Source: Candidatus Altiarchaeota archaeon
Lineage (GTDB): Archaea; Altiarchaeota; Altiarchaeia; IMC4; SCGC-AAA252-I15
Assembly: GCA_043800705.1 (NCBI GenBank)
Contig: JAZDMS010000023.1
Span: 1-64,000 of the forward strand
Length of the DNA stretch: 64,000 nt
Direction: 5' to 3'
Shown here: positions 1 to 64,000 of the stretch, piece after piece
How positions within the stretch are numbered: position 1 is the first letter of the stretch
How the letters are laid out: each line of letters starts with the position of its first letter
The notes under the pieces: generated by a model
Told to the model about the DNA's origin: nothing
Seen by the model: the letters and a program-made list of their open reading frames with translations, nothing else
Databases searched by the model: none
Translations under genes and position numbers: made by a program

Positions 1-892
1 CGTCTGTTGCCGTTCCGGTTCCGGTTGATGTGCATTGGAACCCTGTGGCTGTTCCGGTGCACCATTGTCCGTTGGTCAATGTGCCGAACTTATCCTCTGT
101 TATCTTTATGCGGGCGTCTTGTGCTGTTGCGTTGGTCCAGAGGATTGTCACGTTGCCTTGCAGCGCTGTTATGTTCAGGTAGACGTCGCCCGTGACCGAT
201 CCATCGTCGTTCGCGCAACTCCAACCCCCCGTCTGGTTCTTGAGTATTTGGCCCGAAGAACATGATGCCGCCAGAGAGATGGTGGGGTTGACTCCTCCAG
301 AAGACGACAGAGGAGAATTCGCACCCACAGACGTGACATAGGAGCCAACCAGGGCGTATAATGTGTCCCCGTAGGTCTTGTTAAGGGTTCCGGCTGGCAT
401 GCGGTCCCATCCTACGCTGCCTGTTGTTATGTTTGCTCCGTCGATGTTGGGCTGCGCCGGGATTCCTGTAATCTTTGAAGAGTTGACCATTCCCAGGGGC
501 GACATGAAAGCCACCCGCTCAACTACGGAGCCGACGTTGTTTGTGAAATCAAGGTCTGTTCCGTCTATCTCGTAGTCTTTGTAGTATGTCCCACCATAGT
601 CCAAATCCAGGGTTGACGTCTCCCCAAGCATCACGTTCCAGCTGCCGTTTACAATCGCGGCTGAAAAGGTTTCATCATATACTTTATTCCCGCCAGTCAG
701 CGAATCCCAGACCTGCACCCCCAAGTCCCCTCCGTCGACCAAGGCTCCGTTGTATATTGCGTTGACGCCCTGGTCAGAAAGAAGCACAGGCGACGCACAC
801 GCCAAAGACGAAGAAAAAATCGCGAGAGTGACGGAAATCTGCCAGAAAGTCAATTTATACTTTAACCGGTTTGCGTGCCTCATCTTGCTCAT
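1..892 (-). CDS. Secreted fibre/adhesin-like surface protein, 3'-truncated by the window edge (absent from the ORF track)
   Basis: Manual translation from ATG 892 (alternative 883) is open to the window start: MSKMRHANRLKYKLTFWQISVTLAIFSSSLACASPVLLSDQG...VWDSLTGGNKVYDETFSAAIVNGSWNVMLG...VTSVGANSPLSSSGGVNPTISL...CSSGQILK...WSCAND. It has a signal peptide, is T/G/S-rich with many NxT/S sequons, and a TATA-like element lies near 911-921. Confidence 0.75.
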   Translation of the reverse strand, partial: MSKMRHANRLKYKLTFWQISVTLAIFSSSLACASPVLLSDQGVNAIYNGALVDGGDLGVQVWDSLTGGNKVYDETFSAAIVNGSWNVMLGETSTLDLDYGGTYYKDYEIDGTDLDFTNNVGSVVERVAFMSPLGMVNSSKITGIPAQPNIDGANITTGSVGWDRMPAGTLNKTYGDTLYALVGSYVTSVGANSPLSSSGGVNPTISLAASCSSGQILKNQTGGWSCANDDGSVTGDVYLNITALQGNVTILWTNATAQDARIKITEDKFGTLTNGQWCTGTATGFQCTSTGTGTATD

Positions 893-1037
893 TACGCGAG
901 GCCAACCACCTTTATATTATGTGTTTGGAAGCTTTTAACCACTAAAAAAGCCGATTTTTAATGTTATCCCGGCTGGTGTGCGTTGCCGACGGCGAGGCTG
1001 GAATCATATCCCCTATCCCAAAGCAATCGACCAAAAA

Positions 1038-1661
1038 TCAGGCCTTTCCGTCTAGTTCCCTTATCTTTGACTCTATCTCTATCAGCCTTTCCTGCTTGTC
1101 CTTGACGATGTTCTTCAGGGTCTCCTCGTCTATCTGCCTCTTGTGGTATTTCACCCTGGTCATCTCAATCATCTTCTCTATTTCGGCCTTCTCAGCCTTC
1201 AATTCGTCAGGGGTCGGGCCGCGGTTTTTCGAGCCTAGGTGGTCCCATGCAATCGCGCCTATGACGACCGCAACCGCGAGCAGTACGAGGCCGAGGCCGT
1301 ATTTTTCGACTATCTTTCCCTCGAAGGTAGACTCCCCGACTATGTTGAAGTTGAGCTTGTATACTCCGTCCTGTTTCACGGCCTCGTTGGTCCTCTGGTT
1401 CGGGCTCTGGTCGCCTGTCCTGAGGTAGACGTCGTAGTAGACGCCCGGCTCCACGGACATCGAGTACCCCCCTTTCTCGTCGGTTTTGGTGGAATTCACC
1501 GCTTTGCTGTGGTCTTCGCTCCTGTAGGCCTCGACAGTCACCTCGGAGATGCTTTTTCCGGTGTTCCCGTCCTGGACGGTGCCCTCTATGAGGGTCGAGC
1601 CTTCTGCGCAGACCAGGCTGCACAATGCGAAAACGAGGATGCAAGAGGCGAAGACCTTCAT
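1038..1661 (-). CDS. Membrane-anchored protein with carboxypeptidase-regulatory-like (transthyretin-fold) domain and C-terminal coiled coil
   Basis: Signal peptide from MKVFASCILVF, motif IEGTVQDGNTGKSIS...TKTDEKGGY, one TM helix, charged tail. Start moved from the ORF-track 1730. Confidence 0.65.
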   Translation of the reverse strand: MKVFASCILVFALCSLVCAEGSTLIEGTVQDGNTGKSISEVTVEAYRSEDHSKAVNSTKTDEKGGYSMSVEPGVYYDVYLRTGDQSPNQRTNEAVKQDGVYKLNFNIVGESTFEGKIVEKYGLGLVLLAVAVVIGAIAWDHLGSKNRGPTPDELKAEKAEIEKMIEMTRVKYHKRQIDEETLKNIVKDKQERLIEIESKIRELDGKA

Positions 1662-1773
1662 CCTTATATGATTCGTATAAAGGATAAAAAAGCTCCGATT
1701 TGGCGCTGGCGGGCAGTTCAGCCCATTCACCTCTTATCCATCGTATATTTTGTCGTCTTTCAGGTATCATTAT

Positions 1774-3444
1774 ATGGGCAGCCAGGAAGCGAACATGCCG
1801 CCAACCGGAGATAGGAGAGATTTAGGCGGCGTCGACAGAGGCCAGCTGAAGGGAAAGATCGGCCTCGACTTGAACGAGATACGTCGGGTGTCGATTCTCG
1901 CATATATCGCCCCGACATTCGACGAATTCGGATTGCCTGAGCTCAGACTCCCGTTGGGGCCGGGTTTATGGAGCATCAGACGGGAGTCTATGCCGAGATT
2001 CGTTAAAGACCTCCGCGAAGGGATGGAGCATGAGCAACATCGCCTGATAGAATCCGACGACATCTCCTCGGTCTTAGGCAGGCTTATATACCGCACGCGC
2101 ATCAGGTTGGACGACGAGACGAAGGCGCTTTTTTATTCCGGGCCCCACGGCGGGATTCTGCACAGCCCCGAATCGGTCGATGCAATGAGGCGGTCGGAGG
2201 ATGTCACCGTCGCTGAGGCCCTGCAGCTTTGGAGATGGCTTGGCCGTACCAGGGATCCTCATCAAAAGGCGTTGGCTGGGCAGATTACGGCCGCTTTGGA
2301 GGGGCGGCTTAGGCTGCGTTCAACCTACGTCGAGGGCGCGGAAGGTGAACTGTCCAGGCCCACTCCTAATCCGTCGGAGATACTCGACGACCTGTCGGCT
2401 ATCGCCTGCGACGCCGGCATCAGGGCGCATGTAAGGTCTTCGGATCCAGACCAATGGAACGATATCGCAGACTATGCGGGAACCGGCGATTCGATGACGA
2501 AAGCCCAGGCAAGAGAAATCCTCCATCCCTACCTTATCGCCAGCGCGGATGTCAGCGATGTACTGCGCGGGCGCCTGGACCCGAAGAGGATATTCGGCAC
2601 AAACTGCGTCGGGATGGGATTGAGCGAATCCTTGTTGTACAGCGGAAGGTACGGGGACTCGTCCCCCAGCTGGTACATGGGTCTCCTGATGTCTGTCACT
2701 GACGAATTCGGCAAGGCGCTCAGGGGAGAGGAGCCGGCAGGCGATTTGAAAGACATGCTCTGGTCGAGGCTTGAGCGGGACGACGTCGCATTCGATGGGG
2801 TGCCGAAGCTGACCGATGCGATACTCGCCGAATCGCGTGCTGGTTTGGAGGAGACGAAGGAAGACACGGTTGAAGTTTTCAGGGCGGTCGACTGGTCGCT
2901 GAACAATATGCCCTCCCCAACGACAAGGTTGTTGTTGCATTTCGCCGAAGCGGAGGACTGGCGGGACAGGAGATTCAGGCTCGAGAGCAACATCCGCATG
3001 GGCATAGGCAAAGCCCTGCCGATGCTGATCGGCTTCGCGAACGAGAGGGATCGCGGGGAAATCACCAACGAAGAATACGACCGGCTCATCGTCTCCAACG
3101 CGACTGGCATTGTCCTACAAAGCCTCGAATTAAATCCTGACGTGGAAGGAGAGGCCTACAAGCAGATGAGCGTCTGTATGAGGCTGCGGCGTCTGAGGAA
3201 GAAGCTCGCCGTGGGGAAGGACTACACTGCATCCGACCTGAAGCACTACGCCGAAGACAGAAAGGCCATAGGTCTGCCGGACAGTCCCGAAACGGTGCCC
3301 CAACCGTCTGAGGTTAACGGGGCATTGAGCGCCGCGCTCAAAAGATTCTACAGCCTACTTGATCCGAGGGAGCGAAGCATGTACCTGCTTGCCATAGAGA
3401 TGTCCACGGAAATCCTGAAGCGGGATCCAAGATCCCTGGACTAA
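1774..3444 (+). CDS. Hypothetical protein (~556 aa, helical, no recognised motif)
   Basis: Long ORF with coding-like composition; start uncertain (1750 TTG, 1774 or 1795 ATG). Confidence 0.7.
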   Translation: MGSQEANMPPTGDRRDLGGVDRGQLKGKIGLDLNEIRRVSILAYIAPTFDEFGLPELRLPLGPGLWSIRRESMPRFVKDLREGMEHEQHRLIESDDISSVLGRLIYRTRIRLDDETKALFYSGPHGGILHSPESVDAMRRSEDVTVAEALQLWRWLGRTRDPHQKALAGQITAALEGRLRLRSTYVEGAEGELSRPTPNPSEILDDLSAIACDAGIRAHVRSSDPDQWNDIADYAGTGDSMTKAQAREILHPYLIASADVSDVLRGRLDPKRIFGTNCVGMGLSESLLYSGRYGDSSPSWYMGLLMSVTDEFGKALRGEEPAGDLKDMLWSRLERDDVAFDGVPKLTDAILAESRAGLEETKEDTVEVFRAVDWSLNNMPSPTTRLLLHFAEAEDWRDRRFRLESNIRMGIGKALPMLIGFANERDRGEITNEEYDRLIVSNATGIVLQSLELNPDVEGEAYKQMSVCMRLRRLRKKLAVGKDYTASDLKHYAEDRKAIGLPDSPETVPQPSEVNGALSAALKRFYSLLDPRERSMYLLAIEMSTEILKRDPRSLD

Positions 3445-3465
3445 GAGCCCCTAATTGATTAAGCA

Positions 3466-4065
3466 ATGCCCACCAATAGGTTAACCATGCTAGACAAGCG
3501 CGAATACGCCTCCATAAGGGCGGACTTGGATGCCCTCAGCAGGGGCAAGATCGAGGTGATGAAGCAGTCGAGGGAGGTGGTGAAATCCTCGAAGGAGCTC
3601 ATATACAGCATACACCGCGGCGACATGAAGGCTGCCAGGGGATTCCTCGCCAAGATCAAGGTCGAAAAGGGGAAACTAGACAGGATAGCGAATACCCCGA
3701 AGCTCCGCGCATACAGCCCCTACTCGAACGGGGTACAGGAATATGTGGAAGCCGTCACATACTACTCTGTCATGACCACGGAGAGGATACCGACGAGGGC
3801 ACAGCTCAAAGTCGAAAGCGAAACCTATCTCTCAGGCCTCTCAGACCTGACCGGGGAGCTGATGCGCAAAGGCGTCGACGACATGATACATGAGCGCTAC
3901 GCCCATGCAATAAAGCTCAAGGATACGGTCAACGAGATATACGGCCTCATGCTCTCGCTCGACCTCGACGGCGGCGAGACGAGGAAGAAGTCCGACGCCG
4001 TGAAATGGAACCTCGCCAAGCTCGAAGACCTAGTCTACGACGCCAAGATCAGGGACAAGATATAG
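3466..4065 (+). CDS. Translin/TRAX family protein (archaeal C3PO-like)
   Basis: Motifs QEYVEA, YLSGLSDLTGELMR and RKKSD; start may be 3487. Confidence 0.85.
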   Translation: MPTNRLTMLDKREYASIRADLDALSRGKIEVMKQSREVVKSSKELIYSIHRGDMKAARGFLAKIKVEKGKLDRIANTPKLRAYSPYSNGVQEYVEAVTYYSVMTTERIPTRAQLKVESETYLSGLSDLTGELMRKGVDDMIHERYAHAIKLKDTVNEIYGLMLSLDLDGGETRKKSDAVKWNLAKLEDLVYDAKIRDKI

Positions 4066-4127
4066 CCGGGAATTTATGTTGATGGGGGCTGGTTGGGAGA
4101 TATTACTTCGCTAAACCAATACTTATC

Positions 4128-5537
4128 ATGGCCTCCCAACGGATGGGAAAACAACCTGTTTTGGCACAATCTGAGGATAACCTCCCCAAACTCGGCACTT
4201 TGACTGTAGGTGCTAATACACCGATGGATTATATCCGTCCCGCCCAGGTGATGAAAGTCTTTTTCTTCCCAAGCGGTGACAATCATAGTTCAAAGATCGG
4301 GGATAACATCATATACACCGCCCAGTCTTTGGCTCTCAGGAAGCGCTTCAGAAATGCTCATGTAACTGTTGCGACGGCTTTGCCTGAAATATACTTTGGG
4401 ATGGACGGGATTGCGGGCTCGAAGGAGATGAGCCAGTCGCAGGTTTTTTCCATGGAAGGCCCGGGTCTGCTGCTTGTTGACGGCGTCGGCATGGAGGACT
4501 GCCTCGACCAGAAGGCTTTGAAGGGATTCCTTAACCGCGGAAATCAGGTAATAAATCTCGGAGCAGACAAAAGCGTCCTGTATTCGAATGGCGTTTCAGC
4601 AACCGACAGGATCGTCTTTAAAAGCAACCTTCCGGCTGCCGCATTGGACGGAATCTCCCAAAGAGCCAGAACCGAGATGTTACTGGCTGGAATAGAAGCC
4701 CGACAAACCCCCCGGATCCACCTTACCCGGGAAGAGACCTCAAGGGCTCATGAGATTATCCGGGCGTGCGGAGTCACCGACTTGGGTAAATGCAAACTGA
4801 TTTTCTATTCGAACAATGCAGTATCAGACCCTACTTCCATCCTGGATATCGGCAGTAACATGGATGTAGTCAGATCATGTACCGAATCCGACTACAGCGT
4901 CCTAGTCAACACCCACGGAATGAAGCTCCAAAATAGACTTTTCAAAGGCATAGACGGAGTTTATAATATGGACCATCTTGGCCTGCGGGAAATGTTCGCG
5001 GTGATAGATGCCTGCGACCTTGTCGTGTCAGCCAACAGCGGCCCTATGTGGGCTGCGGCGGCGTTGGGCAGGCCTGCTATAGGATACTTCGGCATGGATT
5101 TTTTGATCCAAAAATGGTGCCCCGAAGGGATAAATGTGCTGCCCGCATTATCGGATTCCGAGGCCATCTCTGCAGGCATCAAGGCAATGAGGCTTCTACA
5201 ATCGGGGAGGGCCCACGAAGTCTTCGTCGGCGGGAAAGGCGCAGTCAACGACTCGCATGAATACGTCCGCCTACTACGAAGACTTGACGGCCGGCCTGCT
5301 GAAGCGACCGCAAAGGACATAGACGAGGCTTTCCGACTGAGGGCCATACTGCAGGGAGATTTGAAGGCCGAATTCAGAAGGTTCTTCAGAAGCTCGGAGC
5401 TTTTCTTCCAAAAAGATTGGGAATCGCCCTCATCCATAACCTTCTGCCATCTCCAAACCCCCCTGTATCGGTATATGGCTCAGGCGTTCGAAAGGGATGC
5501 TGGGAAAAAGACATTCCAACCCGCGTTTAGGGGTTGA
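4128..5537 (+). CDS. Glycosyltransferase family 9 (heptosyltransferase)-like protein with C-terminal extension
   Basis: KIGDNII near the N-terminus; CDLVVSANSGPMWAAAALGRP resembles the GT9 DSGPMHLAAA signature. Confidence 0.7.
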   Translation: MASQRMGKQPVLAQSEDNLPKLGTLTVGANTPMDYIRPAQVMKVFFFPSGDNHSSKIGDNIIYTAQSLALRKRFRNAHVTVATALPEIYFGMDGIAGSKEMSQSQVFSMEGPGLLLVDGVGMEDCLDQKALKGFLNRGNQVINLGADKSVLYSNGVSATDRIVFKSNLPAAALDGISQRARTEMLLAGIEARQTPRIHLTREETSRAHEIIRACGVTDLGKCKLIFYSNNAVSDPTSILDIGSNMDVVRSCTESDYSVLVNTHGMKLQNRLFKGIDGVYNMDHLGLREMFAVIDACDLVVSANSGPMWAAAALGRPAIGYFGMDFLIQKWCPEGINVLPALSDSEAISAGIKAMRLLQSGRAHEVFVGGKGAVNDSHEYVRLLRRLDGRPAEATAKDIDEAFRLRAILQGDLKAEFRRFFRSSELFFQKDWESPSSITFCHLQTPLYRYMAQAFERDAGKKTFQPAFRG

Positions 5538-5661
5538 TCCTGAATATGGCTTCGTCACGCCGAAACCTCCATCTGCCGCACACCAACGGATTTAGGCAGA
5601 CGGGAGAACCTCCCTCTTAGATTTTTTAGCAGGTACGGAAAATCCATATATACCCTAGTTA

Positions 5662-7545
5662 ATGAGATACATCATGGCCCCCCCGATCACCATAAAGATT
5701 CGAAAGAAAAGCATATTCGTCGGTATGTATCTGGGGTTCATCCTGGCCCTCCTTTGGGCCTACTGGCCCGAAAGTTTCGGCGTCGGCGGAGGGGGCTGGT
5801 GGGTCTGTCTCGACTATGTGGGTCAGGGGACGCTCTACGGCGGACAGCCATACTGTGCGCAGGGGCCTGTCATATACTATGCCGGCTTTGTCTTCGACAG
5901 GCTGATCGGCTGGGTGAACCCCGACATGCCCCTGATAGCAATAGGCCTCCTTTCGAACCTGGCCGTCTTCATAACGCTCCGCAAGATCCTCCTCAGGGAG
6001 GGAATCTATCACCCGACGCTGTATCCGCTCCTATATGTGCCGATGGTCTATAGGTTCATGGGCGACGTGCCCTCGATGCTGAGCGCCGCCTTCTTCGCCT
6101 TGGGATTCTGGTGGTTTTACGGCCGGGACGGAAAGATAAGGGCGTGGAGCGCGGCCTGCGCCTTCTGCCTCGCCATCGTGACGAAATACATGGCAGCCCT
6201 GCCAATCATCATAACCGTAGCCTACGTATGCTTCATCAGGGACAGCCTCAGCATCGCCGAAAAGAATGGGCGCAGGATCATCGTCTACAAGCCCAACGGA
6301 CCAGCCTTCGACGCCGCCCTGAACATAGGCGTGACGTTCTTCGTCGTCTTCCTCCTTCTGAACATGGTCTTCCCTAACCTGAGGGAATACACCCTGGCAG
6401 GACACAGCGACCAGCTGAGCTGGAACATGAAGGCGGCGATAGAGTACCAGCTTGACAAGAGGAGCCTCAACAACGTCGCGGCGGCGATCATGTTCGCCAT
6501 CCTCGCCGCCCTGGCCTTGAAGGGCTTCTTCGACCGCAGGACCATCGTATTCCCCCTCGCCCAGATAACGCTCCCCCTTATAGGCGCATTGTTCATCCAG
6601 GTGAAGAACGTCCTTGACACGAAGATCGGCAGCCACTACATGCTGTGTGCATACGTCCTCCTCCTAGTCTCATACCTCGTCATATGGAAAAAGTCGAAGA
6701 AGGCGTTCGCGCTTCTGGTCCTCGTCACCCTAGTCTATCCGTCCATATTCGGCAGCCCCCTCCTCGACGCCTCCCGCAGGAGCTTCGAGGAGAGGAGGGA
6801 GGATGCCATGAGGTCGATACAGTACGGCCTACACTTCATCCCTCCCCAGGACGGATACGTGCTGACCGAAGGGGACTATGGATATGAACGGATATTCGAA
6901 TCCTTCGACGCCCCGATAGATCCCGGCAGGATCGTCGTCCTGAACCAGGACGGCCACCGGAAGGTCAGCTACGCAGATGCGACATGGACCCCTACGCTCA
7001 AAAAGAGCTTCAACTTCACGACCGCAGCCGATGGCCTGTCCGGAAACTACTCCGAAGAGGACCGGCTGCTTCGGGAGGAGATGATAGCAGGCAAGTATTC
7101 CCTCATAATGTTCGGGCCCCCAAGCTGGGAGATCCTCCTTGAGAACGTCGATTCCATAAAGGGGTCCCTCGACAATAAGGTATGCCTCCTATTCGTCCCC
7201 AACTTCCAGTACGAGAACAACGGCAGGTCCTACACCACACTCATCTTCACCAAACCTGCCGACTGCGGGGCGATGAAGGAAAAAATAACGAAATATTACT
7301 CGGATAACGCGGACATGTTCTGTTCGCTGGGATACGACGCCTTCAAGGTCGTGAGGATGTCGATGCAGTGGAACGGCATAACGCTGCCCTACACATGCAA
7401 CTCGAAGATCAAGTACGTCTACGGGCCTGATGAGAAGTTCAAGACGCAGTGGTGGGACTTCGCGATAATGGCTGCACTGTACCTGCCCACATACTACCTC
7501 CTCCTAGCAGTGGGTAGGCTCAGGCAGCATGGACCGGCATCCTGA
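5662..7545 (+). CDS. Polytopic membrane protein, probable GT-C fold glycosyltransferase
   Basis: About 11 hydrophobic segments, PYCAQGPVIYY loop, extracellular C-terminal domain and final TM helix; start may be 5674. Confidence 0.55.
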   Translation: MRYIMAPPITIKIRKKSIFVGMYLGFILALLWAYWPESFGVGGGGWWVCLDYVGQGTLYGGQPYCAQGPVIYYAGFVFDRLIGWVNPDMPLIAIGLLSNLAVFITLRKILLREGIYHPTLYPLLYVPMVYRFMGDVPSMLSAAFFALGFWWFYGRDGKIRAWSAACAFCLAIVTKYMAALPIIITVAYVCFIRDSLSIAEKNGRRIIVYKPNGPAFDAALNIGVTFFVVFLLLNMVFPNLREYTLAGHSDQLSWNMKAAIEYQLDKRSLNNVAAAIMFAILAALALKGFFDRRTIVFPLAQITLPLIGALFIQVKNVLDTKIGSHYMLCAYVLLLVSYLVIWKKSKKAFALLVLVTLVYPSIFGSPLLDASRRSFEERREDAMRSIQYGLHFIPPQDGYVLTEGDYGYERIFESFDAPIDPGRIVVLNQDGHRKVSYADATWTPTLKKSFNFTTAADGLSGNYSEEDRLLREEMIAGKYSLIMFGPPSWEILLENVDSIKGSLDNKVCLLFVPNFQYENNGRSYTTLIFTKPADCGAMKEKITKYYSDNADMFCSLGYDAFKVVRMSMQWNGITLPYTCNSKIKYVYGPDEKFKTQWWDFAIMAALYLPTYYLLLAVGRLRQHGPAS

Positions 7546-7604
7546 AGGCATTTCACGGCTTTATTATTCCATTTTCTAATTCTTATCCTTCATGGTGGTT
7601 CAAG

Positions 7605-7847
7605 ATGGAGCATGTCGTTGAAGTCAGGGTTTCGCTGAAGAAGGGCGCATTGGATGCGGAAGGGGAGACCGTCCAGAAGAGCCTCGGCCTGCTCGGCTAT
7701 CCCGTGAAAAAGGTCGACACCATAAAGGTGTACCGCCTCACGGTAGAGGCCGCAAGCAACAGGGCGGCCAGGGAGCAGGTGGAGAGCGCGTCGAAGCGCC
7801 TCTTAGCCAACCCCGTCATCCAGGACTTCGCCATAACGGTGGTGTAG
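7605..7847 (+). CDS. purS: FGAM synthase subunit PurS
   Basis: LKKGALDAEG and LLANPVIQ motifs; 80 aa; directly upstream of purL. Confidence 0.95.
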   Translation: MEHVVEVRVSLKKGALDAEGETVQKSLGLLGYPVKKVDTIKVYRLTVEAASNRAAREQVESASKRLLANPVIQDFAITVV

Positions 7848-7848
7848 G

Positions 7849-10159
7849 GTGTACAGGAAAATCGCAGAAGGCGTCTTCGAGATAGACCTCCTTGGCGCCG
7901 CGGACCATGACCTGGAGCGGATCGGCAAGGAACGCAGCCTCGGCCTCTCCCTCGACGAGATGCGAAAGGTCAGGGACAGGTTCAGCTCCGAAGGCAGGAA
8001 CCCGAGGGACATAGAGCTGGAGGCATTCGGCCAGAGCTGGAGCGAGCACTGCTGCTACAAGACGAGCAAAAACATCCTCAAGGAGACGATATTCAGGGTC
8101 AAGGGGAAGGACGTCATCTGCGCGATCTCGGAGGACGCTGCAGTGGTCGACTTCGAGGGGGAGCATGCGTACGTCGTCAAGATAGAGTCCCACAACCATC
8201 CGTCCGCGCTGGACCCGTACGGCGGCTCCGCCACCGGGGTCGGCGGCATACTCCGCGACATAGTCTGCATGGGAGCCCAGCCCATTGCGCTGGTGGACCC
8301 GCTGTTCTTCGGACCCCTGGACTTCCCGGAGCATCGTCTGCCTTCCGGGATCAAGCATCCGCGTTACCTCTTCAGGGGAGTCGTCTCCGGCATCGCGGAC
8401 TACGGCAATCGGGTCGGCATACCGACAGTGTCTGGGATGGTCTACTTCGACGAAAGCTACGTCGGCAACTGCCTCGTTAACGTCGGATGCGTCGGGATGG
8501 TGAAAAAGAAGGACGTCGTCCACAGCCGCGCGGGAGCGGCCGGCGACGTGTACATAATCGCAGGCGGCAAGACCGGCCGCGACGGCATACACGGGGTCTC
8601 GTTCGCCTCCAAGGAGCTGCACGTGGCGAGCGAAGACAAGGACAGGGCCTCGGTCCAACTCGGCTATGCGATCATGAAGGAGCCGCTGATGCACGCATGC
8701 CTAGAAGCCAACGAAAAAGGCCTTCTGACGGGGTTGAAGGACTTCGGAGGCGGGGGCTTAAGCTGCGTGGCTGCCGAGATGGCGCATTCGGCAGGCCTTG
8801 GCGCCACCGTCGACCTGGACCGGGTCCTGTTGAAGGAGCCGGGCCTCAGCCCGTGGGAGATCTGGGTCAGTGAGAGCCAGGAGCGGATGATGCTGTCCGT
8901 CGACCCAAATAACGCATGCAAGGTCCTGGAGATATTCGACTTCTGGGACGTCCCCGCGGCGGTCGTCGGGAAGGTCGACGGCTCGAAGCGGATCAAGGCG
9001 GTATGGTACGGGCAGGAGATACTCAACCTCGACCTGGACTTCCTAATAGCGGGAGTATGCTACGACCGGCCGTTCAAGTACGTCGAACGCCCGGACACGG
9101 CACTGGATTTAAGGATGCCGAACCTCAGGAAGTCGTGCCTCGGGATACTCTCGTCATACAACGTCGGCAGCAAGGAGTCCGTCATAAGAAGATACGACCA
9201 CGAAGTCCGCGGCGGCACCATAATCAAGCCGATGAACGGGCAGGTCAACAAGCAATCGCACGCTGATGCTGCCGTGATGAAGCCCCTCGACGACAGCTTC
9301 AGGGGGCTTGCGATATCCTCCGACGTCAACCCGTCGCTGTGCAGGGAGGACCCGTACTGGGGCGGCGCGTCGGCAGTCGACGAGGCCGTGCGGAACATGA
9401 CCGCAGTCAACGCCACCGCACACACGATAGTCGACTGCCTCAACTTCCCGAACCCGGAAAAGCCGGAGAATCTCGGAGACTTCAAACGCGCATGCGCAGG
9501 CCTCTATTTCGCAGCCGACAGGTTCCAGGTCCCGTTCGTCTCAGGCAACGTCAGCCTCTACAACGAAAGCGCAATGGGGCCGATCGCCCCGACCCCCACA
9601 CTGTTGACTGTTGGAATAGTAAAGGACGTCAGAAAATGCGTTTCATCGGATTTCAAATCGTCAGGCAATATAATATTCCTCGTCGGGGAGACGAGGAACG
9701 AGCTTCGCGGCTCCGAATACCTCCGGATGCTGGGGCTCAATGGCGGCAACATCCCGAAGGTGGAACCCGGCACGACCATGAAGGATTCGAAGAGCATACT
9801 CAAAGCCATGGACGCGGGCCTCGTATGCTCATGCCACGACCTGTCGGAAGGCGGGCTCTTCGTCTGCCTGGCGGAGATGTGCATCGGAGGCGACCTCGGA
9901 GCCGACGTCAGCCTCCACCGGATGGAGAAGCTGCGCACAGACCAAAAGCTGTTCTCGGAGAGCAACGGAAGATGGCTCATCGAGGTGAAGCCAAAGGATG
10001 CCGCACGGTTCGAGAGGCTCGTCGGCGGCATAAGGATCGGCAAGGTCAGGAAGAAGGGGCGGATAACGATCAAGGACGGAAAAAAACGCGGTCTCATTGG
10101 ACCTGAAGAGGGTCCGCGACGTCTGGGACTCAGCGGTCGGAAGGGAGGCGCAGAAATGA
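7849..10159 (+). CDS. purL: FGAM synthase subunit PurL (small type); apparent +1 indel in the A7 run at 10080-10086
   Basis: WSEHCCYK, ESHNHPS, DFGGGGL, SESQERM and HDLSEGG motifs. Removing one A gives a normal end, GKNAVSLDLKRVRDVWDSAVGREAQK*, with TGA at 10157-10159. Confidence 0.9.
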
Positions 10160-10950
10160 AGGCCGCCGTATTGCTCATCGAAGGAACCAACTGCGAAGAC
10201 GACGCCCTCAGGGCCTTCAAGGCGGTCGGCGCGGACGCGGAAAAGGTCCATCTAAAGCAGCTGACCGGAGACTGCGCGCAGGAGCGGAGACGGACCCTAA
10301 CGGACTATGATGCGCTATTCATCCCCGGCGGCTGGAGCGCAGGAGACTACGTCCGGGCCGGAGCAATCTTCGCGGCGAGGATGAAGAGCCGCCTCGGCCC
10401 GCAGCTTTCGGAGTTCGTCGAAAGCGGGAAATACGTCGTCGGAGTCTGCAACGGCCTCCAGGTCCTCGTGGAATCAGGGATACTCCCCGGGTTCGACGGC
10501 ATAAGCGAACACCCCGAGGCGGTGATGGCGATAAACGCGGACGGAAGATTCCAGTGCCGCCCGTCCTACATCAGGCACGAGCACACATGCAACGTCACCC
10601 GAGGCATAAGGCAGGGCACGGTCATGCAGATACCGGTTGCCCATGCCGAAGGCCGCCTCTCGTTCGGAGACGGCGACCGGGAGGCTCTGAAGAAACTCAG
10701 GAAGAACGGACAGATCGTGTTCACCTACTGCCACGCGGACGGAAGGCCCGCGAAGGGGGTGTTCCCGTGGAACCCGAACGGGTCGCTGGCCGATATAGCG
10801 GGAATATGCAATCCGAAAGGCAACGTCCTGGGGATGATGCCCCACCCAGAACGTGTCATATACGGCATACAGCAGGCCGACTGGACGCGCAAAGACTACA
10901 AGGAAGGTGACGGGATGCAGTTCTTCAGAAGCATCGTGAAACGCCGATAA
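10156..10950 (+). CDS. purQ: FGAM synthase glutaminase subunit PurQ
   Basis: EGTNC, PGGWSAGDY, GVCNGLQ, AHAEG and MMPHPER motifs; GGGAGG ribosome-binding site upstream and ATGA overlap with the corrected purL stop. Confidence 0.92.
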   Translation: MKAAVLLIEGTNCEDDALRAFKAVGADAEKVHLKQLTGDCAQERRRTLTDYDALFIPGGWSAGDYVRAGAIFAARMKSRLGPQLSEFVESGKYVVGVCNGLQVLVESGILPGFDGISEHPEAVMAINADGRFQCRPSYIRHEHTCNVTRGIRQGTVMQIPVAHAEGRLSFGDGDREALKKLRKNGQIVFTYCHADGRPAKGVFPWNPNGSLADIAGICNPKGNVLGMMPHPERVIYGIQQADWTRKDYKEGDGMQFFRSIVKRR

Positions 10951-10977
10951 AGTGGGAACACAGAACGAGTCAGTATC

Positions 10978-12177
10978 TCACATCAGCGTCCTGTTAAGCC
11001 ATCTGTTCTCGCCTCTGATGTCGTAGGATATTCTCACGTCCAGGCTGTGGGGCTCGTCGTAGGCCACTTCCCTTCCGAAGTCGATGTCGACTATCCCGTT
11101 CTCGTACGGTTCGAGGGTCCTGTTGCCCAGGAAATAGGCCTTCGTCACTCCGTCGAGGGTGGCTTCCGCGGTATTGAGGGTGACTTCGTTGTACAGGTGC
11201 GTCAGCTCCACGTGGAGTCTGCCGTCGTCGCTCATGTTAGTCATGAGCGGTTCGATGTTCAGGGGTGATGTCTCGGTTGCGAAGTCGAGGGCGTATTCCT
11301 TCTTCTTTGTGGACAATACGAGCCTGTGTTTTCCATCCGGTATCCAACCTTTCGCCAGGATGAAGGGGTAGATCACGTTCCTTTCCATCTGCGCCCCGTC
11401 CACGGAGACTCTGGCTCCGTTCACCTCGTCCTCCGGGATGTTGTAGGTGACTATCCATGTGCCGTTGTATGATGGATAGTACGCCATGTATAGTATCCCC
11501 TCGAAGGAGGAGCCGTCCATTACACTCTCGGCGAAGGCGGTCCTTGCGAAGTCGACGCGGAAGCTGTCCGCCACCTCCTGTAGGAACTCCTCCCCGGACA
11601 TGTTGTTGTAAACCCCGCAGCCGTCGGTAAAGAGGAAGACGGCGTTACCTGCGGAGAGGTCCCCGAGCCTCAGCCAGCCGAGGTCGCGCCACACATACGC
11701 CTTTCCGGGCCTTCCCCCCCACATGGTCACGTTCAGGCTCGGCATCTCGAAGCCTTCCATCCCGGAAAGCGGGAGGAACTGGGAGGCGGCCGCGGTCGGC
11801 CTGTAGGCGTGGACGGACTCCAAGGCTTCCTCCCTCGTCCTCTCTGACGTGTCCTGCCTGCATTGGCGCATTATGCCGGACCTCCACAGGAACACTCCGA
11901 CGCTCTGCTCCTGCACGCCTTCGAGGCCGCTCAATGTTATCTTATAGATGCCTGCGTAGGGGTCTGCCCTGTGCGGTCTCCTATCATAATATGCCCCATA
12001 TATTCCCGGCATCTGGTCGAATCCGCCCATCCTGTCAAGAAGACTTCTTCCCGACGCGTCAGTCATGTCGGCGAGGTTGCCTTCGCCGATTATGGGGCTG
12101 GACTGTATCCACGCAAGCTCCGCCGCGGACACAGCCAGCGTAAGCATGAACAGGATCATGAGCGTCTTTTTCATCAT
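10978..12177 (-). CDS. Secreted hypothetical protein
   Basis: Signal peptide MMKKTLMILFMLTLAVSA; ATGA overlap with the upstream gene stop; beta-rich C-terminus. Confidence 0.65.
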   Translation of the reverse strand: MMKKTLMILFMLTLAVSAAELAWIQSSPIIGEGNLADMTDASGRSLLDRMGGFDQMPGIYGAYYDRRPHRADPYAGIYKITLSGLEGVQEQSVGVFLWRSGIMRQCRQDTSERTREEALESVHAYRPTAAASQFLPLSGMEGFEMPSLNVTMWGGRPGKAYVWRDLGWLRLGDLSAGNAVFLFTDGCGVYNNMSGEEFLQEVADSFRVDFARTAFAESVMDGSSFEGILYMAYYPSYNGTWIVTYNIPEDEVNGARVSVDGAQMERNVIYPFILAKGWIPDGKHRLVLSTKKKEYALDFATETSPLNIEPLMTNMSDDGRLHVELTHLYNEVTLNTAEATLDGVTKAYFLGNRTLEPYENGIVDIDFGREVAYDEPHSLDVRISYDIRGENRWLNRTLM

Positions 12178-12848
12178 ATCCCCCCGATCAACCCATTGAG
12201 CGAACTTTCGGATATGCGGCCGATGAATACGAGATTGAACCAGACCGCGGCGCAGGACCAGGCGACCCACAACAGGGCGAATCCCGCTACAGGCAGGACT
12301 GCGATGTTCCCCCTCCAGCCTGTCAGGCCGGATGTTTTCCTGACCGCCCCGGCAAAAAGTATCGAGTATGTGAGCCATCCGGCTACTGCGGTGACTGATG
12401 AATTGAGGACCGAGACGTTGCCGAGGATTAAGTAGGATAAAAGGTTCAATCCGACTGAAAACGACGTGATGATGGCCGGAAATACCAGAAGGACTGCCGC
12501 AGGCGCAAAGACGTCCTTGAATCGGGCCTTGGAGCCAAGAAGCCGCATCGGCAGATGGGTGAAGGCCGCAAGTGCGACGACCGCGAGGAGCCTCACGACT
12601 GCCGCGTTGAATCCCGCCCTGAGGCTGACTGCCAGGATGTCATACTTCGGCGGGCCGATCTTTCCTGAAGGCATGTCGATCAGATATCCTATCTTGCTGT
12701 TTCCGAAGGCGTAGAAGTCGAGCCCGTGCAGGAGCCAGAAGATGAGCGAAAAGCCCAGCAGGAATAGGGCCAGATTACCGGCCCTCATCCGTGCGGCATC
12801 CCCTTCGAGGAACCGGCCAGGTTCTAATAAAATCAGCCTGAAATCCAC
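12174..12848 (-). CDS. Yip1-like membrane protein
   Basis: About 5 TM helices, N-terminal ILLEPGRF, and LLGSKARF loop typical of Yip1-domain proteins. Confidence 0.55.
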   Translation of the reverse strand: MDFRLILLEPGRFLEGDAARMRAGNLALFLLGFSLIFWLLHGLDFYAFGNSKIGYLIDMPSGKIGPPKYDILAVSLRAGFNAAVVRLLAVVALAAFTHLPMRLLGSKARFKDVFAPAAVLLVFPAIITSFSVGLNLLSYLILGNVSVLNSSVTAVAGWLTYSILFAGAVRKTSGLTGWRGNIAVLPVAGFALLWVAWSCAAVWFNLVFIGRISESSLNGLIGGI

Positions 12849-12919
12849 TATCTATTATGTTAATCCCGGAAAATAAAACACCGCACCTTTCAGGGCGACA
12901 TATTGCATTCAAGAGGCAC

Positions 12920-13393
12920 TCATACCTGCCGTATGCCTTCCGGCAGACCAGTAGAATAAGTCAGGTTCTTCCCGATCTTGGTGTCGAATCCGCACGCCTT
13001 GTCGTAGCATCTGAACGTCGCCTTCGAATAAAGCGCCCCCCGGTTCAAGACGGTCTCGAATACGTCCCCCTCGCCGGCCAAGACCAGGCCTTTCGGGGAC
13101 AGAAGCGAGCATCCGCCTACGCAGTCGAGGCTCAAATCCGAGGGATTGTAGCAGTCAGTCGAACACTGGGGGCATCGCTGGATGCAAAGGTCGTCGACTA
13201 TGTATTTGGCCGCCCCGCTTGCGGTGAACCTGGCCTCGGAGCCCGCAAGTCCGTGATAGACGTAGCGTTCCGGGCTGTTGAATCCCATCCCGAAGAATCC
13301 GCCGTCGTAGACCGCATAAGCTCCAAGCAGGATGTGCACGATGCAGGCGGAAGCGAATAATGTCAGACCGATCCTCATGCGTCTTCTCATCAT
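12920..13393 (-). CDS. Membrane-anchored Cys-rich hypothetical protein
   Basis: N-terminal TM helix and multiple Cys; translationally coupled to the PCNA stop. Confidence 0.55.
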   Translation of the reverse strand: MMRRRMRIGLTLFASACIVHILLGAYAVYDGGFFGMGFNSPERYVYHGLAGSEARFTASGAAKYIVDDLCIQRCPQCSTDCYNPSDLSLDCVGGCSLLSPKGLVLAGEGDVFETVLNRGALYSKATFRCYDKACGFDTKIGKNLTYSTGLPEGIRQV

Positions 13394-14121
13394 TGGGTCT
13401 CGATCCTTGGGGCCAGGAAGTAGACGACCCTGCCGTCTCCGATGTTGTATTCGACCCTGAGGGGCGCGTCGGACTTGAGGCTTATCACGACAACGGACGG
13501 AATTTCAGCGGCCTTGAGGATGTTGTTGAGGTATTCGAGCGAGAAGACGCTCTTCGCGGGGGTCTTTATGTTTATGCTCAGCAGCCTGTCCTCCGGGAAA
13601 TCGATGTCGACGGAGCCGGTGTCGCCGTCGCTTTTGATGCTGAATCCGCCATCCAGCTTCAGGGAGACGTGGTTCGATATGAGTTCCGCGTCCTTGAGTG
13701 CGTCCTTTATCATGATCGGCGTCATCTTGACTTCGGCGGAGAACTCGATCTTCGGCTCCTTCGGCGGGTTGGTCGTGGACTCGATGATGGACGTCGTGAA
13801 CTCCCTCTTGGTCTCGCCGCGGAACACCATCCTCCAGCGGCTGTCGATGGACAGGTCTATTTTGTCCTCGGGCTTCGAGCGTCGCGTGATTTTACTCAGC
13901 TCCCTGAAGTCGATGCCGATGGTCATGGGCTTGTCGCACTTGAACTTCTCGAACGCCTTCGCGGGTATCTCGAAGTCCACGAGGGCTATCTGGCTCGGGT
14001 CCATGGCCCGAAGCTTCAGGCCTGAAGAGTCTATCTGGAACGTCCCCTCGTCGATGAGGGCTGCGATCGCCTCTATGCTGCTGCGCCACGACTTTGTGTC
14101 GTTTATCGTTGCTTCGAACAT
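13390..14121 (-). CDS. pcn: DNA polymerase sliding clamp PCNA
   Basis: LRAMDPSQIALV, FSLEYL and YFLAPRIE motifs; about 243 aa. Confidence 0.97.
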   Translation of the reverse strand: MFEATINDTKSWRSSIEAIAALIDEGTFQIDSSGLKLRAMDPSQIALVDFEIPAKAFEKFKCDKPMTIGIDFRELSKITRRSKPEDKIDLSIDSRWRMVFRGETKREFTTSIIESTTNPPKEPKIEFSAEVKMTPIMIKDALKDAELISNHVSLKLDGGFSIKSDGDTGSVDIDFPEDRLLSINIKTPAKSVFSLEYLNNILKAAEIPSVVVISLKSDAPLRVEYNIGDGRVVYFLAPRIETQ

Positions 14122-14197
14122 CGCATTCACCGAAAATTACAATAGTTATTGACAACAAACGGTTAAAAACACTAGGTATACTCCGGAGTCGGTTGAA

Positions 14198-15730
14198 CTA
14201 AGGTGAGAACCTGGCCTTCAGGTATTCCGGCCCCAGGGTAAGCATGAACGCCGCGGCCTTCGGCCCCTTCTCCTTGCCTATCAGCACCCTGTAGATGGCT
14301 TCAAACAGCTTCGGCGGATCCGTCGAGTTGGCCCTGGCGGTGTTGTAGACGGTCTTGTGGAGCGCCTCGGGTTCCGGCTTCTTCTTGACCTCCTCCACCA
14401 GATCGGAGAGGCACTTCCTCTGCATCTCATCCAATCCCTTGTACTCCTTCGCGGACTCCTCTTTGCTAAGTAGCCTGAACCTCAGGTATTCGGGGCCGTG
14501 TATCTCCACCCAGCTGCCTGCAAGCCTCACCCTGAGCTTCAGCCTGTCTGGGTCGAACCCTTCGTAGCCCATGTTGCCGGCCTTTACGATGACGTCGTCT
14601 CCGGATGCCACCTGGTTTAGCACCGCGCAAATGGTGAACGGCACGTTCATATACCTCGGTTCCCCTATCTGCGCAAGCTCGTACATCTGCGCGAGGTCCA
14701 CATCCCCCTCCTGTTTCTTGAAGTAGAGTCGCTCGGCCTCGTCGTATTCGTCCTCGAGGTTCGGCAGCATCTTCAGGTTTATGTCGCGGGCCTTGTTGAG
14801 CTTCTTGAACATGAAGTACCTGAGGACCTCGGGCTCGGAGATTTCAAGCCATTGCGGCAGGGTGATGACGTTCCCCTTCGACGATGATATCTTCGCACCG
14901 TTCAAGGTGAAGAACTCGTAGACCACCGGCTGCGGCGGCTCCCAGCCGAACACCTCCCCCGATATGATGCTCGATGTGTCGTAGCTGCCTCCCGCTGCGG
15001 CGTGATCCTTCCCGAACGGCTCGCATGTGACCTTGAACCTGTGCCACTTCGCCGCCCACTCGACCCTCCACGGGAGCTTCCCCATGCCCTTGAGGGTGTC
15101 CTGCCTTCCCGAGTGGCCGCAGCCCGTAACCTCCCCGCCGGAGACTTCCTTGTTCTCGCAGACGTAGCTGACTGTGGTCTCCTCAAGGCCGGCGACCTTG
15201 GTCGTAGAAATCCTGCCGCACTTTTCGCAGATCGGCGTCCAAGGCACCCAGTCCGAAGCCAGGGGGGTCTCCCTGAACCTGTTGAGTATCCCGACGATCT
15301 GTGAACGTTTTGCGAACGCGGTCCGTATCTCCTCGTTGAACGCTCCGGTACGATACAGTTCGAGCGCGGAGTATATCGTCGGCTCCACTCCGAACTTAGC
15401 GAGGTCATCTATGAAAGGAAGCGCGAAGTGGTCGACGAAGTCTTTATGGCATCCTTCCGGGTCCGGTATGTCCTTGACCGGGAATCCCAAATATGGGGCG
15501 AGCTTCTCCATCCCGGCTGGGACATTCCTAAACGGGTCCGAATCGTCGGAGACCCATGTCAGCTCTGCATCCTGAGCGGCTGCGACGAGGGCCTTCCTGA
15601 CGCATTCCCCCCTTATGACGTCGGAGGCGTTGCCGACGTGCGGTATCCCTGAGATGGACGTACCCGTCTCTATGACGTGGCTGCCGCCCCTTTTCTTCAA
15701 AGCCTCCACATACTCGTCGCTCCAGTGCAT
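14198..15730 (-). CDS. lysS: Lysine--tRNA ligase, class I
   Basis: SGIPHVGN (HIGH-like), KISSSKGN (KMSKS-like), KLPWRVEW and EPFGKDH motifs, plus zinc-ribbon Cys. Confidence 0.96.
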   Translation of the reverse strand: MHWSDEYVEALKKRGGSHVIETGTSISGIPHVGNASDVIRGECVRKALVAAAQDAELTWVSDDSDPFRNVPAGMEKLAPYLGFPVKDIPDPEGCHKDFVDHFALPFIDDLAKFGVEPTIYSALELYRTGAFNEEIRTAFAKRSQIVGILNRFRETPLASDWVPWTPICEKCGRISTTKVAGLEETTVSYVCENKEVSGGEVTGCGHSGRQDTLKGMGKLPWRVEWAAKWHRFKVTCEPFGKDHAAAGGSYDTSSIISGEVFGWEPPQPVVYEFFTLNGAKISSSKGNVITLPQWLEISEPEVLRYFMFKKLNKARDINLKMLPNLEDEYDEAERLYFKKQEGDVDLAQMYELAQIGEPRYMNVPFTICAVLNQVASGDDVIVKAGNMGYEGFDPDRLKLRVRLAGSWVEIHGPEYLRFRLLSKEESAKEYKGLDEMQRKCLSDLVEEVKKKPEPEALHKTVYNTARANSTDPPKLFEAIYRVLIGKEKGPKAAAFMLTLGPEYLKARFSP

Positions 15731-15780
15731 CGGTACATTATAACGACCCGATATTTATTAGCGGATTTCATAATACTGTC

Positions 15781-18744
15781 ATGGGTCGGTTGGTCTGTAT
15801 TTCAGTGATTCTTCTACTATCACAGCTCGCCTCTGCAGCCGAAGTCTGGAAGGACTGCCAGAGCACCTACATGTTCGACGGCGGCAGGACCGTCTCCGAG
15901 GCCAAATCCTCCAAGGACGGGCTATTCCTAGAGATGCCGGACAACGCAGCCGTCCTGGAACTGGTGACCGTGAAGATATACGTCAACGACCCCTTCATAA
16001 AGAAGAACGCGAACCTTGTCGAGTTCCTCTGCGACCCTGGCTCATGCGCGATAAGCTCATCCGGCAAGGAGATGGACTACGACAGCGGATACCCTTTTAC
16101 AAATATGCCCTACTCCGGCGAAGGCGTCATAGAATTGAAGATGAGGAACTCATACACGGATGCGCAAAAGTCCGGGATAAACTACCTCGGCGTCAGATTC
16201 ATCCAGCTGAAGGCGCCCCTGGCAGCCGGCGAATACGACAAATGCCAGGCCGAAGCCAACAAGAACGGCACCGCATGGTACCAGTTCCAGTGCCAGAAGG
16301 CCAGCCCCTATAAGAAGCTCTGCGGCCAGGAAAAATGCGACGTAGCCTTCAAACGGGTAGGTATGGTCGCGAAAGAGTTCAAGTCCCACCTCGTCCAGAT
16401 GGAGTCGAAGCCGCCCGCCACAGCCACGAACAAACCATCGTCATCAGCACCTATAGACGATGTCTACCAGAGCAAATACGACAGCTACCAGGCGACCACC
16501 CCAAGCGGCAAGCAGCAGTACTGCAGCCGGGGATTGACGATCGGGATATACCCGAACGTCGCGATGGAGTCAGTAAAACAGCTCGAAGCCAATTACGGAG
16601 CCAACGCTAAAAAGTATGCCCCAACCAATCCGCCAGGCGGCCTCGCAGCCGGCAAATCGTTCGAAATTTACGAGCGGGACGCAGTCGGTACGCCTACATG
16701 CGACCATATAGGCTGCGGCGAACTGTTCGACTACGACATAGGCTATACACTCATTGGCGACATGCAGCCGGAGGGTACCGGCACAATACGAGTCACAGTC
16801 AGCAAAAAGGACTGCGTGGCGAAATCCGCGCTGAAGTCTGAAATAGACAAGACCGTCGCCGAGACAAAGGCCTTCCTCGCAAGCTACAGGCAGAAGGCGG
16901 CGACGCCGCAGGACTTCAAAGGCCCCGTATGCTCCGACGTCAAGGCGACGCCCACAGAGCCCGGCACCCTGACAGGCAGGATAACAGACGGCCACGACCA
17001 TCCGATGCCGTATATGAAGCTGACTCTCGAGGTTGCGGGGATGAAGACCGTGGGGTACACCGACGAAGCCGGAAACTATGAGTTCAAGGATGTGAAGGGC
17101 CTGAAGCCTGACGATAAAAACCCTCCTGAGGCGACGTTGAAGGCTGAGATGTCGTATTGGCGGGACGGAAAGAACTATTTCACGATACTCTACGGCAACG
17201 ACGTCAAGTATCTGACGAAGGAGTTCAAACTGGAAAGCGAGCGGGATCTGCAGCAGGACATAGACTTCAAGCTGCAGGCTCCTCAGGCGGCGAAAAAGGC
17301 CGTGATAGGCGGCGCTAAATACGAGACCAACTATTTCCTCTATTGGCTAGCTGACATCGCGCCCATCTACTACCATATGTCTGATACGGTGGACTTTTAC
17401 CTCACGATAGTGGGCGCTAAGATAGACTATAAGCTGCCTGTGGAGGTCAACATTGAGGTGGACAAGGGGACCTGGTATGACATGTCCTACTCGGGCATAG
17501 TCATAAAGGCCTCCGACGCGGCCTACAACAACCTCAACCGCCCAAAAAACAGGGAATACCACGAGTTCGCCCACCACGTGATGTATGTCGAATACGGGGA
17601 CTGGCCGGATGGGAGGAACCTGCCGGATGTCGTGCCCCACAAGGGATACCTGAACCCTTCGACCGGAGACTCCTGGGTCGAAGGCTTTGCGGAATTCATG
17701 GCTATGGCTAATGCCGAATACACGAACCTCCCTGAGAACCAGCCCCCAGAGAAATATGCGAGCTTCGGAAGCCTGGAAACCAACCTGAAAGTCTGGCAGT
17801 GGAACGGGTTTTCAGAGGAATTCTCGATAGCAGGGTACCTGTGGGACTTGCACGATAAAAATAACGATGAAGGCGATACGATATCATTATCCCTACAGCA
17901 GATGTGGCCTATCATGAAAGTGAAAAGAAAAGACTTTTACGAGTATCACAAGGCCTTCAAACAGGCGTTTCCAAGCCAAGCCAACGTCATCGACCAGATT
18001 GCGATAAATCATGGGCTTTGGGCTGACACGAACCGGGGCAACGGACGATATGACGCGGATGAACCGCACAGGGATGGTTCATCACCGAGAAACAATTCAA
18101 GATATGACGCTGGAGAATATTTCATAGACTATCCTTTCAACTGGACCCACGAAACAAACGAAGTTGTCGGAAAGGCAACGAACTATCAGCGCGGCAATAG
18201 GTCGATGGCAGGCTACATACCGGATGCATTCATAAAGGTCGAAGACACCAAGGTCTGGTTATACAAAGTCCAAGTCCACTTCAACAATCCTGCTCAGGGC
18301 ACGGACTACGAGTATGAGACCGAAAACAGGGGCGGGCTTATATACCTCATGCCATTGCCTGAGGACGTCGAGGGGACCATCACCCTATCCCCGAACTCAC
18401 AAGATTACACGTCAGTAAAACCCTACACGATAACCGTTAGCGAATACAGGAGAAAATACTACGAATCAGAGGGTAATGGGTTCTTTGATAAGCACAACTT
18501 TGAGCTCAAGTCGAAAGGGACAAAAAATGACCCAGTCCCCATGGGGCTGCAAGGATCAAAGCCGGAATGGTTCACAGACGGCGGATACGACGTAAAAGGC
18601 CCCCCGCCGACGATGAAATCCAGAGACTCAGGCGGCTCCACAGGAGGATTCGACGCGAAAACAATCTGCCCCTGCCTGCCCCTTCTGCCGATGATACTCG
18701 CGGGGCTGATTTCAGTCGTCGCCAAGGCAAGGTTGGGGATATAG
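15781..18744 (+). CDS. Large secreted/anchored zinc metallopeptidase-like protein with carboxypeptidase-regulatory-like domain
   Basis: Signal peptide; GTLTGRITD...TDEAGNYEF; HEFAH followed by WVEGFAEF (gluzincin-type third ligand); C-terminal Cys motif, TM helix and basic tail. Confidence 0.7.
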   Translation: MGRLVCISVILLLSQLASAAEVWKDCQSTYMFDGGRTVSEAKSSKDGLFLEMPDNAAVLELVTVKIYVNDPFIKKNANLVEFLCDPGSCAISSSGKEMDYDSGYPFTNMPYSGEGVIELKMRNSYTDAQKSGINYLGVRFIQLKAPLAAGEYDKCQAEANKNGTAWYQFQCQKASPYKKLCGQEKCDVAFKRVGMVAKEFKSHLVQMESKPPATATNKPSSSAPIDDVYQSKYDSYQATTPSGKQQYCSRGLTIGIYPNVAMESVKQLEANYGANAKKYAPTNPPGGLAAGKSFEIYERDAVGTPTCDHIGCGELFDYDIGYTLIGDMQPEGTGTIRVTVSKKDCVAKSALKSEIDKTVAETKAFLASYRQKAATPQDFKGPVCSDVKATPTEPGTLTGRITDGHDHPMPYMKLTLEVAGMKTVGYTDEAGNYEFKDVKGLKPDDKNPPEATLKAEMSYWRDGKNYFTILYGNDVKYLTKEFKLESERDLQQDIDFKLQAPQAAKKAVIGGAKYETNYFLYWLADIAPIYYHMSDTVDFYLTIVGAKIDYKLPVEVNIEVDKGTWYDMSYSGIVIKASDAAYNNLNRPKNREYHEFAHHVMYVEYGDWPDGRNLPDVVPHKGYLNPSTGDSWVEGFAEFMAMANAEYTNLPENQPPEKYASFGSLETNLKVWQWNGFSEEFSIAGYLWDLHDKNNDEGDTISLSLQQMWPIMKVKRKDFYEYHKAFKQAFPSQANVIDQIAINHGLWADTNRGNGRYDADEPHRDGSSPRNNSRYDAGEYFIDYPFNWTHETNEVVGKATNYQRGNRSMAGYIPDAFIKVEDTKVWLYKVQVHFNNPAQGTDYEYETENRGGLIYLMPLPEDVEGTITLSPNSQDYTSVKPYTITVSEYRRKYYESEGNGFFDKHNFELKSKGTKNDPVPMGLQGSKPEWFTDGGYDVKGPPPTMKSRDSGGSTGGFDAKTICPCLPLLPMILAGLISVVAKARLGI

Positions 18745-18782
18745 TCGATGTAGAAGAATATCGGCCGAGGCCCAAGTAAGGC

Positions 18783-19376
18783 TTATACTACGGCCGGGTC
18801 TTTCTGATTTTTGGCCTTGGAGTAGGTCAGCTCGAGGACTCCGTTCTTGTACGTCGTCTTGTCCGGCTTCTCCTTCAGGTGGGCCGGTGCCTTGATTTTC
18901 GCGGAGTATCCTCCGGCTTCGACGCTGATGTTGCGGCCTTTGGCGGCTACCTTGATGTCCTTCTCGTCGACGCCCGGCAGTTCCACGATGGCCTTGATCC
19001 TGTCGCCGTCGAGTACGACGTCGTAGTATGGTTCGTCAGAGTCTCCGCTGCAGTCGGCGCACGGAACCGCACAAGCCGATGGGGCGGTTTTTTCCTGCCT
19101 TGGCTGCGGCAGGGCTAATCTTTCATCAGCCTCCCCCCCACCCAGCCTTCCTGCATATTCGGGCATGTTGCTGAATTCCTCGATGACGGGTTTCCCGTCT
19201 TCTCCGGTGTATGCCCTGTAGCCGTAGACGTAGCTTTGGGCCTTGCCTTCCTGGGCTGCCTTGAAAAGCTGCTCGGTGTACTTGTCGAAATCTTCGAATC
19301 CTGCGAAAAATTGGTCAAAATCGCCGAACAACGACGGCCTCCTTATCTGCTTATCCCTTTTCTCATATGGAAACAT
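18783..19376 (-). CDS. Small heat-shock protein, Hsp20/alpha-crystallin family (archaeal type)
   Basis: YVYGY...GEDGKPVIEEF, VELPGVDEKDI and TYKNGVLE motifs; GAGGTGA ribosome-binding site at 19380-19386. Confidence 0.9.
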   Translation of the reverse strand: MFPYEKRDKQIRRPSLFGDFDQFFAGFEDFDKYTEQLFKAAQEGKAQSYVYGYRAYTGEDGKPVIEEFSNMPEYAGRLGGGEADERLALPQPRQEKTAPSACAVPCADCSGDSDEPYYDVVLDGDRIKAIVELPGVDEKDIKVAAKGRNISVEAGGYSAKIKAPAHLKEKPDKTTYKNGVLELTYSKAKNQKDPAVV

Positions 19377-19400
19377 AGCTCACCTCGACTTGTTTAAAGA

Positions 19401-19469
19401 GTACTGTTTCTGTTGATTATATACCGACAAACTTATATATAAATAAACAAGTTTCCAACAATATAGTAC
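19401..19469. promoter_or_regulatory. Divergent hsp20/regulator promoter region with nested inverted repeats around a TATA tract
   Basis: AAACTT (19429-34) and AAGTTT (19449-54) flank ATATATAAATAAAC; outer TGTTG/CAACA and GTACT/AGTAC pairs. Confidence 0.45.
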
Positions 19470-19475
19470 CCTAAA

Positions 19476-19889
19476 ATGAGAATCCGCATCATCCGGCACA
19501 AGAAGCCGGCAGACCACGAGCTCGAGCAGGACCTCGACTGGCTATGTTCCTCCCTCGGATTCTGCGAAGACATCGACAAGGACCGCACCGCCGCAGCCAT
19601 ATTCAGAAGCCTCCTTGAGAGCACCTACGAAGGCAGGCCGCTGCGAAGCGACGACATCGCCGAGCGCGTAGGCAAGTCCAGGGGCGCGGTCGTCAACCAC
19701 CTGAACAAGCTGATGAGCTCGGGCCTCGTCGTCCGCCACGGCACCAGGTACGAGCTGAGGGAGCAGAGCCTCCAGAACACCCTCCTGGAGATGCGCCGCG
19801 ACATGGAGCGGATGATGCAGGACATGCAACAGATGGCAGAAGAGATCGACAAGGAATTCGCGACCAGGAGAAGACCCCCAAGGGCCTAA
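19476..19889 (+). CDS. Winged helix-turn-helix transcriptional regulator (ArsR-like) with C-terminal helix
   Basis: SDDIAERVGKSRGAVVNHLNKLMSSGLV...YEL. Confidence 0.85.
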   Translation: MRIRIIRHKKPADHELEQDLDWLCSSLGFCEDIDKDRTAAAIFRSLLESTYEGRPLRSDDIAERVGKSRGAVVNHLNKLMSSGLVVRHGTRYELREQSLQNTLLEMRRDMERMMQDMQQMAEEIDKEFATRRRPPRA

Positions 19890-19946
19890 ATCAACATCCA
19901 AGTACTAGTCAACTGATGTTTTAATGAGGGGGGAGAATATCCTTCT

Positions 19947-20606
19947 ATGCGCAAGTCTGTGTTGGCTGTCGCGGTCGTGTTGGTGGCTGCCGGCCTTTAC
20001 TTCGGGGGATTCCTGCCGCTGGGGTCGAATTCCCCGGAGGCCGACGCCCCTGCAGTGAAAGACGCCAACCGGCAAAACGCAGAAACCGTGGAGATCGCCA
20101 ATGACATCTCATCCTTGAGGGGCGGGGCTCCGTCATCGACGACGTCTTCAACGACAACGACGACATCAGCGGCATCCAATGGGGTGGGAAGCCGGTGCAG
20201 GACCTACAGGGACTGCGCAAGGGACCTCCTGTGCCTGGATTCCGTATGCGCGAAGGCGCCGGCCTACACGCAGTTTTTCATCAAGGTGGAGCTTCAGAGG
20301 ATGAACGGGGGCTCGCCTCCGGGCCCGAAAAACAAGCCAGTAGCAGCGAGCACATTCAAAGTGGGCGACGGAATAAACGTTGACATCACACCGAAGCCGG
20401 ATGTGACCGGCATGGCTTACTCGGACGTCAACAACGCCATAACAGGGGAGCTAGTCGTCATCTCCCAAAAAGTCAAGGTCCAGTCGGCGGGAAGCGGGCA
20501 CATCTCGTGGTATTTCGACGCTCCCCAGAAGCCGGGCAAATACGAGCTGAAGATATACTTCAACGACAACCAAACCAACATGTTCCCGTTCGATGTGTCC
20601 GGTTAG
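19947..20606 (+). CDS. Membrane-anchored protein with Ser/Thr linker, small Cys module and Ig-like domain
   Basis: N-terminal TM helix, STTSSTTTTT, CRTYRDCARDLLCLDSVC and PGKYELKIY. Confidence 0.65.
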   Translation: MRKSVLAVAVVLVAAGLYFGGFLPLGSNSPEADAPAVKDANRQNAETVEIANDISSLRGGAPSSTTSSTTTTTSAASNGVGSRCRTYRDCARDLLCLDSVCAKAPAYTQFFIKVELQRMNGGSPPGPKNKPVAASTFKVGDGINVDITPKPDVTGMAYSDVNNAITGELVVISQKVKVQSAGSGHISWYFDAPQKPGKYELKIYFNDNQTNMFPFDVSG

Positions 20607-20632
20607 GGTCAGCGAATCACACCCTCTCTTTT

Positions 20633-22302
20633 TCAGCGGCTTCCCCGTTCGCTTCCTTTCACAAGCGCCTCGACCCGTCCGAGGTTGTCGGCCTCGTCCA
20701 TCCCCTTGTCTTCGCGCACCCGGACCAGACGCGGGAACCTTAGCGCGTATCCTGAGCTGTACGTCGGGCTCTTCTGTATCTCCTCGTATGCGACCTCGAA
20801 GACGTACTGCGGCTGCAGCGCAACCTCCTTCCCGTCCTGCGACATGATGAGGGGCTTGAACAGTTCGGTCAACTCGGCCAGTTGCTCGTCTGTGAGTCCG
20901 GTCGCCATCCTCCCTATCTCGAGGAACTCCCCGCGTTCAGGGTCATACACCGACAGGAGATAGCTGCCAAGCCAGCTGGCCCTGCGCCCCTCCCCCAGGT
21001 GGCGCCTGTGACGACGAGGTCGAGTGTCTCCATGATAGGCTTAACCTTCGACATGTAGCCTACCCTGCTTCCCGCCTGGTACGGGGCATCGAGGGTCTTC
21101 ACCATGACCCCCTCGTGGCCCATGAGGAGCGACTTCTTGTAGAACTTCTCCGCCTCCTTCAGGTCGGATGTGACGAGCTTCTCCGCGAGACGGAATCTGG
21201 CCGTCTCCGTGATGGTGGCTTCAAGCGTCTTTCTGCGGTCTTTGAACGGCACATCCATCAATCCTTTGCCGTCTAGGTATAGTATGTCGAATAGGTTGAC
21301 TTCCGCGGGGATCTTTTCCTGTATCTCCTGTATGTCGTATTTGCGCTTTATCCTTCGGGACAGGTTCTGGAACGGCAGCGGCCTCCTGTCCGGCAGGCTG
21401 ATGGCCACGATCTCCCCCTCTATCATCGCGGTCTTCGCCCCGATGCTCTCCTTCGCCTCCTTCGCGATCTCGGGGAACTGCTTCGTGATGTTCTCGAGGC
21501 GGCGGGTGAACAGCGTAATATCATCGCCATCCTTGTGTATCTGCACCCTGGCGCCGTCGTATTTGACCTCCAGCTGCATCGAAGAATCCCCCAGCGCCTC
21601 CTTCAGGTCCGCAGCCTTCTGGGCGAGCATGACCTTTATCGGCCTTCCGAGCCTTATCCCGTAACCCCTGAGCCCCTCCTCGCCCTTGTGCTTCGCGGAT
21701 GCCGCGACCTGCCCCCAGTCCGGGCTGAGGTTGTACGCGTGCTCGACGAGGTCAGGGTCGACGCCGTAGGCCTTGGCGATGGCGTCCCTTATCGTCCCGT
21801 CCCCGACCCCGAGCCTCAGCTGGCCGAGGACGAGGCGGACGATATACTTCGAATCCTGCGCGGAGGCGTTGGACAACAGCTCCGTGATGCATGAGAACTT
21901 CCTGTCCTGGCTGCCTTTCCCTGTAAGTGTCGGCATCTTGTCGATGTTCTCCTTCACCTTCTCGACCGTCAGCGTCGAGGAGAACAGCGTCGTCTGCGGC
22001 TTGTTCACAAGCGCAGATTCCGCGACGAGGCCGAGGTCCCCCTTCTCCCTCAAAAGGCCCTCGATCCTGTCCTCCCTCATCCCAGACACGGACGAGAGGG
22101 CCTTGAACATCAGCTTGTCTGCGATGCCAAGCTCGAGGTTGCTCCACGGCGGGAAGGGCGTGCCGCGAAGGAAAAGTAGGACCGTTGACAGAAGTTCGTC
22201 GGGGACCTCCTTGATGAACTCGGCGACGACGTCAGTCATCTGAAGGCGGCTTGAGATGCCGTCCAACCGGCCATAAACCGAACTGAGCATTTCAAAGTCC
22301 AT
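20633..22302 (-). CDS. lig: ATP-dependent DNA ligase; apparent 1-nt deletion in the C5 run at 20992-20996
   Basis: KYDGARVQIH, EGEIV, FDILY, EGVMVK and YALRFPR motifs. Adding one G joins both ORFs into WGEGRRASWLGSYLLSVYD. Confidence 0.93.
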
Positions 22303-22394
22303 ACCGATTTGCCTACAGACAAGCCCTGCCTGCGGATTCCCTAACCACTATTTTATTACCCGGATAAATAGTAACCAGACCATTAGAACAAAAA

Positions 22395-23804
22395 ATGCAG
22401 CTAATTAAACCGGGGGCGGGCAGGCGGGTGGAGGACTCGTATCCCCTGGATTTGATTGATGCAACCAAGATAAAGGCCGTTTTCTATATTCCCTTCGGTT
22501 GGAGCCCTGAAAGCAGGCTGGGGGACTATGTCATACAACAACCGATAGTTGAAGGCCTGAGGAGGAGGTTCCCGGAGGCCACGATAACCGTAGTAACCGG
22601 CTCAAAGCTGCCTTTCACCCGAATGGATTCTGTCATCGCAGAAACAGGCATATCTGACGTGGGGGAGAAGATGAAGGCCTGTGGGGCTGGCACCCTGGTC
22701 GTTGGCAGGTTCGAGGAGGGCGGCACCCTACAAGGAATGCTGGAAAGGGGCGGGCAGGCACTACTCCTGGGAATGAAAGGCCTGACCTTGTTCCCCCCCA
22801 AATCAATCAGTGGAACTGTAACCTTCCCCTATGCAATTTCAAGGCTTATTGAACGGGAGAGGACGGATTCATCCATTGAGATGCCGTCGATGCCTCTTTT
22901 GGCCAGGGCCTTTATGCGCGACGCCGGGCTACAAACACCTAAGGCACCCTCACTCTCCTGCGAGCCCAGTCTTGTGTCTTTATGGGAGTGCTGGGTTCGG
23001 GAAAAAACCGCTTCACCTCGGGGAGACGGATTGAGGGTATTCTACAACAACCTCCAAAGCTCGGAAAATCTATACTGTATACGGGGAGAGGAGTCGTCAA
23101 AGCTGGCAGCCAACATTTCAAATAGCTCCCAGGTGATATTCAATCCGGGATTTGATGCGGCGTCATGTAAAGAGAGTTCCAGGCTAGTGGACGAGACGAG
23201 GAGATTGGGCGGAAATGATTCTCACCTTCACATTCCCGGCGGTGCGATATCCCAAGACGATCTTGCAGCCCTTATGTGGTGCTGCGACCTGGTTGTCACG
23301 ACAAACACAGGCACGATGCATGCGGCGTCCGCCCTGAACAGGCCGCTGGTGTTGAGCTACTTCATCACAGGGGGGTCGATGAGGCAGTGGATTCCCGAGA
23401 ACATGACCTGCTTCGCAACGGAGCAGAATCCGCGGAAGATAATCGAAGGATATCGGGCCCTAAGCCTCCTTTCCACCGGACGAGGCGGCGAAATATTCAA
23501 TGATGCAGCCAAAGCTGCCAGCGACGCCAAAGAATATCTGGGGATTTTCAAAGGTCTTGACCCGATAGCAAACCTATTCCCGGAGATTGACCTTGGGCGG
23601 GCTGACGGGCTGTTTGGGGAATTGGTACACAACGTGGGGCCGCAGTACAGGGGATTCTTCGAGGTTTCCGGCTTTCCCAGGAGGAAAAACGCGGTCCCTG
23701 CATGGCATCCATATACGCAGCACCCCCTATACAGGTACATTGAACTGCTTGCTGATAACGCCGGGGCCTTGATACCTCAGGACAGGATACCTCACTTGAA
23801 GTAG
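22395..23804 (+). CDS. Glycosyltransferase family 9-like protein, paralog of 4128-5537
   Basis: RLGDYVIQQP...LRRRFPEATITVV and CDLVVTTNTGTMHAASALNRP. Confidence 0.72.
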   Translation: MQLIKPGAGRRVEDSYPLDLIDATKIKAVFYIPFGWSPESRLGDYVIQQPIVEGLRRRFPEATITVVTGSKLPFTRMDSVIAETGISDVGEKMKACGAGTLVVGRFEEGGTLQGMLERGGQALLLGMKGLTLFPPKSISGTVTFPYAISRLIERERTDSSIEMPSMPLLARAFMRDAGLQTPKAPSLSCEPSLVSLWECWVREKTASPRGDGLRVFYNNLQSSENLYCIRGEESSKLAANISNSSQVIFNPGFDAASCKESSRLVDETRRLGGNDSHLHIPGGAISQDDLAALMWCCDLVVTTNTGTMHAASALNRPLVLSYFITGGSMRQWIPENMTCFATEQNPRKIIEGYRALSLLSTGRGGEIFNDAAKAASDAKEYLGIFKGLDPIANLFPEIDLGRADGLFGELVHNVGPQYRGFFEVSGFPRRKNAVPAWHPYTQHPLYRYIELLADNAGALIPQDRIPHLK

Positions 23805-23808
23805 GGAA

Positions 23809-24681
23809 TTAAAGCCCATGTAGCCCAGCCTCGGAGATGATAGTTTTCACGTGTTCTTCCAATCCCAGCGCCATGATGTGTACGCCGCTCGCATGCGGCC
23901 TTATCTCACGTATTATCCTCACTGCCTGGTCAAGGCCTGCCTTGCACGGGTCCTTGGCCTTCGCTATCTCTGCGATGACGTCGGCCGGTATCGACACCCC
24001 CGGCATCTTCGTGCTCATGAAATCCGCCATCTTCTCCGACTTGAGGGGTATGATGCCTGCCAGGACCTTAGCTTCCTTGGGCAGCTGCGACATGAAGGCC
24101 TTGAACATGTCGACGTCGTATACGACCTGGGTCTGGAAGAACATGGCCCCCGCCGCTATCTTCCTTCGCGCCTTGATGAGCTCCACCTCCTGGTCATGGG
24201 CGCAGGGGTTGACCGCGGCGCCGGCGAAGAAATCGCAGTTTTCGTCCAGTCTCCCACCTGACATGTCTCTTCCCTGGTTCAATCCTCCGATGGTCTCTAT
24301 GAGCCTGACTGAGTCGAGGTCGTAGACCGGCTTCGCGTCGGGGTGGTCTCCGATGGCGGGGTGGTCGCCGCTTATGATAAGAACGTTCCTCAGGCCGAGC
24401 ATGTGGGCTCCGAGGAGGTCCGATTGGAGCGCTATCCTGTTGCGGTCCCTGCAGGTAAGCTGGTATATGGGTTCCCCTCCCCATTCAATGAGCAGCCTCG
24501 AGACCGCGAGCGACGAGGCCTTTACGCTGCTTCTCTGGTTGTCTGTGACGTTGATGGCGTCCACGACGCCTATAAGGTGCTTAGCCACCTCCCTTATCCT
24601 CCCGGGGTTGACTCCCTTGTGCGGCGTTATCTCTCCTGTGACCGCGAACTCCCCCCTCATCAGCTTGTCGCTGAAATTCAT
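23809..24681 (-). CDS. metF: Methylenetetrahydrofolate reductase
   Basis: AINVTDN, QLTCRDRNRIALQSDL, SGD and FFQTQ motifs; ATGA overlap at 24678-24681. Confidence 0.93.
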   Translation of the reverse strand: MNFSDKLMRGEFAVTGEITPHKGVNPGRIREVAKHLIGVVDAINVTDNQRSSVKASSLAVSRLLIEWGGEPIYQLTCRDRNRIALQSDLLGAHMLGLRNVLIISGDHPAIGDHPDAKPVYDLDSVRLIETIGGLNQGRDMSGGRLDENCDFFAGAAVNPCAHDQEVELIKARRKIAAGAMFFQTQVVYDVDMFKAFMSQLPKEAKVLAGIIPLKSEKMADFMSTKMPGVSIPADVIAEIAKAKDPCKAGLDQAVRIIREIRPHASGVHIMALGLEEHVKTIISEAGLHGL

Positions 24682-25262
24682 CCTCTCCTCTTGCCGAGTT
24701 CCTCGAGCCTGCCGGCCTTCCTCATCCTCTCCGCCACGAGAGCCCAGGCGCAGTCCCTTTCGCCTCCGACCTCGCACTTGCCGTCGTGGCTGCCGCCGCA
24801 CGGGCCGTTAAGGAGGCCCTTCGCGCAGCGGGTCTTCACGCAGATGCCAATGGTGTCCGAAATTGTGCAGTCCCCGCACATGCCGCACCTTTCGACGTAG
24901 TCCCCGTGCCTTCTGACGACGCCGAGGAACATGGTGTCGTTCGACGTGACAACCGGCTTGTCCGTGAGGTCAGACAGGGCGCTCGCACCGCTTCCGCAAG
25001 CCATCGAAAGGACCGCATCGTAGCCGTCGAGCCTTCGAAGCTCGAGCCTGGAGAGGCGAAGGTCGCACTGAGCCTCGACGAGCCCTGAATACGGGACCTT
25101 ATGGCCGTCGGATTCCAGGAGCTTCACAATCTCGGCAACTTCCTTCTCCCCCCCGGTCTCGCACGTGGTCGCGCAACGGCCGCAACCTATGACTGCGACG
25201 TTCTTTCGGCCTTCCAAGGCCTTTTTGACCTCTTCGTAAGGCTTTTTCTTTGTTATTATCAT
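24678..25262 (-). CDS. metV: MetV-type Fe-S subunit (MTHFR C-terminal domain protein)
   Basis: GCGRCATTCETGG, ACGSG, CGMCGDC and CAKGLLNGPCGG...CEV...CAW. Confidence 0.88.
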   Translation of the reverse strand: MIITKKKPYEEVKKALEGRKNVAVIGCGRCATTCETGGEKEVAEIVKLLESDGHKVPYSGLVEAQCDLRLSRLELRRLDGYDAVLSMACGSGASALSDLTDKPVVTSNDTMFLGVVRRHGDYVERCGMCGDCTISDTIGICVKTRCAKGLLNGPCGGSHDGKCEVGGERDCAWALVAERMRKAGRLEELGKRRG

Positions 25263-25333
25263 CCTGTCGAGACTACCTAGGGAAAGGATTATAAAAACGT
25301 GACTGTTTAGTTACAGTCTCCCTAGTATCTTCC

Positions 25334-25744
25334 ATGAATGTCGTGGTCGAGACGCCGAAGGGGAGTTTCAGGAAATACCGGAAAAAGGGCGTGAAGTATG
25401 TGACGGACCTCACATCACCGATGCCTACCCTGTTCAATTACGGCTTCATCGAGGGGACGCTGGCTGCGGATGGGATGCCCCAGGATGCGATCATACTGGG
25501 GGGCAGGATAGCCCAGGGCTCTAAGCTGGATGTCGTGTGGGCCGGGACCGTCCGCTTCGTCGACGACGGAGTCGCCGACGACAAGGCCGTCACATCAACT
25601 GACGGGAGGATAAGGCTCGTCGACAGGCTGATGATTCATCTGTTCTTCAGCGCATACACGGCGTACAAGATAGTCCGCTATCTCGTCAGGGAGCGCAGGC
25701 TCGCCAGGTGCAGGTATCTGGGATTCAGTCTCTGTCGGAAGTGA
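25334..25744 (+). CDS. Short family I inorganic pyrophosphatase-like protein
   Basis: VETPKGS..KY, NYGFIEGTLAADGMPQD and DDK motifs. Confidence 0.75.
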   Translation: MNVVVETPKGSFRKYRKKGVKYVTDLTSPMPTLFNYGFIEGTLAADGMPQDAIILGGRIAQGSKLDVVWAGTVRFVDDGVADDKAVTSTDGRIRLVDRLMIHLFFSAYTAYKIVRYLVRERRLARCRYLGFSLCRK

Positions 25745-27539
25745 TCGGCTCCTCGCGTTCCTCTGAAGGTGGCTCATCGAAGAGGCTGTCGATCTTCTTC
25801 TTCGATGCCGACTCGTCGTCTTGGGCGGTCTGGGGTTTCTCGTTGGTTCGCGCAGGCTCTTTGGGCTTCGCCTCCTTCTTCGGCTTCTCCCTCGGTTTCG
25901 AATCATCCGGTTCGACGAATATCGCGGATATCTTCTGGGTCAGGGTCTTGTTTCCTTCGGGCTCAATGAAGAGGCCTTTGAGGGACCCCCATAGGCCGCC
26001 AGAGGCGGGGGTTTTAGCCTCTTTCTCCCCCCTCTTCTCATCCAGACTCTTGAGCTCCTCCATCCTCTCCCTCACCTTCTTCGGGAGCTTCTCCGGCGGC
26101 GGCTTCGGCGGCTGCTGAACCTTCCCGGCTTCGTCGTATTTCGGTTTCGCCCCGTGCTTGGTCTCCCTTGTCCTTATGCCGACCGTTATCGGCTGCTTCA
26201 GCGCCTCGCTGACGACGAGGGCGTGCCCGACGTTCAATTGCTGTATCTCCTCCTCCATCCCCGCAGTGAAACCCTCTATGCTGTGGCGGATGGCCTGCAG
26301 GTCGTTCGGGTTCGTGACCTTTAGTATTATCTGCGTCGTGCACTGGGACAGGACGTTCTTGTCGATCCTCGCCGGCCGCTGGCTGACGACGCAGAGATGG
26401 AAGCCGAACTTCCTCCCCTCGCCCGCGACCGTCCTCAGGATGGTGGAGCTCATGACGTCGCCGAAGCCCCTTTCCGGGCAGAAGTTGTGCGCCTCCTCGA
26501 CGAGGTAGAACACCTCCGGGATCTTGCCGAGGGTCCTCATGTGGAAGAGCTCCTTCGTGAGCCTGGCGACGACGAGCTGCTGTATCCTCGGCTCCGTCCC
26601 CTTGAGGTTGATGATGCTGCAGCGGCGGTCGGCTACGAGCTCCGAGTACGGTGTCGGGTGGCCGTCGAAGACGCCGGACTTCTTCAGTTCGCTAAGTCCG
26701 TCGAGGACCTTCCACTTGTACTTCGTCGACTCCTCCTCGATCTTGTCCATGAGGTCCTGAAGCGTGTATTCTTCGCTGTAGTCGTGTATGGTCTCCTGCA
26801 GCTTCGTGTAGAGGACGCTCTTCTCCTTCTCCGTGAGCGTGATGGGCATGAGGTCCAGGAGCTCCTCCATGGAGAATCCGGCGTGCAGCGAGAACCTCCT
26901 AGCGCTCGGGTTGACGGTGGCGTCGGTTGTGTACTCCACCACCTGGTCCGCGTAGTTCCTTACCTGGACGCTGTATTTGAGCATGCCGTCGTATTCGTCG
27001 TTGTCGACGCACAGGCTCGAATATTCGCCGTGCGGGTCGATGACGACGACGGGGACGTCGTTTTTCAGAAGCTCCTCGAGGATGACGGCGACTGCGTAGC
27101 TCTTGCCGGCCCCGGTCTTCGCCAATACGCTGATGTGTTTGCCGATGGTCTTCTTCACATCCAGGTACACCGGTATGTCGGAGGCCTCCAGTAGGCCGAG
27201 GTAGATGCTGTTCTCCCTCCTGTGGCCGAGGCTCAATACGTCGCTTATGATCTTCTTGTCCGCAAGAAATACCTTCTCCGCGGGGTTGAAGGGCGTCCTC
27301 GGCGATAGGACCTCGCCGCCTTCGTAGTAGCCGACCGTATATGCGTGGGCCTGGGTTTCGTTCTCGTCGAAGTCGTCGAGGTACGTCTTCAGGGAATCGA
27401 TCTTGGCGAGTACGAACCCGTGTACGGGGTGCTTTACCTTGATGAACGTCCCCCACCCGACGGTCCTGTCGGTGAGCTTGAGGTCGAACTCCGAAGGCCG
27501 CACGCTCCCCGTAAGATATCCAACCTCCTTGTCGGGCAT
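25725..27539 (-). CDS. HerA/DUF87 family ATPase with charged C-terminal tail
   Basis: N-terminal HAS-barrel-like region; AKTGAGKS Walker A; IDPHGEY, EEAHNF, EGRKFG and SQRP motifs. Confidence 0.9.
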   Translation of the reverse strand: MPDKEVGYLTGSVRPSEFDLKLTDRTVGWGTFIKVKHPVHGFVLAKIDSLKTYLDDFDENETQAHAYTVGYYEGGEVLSPRTPFNPAEKVFLADKKIISDVLSLGHRRENSIYLGLLEASDIPVYLDVKKTIGKHISVLAKTGAGKSYAVAVILEELLKNDVPVVVIDPHGEYSSLCVDNDEYDGMLKYSVQVRNYADQVVEYTTDATVNPSARRFSLHAGFSMEELLDLMPITLTEKEKSVLYTKLQETIHDYSEEYTLQDLMDKIEEESTKYKWKVLDGLSELKKSGVFDGHPTPYSELVADRRCSIINLKGTEPRIQQLVVARLTKELFHMRTLGKIPEVFYLVEEAHNFCPERGFGDVMSSTILRTVAGEGRKFGFHLCVVSQRPARIDKNVLSQCTTQIILKVTNPNDLQAIRHSIEGFTAGMEEEIQQLNVGHALVVSEALKQPITVGIRTRETKHGAKPKYDEAGKVQQPPKPPPEKLPKKVRERMEELKSLDEKRGEKEAKTPASGGLWGSLKGLFIEPEGNKTLTQKISAIFVEPDDSKPREKPKKEAKPKEPARTNEKPQTAQDDESASKKKIDSLFDEPPSEEREEPITSDRD

Positions 27540-27576
27540 TAATAAGTATTAGGATGTCGGTAATATAGGCGCAGGA

Positions 27577-28857
27577 CTACTCTGATTCTTCGATGCATCT
27601 TTTCTTCCAGTAATCGGTTTTAATCCTCCCACATAAGGAACTGTCCTTCATTTCCTTGGCCACGTCTCTATAACACTGGTCCCTATCGGAACCTTCGAGG
27701 TCCAAGCATAGCGACGGATTTTTTGTCTTCTCCGCCACAGACCTGATGCACATCGCCTGCACCTCCTTGGGAATTTCATAGCATTCGGATGCTGATGTCA
27801 GGGCGATATTTTTGAAACTGTACGACTTCCTGTCATCCGAGATGCTGTAGTGATACCTGTCGTTCTGGATCATGATCCTCTCGCCCACGGCGCCATTCAC
27901 GGCTGCCTCCATCCCCTTGCCAAGGCCGTTGGCGGCATCATCCCCGAAACCCGGATCGCCCCCGAATAAATCGGTGTTCGGCTTCTCGGGCGGGATCGCG
28001 AAGGCGAAGACCGCGCCCAGTACCATACCGACTATCAATGAGACGATCCAGAAGACTATCAAAACTGCGACAAACCTTCCGAGACCCGCCTTATATGTCG
28101 TCTTTATCGCATAAACGTAGATCAGGAGATTCACAAATGATTGTATGATGAGGGCGGCGGAGCCAGCCAACAATATCTGCAAGAAGGAGGAGCCCAGCTC
28201 TTCAAAGCTCTGGGCGCCTCCGACAGAAGACCTGAAATACATGGTAAAGGCTTCGGTGATGACGAGGTTTGAGGCGAATACCAGCGCCCCAGTTTTTGCG
28301 GTGTAGGCCGCCGCGGCGCCGCGGGATGCTTGCTCTCTAAGAAGCAGGACGGATGCGGCGTATATTCCAACATAGGTTGAAGCCAGCAGGATGACGGATG
28401 TTGTCAGTTTCGAAACGGCGCCTGCTGTCGAAGCTGAAAAGAAGCCGTATGCGAGCGAGCCAAAAAGGACGAATGCGAGGGCAAAAGCCACCCAGTGTGG
28501 CAATTTGCCGCCTCCGGCTGCGGATGATTGGGGCGTCGTGCCATACTTCTTCAAGAGGAGGTCCTTATATGTGATGTCGTCCATTGATGTAAGCCTTTCC
28601 TTAAGCGCGCCCAATCTCCTGATCTTTTCCTGATTCCCCGGGTCCGCTGCATCAAGGTCGATGGGATTGTTCAGCGCTGCGATTTTCGAGTCTATTTCGG
28701 CCAAGTTCTCGGATTTGATTTCAGAAAGCGCATGCGCAAGGTGCCTCCGGCAGTGCTCCACATCATCCTCTGACAGGCTCCCCTCGGCCTTCTTCTTGTC
28801 AAAAATGTCGTTCAGGTCGAGTAATTTTCTTACCTTGTCGGCCTGCCAGTCTGTCAT
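27577..28857 (-). CDS. Membrane protein with C-terminal Cys-rich repeats
   Basis: About 5 TM helices, then repeats CYEI..QAMCIRSVA / LCLDL..RDQCYRDVA / LCGRI..KKRC. Confidence 0.7.
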   Translation of the reverse strand: MTDWQADKVRKLLDLNDIFDKKKAEGSLSEDDVEHCRRHLAHALSEIKSENLAEIDSKIAALNNPIDLDAADPGNQEKIRRLGALKERLTSMDDITYKDLLLKKYGTTPQSSAAGGGKLPHWVAFALAFVLFGSLAYGFFSASTAGAVSKLTTSVILLASTYVGIYAASVLLLREQASRGAAAAYTAKTGALVFASNLVITEAFTMYFRSSVGGAQSFEELGSSFLQILLAGSAALIIQSFVNLLIYVYAIKTTYKAGLGRFVAVLIVFWIVSLIVGMVLGAVFAFAIPPEKPNTDLFGGDPGFGDDAANGLGKGMEAAVNGAVGERIMIQNDRYHYSISDDRKSYSFKNIALTSASECYEIPKEVQAMCIRSVAEKTKNPSLCLDLEGSDRDQCYRDVAKEMKDSSLCGRIKTDYWKKRCIEESE

Positions 28858-28909
28858 CTGTTATCAATTGCATGGGAAGATTTATAAAAGATGGTCAGTA
28901 GACCCTCGT

Positions 28910-29470
28910 CTAAGGTTCCAACCGTTTTCCGATATAATCTTTTTCCTTGATGTCTATCTCATCGATTAGGATGTGCTGTTCTTTTCCCGTGTATTTGAAG
29001 GGTACGTCCCTGCCTTGGTACTGAAACTGGTGTTTGATTATCGTCATTCCCGTGCCTTTTAATTCTATCAGAGGATACTTATATTCGCCGGCGAGTTTGA
29101 CTATCTCCGCGATTTTGTTCCTAACATTTTCGTCCTCAGACATGAACGCGTAATACTCGGTGTTTTTCTCCGACTCGATCGCGCCAGCGGATTTGCATTT
29201 GAGGAAGCTCCCATACCTCTCCTCGAGCTCTTTAACGCTCTGCAGGGGGATCATGGCGAATGTGGCCTCGTAATGCAATTCTTCGAACGACCCGCCCCCG
29301 ACGACGAGATATTGGCCTACTATGGGCTTCCCGCTTAGCATCGTCACCGTGTGATCATTCCTCTGGTAAACGACGGCATCGCCGTCCCTTGTCACCTTGG
29401 TTTTGGATTCTTCCGTTCCCATGCAACCCATCAAGATGACCAATGCGATCAAAGCAGCGTATATCCTCAT
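28910..29470 (-). CDS. Putative lipoprotein
   Basis: MRIYAALIALVILMGC signal with lipobox-like Cys. Confidence 0.65.
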   Translation of the reverse strand: MRIYAALIALVILMGCMGTEESKTKVTRDGDAVVYQRNDHTVTMLSGKPIVGQYLVVGGGSFEELHYEATFAMIPLQSVKELEERYGSFLKCKSAGAIESEKNTEYYAFMSEDENVRNKIAEIVKLAGEYKYPLIELKGTGMTIIKHQFQYQGRDVPFKYTGKEQHILIDEIDIKEKDYIGKRLEP

Positions 29471-29551
29471 CTAAATGAGAATTAATCGCAGGCCTATTTA
29501 AGGACTCAAGAACTCGCCTTAAATTATCAGCTGCGTTAAATAAGGAATGAC

Positions 29552-30253
29552 ATGAGCGACACATTCAGTGTAGTCCTCGTCGAGCCGCGCTACGACGGTA
29601 ACGTAGGCAGCGTCGCGAGGGCGATGAAGAACTTCGGCTTCAGCGACCTGGTCATAGTCAACGGGCCCCAGATAGGGCCGGAGGGCCGCAAGAATGCGAT
29701 GCATGCCCTGGACATAGTGCAATCGGCCCTGAGGTTGAAGAGCTTCGACGAGGTCGTGGACCGCTTCGACCTCCTGGTCGGGACGTCTGCGAAGACCGGC
29801 GGAGACGCCAACCACCTGCGGACCCCCGTATTCCCCGAGGAGCTGGTGAAGGCCGCCAACCTGAAAGGGAAAGTCGCCCTGGTCTTCGGCCGCGAAGACT
29901 ACGGCCTGTTGAACGAGGAAATAGACAAGTGCGACATCCTCGTGACGATCCCTGCAAACCCGGAATACCCGACACTGAACATCGCACAGTCCAGCTGCAT
30001 ACTCCTGTACGAGCTCAGCAGGGTGCAAAACAGGCTGAATGCGCCAGGAAAGAAATACACCATGATGGGGAAGACCGAGAAGGAGGTGCTATTGAGGTTC
30101 TTCGACCAGCTTATAGACTTGGCATACGACCTGGAGTTCGAAAACCGCCTGGCGAAGAAGACATTCCGCAGCATCGTCGGGCGCGCATTCATTTCCGGGA
30201 GGGAGGCGAAGACGATGACCGGCGTGTTCAGGCACATTAAGGATAAGAAGTGA
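29552..30253 (+). CDS. TrmJ/LasT-type SPOUT RNA methyltransferase
   Basis: GNVGSVARAMKNFG, FGREDYGL and YPTLNIAQ motifs. Confidence 0.92.
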   Translation: MSDTFSVVLVEPRYDGNVGSVARAMKNFGFSDLVIVNGPQIGPEGRKNAMHALDIVQSALRLKSFDEVVDRFDLLVGTSAKTGGDANHLRTPVFPEELVKAANLKGKVALVFGREDYGLLNEEIDKCDILVTIPANPEYPTLNIAQSSCILLYELSRVQNRLNAPGKKYTMMGKTEKEVLLRFFDQLIDLAYDLEFENRLAKKTFRSIVGRAFISGREAKTMTGVFRHIKDKK

Positions 30254-30270
30254 ACGGCGAATCCGCCGAG

Positions 30271-30783
30271 CTATCCGGCAAGCTTGGCCCCTTTCAATTC
30301 CGTCTCCAACCCTTTAAGTTTTTCCGGCTTCACTCCGCCCTTTTCAAGTGTTTGGCGGAAGGCAGCCAACAGGCCTTCCCGAAAAATATCGGCCCTTTTC
30401 TGCAGGACGGCGGAAAAAAAGTCCGGATTTACCACTTTGTCATCCTGATTCAGGTGGGCTTCTGCCTCGATCCTCCCGTTGATCCCGCCCACTATGACTT
30501 GATCCCTGGCTTGGCTATTCTGCCTGAGCTGTTCGATTGCGGCGACCATCGCAGCGGCGAACTTGGCCTGGGTGTCAGCATTAGGTTTATTTATTATCCG
30601 CTCAAACTCACACAAGGCCGCGCCTATAGTGATCGCTATGCCGTGTTGGGCATTTCTATCATCGAGCAATTTTGTATAATTGTAGACGCTGCTATTGTAG
30701 GCCGGCTCATCTCCGATGAGGGCGAGTTCTACCTCTGAAAATTGACGGTTCGCACTTTCGCCACCCTTTAACATTATTACCAT
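30271..30783 (-). CDS. Hypothetical protein
   Basis: Helical ORF filling the gap between the methylase and lysA; start uncertain (30828, 30783 or 30774). Confidence 0.55.
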   Translation of the reverse strand: MVIMLKGGESANRQFSEVELALIGDEPAYNSSVYNYTKLLDDRNAQHGIAITIGAALCEFERIINKPNADTQAKFAAAMVAAIEQLRQNSQARDQVIVGGINGRIEAEAHLNQDDKVVNPDFFSAVLQKRADIFREGLLAAFRQTLEKGGVKPEKLKGLETELKGAKLAG

Positions 30784-30860
30784 ACTAATATTCAGGAATC
30801 CTCGGATATAAAACCGCTTGGAAAGCACGATTATAAGCGCAGTTTGTCATAATCTAGGGT

Positions 30861-32090
30861 ATGGATGACGGGTTGCTGGCAAAGCTGGCCAACGAGCATG
30901 GGACGCCCCTGTACGTCTACGACGGGGACGTGATCGTCGAGCGGTGCAGGCGATTCAAGGACGCGTTCAAGGGATTCCCCGCTGCCGTGAAGTGCTGCTA
31001 TGCCGCCAAGGCGAACACGAACCTCGCGGTGCTTAGGATCATACGGAATGAGGGCTTCGGGGCGGACATAGTCTCGTCCGGGGAGCTTGACGCGGTGCTC
31101 AAGGCAGGATACGAACCTCGCGACATCATATACACTTCGAACGCGAAGAGCGAATCGGATATGCGAGCGGCGGTGGATGCGGGGATCAACGTCACAGCCG
31201 ACAACGCCGCAGACGTCGGGCTGTTCAAAAAAGTCGGCGGCAAAAAGCTTGCGTTCAGGGTGAACCCCGACGTGGACGCCAACACGCACCCGAAAATCTC
31301 CACAGCGCTTCGCGGGATAAAGTTCGGGCTCCACTTCGAGGAGGACATAGCCTATGACGCCATCAAGAAGGCCTGTGGGATGGGGCTTGAAGTCTGGGGC
31401 ATACACTGCCACATCGGCAGCAACATCAAGGAGACGAGTGCATTCGAGGAGGCTGCGCGCAAGATGGTGGCGTTCGCGCTTAGGCTGAGGCAGGAGCTGA
31501 AGATAGAACTCGACTTCATCGACCTCGGCGGAGGCCTCGGCGTCAGATACCATGACGAGACGGTCGTGAGCCCTGAGGCGTTCGCGAAAAGCTTCAAGAA
31601 CATAGTCGCAGACGGCATCGGAAAGCTCGGGTACAGGCCCGAATTCTGGTTCGAGCCGGGACGCTACATCGTCGCTGAGTCCGGCATACTCCTGACCAGC
31701 GTCATCAGCATAAAGGAGACGCCTGCGAAGAGGTTTATAAATGTGGACGCGGGATTCAACGACCTCATCCGCCCCGCCATGTACGACGCATACCACAACG
31801 TCCGCCTAGTCGGAAAGGACGGAGCGGAGCTAGAATACGACGTCGCAGGCCCCCTTTGCGAATCGGGCGACATCCTCGCCAAGGACAGGACGCTCCCGAA
31901 GGCAGAAATGGGCGACGTCATCGCAGTGGAAAACGCCGGCGCCTACGGGTACAGCATGGCCTCCAACTACAACAGCAGGCCTCTTCCCGCGGAGGTATTG
32001 GTGCGTTCCGGCAGAAACGACCTTATCAGGGAGAGACAGCGGGTGGAGGAGCTCTACCTCAGGCAGAAGATACCGAAAGACCTCCTCTGA
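30861..32090 (+). CDS. lysA: Diaminopimelate decarboxylase
   Basis: YAAKAN (PLP lysine), HCHIGS, DLGGG, EPGR, GPLCESGD and GAYG motifs. Confidence 0.95.
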   Translation: MDDGLLAKLANEHGTPLYVYDGDVIVERCRRFKDAFKGFPAAVKCCYAAKANTNLAVLRIIRNEGFGADIVSSGELDAVLKAGYEPRDIIYTSNAKSESDMRAAVDAGINVTADNAADVGLFKKVGGKKLAFRVNPDVDANTHPKISTALRGIKFGLHFEEDIAYDAIKKACGMGLEVWGIHCHIGSNIKETSAFEEAARKMVAFALRLRQELKIELDFIDLGGGLGVRYHDETVVSPEAFAKSFKNIVADGIGKLGYRPEFWFEPGRYIVAESGILLTSVISIKETPAKRFINVDAGFNDLIRPAMYDAYHNVRLVGKDGAELEYDVAGPLCESGDILAKDRTLPKAEMGDVIAVENAGAYGYSMASNYNSRPLPAEVLVRSGRNDLIRERQRVEELYLRQKIPKDLL

Positions 32091-32123
32091 TGATTTAAGC
32101 AGGCCGCTCCCAGTATCTTATCG

Positions 32124-32912
32124 ATGGCGATGAGGCAGAGGGAGCAGGTCCCCGATCCCGGGCTTTTAGAAGAGCTGGATCAAATGACCCGGCGGAATTT
32201 CATCATCGGAGCTTCCGCCGCCATAATAGGCCTCTTCGGAGGGGAATCCTCTGCACAACAAGGAGAAAAACAAAAATACGTCGGATTCGTCCCGAATGAT
32301 TTTGACGCTCAAAAAGAGTACCCTCTGCTTTTCTGCCTCCACCCGGACGGTGATGGAATGCAGTATCTGCAGGCCCTGAGGCCATTGCAGGCCAAGGCGC
32401 AAGTTATCGTAGCAGCCTCCAATACATACGAAAACGGGCAGAAGTTCGCCGATTTCCTACCAGAGATCAAGGCGGCTGTGGATGCGATAAAGAAAAAATT
32501 CAAGGTGAGCAAGGTATACCTGTGCGGCCTATCCGGCGGAGGCCAGGCTGCCTATGTCGCAGACCATGAATTTGATTGGGTCGACGGCATCATAATCAAC
32601 AACGGTTCGCTTCATCCGCGCATCTTCGACAAGAAGCCCCTCGGGATCAAGAATGCTGTCCTAATAGCGGGGGGGCGGGACAGGCGGATAACGCCGAAGA
32701 ACATGGAAGACGACGAAGCAATCCTAAAAAAAAATGGGGTGAATACCCAGCTCATCAGAATACAATCGTTGGGGCACACCTTCGCGCCGGCGGCCACCTA
32801 CATTAGGGCGATACAGTGGCTGGAATCCGTCAAGCCAGAAGAGCCTACTTCTTCTTCGAAGACTCCTCCACCTCCGCCCAGAACTTCTCCTTCACCTCAT
32901 AGTATACGGTGA
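32124..32912 (+). CDS. Alpha/beta hydrolase (esterase-like) with twin-arginine-like signal
   Basis: TRRNFIIGASAAIIG, GLSGGG nucleophile elbow, GGRD acid and GHT His; start may be 32184. Confidence 0.75.
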   Translation: MAMRQREQVPDPGLLEELDQMTRRNFIIGASAAIIGLFGGESSAQQGEKQKYVGFVPNDFDAQKEYPLLFCLHPDGDGMQYLQALRPLQAKAQVIVAASNTYENGQKFADFLPEIKAAVDAIKKKFKVSKVYLCGLSGGGQAAYVADHEFDWVDGIIINNGSLHPRIFDKKPLGIKNAVLIAGGRDRRITPKNMEDDEAILKKNGVNTQLIRIQSLGHTFAPAATYIRAIQWLESVKPEEPTSSSKTPPPPPRTSPSPHSIR

Positions 32913-33090
32913 TCGACGGCAGGATGGCGAGTATGCCAAGAAGCCAGGCCATGGGGAATGGCACGAGTATCGCGTTGAACGGGTAGAATATCCCGATGAC
33001 CATCATGATGAGGGCGAAGAACACGCCCATCATGCTCAGCTTGAACAGCACCGCATTCCTTGAACAATAACATCCTCTACCGCAACACAT
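32845..33090 (-). CDS. Small two-TM membrane protein
   Basis: Two hydrophobic helices; directly follows the PH-domain gene, with GAGGTGA upstream. Confidence 0.55.
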   Translation of the reverse strand: MCCGRGCYCSRNAVLFKLSMMGVFFALIMMVIGIFYPFNAILVPFPMAWLLGILAILPSITVYYEVKEKFWAEVEESSKKK

Positions 33091-33096
33091 AATCAA

Positions 33097-34005
33097 TCAC
33101 CTCATCTTTTTTCTTATGTCATCCAGCTGGTCCGTCATCTTCCTGAGGTACGGGGCCTGGACATACGACCTCAACAGAACGGAAACCATCTCCTGCACCC
33201 TCTCCGGATCCTCGACGCCGAAGAGTCCATACATGCTCCTGATCCTCGGGATCTGGACGGCCCTGCCGCCCGTCACCTGAGCGCTGAGGGGGATCCCTGC
33301 GACACTGCCCTGCGACCCCATCGAGACAGAGGAGAAGTCGCTGCCCATCCCGAGGCCGGACGCCGTCACCGGTATGATCGTCCCGAAATTGAAGAGGCTG
33401 CCGATGAGGCCCTGTTCGAGGACGACGTTGTTTATCTTGTCATACGACAGCTCGTTGCGTTTGACGCCTCCGAACCTGACCTCGGTCACTATCCTCTGGT
33501 CGGTTATGTAAAATATGTGGCTTCTGCGGTATGCGTCGACGACCCCGAAGCCCACCAGCGACAAGAGCATCCCGAAGTTGTATGCGCTTTCGGCGGGCAT
33601 GCGCCAGTATGCGCTGAGGCCGACGCTCGCGAGGCCGACGCCAGCCATAAACCAGACCCACTTGAACTCGATCCTCACGACCGAGACGGCCACGGAGCTC
33701 AGCAAAAGCGCCGCGATCCAGGCCGCGACCGGAGTGTACGTCCTGGTGAACCATTCCCCCCAATTAGCGGCGTCGGATACGGGCCTGAGGAATCCCGGCA
33801 GGATGGAGCCCACATGCCGGACGGTCCCCGCCGCCGCAACCAGCGGCCCGCCGGCGATATATTCGAACTCCTGGCCGTACATCAGGAATGCGAAGCTGAG
33901 GACGATCACCCAGACCCAGGCGGCGTACATGTCCCAGAATGAGAGGGGATGGGGTCTGGCCTCCAAAAGGAGCTTCTCGCCGTCGGACAATTTCAGCAGA
34001 CCCAT
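33097..34005 (-). CDS. Membrane protein with bacterial PH (bPH_2-like) domain
   Basis: GEKLLLEARPH, TM helices, and FYITDQRI...YDKINNV..EQGLIGSLFNFGTI. Confidence 0.8.
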   Translation of the reverse strand: MGLLKLSDGEKLLLEARPHPLSFWDMYAAWVWVIVLSFAFLMYGQEFEYIAGGPLVAAAGTVRHVGSILPGFLRPVSDAANWGEWFTRTYTPVAAWIAALLLSSVAVSVVRIEFKWVWFMAGVGLASVGLSAYWRMPAESAYNFGMLLSLVGFGVVDAYRRSHIFYITDQRIVTEVRFGGVKRNELSYDKINNVVLEQGLIGSLFNFGTIIPVTASGLGMGSDFSSVSMGSQGSVAGIPLSAQVTGGRAVQIPRIRSMYGLFGVEDPERVQEMVSVLLRSYVQAPYLRKMTDQLDDIRKKMR

Positions 34006-34046
34006 CAATATATTTTAGTCGTCTGGAAAGATAAAAGCGGCCTAGT

Positions 34047-34131
34047 GTTTGCAGTCTTCGGTCCTCTGTCCCCGGTCTTCGGTCTTGTTATTCTTGGCGT
34101 GGCTGAGGACAGTAGACCAGAGACTGCAGAC
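34047..34131. repeat. Imperfect inverted repeat built from 7-nt periodic units
   Basis: GTC triplets at 34054, 61, 68, 75 and 82; GAC triplets ending at 34110, 17, 24 and 31; outer arms GTTTGCAGTCT / AGACTGCAGAC. Confidence 0.7.
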
Positions 34132-34137
34132 TTCAGT

Positions 34138-34200
34138 TCATCAGCACTCATAAGCCTCATCATCGCCTTTCGGCTCAGCCATCTTGAGTCATCACGTGAT
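34138..34200 (-). ncRNA. Box C/D guide sRNA, probable guide for Cm34 of a CAU-anticodon (pre-)tRNA
   Basis: Minus strand: aTCAc-GTGATGA(C)-CTCAAGATGG-CTGA(D')-GCCGAAAGGC-g-ATGATGA(C')-GGCTTATGAGTG-CTGA(D)-TGA. All four boxes are consensus and both K-turns have canonical geometry. Confidence 0.88.
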
Positions 34201-34227
34201 CTATTGTTTGACGAGGCGGTTATATGC

Positions 34228-34418
34228 ATAAGGGCAAGACACCCTTCGGGTTTCTCGCCCTTATCAACCCTACTCTTCCGACATGCCATCGCGGATGGCA
34301 TCGTTCACTAATGTGTTTTTCTATTGTTTGACGAGGCGGTTATATGCATAGGGGCAGGCACCTTTCAGGTTCCCGCCCCTATCACCCCTACCCTCCGGTA
34401 TGGTGCCTTCGGCACCAT
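34228..34418 (-). ncRNA. Two tandem structured units (short hairpin - purine-rich linker - long hairpin), putative ncRNAs or ssDNA elements
   Basis: Long hairpins at 34228-64 and 34348-82, short hairpins at 34283-301 and 34400-18; the sequences differ but pairing is preserved. Confidence 0.6.
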
Positions 34419-34419
34419 G

Positions 34420-34425
34420 AAAAAA
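34420..34425 (-). terminator. Oligo-T tract after a stem-loop, possible archaeal terminator
   Basis: Minus-strand T6 immediately after the stem formed by 34459-68 and 34427-36. Confidence 0.4.
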
Positions 34426-34469
34426 TCCCGTAGACGTATGCATCGGCAGAAGGACAGGCGCCCTCGGGT

Positions 34470-34871
34470 TCATTGTTTGACGAGGCGGTTATATGCGTGC
34501 AGGACGAGGACGGCCTCTTCGAGTTGGGCGATGTTTACGGTCGTCGTCTTCTGTTCTATCGCCGGCTCAAGGAGCCTGTGCTGGACGCGGAACGGGCTCG
34601 TGCCGTCCTTGATCGTGTTCAGATTGTGGGTGCTGGTGATCTGGTTCAGCCTGTCCTTCGGCGCCTTCTGGAGGTATTGGACTGCCTCCTGTAGGTTGAT
34701 GAGGTGCTGGAGCATCTCCTCCTCGCCGCCGAATGCGGTCGCCAGCTCAAGCTGCGAGTTTGTGGTCAGCCTCCTGAGCTTCATCGAGACCAGCAGGTCC
34801 TGGAACGCAATCAATGTGTCCTTCACCGAGCATTCGGCCTCTTTTCGAGGCTTGGGTTTTCCCTCATCCAT
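34470..34871 (-). CDS. Hypothetical helical protein (133 aa) whose last codons contain the 25-bp repeat
   Basis: ORF starts 10 bp after the PMM/PGM stop and ends AYNRLVKQ*. Confidence 0.65.
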   Translation of the reverse strand: MDEGKPKPRKEAECSVKDTLIAFQDLLVSMKLRRLTTNSQLELATAFGGEEEMLQHLINLQEAVQYLQKAPKDRLNQITSTHNLNTIKDGTSPFRVQHRLLEPAIEQKTTTVNIAQLEEAVLVLHAYNRLVKQ

Positions 34872-34881
34872 AATGCACCCC

Positions 34882-36228
34882 TCAGATCTTACCCTTCAAT
34901 TCCGGATTCCTGTCGAAGACTTCCCTGAATACGGCCTTCATCTCCTCCAGTTTCTTCGGGGTCTTCCCCTCGAAGCGCAGCACCAGGTGAGGGCCCGTGT
35001 TCGAAGCCCTCATCAGGCCCCATCCGTCCTTTGCCTGGACCCTGACCCCGTCCACGGTAATCAGCTCGTATTTTCCTTCGAACGCCTTCCTGACCTCGTC
35101 GACGAGGGCGAACTTCTTCTCCTCGGGGACCGTGGCCCTTATCTCAGGAGTCGAATAATATTTCGGGATGGTGTCGACTATCTCGCTCATCCTCTTTTTG
35201 GTCTTCGACAGCGTCTGGACCATCCTCGCGGTCGCATATATGCCGTCGTCGAATCCTGGGTAGTCGTCTGCGAAGAAGAAGTGGCCGCTCATCTCGCCAG
35301 CCAGGAAGGCGTGTTCCTCCTTGATCTTCTTCTTGATGAAGCTGTGGCCTGTGCGGTACATTATCGGCCTGCCGCCGTGGGCTTCTATGTCCTCCGTGAG
35401 CGCCATGCTGCACTTGACTTCGAAGATAATGGATGCGCCCTTGTTTTTCGCGAGTATTTCCCTGCTGAAGAGTGCTAGGGCCTGGTCTCCGCGGATTATC
35501 CCGCCGTTTTCGTCGACGAAGCCGGCCCTGTCGGAGTCGCCGTCGTATGCGAGGCCTATGTCGGCCTTTTCTTCCTTTACCTTCGCTATCAGGTCTTTGA
35601 GGTTGGAGTCGACCGTCGGGTCCGCGGGGTGGTTCGGGAAGTTTCCGTCAGGCTCGGAGAAGAGCTCTATGACTTCGCATCCAAGGTCGCGGAAGAGCTT
35701 CGGCGCGACAGCGCCCGCCGTCCCGTTGGCGCAGTCGAGCACGACCTTCAGCTTCCTTTTGAGTTTTATCCTGTCACTCATGTATTTGGAGTATTCCGGG
35801 AGTATGTCGCGCGCTTCGATGCTGCCCTGTCCGCTCCTGAATTTGCCCGCGTCGACTGCGGCGCCTACGGCGGTTATCTCGTCCCCGTACAGGGTCATTC
35901 CGCCTTTAATGCAGAGCTTGAATCCGTTGTATTCCGGCGGGTTGTGGGATGCGGTAAGCATGATTCCGCCGTCGAGTTTCAGGATGTAGATCGCGAAGTA
36001 CAGTGCGGGGGTCGGGACGCACCCGACGTCTATGACCTTCAGCCCCGTGGATTTCAACCCCTCTATCAGCGCCTTTGACAGCGTCGGGCTGCTTTTTCTG
36101 ACATCGCATCCGACTGCGACGGTGCCTGTGACCGTGGAGCCGAATGCCTTGCCTATCTTTAGGGCGATCTCCTCGGTGACCTCCGTGCCGTATAATCCTC
36201 TGATGTCGTAGGCACGGTAGATGCTCAT
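34882..36228 (-). CDS. Phosphomannomutase/phosphoglucomutase
   Basis: RAYDIRG, TASHNP, DGDSDR and GEMSGH motifs. Confidence 0.95.
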   Translation of the reverse strand: MSIYRAYDIRGLYGTEVTEEIALKIGKAFGSTVTGTVAVGCDVRKSSPTLSKALIEGLKSTGLKVIDVGCVPTPALYFAIYILKLDGGIMLTASHNPPEYNGFKLCIKGGMTLYGDEITAVGAAVDAGKFRSGQGSIEARDILPEYSKYMSDRIKLKRKLKVVLDCANGTAGAVAPKLFRDLGCEVIELFSEPDGNFPNHPADPTVDSNLKDLIAKVKEEKADIGLAYDGDSDRAGFVDENGGIIRGDQALALFSREILAKNKGASIIFEVKCSMALTEDIEAHGGRPIMYRTGHSFIKKKIKEEHAFLAGEMSGHFFFADDYPGFDDGIYATARMVQTLSKTKKRMSEIVDTIPKYYSTPEIRATVPEEKKFALVDEVRKAFEGKYELITVDGVRVQAKDGWGLMRASNTGPHLVLRFEGKTPKKLEEMKAVFREVFDRNPELKGKI

Positions 36229-37074
36229 TCAGATACCCTTCCAGTTTTTTATGGCGCGCTCGTAGGCTTCGGGGGTGCCGGTGTCGAACCATTGGCCGTC
36301 GAACGGATAACCGAAAAGTTTCCCCTCTTCTGCGAGCTTGGGGAATACGTCCCTTTCGAGCATGGATTTGCCCTTCGGTATGTATCCGAGTATCTCGGGC
36401 TGCAGGACGTAGACGCCGGCGTTTATTAGCCTGCCGTCTTCGCCGCCCTTAGGCTTCTCGATGAAGCCAATTATCCTGTGTCCTTTGAGGCGTGCGACGC
36501 CGAACGACGACGTGTCTTCGACCTGTGTCAGGGCGATTGTCGCAAGGGCGTTCTGTTCCGAGTGGAACCCTATGATGTCGGTGAGGTCTATGTTCGACAG
36601 GACGTCGCCGTTGAACATAAGGAATGGGCTGTTCAAATGCTGTTTGGCCAGAAGGAGCGGTCCCGCGGTTCCCATCTCCTCCTTCTCTTCGACGTATTTT
36701 ATGTTGACGCCGAGGTGGCTGCCGTCGCCGAAGTGGTCCCTGATCTTGTCTCCCATGTAGCCGATCGAAAGTATGATCTCCCTGATCTCGTATTTTCTGC
36801 AGAGCTCGATTATGTGCTGGATGAGGGGCTTGCCCTTTAGGGGGATCATCGGCTTCGGCATCTCGTAGGTGAGCGGCCTCATCCTGGTCCCCTTGCCTCC
36901 GGCGAGGATTATCGCCTTCTTCACCTTCCCAGATTCGAGGACCTTCGACAGGAGGACTTCGATGGCGTGGCTGCGGTTCCTTACTTTTATTCCGTCCACG
37001 CGGCTGTCAAGTTCGGTCAAGAGGTCTTTTCGCAGGGTGATGGTGAGTCGTTCGCGATTCGCTTCAGATGCCAT
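36229..37074 (-). CDS. Sugar-phosphate nucleotidyltransferase with N-terminal ribbon-helix-helix domain
   Basis: RLTITL...LD...NRSHAIE (RHH), then LAGGKGTRMRPLT..PKP, NGD and WFDTGTP. Confidence 0.88.
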   Translation of the reverse strand: MASEANRERLTITLRKDLLTELDSRVDGIKVRNRSHAIEVLLSKVLESGKVKKAIILAGGKGTRMRPLTYEMPKPMIPLKGKPLIQHIIELCRKYEIREIILSIGYMGDKIRDHFGDGSHLGVNIKYVEEKEEMGTAGPLLLAKQHLNSPFLMFNGDVLSNIDLTDIIGFHSEQNALATIALTQVEDTSSFGVARLKGHRIIGFIEKPKGGEDGRLINAGVYVLQPEILGYIPKGKSMLERDVFPKLAEEGKLFGYPFDGQWFDTGTPEAYERAIKNWKGI

Positions 37075-37154
37075 TTTCAGGAATTGGAGATACTACATTA
37101 TGAGAAAACTCATATAAATGGGATCTTTTATGCTTCGGGAGCGAATATCCGATT

Positions 37155-38054
37155 ATGCCATCCGATGAGGAGTTTAGCGAGCGGGCGAAGACTGTTGTCG
37201 GGCTGGCTGGCAGGCTGGGGCGCGCCCTCTTGGAAGGAACGGTCCCTGCCAGGAAGTCGGAGGAGTATCAGGAGCTCCTTCATGAAAGAGTAGCCTCGCT
37301 CAAAAGGCTGGAATTGGAGTCCCTCGACGACAAAATATTGGGCTTTTCGGTTTCCAGGGACGAACTGGACAATCAGAGGACTTCGGGCAACATCAGCGAT
37401 GACGCATATCTCACACTTGCCGATGGATTGAACCGGCAGAAGCAGGAGTTGGATTCACAGAAGAAGGCCGTTGCCGGATTGGGGGAAAAGGACTATCTTG
37501 CGCGGATCATGTCACGCTACACCCCCCCTGAAGAGACGGAACAGAAGAAGCGGGTCTCGAAACCCGATAAGGCCGATGAAGCGCCTGCCAAGCCGTCGCC
37601 TGTGTCTGCCATCATGAACCGGGAGAAAATCGGCGATGAGCTCGCATACGTGGTTTTGGCGCTGATCGTGATCGCGGGATTGAAATATGCCCTCTCATCC
37701 GGTCTCTTTCCTAAAAATACGATCCCTTATGCGGTATCCGGGCTGTCTATCGTAACTGGAATACTCTGCCTTTACGCATCGACTTCGGTCATGCACGTGG
37801 GGCGCGCATCCATGAAGAACGCGTTCTTTGCATTTTTTGCCATCTTCCTGCTTTCGTCGGTCGCCGGCTTCGCGGCATCGGGAACCAAGCATGCGTCGAC
37901 GGTCATGTTCCTTGCGTACATCGTGTCGTCGGTGATCATACTAGGCAGGGTCTATTTTCTTCCCTTTACGGAGTCGTTAACCGTCGCGATGGCATACTTC
38001 ATCCCGTACCTGATCGTATTGTGGGCGCTGGGAATCTCGTCGTCCCCTATCTGA
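37155..38054 (+). CDS. Membrane protein with N-terminal coiled coil
   Basis: Charged helical N-half and about 5 C-terminal TM helices. Confidence 0.65.
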   Translation: MPSDEEFSERAKTVVGLAGRLGRALLEGTVPARKSEEYQELLHERVASLKRLELESLDDKILGFSVSRDELDNQRTSGNISDDAYLTLADGLNRQKQELDSQKKAVAGLGEKDYLARIMSRYTPPEETEQKKRVSKPDKADEAPAKPSPVSAIMNREKIGDELAYVVLALIVIAGLKYALSSGLFPKNTIPYAVSGLSIVTGILCLYASTSVMHVGRASMKNAFFAFFAIFLLSSVAGFAASGTKHASTVMFLAYIVSSVIILGRVYFLPFTESLTVAMAYFIPYLIVLWALGISSSPI

Positions 38055-38058
38055 GAAC

Positions 38059-39003
38059 TCAGTTCTTACCCTTCACCGCATCCTTTGCGGCTTTGAATAT
38101 GTCCGCTGCCGTGAGGTTGAATCTTACAAGCAGGTCTCTACTGTCCCCTGATTTGCCGAAGCGGTCCCTGATGCCGATCCTGCGAAGAGGCGCGGGATAT
38201 TCCTCTGCAAGGACTTCCGAGACCGCGCTTCCGAGACCTCCGATGATGCTGTGCTCTTCTACAGTCACGATGGCACCAGTGTCCTTGGCTGCCTTGACGA
38301 CGGTCTTGACATCCATGGGCTTTATTGTGTGCATGTCGACGATCCTGGCGTTTAACCCCTCATTCTTCAGCTCTTGCCAGGCCCTGATGCATTCCTGAAG
38401 CAGGTAGCCGCATCCGATGATCGTAACGTCGGAGCCGTCCTGGAGCGTGATCGGCTCGTCTGTGTCATGGTCGAAGGTCTCGTAGATGGTTGGGCTCTTC
38501 TCCCTTGTAAGCCTGATATAGACCGGGCCCTTATACCTGGCCGCAGCCCTTATGAGCGCCCTTGTCTCGTTCGCGTCCGAGGGGACCTGCACCTTCATCC
38601 CCGGAATCACCCTCATCAGGGCGAGGTCCTCTATTATCTGGTGCGATGCGCCGTCCTTCCCGACAGTTATTCCCGCATGCGTGAGCACGATCTTGACGTT
38701 GAGGCTGTCGTACGCTATCGTGTTCCTGATCTGCTCCCATGCGCGGCCCGCCCCGAACATGGCGAACGCGCTTGCAAACACGGTCTTCCCCGAGAGTGCC
38801 AATCCGGCGGACATCCCCATGAGGTTCTGCTCCGCGACCCCGACGTTGAAGAACCTGTCCGGGAATTGTTTTGCGAACATGCACGTCTGCGTCGACGAGC
38901 TGAGGTCCGCATCTAGGACGACGATGTTCGCGTCCTCTTTCCCGAGCTCTACGAGCGTCTTCCCGTAGGCCTCCCTCGTGTGTTCCGGCTTTCCTAGGTT
39001 CAT
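38059..39003 (-). CDS. Transketolase, C-terminal subunit
   Basis: GVAEQN, DGASHQ and EEHSIIGGLG motifs; ATGA overlap at 39000-39003. Confidence 0.93.
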   Translation of the reverse strand: MNLGKPEHTREAYGKTLVELGKEDANIVVLDADLSSSTQTCMFAKQFPDRFFNVGVAEQNLMGMSAGLALSGKTVFASAFAMFGAGRAWEQIRNTIAYDSLNVKIVLTHAGITVGKDGASHQIIEDLALMRVIPGMKVQVPSDANETRALIRAAARYKGPVYIRLTREKSPTIYETFDHDTDEPITLQDGSDVTIIGCGYLLQECIRAWQELKNEGLNARIVDMHTIKPMDVKTVVKAAKDTGAIVTVEEHSIIGGLGSAVSEVLAEEYPAPLRRIGIRDRFGKSGDSRDLLVRFNLTAADIFKAAKDAVKGKN

Positions 39004-39815
39004 GTCAGCTCCTTGAGTGCCGCGCATAGCTGCTCCTTGGTGAGCGGCTTGCCGTGGAATTCGCAGACGTTCTCCATGAAGGAGACGCCTTTGCCCTTGG
39101 TCGTCAGCGCGATTATTGCTGTCGGGGCGCCCTTGAGCATCTGCGCCTGGTCGAGGGCGTTCATTATCTCCCTTATCTGGTGGCCGTTGATGGTCAGTAC
39201 GTTGAATCCGAAACTCGCCCACTTATCCGCTATCGGCTCGATGGACATGACCTCCTCGGTCGAGCCGTCTATCTGGAGGCTGTTTCTGTCCACGATCACG
39301 CAGAGGTTGTCGAGCTTGTAATGGGACGCGGCCATCGCGGCCTCCCACACCTGCCCCTCCTGGCATTCGCCGTCTCCTAGGAGTGCGTACACCCTGTGGT
39401 CCTTCTTGTCGAGCTTCCCCGCCGCGGCGATCCCGCATGCGATGCTCAGTCCCTGGCCCAGGGACCCCGTCGATGCGTCCGCGCCCGGCACGCTCTTGTG
39501 GCTGGGGTGGCCTTCGAGGAAGCTGTTGACGTTCCTGAATTTGTTCAGCTCGGATTTGGGGAAGTAGCCGCACTCCGCCAATACGCTGTAGAGGGCCGGC
39601 GACGCATGGCCTTTCGACAGTATGAACCTGTCCCTGTCCGGCCAGTCGGGCTCGATTGGGCGGTGGCGCATCTTGTAGAAGTAGAGCGTGACGATGATGT
39701 CGAGGGCTGACATGCTGCCGCCCGGGTGCCCCGAACCGGCTTCGGTCGTCATCTCGAGGATGTGCTTCTTCACCTGCTTCGACTTGGACCTCAATGTCTC
39801 GACGATATCTCCCAT
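39000..39815 (-). CDS. Transketolase, N-terminal (TPP-binding) subunit
   Basis: SGHPGG, DRFILSKGH, TGSLGQG and GDGE motifs. Confidence 0.94.
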   Translation of the reverse strand: MGDIVETLRSKSKQVKKHILEMTTEAGSGHPGGSMSALDIIVTLYFYKMRHRPIEPDWPDRDRFILSKGHASPALYSVLAECGYFPKSELNKFRNVNSFLEGHPSHKSVPGADASTGSLGQGLSIACGIAAAGKLDKKDHRVYALLGDGECQEGQVWEAAMAASHYKLDNLCVIVDRNSLQIDGSTEEVMSIEPIADKWASFGFNVLTINGHQIREIMNALDQAQMLKGAPTAIIALTTKGKGVSFMENVCEFHGKPLTKEQLCAALKELT

Positions 39816-39908
39816 GCCAACCACGACGATAATATACCGAAAGAGGCGATAAAAGCCTTCAAAACAGGCAACCCCTCGTAATCAAAGGTATGATACCGTA
39901 TGAGCGGT

Positions 39909-40565
39909 TCAGATTATTCCCCGAAGTTCAGTTACTGCGGCTTTGAGCCCTTTCGGGTGCCTGAACAGGTATGAGCCTGCAACGAAGACGTCGCATCCCG
40001 CCTCGGATATTGCATTCGCGGTCTTGTCGTTGACTCCGCCGTCGACTTCTATGAGGGTTTTCAGTTTTCGGTTTTCAGTTTCCCTCTTCGCCTTCCTGAT
40101 TTTGTCGAGGACTTTCAGGTCGAATTTCTGTCCGCCGAAACCGGGGTTGACCCCCATTACCAGGACGAGGTCTAGTTGCGGCAGAAGCGGCAGAATTTTT
40201 TCGATTGGTGTTTCAGGGTTGATTGAGACACCGGCTTTGGCCCCTGCCTTTTTTATCTCATCGATGCATGCCTGTAGGTCGGTGCATGCTTCGCTGTGGA
40301 CGGTTATCAGGTCCGCCCCCGCCTTCTTGAACGCTTTGATGTAGCGGATGGGGTCGAGTACCATCAGGTGGACGTCGAAGAGGAGGTCCGATGCGGGCCT
40401 AATGGATTCGAGGACCGGTATTCCGAAGCTGATGTTAGGGACGAAGCACCCGTCCATTACGTCGAAGTGTATCCACTCTACGCCGGCAGACTTCGCGGAT
40501 TTCAGCTCCTCCCCGAGCCTTGCGAAGTCCGCGGACAGTATCGAAGCCGCCACGATCTTATCCAT
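39909..40565 (-). CDS. rpe: Ribulose-phosphate 3-epimerase
   Basis: SILSADF, HFDVMDG.FVPN, NPGFGGQ and EVDGG motifs. Confidence 0.95.
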   Translation of the reverse strand: MDKIVAASILSADFARLGEELKSAKSAGVEWIHFDVMDGCFVPNISFGIPVLESIRPASDLLFDVHLMVLDPIRYIKAFKKAGADLITVHSEACTDLQACIDEIKKAGAKAGVSINPETPIEKILPLLPQLDLVLVMGVNPGFGGQKFDLKVLDKIRKAKRETENRKLKTLIEVDGGVNDKTANAISEAGCDVFVAGSYLFRHPKGLKAAVTELRGII

Positions 40566-41481
40566 TCCTCACCCATTCCACGGTCTTCCCTATCCCCTCC
40601 TTGAGGGAAGTTTTCGGCCTCCACTTCAGCTCCTTCTTTGCGAGGCCGATGTCGAGGTATATGTTCCTGACCTCTCCGGGGACTGCGGCGGCGTTCTTCG
40701 GTTTCACGTTCGCCCCCGTAGCTTCGATGAGCCTCCTCGTTATCTCGTTGACGGATGTCTCCCTGCCTGACCCGATGTTGTATGCATTCGCATTCCCCTT
40801 CCTTTTCAGGGCTGCGAGGTTCGCCTTTGCGACGTCGCCCACGTAGCAGAAGTCCCGTGTCTGCCTTCCGTCGCCCCATATGACCGGCTGGCGGCCTTCT
40901 GACAGGAGTCCGGTGAATATCGCGACGACTCCCGCCTCTCCGAGGGGGTCCTGCCTTGGGCCGTATACGTTGCCGTATCTGACGATGTTGTGGTCGAGTC
41001 CGTAGAGGTTGCCGTACATCTGGACGTATTTCTCGACCGCGTACTTGGATGCGCCGTAGGGGCACAGGGGGCTTACCGGGTGTTCCTCGTCGCATGGGAG
41101 ATACTTCGGCTCACCGTATATCGCGCCGCCTGATGAGGCGTAGACTAACTTCCCGATCCCGTGTTTCCTGCATGATTCGAGGAGGTTGATGGACCCAAGG
41201 ACGTTGACTGAGGCGTCGTATCCGGGCTCCCTTATGCTCCTTCGGACGTCTATCTGCGCCGCAAGGTGGATGACGCTGTCGGGCTTCTCCTTCCTGAAGA
41301 GCGCGTCCAGCTTCGGGGAGCATAAGTCGACCCTGTGGAATGCGGCGGCTTTGTTGATGTTCCCCCTTTTTCCTGTGGAGAGGTTGTCGGCGACTGCGAC
41401 GTCGAATCCCTCTTCTAACAGCAGGTCCACGGTGTTGGAGCCTATGAATCCCGCACCGCCCGTCACCAGGGCCTTCGTCAC
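40558..41481 (-). CDS. NAD-dependent epimerase, UDP-glucose 4-epimerase-like
   Basis: [22 protein letters not shown] and NVYGPRQ motifs; GTG start overlaps the upstream stop. Confidence 0.88.
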
Positions 41482-42413
41482 ACTCCGACCTCCTTGAAGT
41501 ACTCTATGGTCCTCTTCAGTCCTTCCTTCAGCTTCACCTTCGGCTCCCATTTGAGGAGTTTTTTCGCGAGCGTGATGTCGGGGCAGCGTTGTTTTGGGTC
41601 GTCCTTCGGCAGGGCCTTGTATGCGATCTTCGACTTCGAACCCGTCAGCTCGAGGACGAGGTCCGCAAGTTCGAGCATGTTGAATTCGCCGGGGTTGCCG
41701 ACGTTGACGGGCTCATGGTAGTCGCTTTTCATGAGCCTCCATATCCCTTCGACCTCGTCTTCGATGTAGCAGAAGCTCCTCGTCTGGCGTCCGTCGCCGA
41801 ACACCGTCAGGTCCTCCCCGCGGAGGGCCTCCGAAATGAATGCCGGCACGACCCTCCCGTCTTTGGCCCTCATCCTCGGGCCGTAGGTGTTGAATATCCG
41901 GACGATCCTCGTGTCGATCCCGTGCGTGCGGTGGTAGGCCATTACGAGGGCCTCGCTGAACCTCTTCGCCTCGTCGTAGACGCTTCTTGGGCCAATGGGG
42001 TTGACGTTGCCCCAGTAGGATTCCGGCTGCGGGTGCACGTGTGGGTCTCCGTAGACCTCCGACGTCGACGCCTGCAGGTATTTCGCCCCTTTGGCCTTCG
42101 CGAGGCCGAGGGTGTTCAGCGTCCCGAGGGAGTCGACCTTCAATGTCTGTATGGGAAGCTGGAGATAGTCTATGGGGCTTGCGGGGCACGCGAAGTGGAG
42201 TATGCAGTCCAACTCGCCTTCGAGGCTGATGTGCCTGCTGACGTCGTGGTTGATGAACAGGAACCTGTCGTTCCCCTCGAGGTGCCGGATGTTCCTCATG
42301 TTGCCTGTGATGAGGTTGTCCATGCAGACGACCTCGAAGCCTTCCGACAACAACCGGTCGCACAGGTGCGAACCGAGGAATCCCGCGCCGCCGGTTACCA
42401 GTGCGCGCTTCAT
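41478..42413 (-). CDS. UDP-glucuronate decarboxylase (UDP-xylose synthase family)
   Basis: [34 protein letters not shown] and [10 protein letters not shown]. Confidence 0.92.
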
Positions 42414-43288
42414 CTGAACTTCGCCTCGATGGCCTTCAGGTCCAGGCTGGAGAGGTATTCCTTGAGCTTCTGCCCTATCTCGGGGTGTATGGTCCCGTAC
42501 TCTATAGCGGCCTTCATGTACTCGTACTTGTTTCCGAGATCGTACCTGACGCCTTCGAACTCCCAGCCGTACATCGCCTGCTCCCTGTTCAACAGCCTCA
42601 GGCCGTCTGTGAGCTGTATCTCCCCACCGGCGCCCTTCCTAGTCTTCTTGAGCTTCTCGAAGATGTCAGCGGTGAGCACGTATCTGCCGATTATGCCAAG
42701 GTCGCTTGGCGCCTTGTCGGCATCGGGCTTTTCGACGAGGTCCCTTATCCTGTGCAGGCCCCTCACGTTGTCGGCGGGGTCTATGACTCCGTAGCTCGAT
42801 ATCCTCGTCTTCGGGACCTTCTCCACCGCGATGATGGAGCCCTTGTACTCATCGTACATGTCGAAAAGCTGCTTCGTGCACGGAGTCTTAGAAAACACTA
42901 TGTCGTCTCCGAGGAGGACTGCGAAAGCCTCGTCGCCTACGTGTTTTTCCGCCCTAAGGATGGCGTGGCCGAGGCCCAACGCCTCCTTCTGCCTAATGTA
43001 ATGGAGGTCGACCATGTCCGCGATGCCCTCCATCTGCCTCTTTAGGTCCTCCTTGCCGCTCTTCTCCAGGGCCTCCTCCAACTCGTGGCTCCTGTCAAAA
43101 TGGTCCTCGATGGCCCTTTTCCCGCGGCCTGTGATTATCAGTATGTCGTCTATGCCAGATGCGACGCATTCCTCCACGACGAACTGGATGCTGGGTTTGT
43201 CCACAAGCGGCAGCATCTCCTTCGGCTGGCTCTTCGTCGCAGGCAGAAATCGGGTTCCAAGGCCTGCTGCAGGGATTACGGCTTTCAT
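42410..43288 (-). CDS. galU: UTP--glucose-1-phosphate uridylyltransferase
   Basis: [29 protein letters not shown] and GEIQLTD motifs. Confidence 0.95.
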
Positions 43289-43424
43289 GGGGATAACATA
43301 TACCCCCCCACTTTTTAAATACTCCACTGCCTTGGCGGATTCCGAAACAGGGTCCAGGACCGCCCCCATGGGTTACCGCAGGGAAACCGACGCGGATTAT
43401 AATATGTTACTCCAAGTTACTAAC

Positions 43425-44000
43425 ATGGGTGTCGTAATGGTCGGGATAGACTTCGACGGGACCATCTGCGACACCGGCTTTCTGAAGCGCGAATACGTCC
43501 TGGAAAAGAAGGGCATCAGTATAGAATCCTGGGAGGCCAACAGGACAGTCCTGACGGAGGATAGAAAGATCCTCACCGAAGCGGAATACGACCTGATGAT
43601 CCAGGAGGTCTGCAGCAGGGAATGCACCCTATCCGCAGGACCAGTCGACGGCGCCAAGGAATCCATCACGCTGCTTTCCAAAGACTACTCCCTCTACGTC
43701 GTAACGGAAAGAAGCGGCCCGATGCTATCCGCAGCCGTCGAATGGATGCATAAAAACGGCATGTCCGGCTTCGTTAGCGGATACGTTTCCTCAAAGATGC
43801 AGAATGCATCAAAGGTCGAACTTTGCCGGCAGATGTGCATAAGCCACCTCATCGAAGATGACCCCGGCCACTTCCGCAAAAGCGACGACTCCGTGACGGG
43901 GATACTCCTGAAAGGCGGGGGGGAGGAAATCAGCCCCGACCCTTCCCTGAGGCATGCCAAGGACTGGAACGAGGCTGTAGGGCATTTGCTGCGGGAATAG
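43425..44000 (+). CDS. HAD-superfamily phosphatase (5'(3')-nucleotidase-like)
   Basis: IDFDGTI motif I, VVT motif II, K and IEDD motifs III/IV. Confidence 0.8.
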   Translation: MGVVMVGIDFDGTICDTGFLKREYVLEKKGISIESWEANRTVLTEDRKILTEAEYDLMIQEVCSRECTLSAGPVDGAKESITLLSKDYSLYVVTERSGPMLSAAVEWMHKNGMSGFVSGYVSSKMQNASKVELCRQMCISHLIEDDPGHFRKSDDSVTGILLKGGGEEISPDPSLRHAKDWNEAVGHLLRE

Positions 44001-44098
44001 ACCCCCCGATCCGGTACCTCCAGTTCATGTTCCGCAATCCTCCTCACCTATTTATTCACATACCTCAGAGATGTTTATGGAGATAACATACGTCTGCA

Positions 44099-47000
44099 AT
44101 GCCATCCAATGCTGAGAAGACCATCCAGAGTAGGCAGAATGCGGAAATGCTCGAAAGAAGCTTAGCCGATCTGTCCCAAGAGCTGATGCAGAAGGGATAC
44201 TTCGACAACCTAAAGGTCAGGGTGCCTGCGAGGGAGTTTTTCAGGAAATACGGTCGTCCTGAGACATATGGCCGTGTGGCCGAGGACCTCAGGGAGAACG
44301 GAATCGACATAGAGTCCGCGGAAGTGAACTTCCTTGACACGATAGCGCCGATCCTCAAGCCCGGGGAATTCGAGTCCCTGAGCAAGTCGAAGCGTGTGAC
44401 GCATGCGATCAACGTCTACCGCCCTGGGGAACAGGCTCCATGCAGGCAGTACTATACCAAGATACCCAATACCGCGGAAGAGCCACAACGGAGCCTGATA
44501 GCGATGGATGCAGGCCTTGGGCCGAAGGTCCTCCTTGCCGAATCCATCCCCTTCGGGGGGGACGAGGACAAGCCGGCTGGCATGATAATAGAGGAGCGGA
44601 TGGAGCGGGGCGGCAGCCTCATGGACCGGGGCAGATACCTCGACCAGGGGCTAATGGATGAGCAAAGACAGTCCCTATTCGGGAAATCAGAGGTCGAGAT
44701 ACTTGGCGAGAGGCTCGCGGAAAAGGTCGACACGATGGTGAATGTAGGCCTGCTCTACGATTTCTCCCACAACCCGGACACTCACATCAGATTGAAGGGC
44801 AGGGGGGCCAAAATGGACCTCGTGTTGTTGGATTGGAGCAACTCCCGCAAGATAGACGTCTCCACGATGGACTACGAGACAGCCAAGGAGATGCTGGCAT
44901 CCCAGATAAAATATCTCATCCGACTATTCCACACGAAGCCTCCGCACTCGAAAAACCACCTGGCTCTTAGGGCGTTCGACAGGAGGCTGAGGGAGCTTGG
45001 AAACCAGACCACAGGCACTGTCAGGCTGGGCGGCCAGACCGCCTCAATAAAGAAGACGCTATACGACGAGGCGCTCGATCGGACCCGGGCCATGCTCGTG
45101 ACAGGAACCGACGTCAGCCACAGGACGCACATGCGAAGGCTTTACGATTATGCCGAAGGTAAGCTCACGCCAGACAAGACGGATTATACGGAGCGGGAGG
45201 CCGCGATACACGACAAGACCCAGCTCATATACCAGAGGCTCGAGGAGTCTGGCGTCCCGTGGGTGCGGGACGAGTCCATGGCACGGGCCATAGCGCAGAA
45301 CATCCTGGACCGCACGAACCTCGACGAGTTCAGGGCATATGACTTCAAAACATACCATAGCCAGTCAAACCAGCAGGTATACCTCAAGGTTCACTCGAGG
45401 GAGAAGGAATGGCTCACGGACCCGCCACTCGGATTGCAAAGCTGGGGCGAATATGCCCACCGCAGGGGGGGCCTCCAATACCGCATGAGGGTATGCAAAA
45501 GCGAACGGGAGGCCGAGAACCTCACGTTCGCAGGTGCGCAGGGCCTCAGCCCATGCATTATGCGGATCGAAAAGGACGAGAAGAGGGTGCTTGCTGAGGT
45601 ATTGGACCATGACACGAGCATCGACCTATGCGGGCCCCTGCTGAGCCGCGTCGAATCCGCAAAAGTCGGAACACGGTTGGCGATGAAGCTGGCGATGATG
45701 ACGCGCGAGGGGGAACGCCTCCCCTACTGCCCCAGGGACTACCCGAAACAATTACTACTGCCAATAGACCAACGGGGAATCGACGTCCTGTTCGCGCCCT
45801 GGGTCAAGACTAGCGATTCCTCGGATCCGAAATGGCATGACCAGGTTGTCGGCCATATCCGGGGCATAGCATCCGTTTGCAGGCAGAATATCGCCCACGG
45901 GGACATAGCGTGGAAGAGGTTCGAGACATGCCTGAGGGAGGAAGCCCCCATCGAGGCCCCCCGGATGGATTTTTTCTCAAATGCCATCGACCAAGCAAAG
46001 CAATCCCTCACCTCAGGCGGCCAGGAAAATGACGAATGGGCGGCCTTCTTCGAAAAGGCGAAGACCGCCACATATCTGAAGCCCAAAAGGAGAAAGCAGC
46101 AGACGACCTGGATAGAGCTTCTGGAACGGGACAACCTGTCAAGATGCGTCCCGACAACGTACTCGACGGCGACATTGAAGAAGGCCAAGGGGTTGGACAA
46201 GCTCATAACCCTGGCGGTAGAGCACCTGGTCAAATCCGGCAAAGTCGACGACGTGCAGGCCGACGCATCCCATGTGCACGTGTTCATACCGGATGAAAGG
46301 GATGCCGAGCTCAGGGTCAAGCTGGGGCTTGAAGACCTACGGGCGGGATACATAGTCTTCGACCTCTATCAGGTCTCCCGCAGGAAGTCCACCCGCCCGT
46401 TCAAGGCGGCGGCATTCCGCTTCTCCTCGAAGACAGTTCTGGGCGAAGTGGGATATTTTCAGACGATGGCCGACTTCAGGGCAGAGCATCGGGACCTCGT
46501 CGATCCTCCTGCGCTCAGGGGATACATCGTGGACGGGACGACGAGGCGGATCGGGGGCGAGTCGGTGGGGGTATGGTGGGACAGGACATACTTCGGTCAG
46601 ATGCCAGCGTCGATGGCGGTCAAGAGAGTAGCCGACCTCCAAGCCGACGATGCCAACCACCTGAAGAGGGAATTGGAGATGGAGCGCGCATGGATGAGGT
46701 TCCTGACGATCACCAGGGACTCGTACACCAACTGGCACACCATCATATCCCGGTGCAAGAAGGCCGTGGATGACCAGAACCCAGGCGCGGAGCCGGGAAT
46801 AACCGAGGCCCAGTACAACCTTGTCGTGGGTTTGGAGAGGGATACCCGGAAGAACCGCCCGTTCGGCCTCACCGCCATAGCGGACCCCAACTGCGAGCGG
46901 ATAGTGGACTTCTCGCCTCAGGAGCCGGGCCCGGGGTTCGGGTTCTACAAGCAGTACGGACTTGAGGAGCTATTGGACAAGACAATCGAAAACTGCAATC

Positions 47001-48763
47001 CAGACTTCACAACTAACATCAAGAAGATGCTTCGCGCCCAGGAAGTCATGGACAAGGTCAGGGCAGCTGAGATCGAGGCGGGAAAACCCCTCGATGACCG
47101 GGCCGTGGAAGAGATCGCGAAGCAGGTGAACGAGCCGCAGCTTGCCGGGAATAAGCCGAGCGATTACATAACGAACGTCGTCTTCATGCAAAACGGCAGC
47201 AACTACGTTGTCGAGATGGAGGTGATGCTGAAGGACGGGCAGAAGCGGAAGCTGATAGTCAAACACACGGACATATTGGCGGAAGCCTACATGTCCATCC
47301 TCGGAGCCCACTGCGGCATCCGCACGCCATTCGTCAGGCAATGCGACCAGAACTACGGACTGCAGTCCATCTGTCCCGGTACCAGGTTCGCAGACCTAAC
47401 TCCGGAGACGGTCCAAACCTACGCGCAGGACATCTACCACATTCTCGGCCACAATTTTGGGGTAAGCGGCATATTCGGCGACGGCCACGATAAAAACACC
47501 TTCCTCGTCACCGGCGATATTGCTGCGAACTGGAGGGGATACAGGATAGACACCGAACACAGGACATGCTGCTTCGACATCGGCGAAGCCGGATACCTAT
47601 ACGAGGCCAACAACGCGGAGAATACCCTGAAAGGCCTGTGGATGGACCCTCTGCAGAGGTTCAAACACTGGCCGTTCTTCCAGGACGGGATCCTTTCACT
47701 GTCGACAATCCTCCACAGCAACGGCGGCATGCAGAAGGCCCTGGAAGTCCTTGAGGAGATGAGGAAGGACCCGCGTATCATGATCCCCGAGGGCACGCCG
47801 GAGGCCGACCTGCAAAAGACGAAGCGGCACCAATACCAGCCGGAGGAGATAGACGAATACAAAAGGAGGCTTCAGCTCACGCCGGACCAGCTGGAAGGTA
47901 GGTTCAACCGGGTCGCGGTAGCGGTCGAGGACATACAGATGGCAAGCTATCCGGACCAGAAAAACCTCCTACCAAGGCACCACCTGATCCACATCAACAC
48001 CCTACTGGAACAGATCCTTCCGGAAAACGGGCAGATCAAGCCCGAGGAGATCCTCTCGACGAGCAACAAGCGGACCAACTCCATCAAGGCATACCTCCTT
48101 GGGATGACCTATGCGGTAGAGACGCTCCTCGGGGATGTCGATGTCACATACGAGGGCGAGATAGGGTCACTAAGCCCCGGCGTCCGTGCGGCAGTCAGAC
48201 GACTGTCCATGTTCGGTCTTCCTGAAAAGATGCAGAAGAACCGAGCAGAGAACTGGGTAAAACAATACGTGATCAGCCGGGAACTGATGGACAAGGCGGC
48301 AGAGGAGAGGAGTCAGGACACGACTCCCGCCAGGGGAAGGATAATGGCGCAGATAAAGAAAATGACTGGGGAGCGGGCGTCGCTGTGGGAGGTGAACGAC
48401 ATGATCGGGGCATATGCCGGATCCAGGTCCGCTGGCGAGAACGACCTTCGTGACTTCATCGACGGCGCCAACCTCGTCATGGGATGGGTCAGGGAGAGCG
48501 TAAACAGCGTCGCGAAGAACGCCCGCCGTGTCGGCATAGACGACGCCAATGCGATGAGGGAGAGGATAAAGGAGCCGGTAGAGGATAACCTGAGGGAGGC
48601 GCTCGAATTCATGCGCGAAAACGCCCTCGACTTCAGGCGTGTGCACCCATACGAGCAGCTCGTGTTCAAACCCGCCGGATATTACCTGCTCAAATGCTCC
48701 TCGGCCGAAAGGGCTGAGGTCGCTCCCTACATGAGGGAGCTGAAGGAGGTGTGCAGGCGATGA
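44099..48763 (+). CDS. 1554-aa protein with two tandem atypical kinase-like repeats and a PI3/4-kinase/HipA-like domain
   Basis: Internal repeat (GLGPKVL vs GLSPCIM; GERLAEK vs GTRLAMK; FDRRLRE vs FETCLRE). C-terminal part has LIVK..AE..GIRTP..GDGHDKN..FDIG. Confidence 0.6.
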   Translation: MPSNAEKTIQSRQNAEMLERSLADLSQELMQKGYFDNLKVRVPAREFFRKYGRPETYGRVAEDLRENGIDIESAEVNFLDTIAPILKPGEFESLSKSKRVTHAINVYRPGEQAPCRQYYTKIPNTAEEPQRSLIAMDAGLGPKVLLAESIPFGGDEDKPAGMIIEERMERGGSLMDRGRYLDQGLMDEQRQSLFGKSEVEILGERLAEKVDTMVNVGLLYDFSHNPDTHIRLKGRGAKMDLVLLDWSNSRKIDVSTMDYETAKEMLASQIKYLIRLFHTKPPHSKNHLALRAFDRRLRELGNQTTGTVRLGGQTASIKKTLYDEALDRTRAMLVTGTDVSHRTHMRRLYDYAEGKLTPDKTDYTEREAAIHDKTQLIYQRLEESGVPWVRDESMARAIAQNILDRTNLDEFRAYDFKTYHSQSNQQVYLKVHSREKEWLTDPPLGLQSWGEYAHRRGGLQYRMRVCKSEREAENLTFAGAQGLSPCIMRIEKDEKRVLAEVLDHDTSIDLCGPLLSRVESAKVGTRLAMKLAMMTREGERLPYCPRDYPKQLLLPIDQRGIDVLFAPWVKTSDSSDPKWHDQVVGHIRGIASVCRQNIAHGDIAWKRFETCLREEAPIEAPRMDFFSNAIDQAKQSLTSGGQENDEWAAFFEKAKTATYLKPKRRKQQTTWIELLERDNLSRCVPTTYSTATLKKAKGLDKLITLAVEHLVKSGKVDDVQADASHVHVFIPDERDAELRVKLGLEDLRAGYIVFDLYQVSRRKSTRPFKAAAFRFSSKTVLGEVGYFQTMADFRAEHRDLVDPPALRGYIVDGTTRRIGGESVGVWWDRTYFGQMPASMAVKRVADLQADDANHLKRELEMERAWMRFLTITRDSYTNWHTIISRCKKAVDDQNPGAEPGITEAQYNLVVGLERDTRKNRPFGLTAIADPNCERIVDFSPQEPGPGFGFYKQYGLEELLDKTIENCNPDFTTNIKKMLRAQEVMDKVRAAEIEAGKPLDDRAVEEIAKQVNEPQLAGNKPSDYITNVVFMQNGSNYVVEMEVMLKDGQKRKLIVKHTDILAEAYMSILGAHCGIRTPFVRQCDQNYGLQSICPGTRFADLTPETVQTYAQDIYHILGHNFGVSGIFGDGHDKNTFLVTGDIAANWRGYRIDTEHRTCCFDIGEAGYLYEANNAENTLKGLWMDPLQRFKHWPFFQDGILSLSTILHSNGGMQKALEVLEEMRKDPRIMIPEGTPEADLQKTKRHQYQPEEIDEYKRRLQLTPDQLEGRFNRVAVAVEDIQMASYPDQKNLLPRHHLIHINTLLEQILPENGQIKPEEILSTSNKRTNSIKAYLLGMTYAVETLLGDVDVTYEGEIGSLSPGVRAAVRRLSMFGLPEKMQKNRAENWVKQYVISRELMDKAAEERSQDTTPARGRIMAQIKKMTGERASLWEVNDMIGAYAGSRSAGENDLRDFIDGANLVMGWVRESVNSVAKNARRVGIDDANAMRERIKEPVEDNLREALEFMRENALDFRRVHPYEQLVFKPAGYYLLKCSSAERAEVAPYMRELKEVCRR

Positions 48764-49125
48764 ACCGCCAGGCGGAAAAGCCGGAAGAAGCGCTGAAGAT
48801 CGCCGAAAAGATGATAAAGGACGCGTCAGAGGCAATATCATCGGCGGACACGGACGGCCCCTCGGACTACGTCCTTGTGGAATTCGCATATGAGAAGAAA
48901 AAGCCGCAATTCGATGAGGCCGTACAGAGAGCCCTCGAGGGAACGAGCATCCTCAGGAACATGAGGCACGGCAACCACAGCTTCGGCATAGTCGAGCTAT
49001 CGGACGGGAAATCCCCCGAAGTACTATCCTCCTTTCTGAGGTCAATCATGGAGTCCCACCGGCGGGTCTACGTCTTTGTGGGTGATGACAGCCTTTTGTT
49101 CACGGAGGGAGCATCATTAGATTAG
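48760..49125 (+). CDS. Hypothetical protein translationally coupled to the 1554-aa gene
   Basis: ATGA overlap at 48760-48763 and GGAGGT ribosome-binding site. Confidence 0.65.
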   Translation: MNRQAEKPEEALKIAEKMIKDASEAISSADTDGPSDYVLVEFAYEKKKPQFDEAVQRALEGTSILRNMRHGNHSFGIVELSDGKSPEVLSSFLRSIMESHRRVYVFVGDDSLLFTEGASLD

Positions 49126-49149
49126 GCCCGAACGCGCACTGCGCCCAGC

Positions 49150-50439
49150 TCACCAGCAGAGTCCCTCGTATTCCACGCCCTTAGGCAGGAGATCCCTGTT
49201 TACGATGTGCCGTGAGTCGAAGACCCTCTTATGCCTCATGTTCGACACGTCCAGGGTCTTGAACTCGTCCCACTCGGTCATGACGACGGCCAGGTCGGCG
49301 TCCTTCAACGCCTCCTTCATAGAATGGCAGTAATGTATCCCAGCCCCAAAGACCTTCCTCGCGTTCTCGGCGGCCTTGGGGTCGTATGCCGCGACCTTCG
49401 CGCCCTCCCCCAGGAGGCTTTCGACTATCGGTATCGCCGGGCTTTCGCGCATGTCGTCGGTGTTCGCCTTGAAGGCGAGGCCGAGGACCGCGACCTTCGC
49501 GCCCTTGAGCCTATACCTCTCCCTGAGCATGTCCATCATGACCTTCGGCTGCAGCTCGTTGACTTTGAGGACGCTGTCCAGGAGGATGGTCTCCACGCCC
49601 ACGTCGCAGGCCTTGTGGACGAGTGCCTTCACGTCCTTGGGGAAGCAGCTGCCCCCGAAGCCGGGGCCTGCAGAGATGAAATGGGGGCCGATGCGGTGGT
49701 CGAGGCCTATTCCCCTGGAGACGTCGTATACGTCGACTCCGAGCTTTTTGCAGATGTTGCCGACTTCGTTGATGAACGAGATCTTCGTTGCTAGCATGCT
49801 GTTGGCGGTGTATTTTATCATCTCCGCGGTCTTCAGGTTGACTCTCAGCACCGGCGCCTTGAACTTGTAGTAGAGCCCTTCGACCGCGTCGCCGGATTTC
49901 TCGTCGATGGAGCCGATGACTATCCTGTCGGGGTTCATGAAGTCCTCGATGGCGACTCCCTCCCTCAGGAATTCGGGGTTCATGACGACCCCGAAGTCTT
50001 TGCCCGCCTTTTTTCCGGATTCCTTCTCGAGTGCGGGGATGACGTGGTCCTCAGTGGACCCGGGTATGATGGTGCTTTTCACGACTACCACATGGTAGTC
50101 TTTTTTCTTTTTGAGTATTTTCCCGAGCTGGGCGCTCACTTCCTTGACATATCTCAGGTTGATGCTGCCGTCGTCGTCGGACGGGGTTCCGACGCAGATG
50201 AACGTGATGTCAGTCTTCAGGACGCTCCCCTCAAGGTCCAACGTGGCCTTCAGGGATCCGGGGACGACGTGGTCGAGTATCTCCTTCAGCCCCTTCTCGT
50301 ATATGGGCGGCTTCTTGGTGTTTATCATGTCGACTTTGTCCTTGTCTATGTCGACGCACAGGACCTCGTAGCCCTTTTCTGCGAAGCCAGCAGCGGTTAT
50401 AAGGCCCACGTAGCCGGAACCCACGACCGATATCCTCAT
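49150..50439 (-). CDS. ugd: UDP-glucose/GDP-mannose 6-dehydrogenase family protein
   Basis: GSGYVG, CVGTP, NPEFLREG, GFGGSCFPKD and FKANTDDMRES motifs. Confidence 0.9.
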   Translation of the reverse strand: MRISVVGSGYVGLITAAGFAEKGYEVLCVDIDKDKVDMINTKKPPIYEKGLKEILDHVVPGSLKATLDLEGSVLKTDITFICVGTPSDDDGSINLRYVKEVSAQLGKILKKKKDYHVVVVKSTIIPGSTEDHVIPALEKESGKKAGKDFGVVMNPEFLREGVAIEDFMNPDRIVIGSIDEKSGDAVEGLYYKFKAPVLRVNLKTAEMIKYTANSMLATKISFINEVGNICKKLGVDVYDVSRGIGLDHRIGPHFISAGPGFGGSCFPKDVKALVHKACDVGVETILLDSVLKVNELQPKVMMDMLRERYRLKGAKVAVLGLAFKANTDDMRESPAIPIVESLLGEGAKVAAYDPKAAENARKVFGAGIHYCHSMKEALKDADLAVVMTEWDEFKTLDVSNMRHKRVFDSRHIVNRDLLPKGVEYEGLCW

Positions 50440-50507
50440 GGAGTAGACTATTGGGTGAAAGGTTAAAAACGTGGTTTTTTTAGTACAGAAACGGATATCC
50501 TAAGGCC

Positions 50508-50960
50508 ATGACAAAGATTGACGATGTCGATTTGAGGCTTCTTAAGGAGCTGCAGAAGGACGGCAGAAAGAGCTTCCGCGAGATTGCGGAAAAGCTCGAC
50601 GTGGCCGAAGGCACGGTCTACAACCGCGTCAACAAACTCAAGGAGGAGGGCGTCATAAAGAACTTCATAGTCGACATCGACTATTCCAAGCTCGGATACG
50701 ACCTCACGACCGTGATAGGGGTGAGGGTCAGGGGCGGGCATCTGCCGGAGATAGAGGAGAAGATCGCGAAGGAGAAGTGCGTCACCGCAGTCTACGACAT
50801 CACAGGCGAATACGACGCCATCGTTGTCGCGAAGTTCCCCGGCCGCGACGAGCTCAACAAGCTCGTGAAGAAGATCAACTCCATCGACAACGTGGAGCGG
50901 ACCTATACGATGGTCGTCCTCAACGTGCTGAAAGAGCAGCACGGCGTCGAACTCAACTGA
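50508..50960 (+). CDS. Lrp/AsnC family transcriptional regulator
   Basis: DDVDLRLLKELQKDGR HTH and ITGEYD RAM-domain motif. Confidence 0.95.
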   Translation: MTKIDDVDLRLLKELQKDGRKSFREIAEKLDVAEGTVYNRVNKLKEEGVIKNFIVDIDYSKLGYDLTTVIGVRVRGGHLPEIEEKIAKEKCVTAVYDITGEYDAIVVAKFPGRDELNKLVKKINSIDNVERTYTMVVLNVLKEQHGVELN

Positions 50961-51011
50961 ACCTCATGGACTTCCGGGCTAGTTCTTATTGACGCAGATA
51001 TATTGGTTAAC

Positions 51012-51380
51012 ATGGCTTCTTACGGGGCGCTGCCCCTCAAATGGGGGCTGGCATTGGGCCTTCTGGTGTTGTTGGCGGTTTTAGCCTACCAGTCATTCTA
51101 TAAGGATGACAACCCTCATCCCTGCACTTTGGACTCCGACTGCATGATGACGCGTTTCAACTGCAAAAGCAGGACGGAGAACTATTTGGAGACGAGGATA
51201 GTCTACAGCAACGGCTTCTCGAATCCGGTCTGCAAATGCATCCAGCGCGAATGCCTTACGTTATCGTTGGACAAGGAAGGGAAATACGGGGTACGTGTGG
51301 ATAAGGGCCATATGGAGTATGTCGAGGCGGGGCGGCTTCAGTCCGTCATGAACAGGACAGTGATGGATCTGAACAGGTGA
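51012..51380 (+). CDS. Small membrane-anchored Cys-rich protein
   Basis: TM helix followed by CTLDSDC...CKCIQREC. Confidence 0.6.
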   Translation: MASYGALPLKWGLALGLLVLLAVLAYQSFYKDDNPHPCTLDSDCMMTRFNCKSRTENYLETRIVYSNGFSNPVCKCIQRECLTLSLDKEGKYGVRVDKGHMEYVEAGRLQSVMNRTVMDLNR

Positions 51381-51481
51381 CTCATCACGCGCTGGCGGAT
51401 TCCCAAAACGAATCTAGTCGGGCGAATTACTACTTTTGACTAGACTCCTTTTTATCCCACCTTTATCCTGTCCTTTTTAGG

Positions 51482-51715
51482 ATGGTCGAGACGTTCGCGA
51501 CTTCGCAGTACGAGGAGAAGTTTTTTGGGAACCTCACGCTCGCCCAGAGCCTGATGATGCTGGCTCTGTCAGTCCCCGGGGTCTTCATGGCTGCCAAAGG
51601 ATTCTCCGCCCCCATCATACTCGGCTACGGCGGATTCTGCGTCGTTGCATATGCGAGGCTGATTACCTTCGGCGAGGACCGAAGACGCAAGTCTTTCTAT
51701 TGGCCAGTGGGTTAG
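51482..51715 (+). pseudogene. Truncated duplicate of the 5' end of the VirB4-like gene (or a stand-alone PrgI-like small membrane protein)
   Basis: First 58 codons align without gaps to 54498-54671 (11 mismatches by manual count), then diverge and stop. Confidence 0.7.
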
Positions 51716-51786
51716 TCGGGGGCACAAAACCCTCAAACAGCCGCATTGGATAAGACAAGGTCCCGGCCTGTGGGGAGACAGAATAC

Positions 51787-52206
51787 TCACTTGAATATGT
51801 CCCGCCCGCTCTTCAAATATCTCTCTTTCTGTATTACGTCCTTCACCCTGTTCACGAGGTCGTCGTTGTCATACGGCTTTGTAATGTAGTCTTCTGAGCC
51901 TATCGCCCCCATCTTCTGGCTTAAGTCGTCAGTTTTGGCGGTTAAATAGACTATCGGTATACCCTTCATTACAGGGTCTTCCTTCATCTTAGACGCTACT
52001 GTCCACCCGTCCATCTCAGGCATCATAACATCCAATAATACGATGTCCGGCGGTGACTCAAGCATCGCCTCCAGCGCCTTTTTACCGGACGTCAATCCAA
52101 TCACTTCAAGTTTAGGCTCCCTTTTTTTAAAGGCTGACTTAACACTCGCGACTATGTCCTCGTTGTCGTCCACAACCATAACCTTACCGTCCATAAAATC
52201 CACCAT
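51787..52206 (-). CDS. Single-domain response regulator (receiver)
   Basis: VVDD, LLDVMMPEMDG, LTAK and KP motifs. Confidence 0.93.
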   Translation of the reverse strand: MVDFMDGKVMVVDDNEDIVASVKSAFKKREPKLEVIGLTSGKKALEAMLESPPDIVLLDVMMPEMDGWTVASKMKEDPVMKGIPIVYLTAKTDDLSQKMGAIGSEDYITKPYDNDDLVNRVKDVIQKERYLKSGRDIFK

Positions 52207-52242
52207 TCAATGCTATTATCAATTTAATTATACCCCTATATA

Positions 52243-54195
52243 TCACATGGGAAGTGTGAATTTAACAGTAAGGCCCTTCCCAAGGCCATCGCTTTCAACC
52301 CAAATCATCCCTCCGTGTTTTTCTATGATGCGCTTGCATATGGCCAAGCCGAGTCCTGCCGAATGATTATGTCTGCTTGAGTCGACCTGGTAGAATTCGC
52401 TGAAAAGGAATTTAATTTTGTCTTTTTCGACACCTATCCCCCCATCCGACACGCTCACCTCGACTTTTCCCTCTCTCACAACCGCCTGGAAGCTTATGTT
52501 CCCGCCTTCCGGCATGAATTTCAGGGAGTTATTTACAATGTTGTTGAACACCTCGACAATCCTTAGCCTGTCGGCCACAACGGCAGGTATGCCCTCTGGG
52601 ATTCTGTCAACGAATCTTATGTTGGTGTCCCTGAACGCTTTTTCATTGTTTGTTATCACCTCCTCGACCACTTCGCGAAGACTCATGGGTCTCATATTGA
52701 ATTTCACAGAACCCGAGTCGAGCCTGGCTAAATCAAGGGTGCTCACCACCAGGTCCCTCATGTAGTAGATGTTCTTCATCGCAATCTCGAATAGCCTCCT
52801 ATCCTCCTCGCCATCCAGTTTCGTCTTCAGGTCCGGGAGAATCGATATCAGCGGGGTCAACGGCGTCCGCAGGTCGTGGCTCAGCTGGTTAACGAACTGG
52901 GTCTTCGTGTCCAAGAGTTCCTGAACCCGGTTCTTCTCCACCTCAAGCTGTTTGGTGCGTTCAACAACCCTCTCCTCGAGTTTTTCCGTATACTCCTGTA
53001 TCTTATCCTCCTTCTCCCTCAGTTCGGTGAAGTCCTCTATCGTCTCGATTACCGCCATCAACCCATCCTGGGGATCCCGTATGGGCGCAGCCGTGAATGA
53101 CAGATACTTTGCCCCCTTCATCCTCCAGCCTTCGGCGTGGTATGCCCCCTGGATGAGCTTTGATTTACTGTGGTTCTCATACAACGCAGGTATCCTCCCC
53201 ACATCACCGTCTACTAACACGTCAGCCAAGGTCGGGTGATATTCCCCATAGAAGGGCATCCAATGGTTGCATGTGCCGATTATGTCTCCCTTCTTCAAAC
53301 CGGTTAACTCCTCCATGGCATTGTTCCAGAACATCACCCTATGCCTCCCATCTATGACGAACAAGGGGATGCTTGAGCAATTAATCACCATCCTGGTCAG
53401 CTCCTCCGCAGCCTTCCTCTCCGTTATATCCTGCACTAGCCCGTCATAGGATATGATATTCCCCCCGCCGTCAAGGTGTTGTACCGCCGTGTTCCTAATC
53501 CATCTGATTCTCCCATCTTTTCGCACGATGCGGTGTTCCAAGGGCTTAACTATCTCCCCCGATACAATCCGGCTACTGTATTCCCTCACACTCTCCCTTT
53601 CCTCCTCAGGCACCATCTGTATCCAAAGGTACGGGTTCTCCATGAACTCGTCGGCCGTATAACCCGTGACTGCGACCGAGGCGTGGCCATGGATTGTCTC
53701 AACCGGCCTGCCCCCTTCAACAACCACGGTGTATATGTAGTCTGTAACTGACTCTATGATGTGCCTGTATCTCTCCTCGCTTTCTTGGATTTCCCTGCTC
53801 AATACACCCTCGACGTCCCTCTGGGTTATGATTCCGGCAATCCTCCCGTCTTCGACTATGGGCAGCCTCCTGAAACCCCCCTCAGACATTATCCTGGATG
53901 CTTCGCTGATTGTGGTATCCGGGTTGACTGTCACCACCGGAGACTTCATCACATCCCCTGCCTTCACCTCGGACGGATTTTTGTTCTCCGCGACTATTTT
54001 ATCTGAAAGGTCCCTCTCAGTCAATATCCCCAAAATCCTCCCGCCTGAGGCGACGATGACAGACCCGATGTTTTTATCAGACATCAGTTTCGCAGCTTCC
54101 TGGACGCAGGATCCAGACTCGACAGTGTAGACATTATGCGACATAATGTCCCCAACGACCTTAAAAAACCCCGCCCTTTTACTGATACTGTCCAA
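52243..54195 (-). CDS. Sensor histidine kinase, CBS-CBS-PAS-PAS-HisKA-HATPase, cytoplasmic
   Basis: CBS pair, PAS/PAC motifs, SHDLRTPL H-box, NNSLKF, DGGIG and GLGLAI; start uncertain (54195 TTG or 54144). Confidence 0.92.
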   Translation of the reverse strand: MDSISKRAGFFKVVGDIMSHNVYTVESGSCVQEAAKLMSDKNIGSVIVASGGRILGILTERDLSDKIVAENKNPSEVKAGDVMKSPVVTVNPDTTISEASRIMSEGGFRRLPIVEDGRIAGIITQRDVEGVLSREIQESEERYRHIIESVTDYIYTVVVEGGRPVETIHGHASVAVTGYTADEFMENPYLWIQMVPEEERESVREYSSRIVSGEIVKPLEHRIVRKDGRIRWIRNTAVQHLDGGGNIISYDGLVQDITERKAAEELTRMVINCSSIPLFVIDGRHRVMFWNNAMEELTGLKKGDIIGTCNHWMPFYGEYHPTLADVLVDGDVGRIPALYENHSKSKLIQGAYHAEGWRMKGAKYLSFTAAPIRDPQDGLMAVIETIEDFTELREKEDKIQEYTEKLEERVVERTKQLEVEKNRVQELLDTKTQFVNQLSHDLRTPLTPLISILPDLKTKLDGEEDRRLFEIAMKNIYYMRDLVVSTLDLARLDSGSVKFNMRPMSLREVVEEVITNNEKAFRDTNIRFVDRIPEGIPAVVADRLRIVEVFNNIVNNSLKFMPEGGNISFQAVVREGKVEVSVSDGGIGVEKDKIKFLFSEFYQVDSSRHNHSAGLGLAICKRIIEKHGGMIWVESDGLGKGLTVKFTLPM

Positions 54196-54497
54196 GCAGA
54201 CCCCCTATGGATAATAATCAACGGTGAGTGATAAAAACCAAAATACTCCGACATGCCCTCACTTGTAACGTGCATAACCTGGCCCTGCTGAAGTCTAGAC
54301 CATGAATATAGCCCCGCCTTTCTTCTTCAAGCCGTCGACGGTTACAGTACGGGCTAAATCATCCCTACTTTTGGCCGCAGTATCTGATTTTTTCCCATAT
54401 TCCTGTAAAAGAATAATGCCGTGCGGTGTCCGCTCTATTACTACCTTTTACTGCACCTTTTTTTAACCTATTGGGCAGGTATCCTCTTGGGATCGGG

Positions 54498-57400
54498 ATG
54501 GTTGAGACGTTCGCGACTTCGCAATACACGGAGAAGTTTTTTGGGAACCTCACGCTCGCCCAGAGCCTGATGATGCTGGTTCTGGCCGTCCCCGGGGTCT
54601 TCATGGCAGCCAAGGGATTCTCCGCCCCCATCATACTCGGCTACGGCGGATTCTGCGTCGTTGCATACGCCGGCATCGCATTCTACGGCCTCGACGAGCA
54701 GGCGCTGCTTTGGCTCGGGTTCGCCTCGTCGAGGAGGAGGCTCCTTTGGAAGACGAAGGAGATGGAGGAGTTCATCGGCGTACAGGACATAGACACAAAC
54801 GTGGTGTTCACTAGGGACGGCCGGCTCCTATCTGTCGTGAAGGTTCTGCCGAAGGATCTCGGAGGCCTCGGGGAATCCGACATAGAGCGCGTTCTTGCGG
54901 GATATGGCGTGTTCCTCAACGAATTGAGCACGAACATCCAGATCATCATGTCCTCGACGGAGATAGACGTCGAAGGCTACCTCCAGAGGCTGAAGGAGAA
55001 GGTGCTCCTTTGCGGGAAGCCTCAGCGGCTTGCGTACTTCGAGCACTTCGCATCCTTCATGCGCGCCGTGGTGGAGTGCAAGACCGTCACCGACAGGGAC
55101 TATTACATTGTCGTCACCCAGCCTGAAGCCCGCGATCGGAGACGGGCGCTGGAGGACCTGGACACGAAGACCCGCAACATCGTCGCATCACTGGCGGATG
55201 CGGGCATCGACTGCGAAAGGCTCGAAACCGAAGCCCTCATCAGCTTCTTCACCAACTTCTACACCCCGAGATTCAGCCTCATTGGCGACCCATGGACTGC
55301 AGTGACCTTCCACGACAATGTCCGGGGGATGCTGGAGGCGGAGTCGTACCTGGAGCCGTTCAAGGCAGGGCGGCGTTTTACGCGCGGCGGCAGGGACTTT
55401 ACCCGAACGCCGAGGGAGCGGAGGACATCCGTGATCGAGGAGCTGATGCCCTCGTCTGTCGACATATTCAAGGACCATGCCGAGGTGGAGAAGTTCCACA
55501 GAGTCCTCTTCACTGTCCGGTTCCCAGCCTCAGTCCACCCGGGCTGGCTGACGAAACTCATACGGCAGCCCATAGACTTCGACATAGTCTTCCACATACA
55601 CCCCCTCAGCCAGAAGACCAGCGTCGACTACCTCCAGCACGAGATAACGAAGCTGGAGACGGACGTCACCACCAAGGAAAGGGAGGGCCTCATCGTCGCC
55701 GAGCGCGACAGGGTCAACCTGCAGCGGGTGAGGGACCTCCTCGGCAGGGTGTCGCGCGACGAGGAGAAATGCTTCGACGTCGCCCTCTACGTCAACGTCA
55801 AGGCCTACACGCTCAAGGAGTTGGACCTTGCGGTGATGCGGATCAAGGACGTCATCGAGGGGATGAACGCCCATGTGAAGGTGGCCAACTGGGAGATGGC
55901 GGACGCGCTCAGAAGCTGCTTCCCCCTGGCCGAGGACAGGCTCGGCGAACGCAGGGACAAGCTTTTTCCATCCAGCGCCGTAAGGGACTCCTATCCGTTC
56001 ATCCTCTCCAGCCTCGAAGACCGGGGACATGGAGCGGTCGTCGCGGGATACAACCAACTCAACGGGATACCCGTTCTCCTTGACATTTTCCGGCAGCCGA
56101 ATCCACACGTCCTGGTCCTCGGAAGCTCGGGCAGCGGCAAGTCCTTCCTAGTGAAGAAGCTAGTCCTGGCCGAGGCGATGCAGGACGTCGACATATTCGT
56201 CATCGACCCCCAGGGCGAATACGAGAAGGCGATATCGGCGATGGGCGGCCACGTCATACGCCTGGCCCAAGACTCCCCCTCAGTCATCAACCTCTTCGAC
56301 ATAATGGGGGGGACATACGACGAGCGCAAAGGCAGCATAAAGGCGTTCTTCAACATCATCCGCCAGGACATGGATGATAATCTGGCGGGATCTGCGGTCG
56401 GGATAGTCGACAAGATGATAGACAACGCCTACCGGAAGGCGGGGATATACGCCGACGACCCGTCGACGTGGGATCGGCCTGCGCCCACTTTCAGCGACGC
56501 ATACCAGGCCCTAAGCCAGTTCGCTTCGGAGTCGAGCTCGAACGCGGAAAAGTGGAAGAAGACCGCTGCGGAGGCGCTCCTTTCGCATCTGAGTCCGTTC
56601 GTCCATGGAGACCTCCGCTACCTCGACCGGGCAACGAGCGTCGATCTGAGGGGGAAAAACATCATCTCCTTCGACATTTCACAGGCCAGCCCGTTCAAGC
56701 CCCGCGAGAGGGCTCTTGCGCTCTTCATAGTATTCGACCACATATATTCCCACGTCAGAAGGCAGGAGAGGCTAAGGAGGAAGATGGTAGTCGTCGACGA
56801 GGCGTGGAGCGTCTTCGAAAACAACCAGGACGACCTCGGCCCGATAGTCCGCACAGGCCGCAAAGACAACCTGTCCGTCGTGATGATAGACCAGAACGTC
56901 GAAGACCTGCTCACAAAGGACGGGGACGGACGGGCCAGGGGGCACGTCATCCTCAACAACACCTCGACGAAGTTTATCCTCCGGCAGGAGGCTGCATGCC
57001 TGACGCTCGTGTCCGAGAAGTTCGCGCTGACGGAGAGCCAGAAGGCGTTCATCCAGACTGCAGGCCCGGGCGACGTGCTCCTGCTGACGCCTTCCGTGAA
57101 GCTCCCCCTGTTTGTGCTCGCCAGCCAGGAGGAGAAGAAGATGCTGTCCACAAGCCCGGAAGAGCACGCCAAGCAGCATGCGCCGAAGGAGTTGTCCGAA
57201 TTCGACAAGTCGAAGGACCTGGTCCTGCCGCAGCGCATCCTCTCAAACGAGGAGATGCGGCGGCTCAGGGCTGAAGGATACGTCCAGGTCGCAGACGCAG
57301 GCCTTGGCGTTGAGCCTTCCGTATACTTCGTCAAGGGGCAGGAGGGCGAGAATCCCCTCCATGCCCTGCGGAAAATACTGATATTCAAGGAGATCGAACG

Positions 57401-57740
57401 CCTGAGGAAACTGACGGGAATCCCGTCAGAAGAGCTGAACCTGAGGATGCACTCCCGGCTCATGCCGGACCTCACAGTCTGCCTCCCCGGCGGCTTTGCC
57501 GCCGCGATAGAGGTACTTGAGGCCGATGACTTCGAAACAGGGAACGCCGACTCGGACAACAAGATAAGACGGCTGGGAAACTACTCCAAAACCGTGCTTA
57601 TAGCCTTGGACGAAGATGTCAAGGCGGCGGCGGCATCAAGGGGGTATGGGGACGTCATTTTGTCTCATCAGGCGGTATCCGCCTTGGAGGACCTGTTCGG
57701 GGTGGGGAAAGCGCATGGAACCAGAGAAGCTACTGGATGA
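54498..57740 (+). CDS. VirB4-like ATPase with N-terminal PrgI-like TM region and C-terminal PD-(D/E)xK-like domain
   Basis: Two N-terminal TM helices; NPHVLVLGSSGSGKS, IDPQGEY, VVDEAW and GRK motifs; tail MPDL...AAIEV. Confidence 0.8.
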   Translation: MVETFATSQYTEKFFGNLTLAQSLMMLVLAVPGVFMAAKGFSAPIILGYGGFCVVAYAGIAFYGLDEQALLWLGFASSRRRLLWKTKEMEEFIGVQDIDTNVVFTRDGRLLSVVKVLPKDLGGLGESDIERVLAGYGVFLNELSTNIQIIMSSTEIDVEGYLQRLKEKVLLCGKPQRLAYFEHFASFMRAVVECKTVTDRDYYIVVTQPEARDRRRALEDLDTKTRNIVASLADAGIDCERLETEALISFFTNFYTPRFSLIGDPWTAVTFHDNVRGMLEAESYLEPFKAGRRFTRGGRDFTRTPRERRTSVIEELMPSSVDIFKDHAEVEKFHRVLFTVRFPASVHPGWLTKLIRQPIDFDIVFHIHPLSQKTSVDYLQHEITKLETDVTTKEREGLIVAERDRVNLQRVRDLLGRVSRDEEKCFDVALYVNVKAYTLKELDLAVMRIKDVIEGMNAHVKVANWEMADALRSCFPLAEDRLGERRDKLFPSSAVRDSYPFILSSLEDRGHGAVVAGYNQLNGIPVLLDIFRQPNPHVLVLGSSGSGKSFLVKKLVLAEAMQDVDIFVIDPQGEYEKAISAMGGHVIRLAQDSPSVINLFDIMGGTYDERKGSIKAFFNIIRQDMDDNLAGSAVGIVDKMIDNAYRKAGIYADDPSTWDRPAPTFSDAYQALSQFASESSSNAEKWKKTAAEALLSHLSPFVHGDLRYLDRATSVDLRGKNIISFDISQASPFKPRERALALFIVFDHIYSHVRRQERLRRKMVVVDEAWSVFENNQDDLGPIVRTGRKDNLSVVMIDQNVEDLLTKDGDGRARGHVILNNTSTKFILRQEAACLTLVSEKFALTESQKAFIQTAGPGDVLLLTPSVKLPLFVLASQEEKKMLSTSPEEHAKQHAPKELSEFDKSKDLVLPQRILSNEEMRRLRAEGYVQVADAGLGVEPSVYFVKGQEGENPLHALRKILIFKEIERLRKLTGIPSEELNLRMHSRLMPDLTVCLPGGFAAAIEVLEADDFETGNADSDNKIRRLGNYSKTVLIALDEDVKAAAASRGYGDVILSHQAVSALEDLFGVGKAHGTREATG

Positions 57741-58509
57741 ACTGTCGGCCTACTATTTCGGCCTCGGAAAGGAGGGACGGGGAGTCCTGAAGACGTTCGC
57801 ATGGATGATGTTCCTCGCCCTTCTGACCAACCTGGCCTCCCGCCTGCCCGCTAAAAAAGACGAGGACCACCTCAAGGTCGTCCTTGCGGAACCAGTCGGC
57901 GTCTGGGCCGACAGGCAGCGTATGAAGACTGTGACGCAACCGCAGGTGAAGACTGAGCCGCGCACACGGTCAGAGAAACTTACACTCTCCGCTTCCAAGG
58001 CTTTAAGAAAACTCAGCATCCCCCCCTTTAAGGTGAAAATTCCCGTCCGGCTGAAGACCGCGACCGCATATCCTCCGCCGATTGGTCAAAAGACGCCGGA
58101 TATGTCCAAATCCACACTGGGCGGACGCAACGGCGCATCGGAAACGGAACCGTTCGATCACCCCCCGTGCATGCCGGCGAATGCCGTCGCGGAGATCGAC
58201 TTCATACGGGCCGCAGAAAGGCGCGACATCATCGCATTGAAGGCCGCATTCGGGACCGTGCACGTCCCGTCGGATTCATATGATGAATCGGCGCGTCTCT
58301 TGGAAGCGCTGGGGCTGGAAGCCGCCGACTATCTGGCGCGGGTCCCACCCGGTGCGGACGGGTCGCCGTATCCGAGCGTCGACGCCGCTAAACGCCTCAG
58401 GGCGGTCGTCCTGTCTGACTCGCCGAACCTCGGGAGGATATGCGAAGCCGGCGGGATCGCAACATGGACCTCCCGGCAATGGAGGCTTCTGGCCCCGAAG
58501 CCATGCTAG
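57715..58509 (+). CDS. Hypothetical protein with TM segment and degenerate PIN-like C-terminal domain
   Basis: Overlaps the VirB4 stop; FGTVHVPSDSYDE and AVVLSDS..L..IC...GI resemble the PIN fold. Confidence 0.5.
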   Translation: MEPEKLLDELSAYYFGLGKEGRGVLKTFAWMMFLALLTNLASRLPAKKDEDHLKVVLAEPVGVWADRQRMKTVTQPQVKTEPRTRSEKLTLSASKALRKLSIPPFKVKIPVRLKTATAYPPPIGQKTPDMSKSTLGGRNGASETEPFDHPPCMPANAVAEIDFIRAAERRDIIALKAAFGTVHVPSDSYDESARLLEALGLEAADYLARVPPGADGSPYPSVDAAKRLRAVVLSDSPNLGRICEAGGIATWTSRQWRLLAPKPC

Positions 58510-58512
58510 ACA

Positions 58513-59436
58513 ATGGACCCAACGTTGAGGCAGCTCAGAGGACAGATCGGCTCGAGGATAGTCGGCAACGAAGAGGCCATAGAACACATCCTCATATGCC
58601 TCATCGCCCGCGGCCACCTGCTCCTGGAAAGCCCCCCGGGCCTCGGGAAAACGGAGATCTGCAAAAGCCTGGCTGAATCAGTGGATATGGGGTTCAAGAG
58701 GATACAGTGCACCCCGGACCTGACCCCGCAGGACATCATCGGGCAATCCCGCACAGACACGGAGACCGGCATGAGGACGCTGGACAAGGGCCCCCTTTTC
58801 ACCAACATCCTCCTGGTCGACGAGATCAACAGGGCCCAGCCGAAGACGCAGTCCGCATTCCTCGAGGCGATGGCTGAGGAGACTGTGACCAGCTACGGCA
58901 GATCATATCGGCTGCCGGAGCCCTTCATGGTCCTTGCCACCCAGAACCCTGTCGAATATGACGGGACATACCGCCTCCCCGAAGCGCAACAGGACAGGTT
59001 CCTGCTAAAATCCCACATGACCTATCTGGAAGGCGAGGACGAGAAGTCCGCGATCAAGGCGTCCATGTCCCGGCGGAAGGTGAAGCGGCTCTGCACCTCC
59101 CAGGACGTCATCGCTATGCAAAGGCATGCGGCGGAAACCGTGTCGGTGGAAGACCGTACCATGGACTACATAATCTCATTGGTCTCAGCGACGAGACACA
59201 GGAATGAGGTGATGGTGGGCGCAAGCACGAGGGCCGCCGTCTTGTACACGCAGGCTGCGAAGGCCCGCGCCTACATGGCGGGAAGGACGGAGGCCTGCTC
59301 AGACGACGTGAAGGCGCTGGCCCATCCGGTCCTTCGCCACAGGCTCCTCATGAACCCGGACGCAAAAAACTTCGGATACACGTCCGACGACCTCATAGAC
59401 GACATACTCCGAAAGACGAAATCCGGGGGTGAATAG
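58513..59436 (+). CDS. MoxR family AAA+ ATPase
   Basis: PGLGKT, RIQCTPDL.P.D, DEINRA.PKTQSA, ATQNP and LPEAQQDRF motifs. Confidence 0.93.
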   Translation: MDPTLRQLRGQIGSRIVGNEEAIEHILICLIARGHLLLESPPGLGKTEICKSLAESVDMGFKRIQCTPDLTPQDIIGQSRTDTETGMRTLDKGPLFTNILLVDEINRAQPKTQSAFLEAMAEETVTSYGRSYRLPEPFMVLATQNPVEYDGTYRLPEAQQDRFLLKSHMTYLEGEDEKSAIKASMSRRKVKRLCTSQDVIAMQRHAAETVSVEDRTMDYIISLVSATRHRNEVMVGASTRAAVLYTQAAKARAYMAGRTEACSDDVKALAHPVLRHRLLMNPDAKNFGYTSDDLIDDILRKTKSGGE

Positions 59437-60678
59437 TCACTCCAGCTCCAGAGCCAATCCCTTCAAGGACTCCTTCAGCGATGCAAGCCCGCAGCCCGCA
59501 TCCTCAGAATAATGGCTCGCCTTTTCATTCGCCTCTTTCGCGCCGGCTTCGCTTCTTGCCGCCTTCTCCTTGGCGGATCCGATCTCCCTCCCTAAGGCAT
59601 CCTCCTTCGCGGCCTCCGGCATCGACTGCACGCTCATCCGCTGCTTCATAAGCTCGTCCCTAAGCGAGAAATATTCCCTCCTTAAACCATCGTCGAGCTC
59701 CTTCCTTGCGGACTCCACCTTTCTCAGGGTCTTCTCCGAGTCTTTGAGGCTGACCGAGCCTTTTGAAACTGCTTGGACGAATCCCTCCAACAGCGCCTCG
59801 ACGGCGCCGTCCTGGGCGGAAAAATAGGCATCCGCCGGATTCTCCTGAAGGCCCGCCGTTAGCTTCGCCTGCGCCTTGTCGAGAAGGAGCTTCTCGTATT
59901 TCCTCAGCCCCGACCTGAGGGGGCTAAGCGCCATATGGGCCTTAGAATCCATGGCCGATACCCTCCCCTCCAAGACCGACAACCCCCCCCTTGCCTCCAT
60001 CATGGTCGCATACTGCGGGCTGCCCCTCAGCGCCTGAAGCTCGGACTCCAGGGAAGCGGCTGTCTTCCTGGCGGATTCGGCCTCCAGACGGAGCCTTTCG
60101 GACTCTTCCGTCAACGCCTTGGATTTACCGACAAGCTCCAGGTAACGGTTCAACCTTTCCTTGACTTCCGACAGCTTAGCGGATTCCGTGTCAGATATCA
60201 AAATACCCTGCAGCTTCTCCCTCGCGTCAAGGAGCTTCCTGCAGTCGCCCTGAACTCTGCCCATCTCCTTTCGGAACGCGAACGTGAGGAATTTCCCGTC
60301 CCCGAAACTCACTTTTCCCATCGTGTCCAGGGCTTCGCCGAGTCTCGCCTCGTATGCCCGAAGGTCATCCAGTCCGCCTATCGGGGCGGCCAGACCCTCG
60401 GCGGCCAGAAGCATCGACTTCACGTATGCAGGCTTCGCGGTCCTCACGATCTTGTCGTATCTGGGATCGATGTCGTTGAAGCCGGAGGCATCAAGGCCCG
60501 CAAGATCCTCGCGCAGCCTCGCGACAAGCTCGCCCGCGGATGCGGCCACCGGTCCGGCATCTTCTGCCATCGCGTCTGCGTCGGACCTCAGCCTGTCCTC
60601 TATCCATCCATCAAGCCTGGCAAGCGGGATCCTCTTTGGCTTAGAGCCGCCGCCGAAGAGGCCGTCGAAGAATCCCAT
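59437..60678 (-). CDS. Coiled-coil hypothetical protein
   Basis: MGFFDGLFGG N-terminus and long heptad-rich helices. Confidence 0.7.
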   Translation of the reverse strand: MGFFDGLFGGGSKPKRIPLARLDGWIEDRLRSDADAMAEDAGPVAASAGELVARLREDLAGLDASGFNDIDPRYDKIVRTAKPAYVKSMLLAAEGLAAPIGGLDDLRAYEARLGEALDTMGKVSFGDGKFLTFAFRKEMGRVQGDCRKLLDAREKLQGILISDTESAKLSEVKERLNRYLELVGKSKALTEESERLRLEAESARKTAASLESELQALRGSPQYATMMEARGGLSVLEGRVSAMDSKAHMALSPLRSGLRKYEKLLLDKAQAKLTAGLQENPADAYFSAQDGAVEALLEGFVQAVSKGSVSLKDSEKTLRKVESARKELDDGLRREYFSLRDELMKQRMSVQSMPEAAKEDALGREIGSAKEKAARSEAGAKEANEKASHYSEDAGCGLASLKESLKGLALELE

Positions 60679-60821
60679 GGAAAATGAATTGGACGCTCCG
60701 GATAAATATCGACTTCTAAGATGCTGTAGCGTGCTTTCTTGGGCCTTCCCATAATCTATGCACCACCCGGGCTTCTTCCTTTGCTCCCTGGAGCCTTATA
60801 TGCCCCCTACTAATAACTCAT

Positions 60822-62576
60822 ATGCTCGACAGCCCCTCCGTCGACGGTGACGCCTCCAAGGGTAAGACCCTATATGACAGAATATACGACTTTGCAGTAC
60901 AAGCCGAGAAGCCGATAAACATCAAGGACATCCAAGACAATTTCCAGCTTGACGAGATGGCTTTCAGGAATGTCATCAGCACATTCACAAACGCCCACGT
61001 CTTCGAAGTCAAAGAGAACAGGATAATGCAGGTCAATCCCCCATTCGGCCTCGTCCGGTACGAGAACGTCGAACCGATCAAGGTGCTCAGGGAGGAACAG
61101 GTAGAGTGGCGGGGTCTGGCATTCCATGTGCAGGTGGTTGAGGCGAAAAACGAGGCCGTGCCGGTCTACTACATCCCGCCTTTGAAAATCGGAAACGGTG
61201 TGAGGATCCGCCTCAAATGCATATTCAACAGCCTCTCAAGCGCCCACGGAAAGAAGCCCCAGATGGACGGGGAATTCGAACACCCGACGGACTCATCCAG
61301 GCACCTGGCCCAGAAAGCCATAGAGGACGAATTTAACGTCCGCCCAGACATGTCGGACAGGCTATCCGACGCGCTCATATACGAATTCGCAGAAGTGGGC
61401 TGCCTGAGCATATTCCTCGCAGACCGGGACATAGAGGAGATAGTATTCAACGGAACATCAGCGGCGTCGCTGTACAGCTGCACCCACGGCTGGCTGAAAA
61501 CAAATGTCTATCCCACACGGGAGGAGTCGCTCTTCGAGATAGCGACCCGGATGGCACGCGTTGTCCAGAAGGAGATAAATTTCAGCAACCCGATAGTCGA
61601 GACGAGGCTCCAAAGCGGCGACAGGGTAAGCACGCTCCTGAACGCGGTCGCTCCCCAAGGCACGATAATAACCATACGGAAATTCTTCCGCAACCCCACA
61701 ACCATAGTGGGGCTGATTAAAGAACTCAATAGCGTAAGCATAGACATCGCAGCCCTGCTCTGGTTCGCCGTGGAATACGAACTTAACATACTCGTGGCCG
61801 GCGGCTCGGGCTCTGGCAAGACCACGCTCCTGAATGCCGTCTGCAACCTCATACCATCGTCAGTCCACGTCCTCAGCATAGAAAGCCTGAGGGAAATACA
61901 CATCCCCGAATCTAGGTCCTGGAACTGGCTCTCCCTCCAAACAAGGGAAGACCCTAACGTGGAACCGATCACTAGCTCAGACCTCATGGCAGTCAGCCTC
62001 AAGATGCGGCCGGAACGGATAATACTCGGCGAAGCCGTCCGACCGGAAGACATAAGGAGCCTCTTCCAGGCCATGCAGGTCGGCCACCCCGTCTTCTCAA
62101 CCATCCACGCCACCACGTCCAACGAGCTCATACGCAGGGTGATGGACCCGGCATATGGCATCCCCAAGACGGATATCAGCTCAATCGACCTGGTCGTGGT
62201 GATGTACCATGACGTGAGGGAGAGAACTCGTAAAATACTCGAGGTCTCGGAGATAAGATACGAAAGCAACCTGTCAGAAGCAGAGGCCATATCGCACATA
62301 TACCGGTACTCCCAAAAATCGAAGACATACCTGAACATTTCCAAACCGAGGAAGATATTCGAAAAAGTCTCTATGAAGACCGGGATGACCGCGGAGGAGA
62401 TGGAGACGGACATAGGAGAGAAGAAGAAAGTCATACAGTGGGCCATCGACAGGCACATCACCCAGGTTAAAAACTTCGAGATGCTTGTTCAGGAGTACTA
62501 TAGCAACCGAAAAGCTCTGATGGCGCAAATCCAGGCGGAAAATCCCGGCAAAGAGCAAGACGCCCCCCAAACTTAA
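60822..62576 (+). CDS. Type II/IV secretion ATPase (VirB11/ArlI/CpaF family)
   Basis: DIEEI, ITIRKF, GGSGSGKTT, MRPERIILGE and GH...STIHA motifs; TTATATGC box 26 nt upstream of the ATG. Confidence 0.9.
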   Translation: MLDSPSVDGDASKGKTLYDRIYDFAVQAEKPINIKDIQDNFQLDEMAFRNVISTFTNAHVFEVKENRIMQVNPPFGLVRYENVEPIKVLREEQVEWRGLAFHVQVVEAKNEAVPVYYIPPLKIGNGVRIRLKCIFNSLSSAHGKKPQMDGEFEHPTDSSRHLAQKAIEDEFNVRPDMSDRLSDALIYEFAEVGCLSIFLADRDIEEIVFNGTSAASLYSCTHGWLKTNVYPTREESLFEIATRMARVVQKEINFSNPIVETRLQSGDRVSTLLNAVAPQGTIITIRKFFRNPTTIVGLIKELNSVSIDIAALLWFAVEYELNILVAGGSGSGKTTLLNAVCNLIPSSVHVLSIESLREIHIPESRSWNWLSLQTREDPNVEPITSSDLMAVSLKMRPERIILGEAVRPEDIRSLFQAMQVGHPVFSTIHATTSNELIRRVMDPAYGIPKTDISSIDLVVVMYHDVRERTRKILEVSEIRYESNLSEAEAISHIYRYSQKSKTYLNISKPRKIFEKVSMKTGMTAEEMETDIGEKKKVIQWAIDRHITQVKNFEMLVQEYYSNRKALMAQIQAENPGKEQDAPQT

Positions 62577-62583
62577 TCGGGGG

Positions 62584-63243
62584 CTATAAGCAGGCCAACA
62601 GCGCCTCAAGCTCGGCTGCGTTGACTACCGGCCTGTTGTACTCGTCGCCTTCGATCCTCGGGCAGGCGGTGTTTACCCAGCAGTCGACCTTGAACGGTAT
62701 GAGGTTGTTCGGACTCAGCTCCTCGGCGGCGAAGATGCAGGCCTTCTTTCCTTTTGCCTCTAACCTCCTCTTCAACACAAAGGCCCTCTTAAGGTCGAAC
62801 TGGCCGTCTTTCGTCGACACCATTATGCCGAACGTCTTGGACTCCAAAGCCCTGGCAATGGCGCCCTTTCGCTTTCCGATCCAGCGCCTCTTCTCCGCAT
62901 CGGTGATCCTGTCAAGGACGCCAGATATAGGATTGAGGATGAACACCGGCTTCTCAGTCTTCAGCGCGATGCCAAGGGGATGGAACCTGCCTGAGCCGAC
63001 GTAGATGAAGCAGTCGACGTCCAGCTTCAGCGCGTTCTCCTGCCTGCAGCCCAGAATCTGCCCGCCTACTGAGGCCTTCTTGCCCCTGGCTTCCAGGCAT
63101 GCCTTAAGCTGGTCGAGCATGTTAAGGTGCTGGGCGGTCCCTACGATTCCGATGAATGCGTAGGATTCGAGGACCTCCATGTTCTCCTCCAAAACGGGAA
63201 TCGGGTCGGCGGTAGAATAACAGGGGACGTGGACGATCTTCAT
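62584..63243 (-). CDS. dph2: Diphthamide biosynthesis protein Dph2, short form
   Basis: TAQH, GQILGC, GSGRFH, STKDGQ and NTACPRI motifs. Confidence 0.85.
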   Translation of the reverse strand: MKIVHVPCYSTADPIPVLEENMEVLESYAFIGIVGTAQHLNMLDQLKACLEARGKKASVGGQILGCRQENALKLDVDCFIYVGSGRFHPLGIALKTEKPVFILNPISGVLDRITDAEKRRWIGKRKGAIARALESKTFGIMVSTKDGQFDLKRAFVLKRRLEAKGKKACIFAAEELSPNNLIPFKVDCWVNTACPRIEGDEYNRPVVNAAELEALLACL

Positions 63244-63306
63244 GGATAATAAGAAGGCCGTTGACGAAATATAAGGGCGCGGTCACGGCCTGCCGGGAGA
63301 AGCGGA

Positions 63307-64000
63307 CTATTCCTTCTTCTCCTCTTTCTTCTCAGCCTTTTTATCCTCTTTCTTCTGGTTCTCCCACGTCTCCTGGTAGGTGACGTCCGTCAGCTGCAGG
63401 AACTTGAAGGTTTCGGCGCTGAAGGATGCCTTCCTCGCAAGCAGGTTGCGGTCGTGGAATGCGGCCTTGGGAAGGCTCAGCGTGAGCTTTTTGCCTGCGA
63501 GCTTGTGCTCGAATCCGGCGGTGCTTTCGAAGTTGCGCTCGATTATGTAGTCTACTTTTTCCTCGTCGGATTTGGCCTTGTCCGCGACTTGTACGTCGAA
63601 TACGAGCGTCTTCCCGGCGAGCTCGTGGTTGAAGTCGACGCGAACCCTGCCGCCGGCGACCGTCTGCACCCTTCCGCGCATGTTGTCTATCTCGACAGGC
63701 ATGCCGGGGATAGGGTTCATCTTCTCCTGCTTGAAGAGCTTCAATGGGACCAGTTTGACCATGGCGGCGCTCTTCTGGCCGTAGCCCTTCTCAGGCGGGA
63801 TCTCGACGGTCTTCTTGTCGCCGACCTTCATATGCGCCAGCTCCTCGTCGAGGCCTTTTATGACCTGTCCCTCTCCGACCGCTACGTTCAGGGGCTTGTA
63901 GATCCTCTGGTTGTTGTAGATGTTCTCCTTCTTCGCGAGCTGCTCGTCTGTGGTGTCGAATATCTGGCCGTCTTTTATGCGTCCCGTATAGTTTATTTTG
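63307..64000 (-). CDS. FKBP-type peptidyl-prolyl isomerase (archaeal long type), 5'-truncated by the window edge
   Basis: Frame stays open to the edge: KINYTGRIKDGQIFDTT...VIKGLDE...IPPEKGYG...VDFNHELAGKTL. Confidence 0.93.
   Translation of the reverse strand, partial: KINYTGRIKDGQIFDTTDEQLAKKENIYNNQRIYKPLNVAVGEGQVIKGLDEELAHMKVGDKKTVEIPPEKGYGQKSAAMVKLVPLKLFKQEKMNPIPGMPVEIDNMRGRVQTVAGGRVRVDFNHELAGKTLVFDVQVADKAKSDEEKVDYIIERNFESTAGFEHKLAGKKLTLSLPKAAFHDRNLLARKASFSAETFKFLQLTDVTYQETWENQKKEDKKAEKKEEKKE

Follow-up and report, generated by a model that had tools for sequence, protein, structure and literature searches.

MITEs, the REP and BIME elements of RAYT and the PATEs are close in form to the element that we describe here, as all are dispersed short sequences that encode nothing and carry strong hairpins with loops of GNA type, and MITE-like elements share with it a patchy presence among relatives, a tendency to break assemblies and an occasional tandem layout. 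Insertion of REP/RAYT elements and of the IS200/IS605-derived PATEs makes no duplication. SINE-like retroposons, which move by target-primed reverse transcription, are non-coding and have a terminal hairpin end, a variable other end and variable duplications. Elements that integrate at tRNA genes and the attC cassettes of integrons are marked by duplicated gene 3' ends, tandem arrays and a boundary hairpin, and duplicated 3' ends of tRNA genes and other genes are the classic integrase-type signature. The introns of archaeal tRNA genes are said to be, or to have been, mobile, and intron transposition has reportedly occurred in Thermoproteales. Sugahara 2012 (PMC3293823) is the source cited here for the idea of mobile tRNA introns and for an integrase-type model, and a 2026 preprint on Asgard archaea (10.64898/2026.10.13.758758) treats the arrival route of tRNA introns as an open question. 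According to passages of two further papers, the tRNA sets of DPANN and Asgard genomes are incomplete, a sign of disrupted tRNA genes that have gone unnoticed (PMC5829648, 2018), and the highest archaeal MITE densities in a 2024 census are those of Ca. Altiarchaeum hamiconexum and a Woesearchaeon (PMC11602168).

The window that we analysed is a stretch of 64,000 nucleotides from a Candidatus Altiarchaeota archaeon (genome G000), in which a tandem array separates a 133-aa ORF without Pfam family (34470-34871, minus strand) from a predicted C/D box sRNA (34139-34197, minus strand). This array probably arose when a small mobile element, non-coding and non-autonomous (~95 and 124 nt), inserted twice and independently at the junction of the ORF and the sRNA. 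An exact search found one 25-nt string at 34203-34227, 34323-34347 and 34472-34496 of the plus strand, and the repeat search gave spacings of 120 and 149 nt. The three identical copies reported by a sequence-only reading of the window were thus found again, and they are the only ones in the genome (2,003,634 bases; reversed-pattern control, zero). No further site appeared at one to three mismatches, 100 shuffles contained no occurrence, and metagenome contigs gave no match to the 25-mer. On the minus strand, the order is repeat copy 1 with the ORF end (34472-34496; the left copy of the duplicated target, with a TATA-like box), unit 1 (34348-34471, 124 nt), repeat copy 2 (34323-34347), unit 2 (34228-34322, 95 nt), repeat copy 3 (34203-34227) and the C/D sRNA, as originally described. 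Copies 2 and 3 are 97% alike across 37 nt and have 28 nt in common if 34320-34322 is counted. Both units, bounded by the repeat, have a common two-hairpin scaffold that runs from a variable segment through hairpin B and a linker to hairpin A (minus strand: 34419-34471, 34400-34418, 34383-34399 and 34348-34382 in unit 1; 34303-34322, 34284-34302, 34265-34283 and 34228-34264 in unit 2). The two variable segments are present as proposed, with lengths of 53 and 20 nt instead of 50 and 19; that of unit 1 contains a T6 run 8 nt before hairpin B. Neither unit contains an ORF of note, and the variable segments matched nothing in their own genome beyond chance matches of 11-15 nt.

The repeat belongs to both of its neighbours. 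The last 25 nt of the ORF are repeat copy 1, the TGA stop being created at the junction with unit 1, and the same 25 nt double as a TATA-type promoter of the downstream sRNA, where copy 3, read as the working promoter, has the TATA-like ATATAA (34225-34220, minus strand) ~23 nt ahead of the C box. The sRNA, which is native to the locus, shows boxes C, D', C' and D in the alignment and has the guide GCTTATGAG; its Rfam match to sR41 (34139-34197, minus strand) scores 30.5 bits (E 3.5e-5) and so stays below the gathering score of 54. Boxes and guide are conserved in six relatives (G003, G016, G006, G005, G015 and G014), all of which have an A/T-rich box ~20-23 nt ahead of the C box, at the position of the ATATAA, and no units in front. 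The sRNA lies directly 3' of the orphan homologue in G016 and directly 3' of a phosphoglucomutase gene in the other five. Homologues of the ORF were found in G001 (39% identity) and G016 (26%), that is, in three of 41 genomes counting G000; the sequence-only reading had asked whether similar arrays follow them, and none does in either genome. These empty sites come from other species only, at 26-53% protein identity, and no within-species presence/absence polymorphism was seen for the window's site. On this comparison, the repeat is most plausibly the native ORF/sRNA junction, duplicated as an insertion target. A TATA-like box lies in every repeat copy, so the units may well give minus-strand transcripts, and to this extent the small-RNA option of the sequence-only reading stands.

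The minimum-energy folds contain hairpins A and B in both units (unit 2, -36.9 kcal/mol, z -5.45; unit 1, -57.6 kcal/mol, z -3.24), and none of 200 shuffles was as good in either case. Across 37 related copies, 94.9% of the stem cells were paired, versus 41-60% with the partners slid, and five of 14 pairs showed changes on both sides; none of 500 shuffles reached the observed values. The pair of columns 32-54 is G-U in 24 of the 37 copies, so it is the minus strand of the window that folds. Selection maintains the hairpin structure, which is conserved on that strand. Selection on structure had been proposed earlier, and the compensatory changes, G-U pair, A/G mismatch and GAA loops of hairpin A were all as stated then.

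The units belong to a dispersed family, whose signature consists of a linker rich in purines, the string GGGTTG and a hairpin in which the stem ATAAGGGC/GCCCTTAT carries a variable top. Unit 2 matches GGGTTG and the stem exactly; unit 1 (stem variant ATAGGGGC/GCCCCTAT) differs by one compensatory A-T to G-C change and by GGGGTG. The covariance model R1, under which units 1 and 2 score 64.4 and 66.7 bits, found nine forward copies in G000 (contigs C14 twice, C19, C22, C29, C36, C37 and C39 twice). Apart from the two units, the other seven are located next to tRNA genes or within a glutaredoxin-like gene, with different flanks and without the promoter repeat. Such a search with a covariance model had been suggested from the two units, and what it brought up were dispersed copies unrelated to the orphan gene. 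Of the order's 49 genomes, 22 gave matches to model R1; the same-genus G001, G002 and G004 gave none, and G039 gave as many as 33. The exact pattern, which specifies 20 bases (12 + 8), occurred in 14 of the 49 (reversed control, zero) and recurs exactly in MAGs labelled as several different phyla: a scan of a genome collection gave at least 117 stretches, and 68 of 80 among the matches listed were archaeal MAGs (titles counted by hand), with Woesearchaeota, Aenigmarchaeota, Altiarchaeota, Micrarchaeota, Nanoarchaeia, Methanosarcinales and Thermoplasmata among the labels listed. The hairpin pattern had no match in viral contigs, and unit 2 none in phages and only a 24-nt chance match in a Vibrio plasmid. 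Over the whole window, no Rfam family reached its gathering score; with E values of up to 10 allowed, the stretch 33900-34600 gave just sub-threshold C/D families and chance matches, and at six other G000 loci tRNAs alone passed. Hammerhead-like cores in the C39 units were dropped for want of an Rfam match. A description of the element was absent from the literature searched by sequence string and keyword. The remark that this is not a recognised family therefore holds for Rfam and that literature, though the MITE lists of PMC11602168 may contain these elements.

The end of hairpin A always abuts the target, and both the left end of the element, which has no defined terminus, and the length of the duplication vary. 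The sequence after the hairpin is repeated upstream in 57 of 133 archaeal instances, over 17-60 nt, and 76 of the 133 have no long direct repeat; in many instances the variable part is a plain copy of the target. The duplications of the window, 25 and 28 nt long, are 100% identical. Elsewhere in G000, a second copy of the tRNA 3' part follows the hairpin end at tRNA-Ile, at tRNA-Leu (two loci) and at an intron-bearing tRNA. On contig C37, ~60 nt of the glutaredoxin-like gene appear again after the hairpin end, and this gene is uninterrupted in G001, G003 and G004. Past these ~60 nt the two gene copies diverge sharply, which is less like a simple fill-in duplication than like a homologous gene end brought in from elsewhere. 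Among 47 reconstructed targets, 18 have the joint just 5' of GTTCRAA, and a called tRNA lies within 300 nt of 56 of 136 instances. Many copies lie at tRNA T-loops, and the site preferred by the element is the loop start (GTTCRAA).

If the array arose by two insertions, each would have attached the element to the same target point by its conserved right end (linker, GGGTTG and hairpin A), and the 25-28 nt downstream of that point would have been duplicated each time. We infer a trans-acting factor that recognises hairpin A and begins by breaking the target, or joining to it, at a defined point; a second joint would be made at a variable distance of 4-60 nt, and gap filling or strand-displacement copying would duplicate the stretch in between. 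The 3' end of the ORF and the promoter of the sRNA would both have been kept because promoter and gene end lie within the duplicated stretch, and the only insertions to survive would be those that leave one intact copy of the gene. In the opposite orientation, inside a T-loop, a copy would survive with a short duplication because the element could be spliced out.

The sequence-only reading had offered hairpin elements that insert at this site and duplicate it as one of two options, and the dispersed copies, the duplicated targets and the empty sites in relatives speak for it in its broad form. Its narrower form, a REP, MITE or IS200-type element in the strict sense, does not stand. Unlike classical MITEs, the element has no terminal inverted repeats (none of five inverted-repeat pairs in 33500-35500 joins the unit ends), duplicates 17-60 nt and not a fixed few bases, and has one conserved end only. 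It differs from REP/RAYT and from IS200/IS605-derived PATEs in that its target is duplicated and in that neither Y1 transposase (PF01797) nor TnpB (PF07282) was found in G000 (87.6% complete), although control genomes gave matches. With SINE-like retroposons it shares the defined hairpin end, the variable left end and the variable target duplications, but it has no A-rich tail, and RVT_1 (PF00078) had no match in G000 or in five of five other element-rich genomes, the six element-bearing genomes searched being 81-93% complete. Cas1 was not found in the G000 assembly either. All-against-all clustering of the ORFs within 2.5 kb of the 133 instances showed no enriched family, just genes of ribosomal and RNA-polymerase operons, and in G023 two copies that face outward have two tRNA genes between them but no ORF resembling a transposase. 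The searches thus yielded no mobilising enzyme, be it a transposase, a reverse transcriptase or Cas1, and no gene linked to the element. This weighs against the insertion reading, as do the 76 instances without long direct repeat, the undefined left end, the sharp divergence on C37 and the lack of within-species polymorphism at the window's site.

The duplicated tRNA and gene 3' ends, together with the tandem arrays at one site, would also suit site-specific integrative elements (virus or plasmid), with the repeats as attachment sites, hairpin A as the end of the element and a body lost by imprecise excision; the diverged replacement gene end on C37 fits as well. The arrays share a boundary hairpin, too, with integrative elements and integrons. 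They differ from these in having no integrase beside them, no cargo and many targets per conserved end: at least seven different targets are joined to one conserved end in G000 alone, none of the 133 copies has a coding body or a nearby integrase, and the repeats common to 12 G039 loci are no longer than 141 nt. Viral contigs, phages and plasmids held no match of note, and G000 has a lone XerA-like tyrosine recombinase, on contig C17, beside no copy. We therefore consider such footprints unlikely. An integron cassette array with attC sites was rejected on the position of this recombinase, away from the arrays, and the lack of an ORF of note in the units, and a dif/Xer site on the differing targets of the loci. 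A CRISPR array was discarded as well (Cas1 is absent, the 'spacers' share a scaffold and the repeat is a gene end), and so was a CRISPR-like acquisition, again for lack of Cas1.

Slightly less credible still are small-RNA cassettes that carry their own promoters, in which three working promoters would drive units that are functional sRNAs with a cellular role, perhaps together with the orphan protein. The TATA-like box is at the right distance in each repeat, and the scaffold folds well, with covariation on the minus strand. The seven other G000 copies, however, have other flanks and lack the promoter repeat, and the T6 run of unit 1 precedes hairpin B. A run of this type should stop transcription in archaea. 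Moreover, the variable parts match nothing of note in the genome and are often copies of the target. A guide-RNA cassette serving the 133-aa orphan, the other option of the sequence-only reading, is likewise not supported, given the homologues without array in G001 and G016 and the seven copies that lie at tRNA or glutaredoxin-like genes.

Local tandem duplication of a unit with its flank, by slippage or unequal crossing-over, after which the copies diverged and the hairpins were retained as terminators or as sites of protein binding, would give the head-to-tail layout and has a parallel in the near-identical 74-nt periods of G039 contig C12. It is very improbable, because identity is 100% among the repeats but 61% between the units, each of which is nearer to a copy elsewhere (unit 2 is 90% identical to the C22 copy beside tRNA-Ile), and because single-unit loci also have a duplicated target; the array is thus more than a decaying local duplication, as first claimed. 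An assembly artefact of collapsed or chimeric repeats, which the copies at contig ends (C36, C39 and C29) might suggest, hardly deserves credence, since the repeats of 25-28 nt are shorter than a read, the two units differ throughout and the same architecture recurs in many independent assemblies.

Insertion of a mobile element, the reading that we prefer for the array, also leads to tRNA genes. In G049 (Aenigmarchaeota), nine of nine copies interrupt tRNA T-loops, in tRNA sense and intron-like, and by eye each insert is followed by the T-stem 3' strand, the acceptor 3' strand, N and CCA. In this genome, just four tRNAs are detected by the Rfam tRNA model, which at gathering score misses T-loop-interrupted genes. 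Also by eye, the inserts may have a BHB-like fold made of the T-stem, UUCR paired with YGAR at the end of the insert, two bulges of ~3 nt and hairpin A; the 4-nt helix between the bulges, read in the same way, has 3-4 of 4 pairs in nine cases. A strict pairing test with a TTCR loop start classed 10 of 136 instances as intron-like, versus 1 of 136 in the control orientation; a generic test of acceptor and T-stem pairing (34 of 136 versus 41 of 136 in the control orientation) was uninformative, so that only the stricter one informs. ARAGORN, run on programmatically spliced candidates, accepted many false solutions. The T-loop inserts of G049 and their putative fold resemble archaeal BHB introns of tRNA genes, and the difference is that the same element sequence also occurs outside genes, with long target duplications. 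The window's own copies lie between genes and so, unlike a BHB intron, interrupt none. A conserved intron sequence across phyla was not described in the literature searched. In the tRNA genes of many archaea, the element looks like an intron.

A broader proposal, which we offer tentatively and hold to be possible rather than probable, is that of a pan-archaeal, protein-less hairpin element, without reverse transcriptase, that would home to TTCGAA, a palindrome in tRNA T-loops. Oriented one way, it would form a BHB with the T-arm and be spliced out as an intron at about position 59/60; in the opposite orientation, or at non-tRNA sites such as that of the window, it would survive only with a duplicated target. 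Archaeal tRNA introns, duplicated tRNA fragments and the undetectable tRNA genes of DPANN might then all have this element as a living source, and an enzyme so far overlooked, probably encoded by the host, would read hairpin A and move it.

This one conserved element is thus seen inside the T-loops of tRNA genes, downstream of tRNA genes whose ends are duplicated, and at protein-gene or sRNA-promoter sites such as that of the window. It is a concrete and searchable candidate for a mobile intron, and its hairpin could serve as bait for the enzyme that moves it. For annotation, such elements break assemblies, hide tRNA genes and create look-alike repeats of promoters and gene ends, those of the window included. 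Finally, two DNA runs, with 4% of the sampled words, gave short contig pieces only, none of which covers the array of the window; one of them is a unit-2-like copy, the flank of which reads as a tRNA-Ile 3' end.

The 25-nt repeat occurred exactly three times in the window, at 34203, 34323, and 34472 on the plus strand. The window holds no near match, 100 shuffles gave no match, and the repeat was not found outside the array in the whole genome (G000; 2.0 Mb, 43 contigs). On the minus strand, the end of the 133-aa ORF, whose last 25 nt form repeat copy 1 (34472-34496), is followed by unit 1 (34348-34471, 124 nt), copy 2 (34323-34347), unit 2 (34228-34322, 95 nt), copy 3 (34203-34227), and a C/D box sRNA. 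The units can be aligned across hairpin B, a purine-rich linker, and hairpin A, and both hairpins are present in the minimum-energy folds of the units, which were far better than those of shuffled sequences. Repeat search, alignment, and folding agreed in all essentials with the sequence-only reading, which had described a triple repeat, one copy being the 3' end of an orphan gene, and two-hairpin units. Downstream of the sRNA, positions 34050-34133 (plus strand) hold a long imperfect inverted repeat, where the Rfam matches are chance miRNA families only.

BLAST of the unit cores against G000 revealed copies of the linker and hairpin A on five other contigs, and a covariance model (R1) was built from the BLAST-found copies. 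The covariance-model search of the genome and its relatives, proposed from the sequence alone, was productive: R1 recovered nine forward-strand copies in G000, with no further diverged ones, and matched 22 of the 49 genomes of the order, with a maximum of 33 in one genome. At every readable locus of G000, the sequence right at the 3' end of the hairpin recurs upstream of the element. The duplicated target is the 3' part of a tRNA-Ile on contig C22, a tRNA-Leu end with its trailer on C19, a tRNA-Leu 3' fragment on C29, a segment running from T-loop to trailer of an intron-bearing tRNA on C39 (tandem array), and about 60 nt of a glutaredoxin-like gene on C37. The latter gene is uninterrupted in three genomes of the same genus (G001, G003, and G004). 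A tRNA gene with a 53-nt anticodon-loop insert (C39:7900-8100, locus L008 975-1098; Rfam tRNA, 56.8 bits) was missed by ARAGORN, whose total of only 21 tRNA calls in the 2.0 Mb implies that more disrupted tRNA genes may be hidden. The array units at C39:8000-8647 and C29:31400-31760 have larger predicted multi-stem structures, ending in CATAACGCAT and an A- or T-run, for which Rfam gave no match.

The right end of the element is precise and conserved: among 48 distinct copies from the order, at least 45 had GGGTTG, and the stem ATAAGGGC/GCCCTTAT hardly varied. The left end has no defined terminus, and the hairpin lay anywhere from 0 to about 230 nt beyond the left repeat. Direct repeats 17-60 nt long, beginning at most a few bases from where the hairpin ends, were observed in 57 of 133 archaeal instances. 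The joint lies immediately 5' of GTTCRAA, the T-loop start, in 18 of 47 reconstructed targets, the rest mostly starting with G and a pyrimidine. A called tRNA was located within 300 nt in 56/136 instances, 35 of them with the tRNA upstream on the same strand. In the right-hand copies of T-loop targets, the first bases by the hairpin are often altered (GTTCGAATC to GTGGGAATC, GTGAGAATC, or a 2-nt-shorter form; GCTTAG to GCGGGG or GCGCGG) and the rest of the copy is identical; these bases are either part of the element's end or the result of selection against a second T-arm. A second module, a T-rich/A-rich hairpin (TTTCTTT..AAAGAAA) followed by ACG-NNNN-CG-AAAAAGAA, recurs behind tRNA 3' ends, left of many elements, and within tRNA anticodon-loop inserts of G000 and G023 (examples: C22:58861-58940, C29:31620-31760, the C39 tRNA insert, and loci L014, L016, and L031), and could represent the left portion of a complete element. 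The minimal arrays at loci L095 (a Woesearchaeota MAG) and L107 (G039) consist of a hairpin of 26-27 nt in alternation with target copies of 21 or 48 nt; the L095 array runs right up to the 5' end of a tRNA gene. Mobility may require no more than the hairpin itself.

Among 37 long-type copies, standard pairs filled 94.9% of pair cells versus 41-60% with slid partners, and 5 of the 14 pairs (26 cells) had changed on both sides, bearing out the suggestion that the structure is under selection. None of 500 shuffles reached the observed values, a significance that is overstated since the copies are related. The G-U pair of columns 32-54 (24/37 copies) and the recurrent A/G mismatch identify the window's minus strand as the folding strand in the order. 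Across all instances, pairing continued to a 3-6-nt loop in 45 of 81 distinct hairpin tops versus 1173 of 4050 shuffles.

An exact pattern of 12 and 8 fixed bases flanking a 5-35-nt gap was found in 14 of the 49 genomes of the order, and the reversed control in none. R1 copies were absent from three of four same-genus genomes; many copies lie within 300 nt of contig ends. All genomes compared are MAGs. A collection of species-representative genomes gave at least 117 stretches with the exact pattern. Among the matches listed, 68 of 80 were in archaeal MAGs (Woesearchaeota, Aenigmarchaeota, Altiarchaeota, Micrarchaeota, Nanoarchaeia, uncultured Methanosarcinales, and Thermoplasmata) and 12 were bacterial, as counted by eye from record titles; the bacterial ones were terminator-like and lacked the GG flank. 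Since about 30 matches are expected by chance in 596 billion bases (hand arithmetic), the bacterial matches are probably due to chance and the archaeal excess is not. No copies were found in viral contigs, phages, or plasmids.

Inside tRNA genes, where the element is found in MAGs of other phyla, its orientation is reversed, and the tRNA sense strand reads T-stem, TTCRAA, hairpin A, CAACCC, a second hairpin, YGAR-AAT, T-stem 3' strand, and acceptor 3' strand. A strict test (loop start TTCR, T-stem 5/5, and acceptor 7/7 across the insert) was passed by 10 of 136 instances, of which L143 looks spurious, and by 1 of 136 in the control orientation. The Aenigmarchaeota genome G049 (about 1.0 Mb), which holds L116, gave only four matches to the Rfam tRNA model, two over threshold, so interruption or some other departure from the norm must affect nearly every tRNA gene it has. 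R1 found nine copies in it, all nine in tRNA T-loops and each followed by the T-stem 3' strand, the acceptor 3' strand, one base, and CCA; by eye, eight of them also show a matching 5' strand of the acceptor stem. Among the 136 instances of the strict test, a 4-bp helix of U54-R57 with the insert 3' end had three or four of its four pairs in nine cases. Read by eye, T-stem, 4-bp helix, two bulges of about 3 nt, and hairpin A would form a bulge-helix-bulge-like (BHB-like) fold, predicted to release a 46-57-nt insert at about position 59/60, much as a BHB intron does. A bolder reading, less likely than not, is that the element is a mobile tRNA intron family. It resembles non-autonomous mobile elements in the way it works, and the REP/MITE-like option of the sequence-only reading stands as to dispersed copies with duplicated targets and falls as to class: the element failed the defining tests for MITEs and REP/RAYT. 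It also failed those for PATE, integron cassettes, CRISPR arrays, and retroposons. No description was found in Rfam or in the literature searched, in agreement with the earlier impression of an undescribed family.

Insertion at tRNA genes raises the question of footprints left by integrase-type elements. G000 encodes one XerA-like tyrosine recombinase, on a contig other than the window's; no gene family linked to the copies and no long element body were found, and we consider this explanation unlikely. RVT_1, TnpB, Y1 transposase, and Cas1 were not found in G000 (87.6% complete), nor RVT_1 in five other carrier genomes. A precise conserved end, a ragged other end, variable duplications, and no coding capacity would be the signature of target-primed copying, the most likely mechanism, for which SINE insertion is the comparison. 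The hairpin-A end would be joined to an initial break at a defined point of the target and the second joint made at a variable distance, the intervening stretch being duplicated; with no reverse transcriptase, copying would require a DNA template or an unrecognised polymerase. In spliceable orientation within a T-loop, a short duplication would be enough for survival, and outside such sites only insertions whose duplication reaches the gene end would survive; selection would thus explain both kinds of duplication. In the window, the duplicated stretch takes in the end of the ORF as well as the putative promoter of the sRNA. C37 fits less well, its left copy diverging after about 60 nt yet encoding a similar C-terminus; an allele that was already filled when acquired from a relative is the better explanation there.

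Functional sRNA cassettes, each a folded unit between repeats, are quite improbable in light of the relatives. The 133-aa ORF fell in no Pfam family, and a search of 40 relatives gave homologues in two. The sequence-only reading had asked whether arrays follow such homologues; the one in G016 is directly followed by the C/D sRNA, with the membrane-protein gene that the window also has coming next. This sRNA lies upstream of that gene in six relatives (G003, G016, G006, G005, G015, and G014), with conserved C, D', C', and D boxes, an invariant guide GCTTATGAG, an A/T-rich box about 20-23 nt ahead, and hairpin units in none. Archaeal TATA boxes lie about 25 nt ahead of the start site. In the window, ATATAA (34225-34220) is inside the repeat at the same distance from the sRNA. 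As the relatives' box matches it in position and no units occur there, we read the repeat as the native junction, where the final 25 nt of the ORF also serve as the putative sRNA core promoter. Copies 2 and 3 have 28 nt in common, and the stop codon after copy 1 is a TGA completed by the first bases of unit 1, against TAG in the native sequence.

Local tandem duplication, which the side-by-side units might suggest, is very improbable: in a 63-column alignment unit 2 was 90% identical to the C22 copy and 61% to unit 1, whose nearest copies were those on C29 (71%) and C37 (69%). Because each is more like copies elsewhere than its neighbour, the units appear to be separate arrivals, upholding the view that the array is more than a decaying duplication. 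Misassembly of the three identical repeats is the least probable explanation, given the same arrangement of element and duplicated target in many independent assemblies. Between the C/D sRNA and the membrane-protein gene of G006 (L172, contig C9), we observed a left module and a unit-2-like hairpin B (GCCATC..GATGG) without hairpin A, which may be a decayed or partial element at a neighbouring site.
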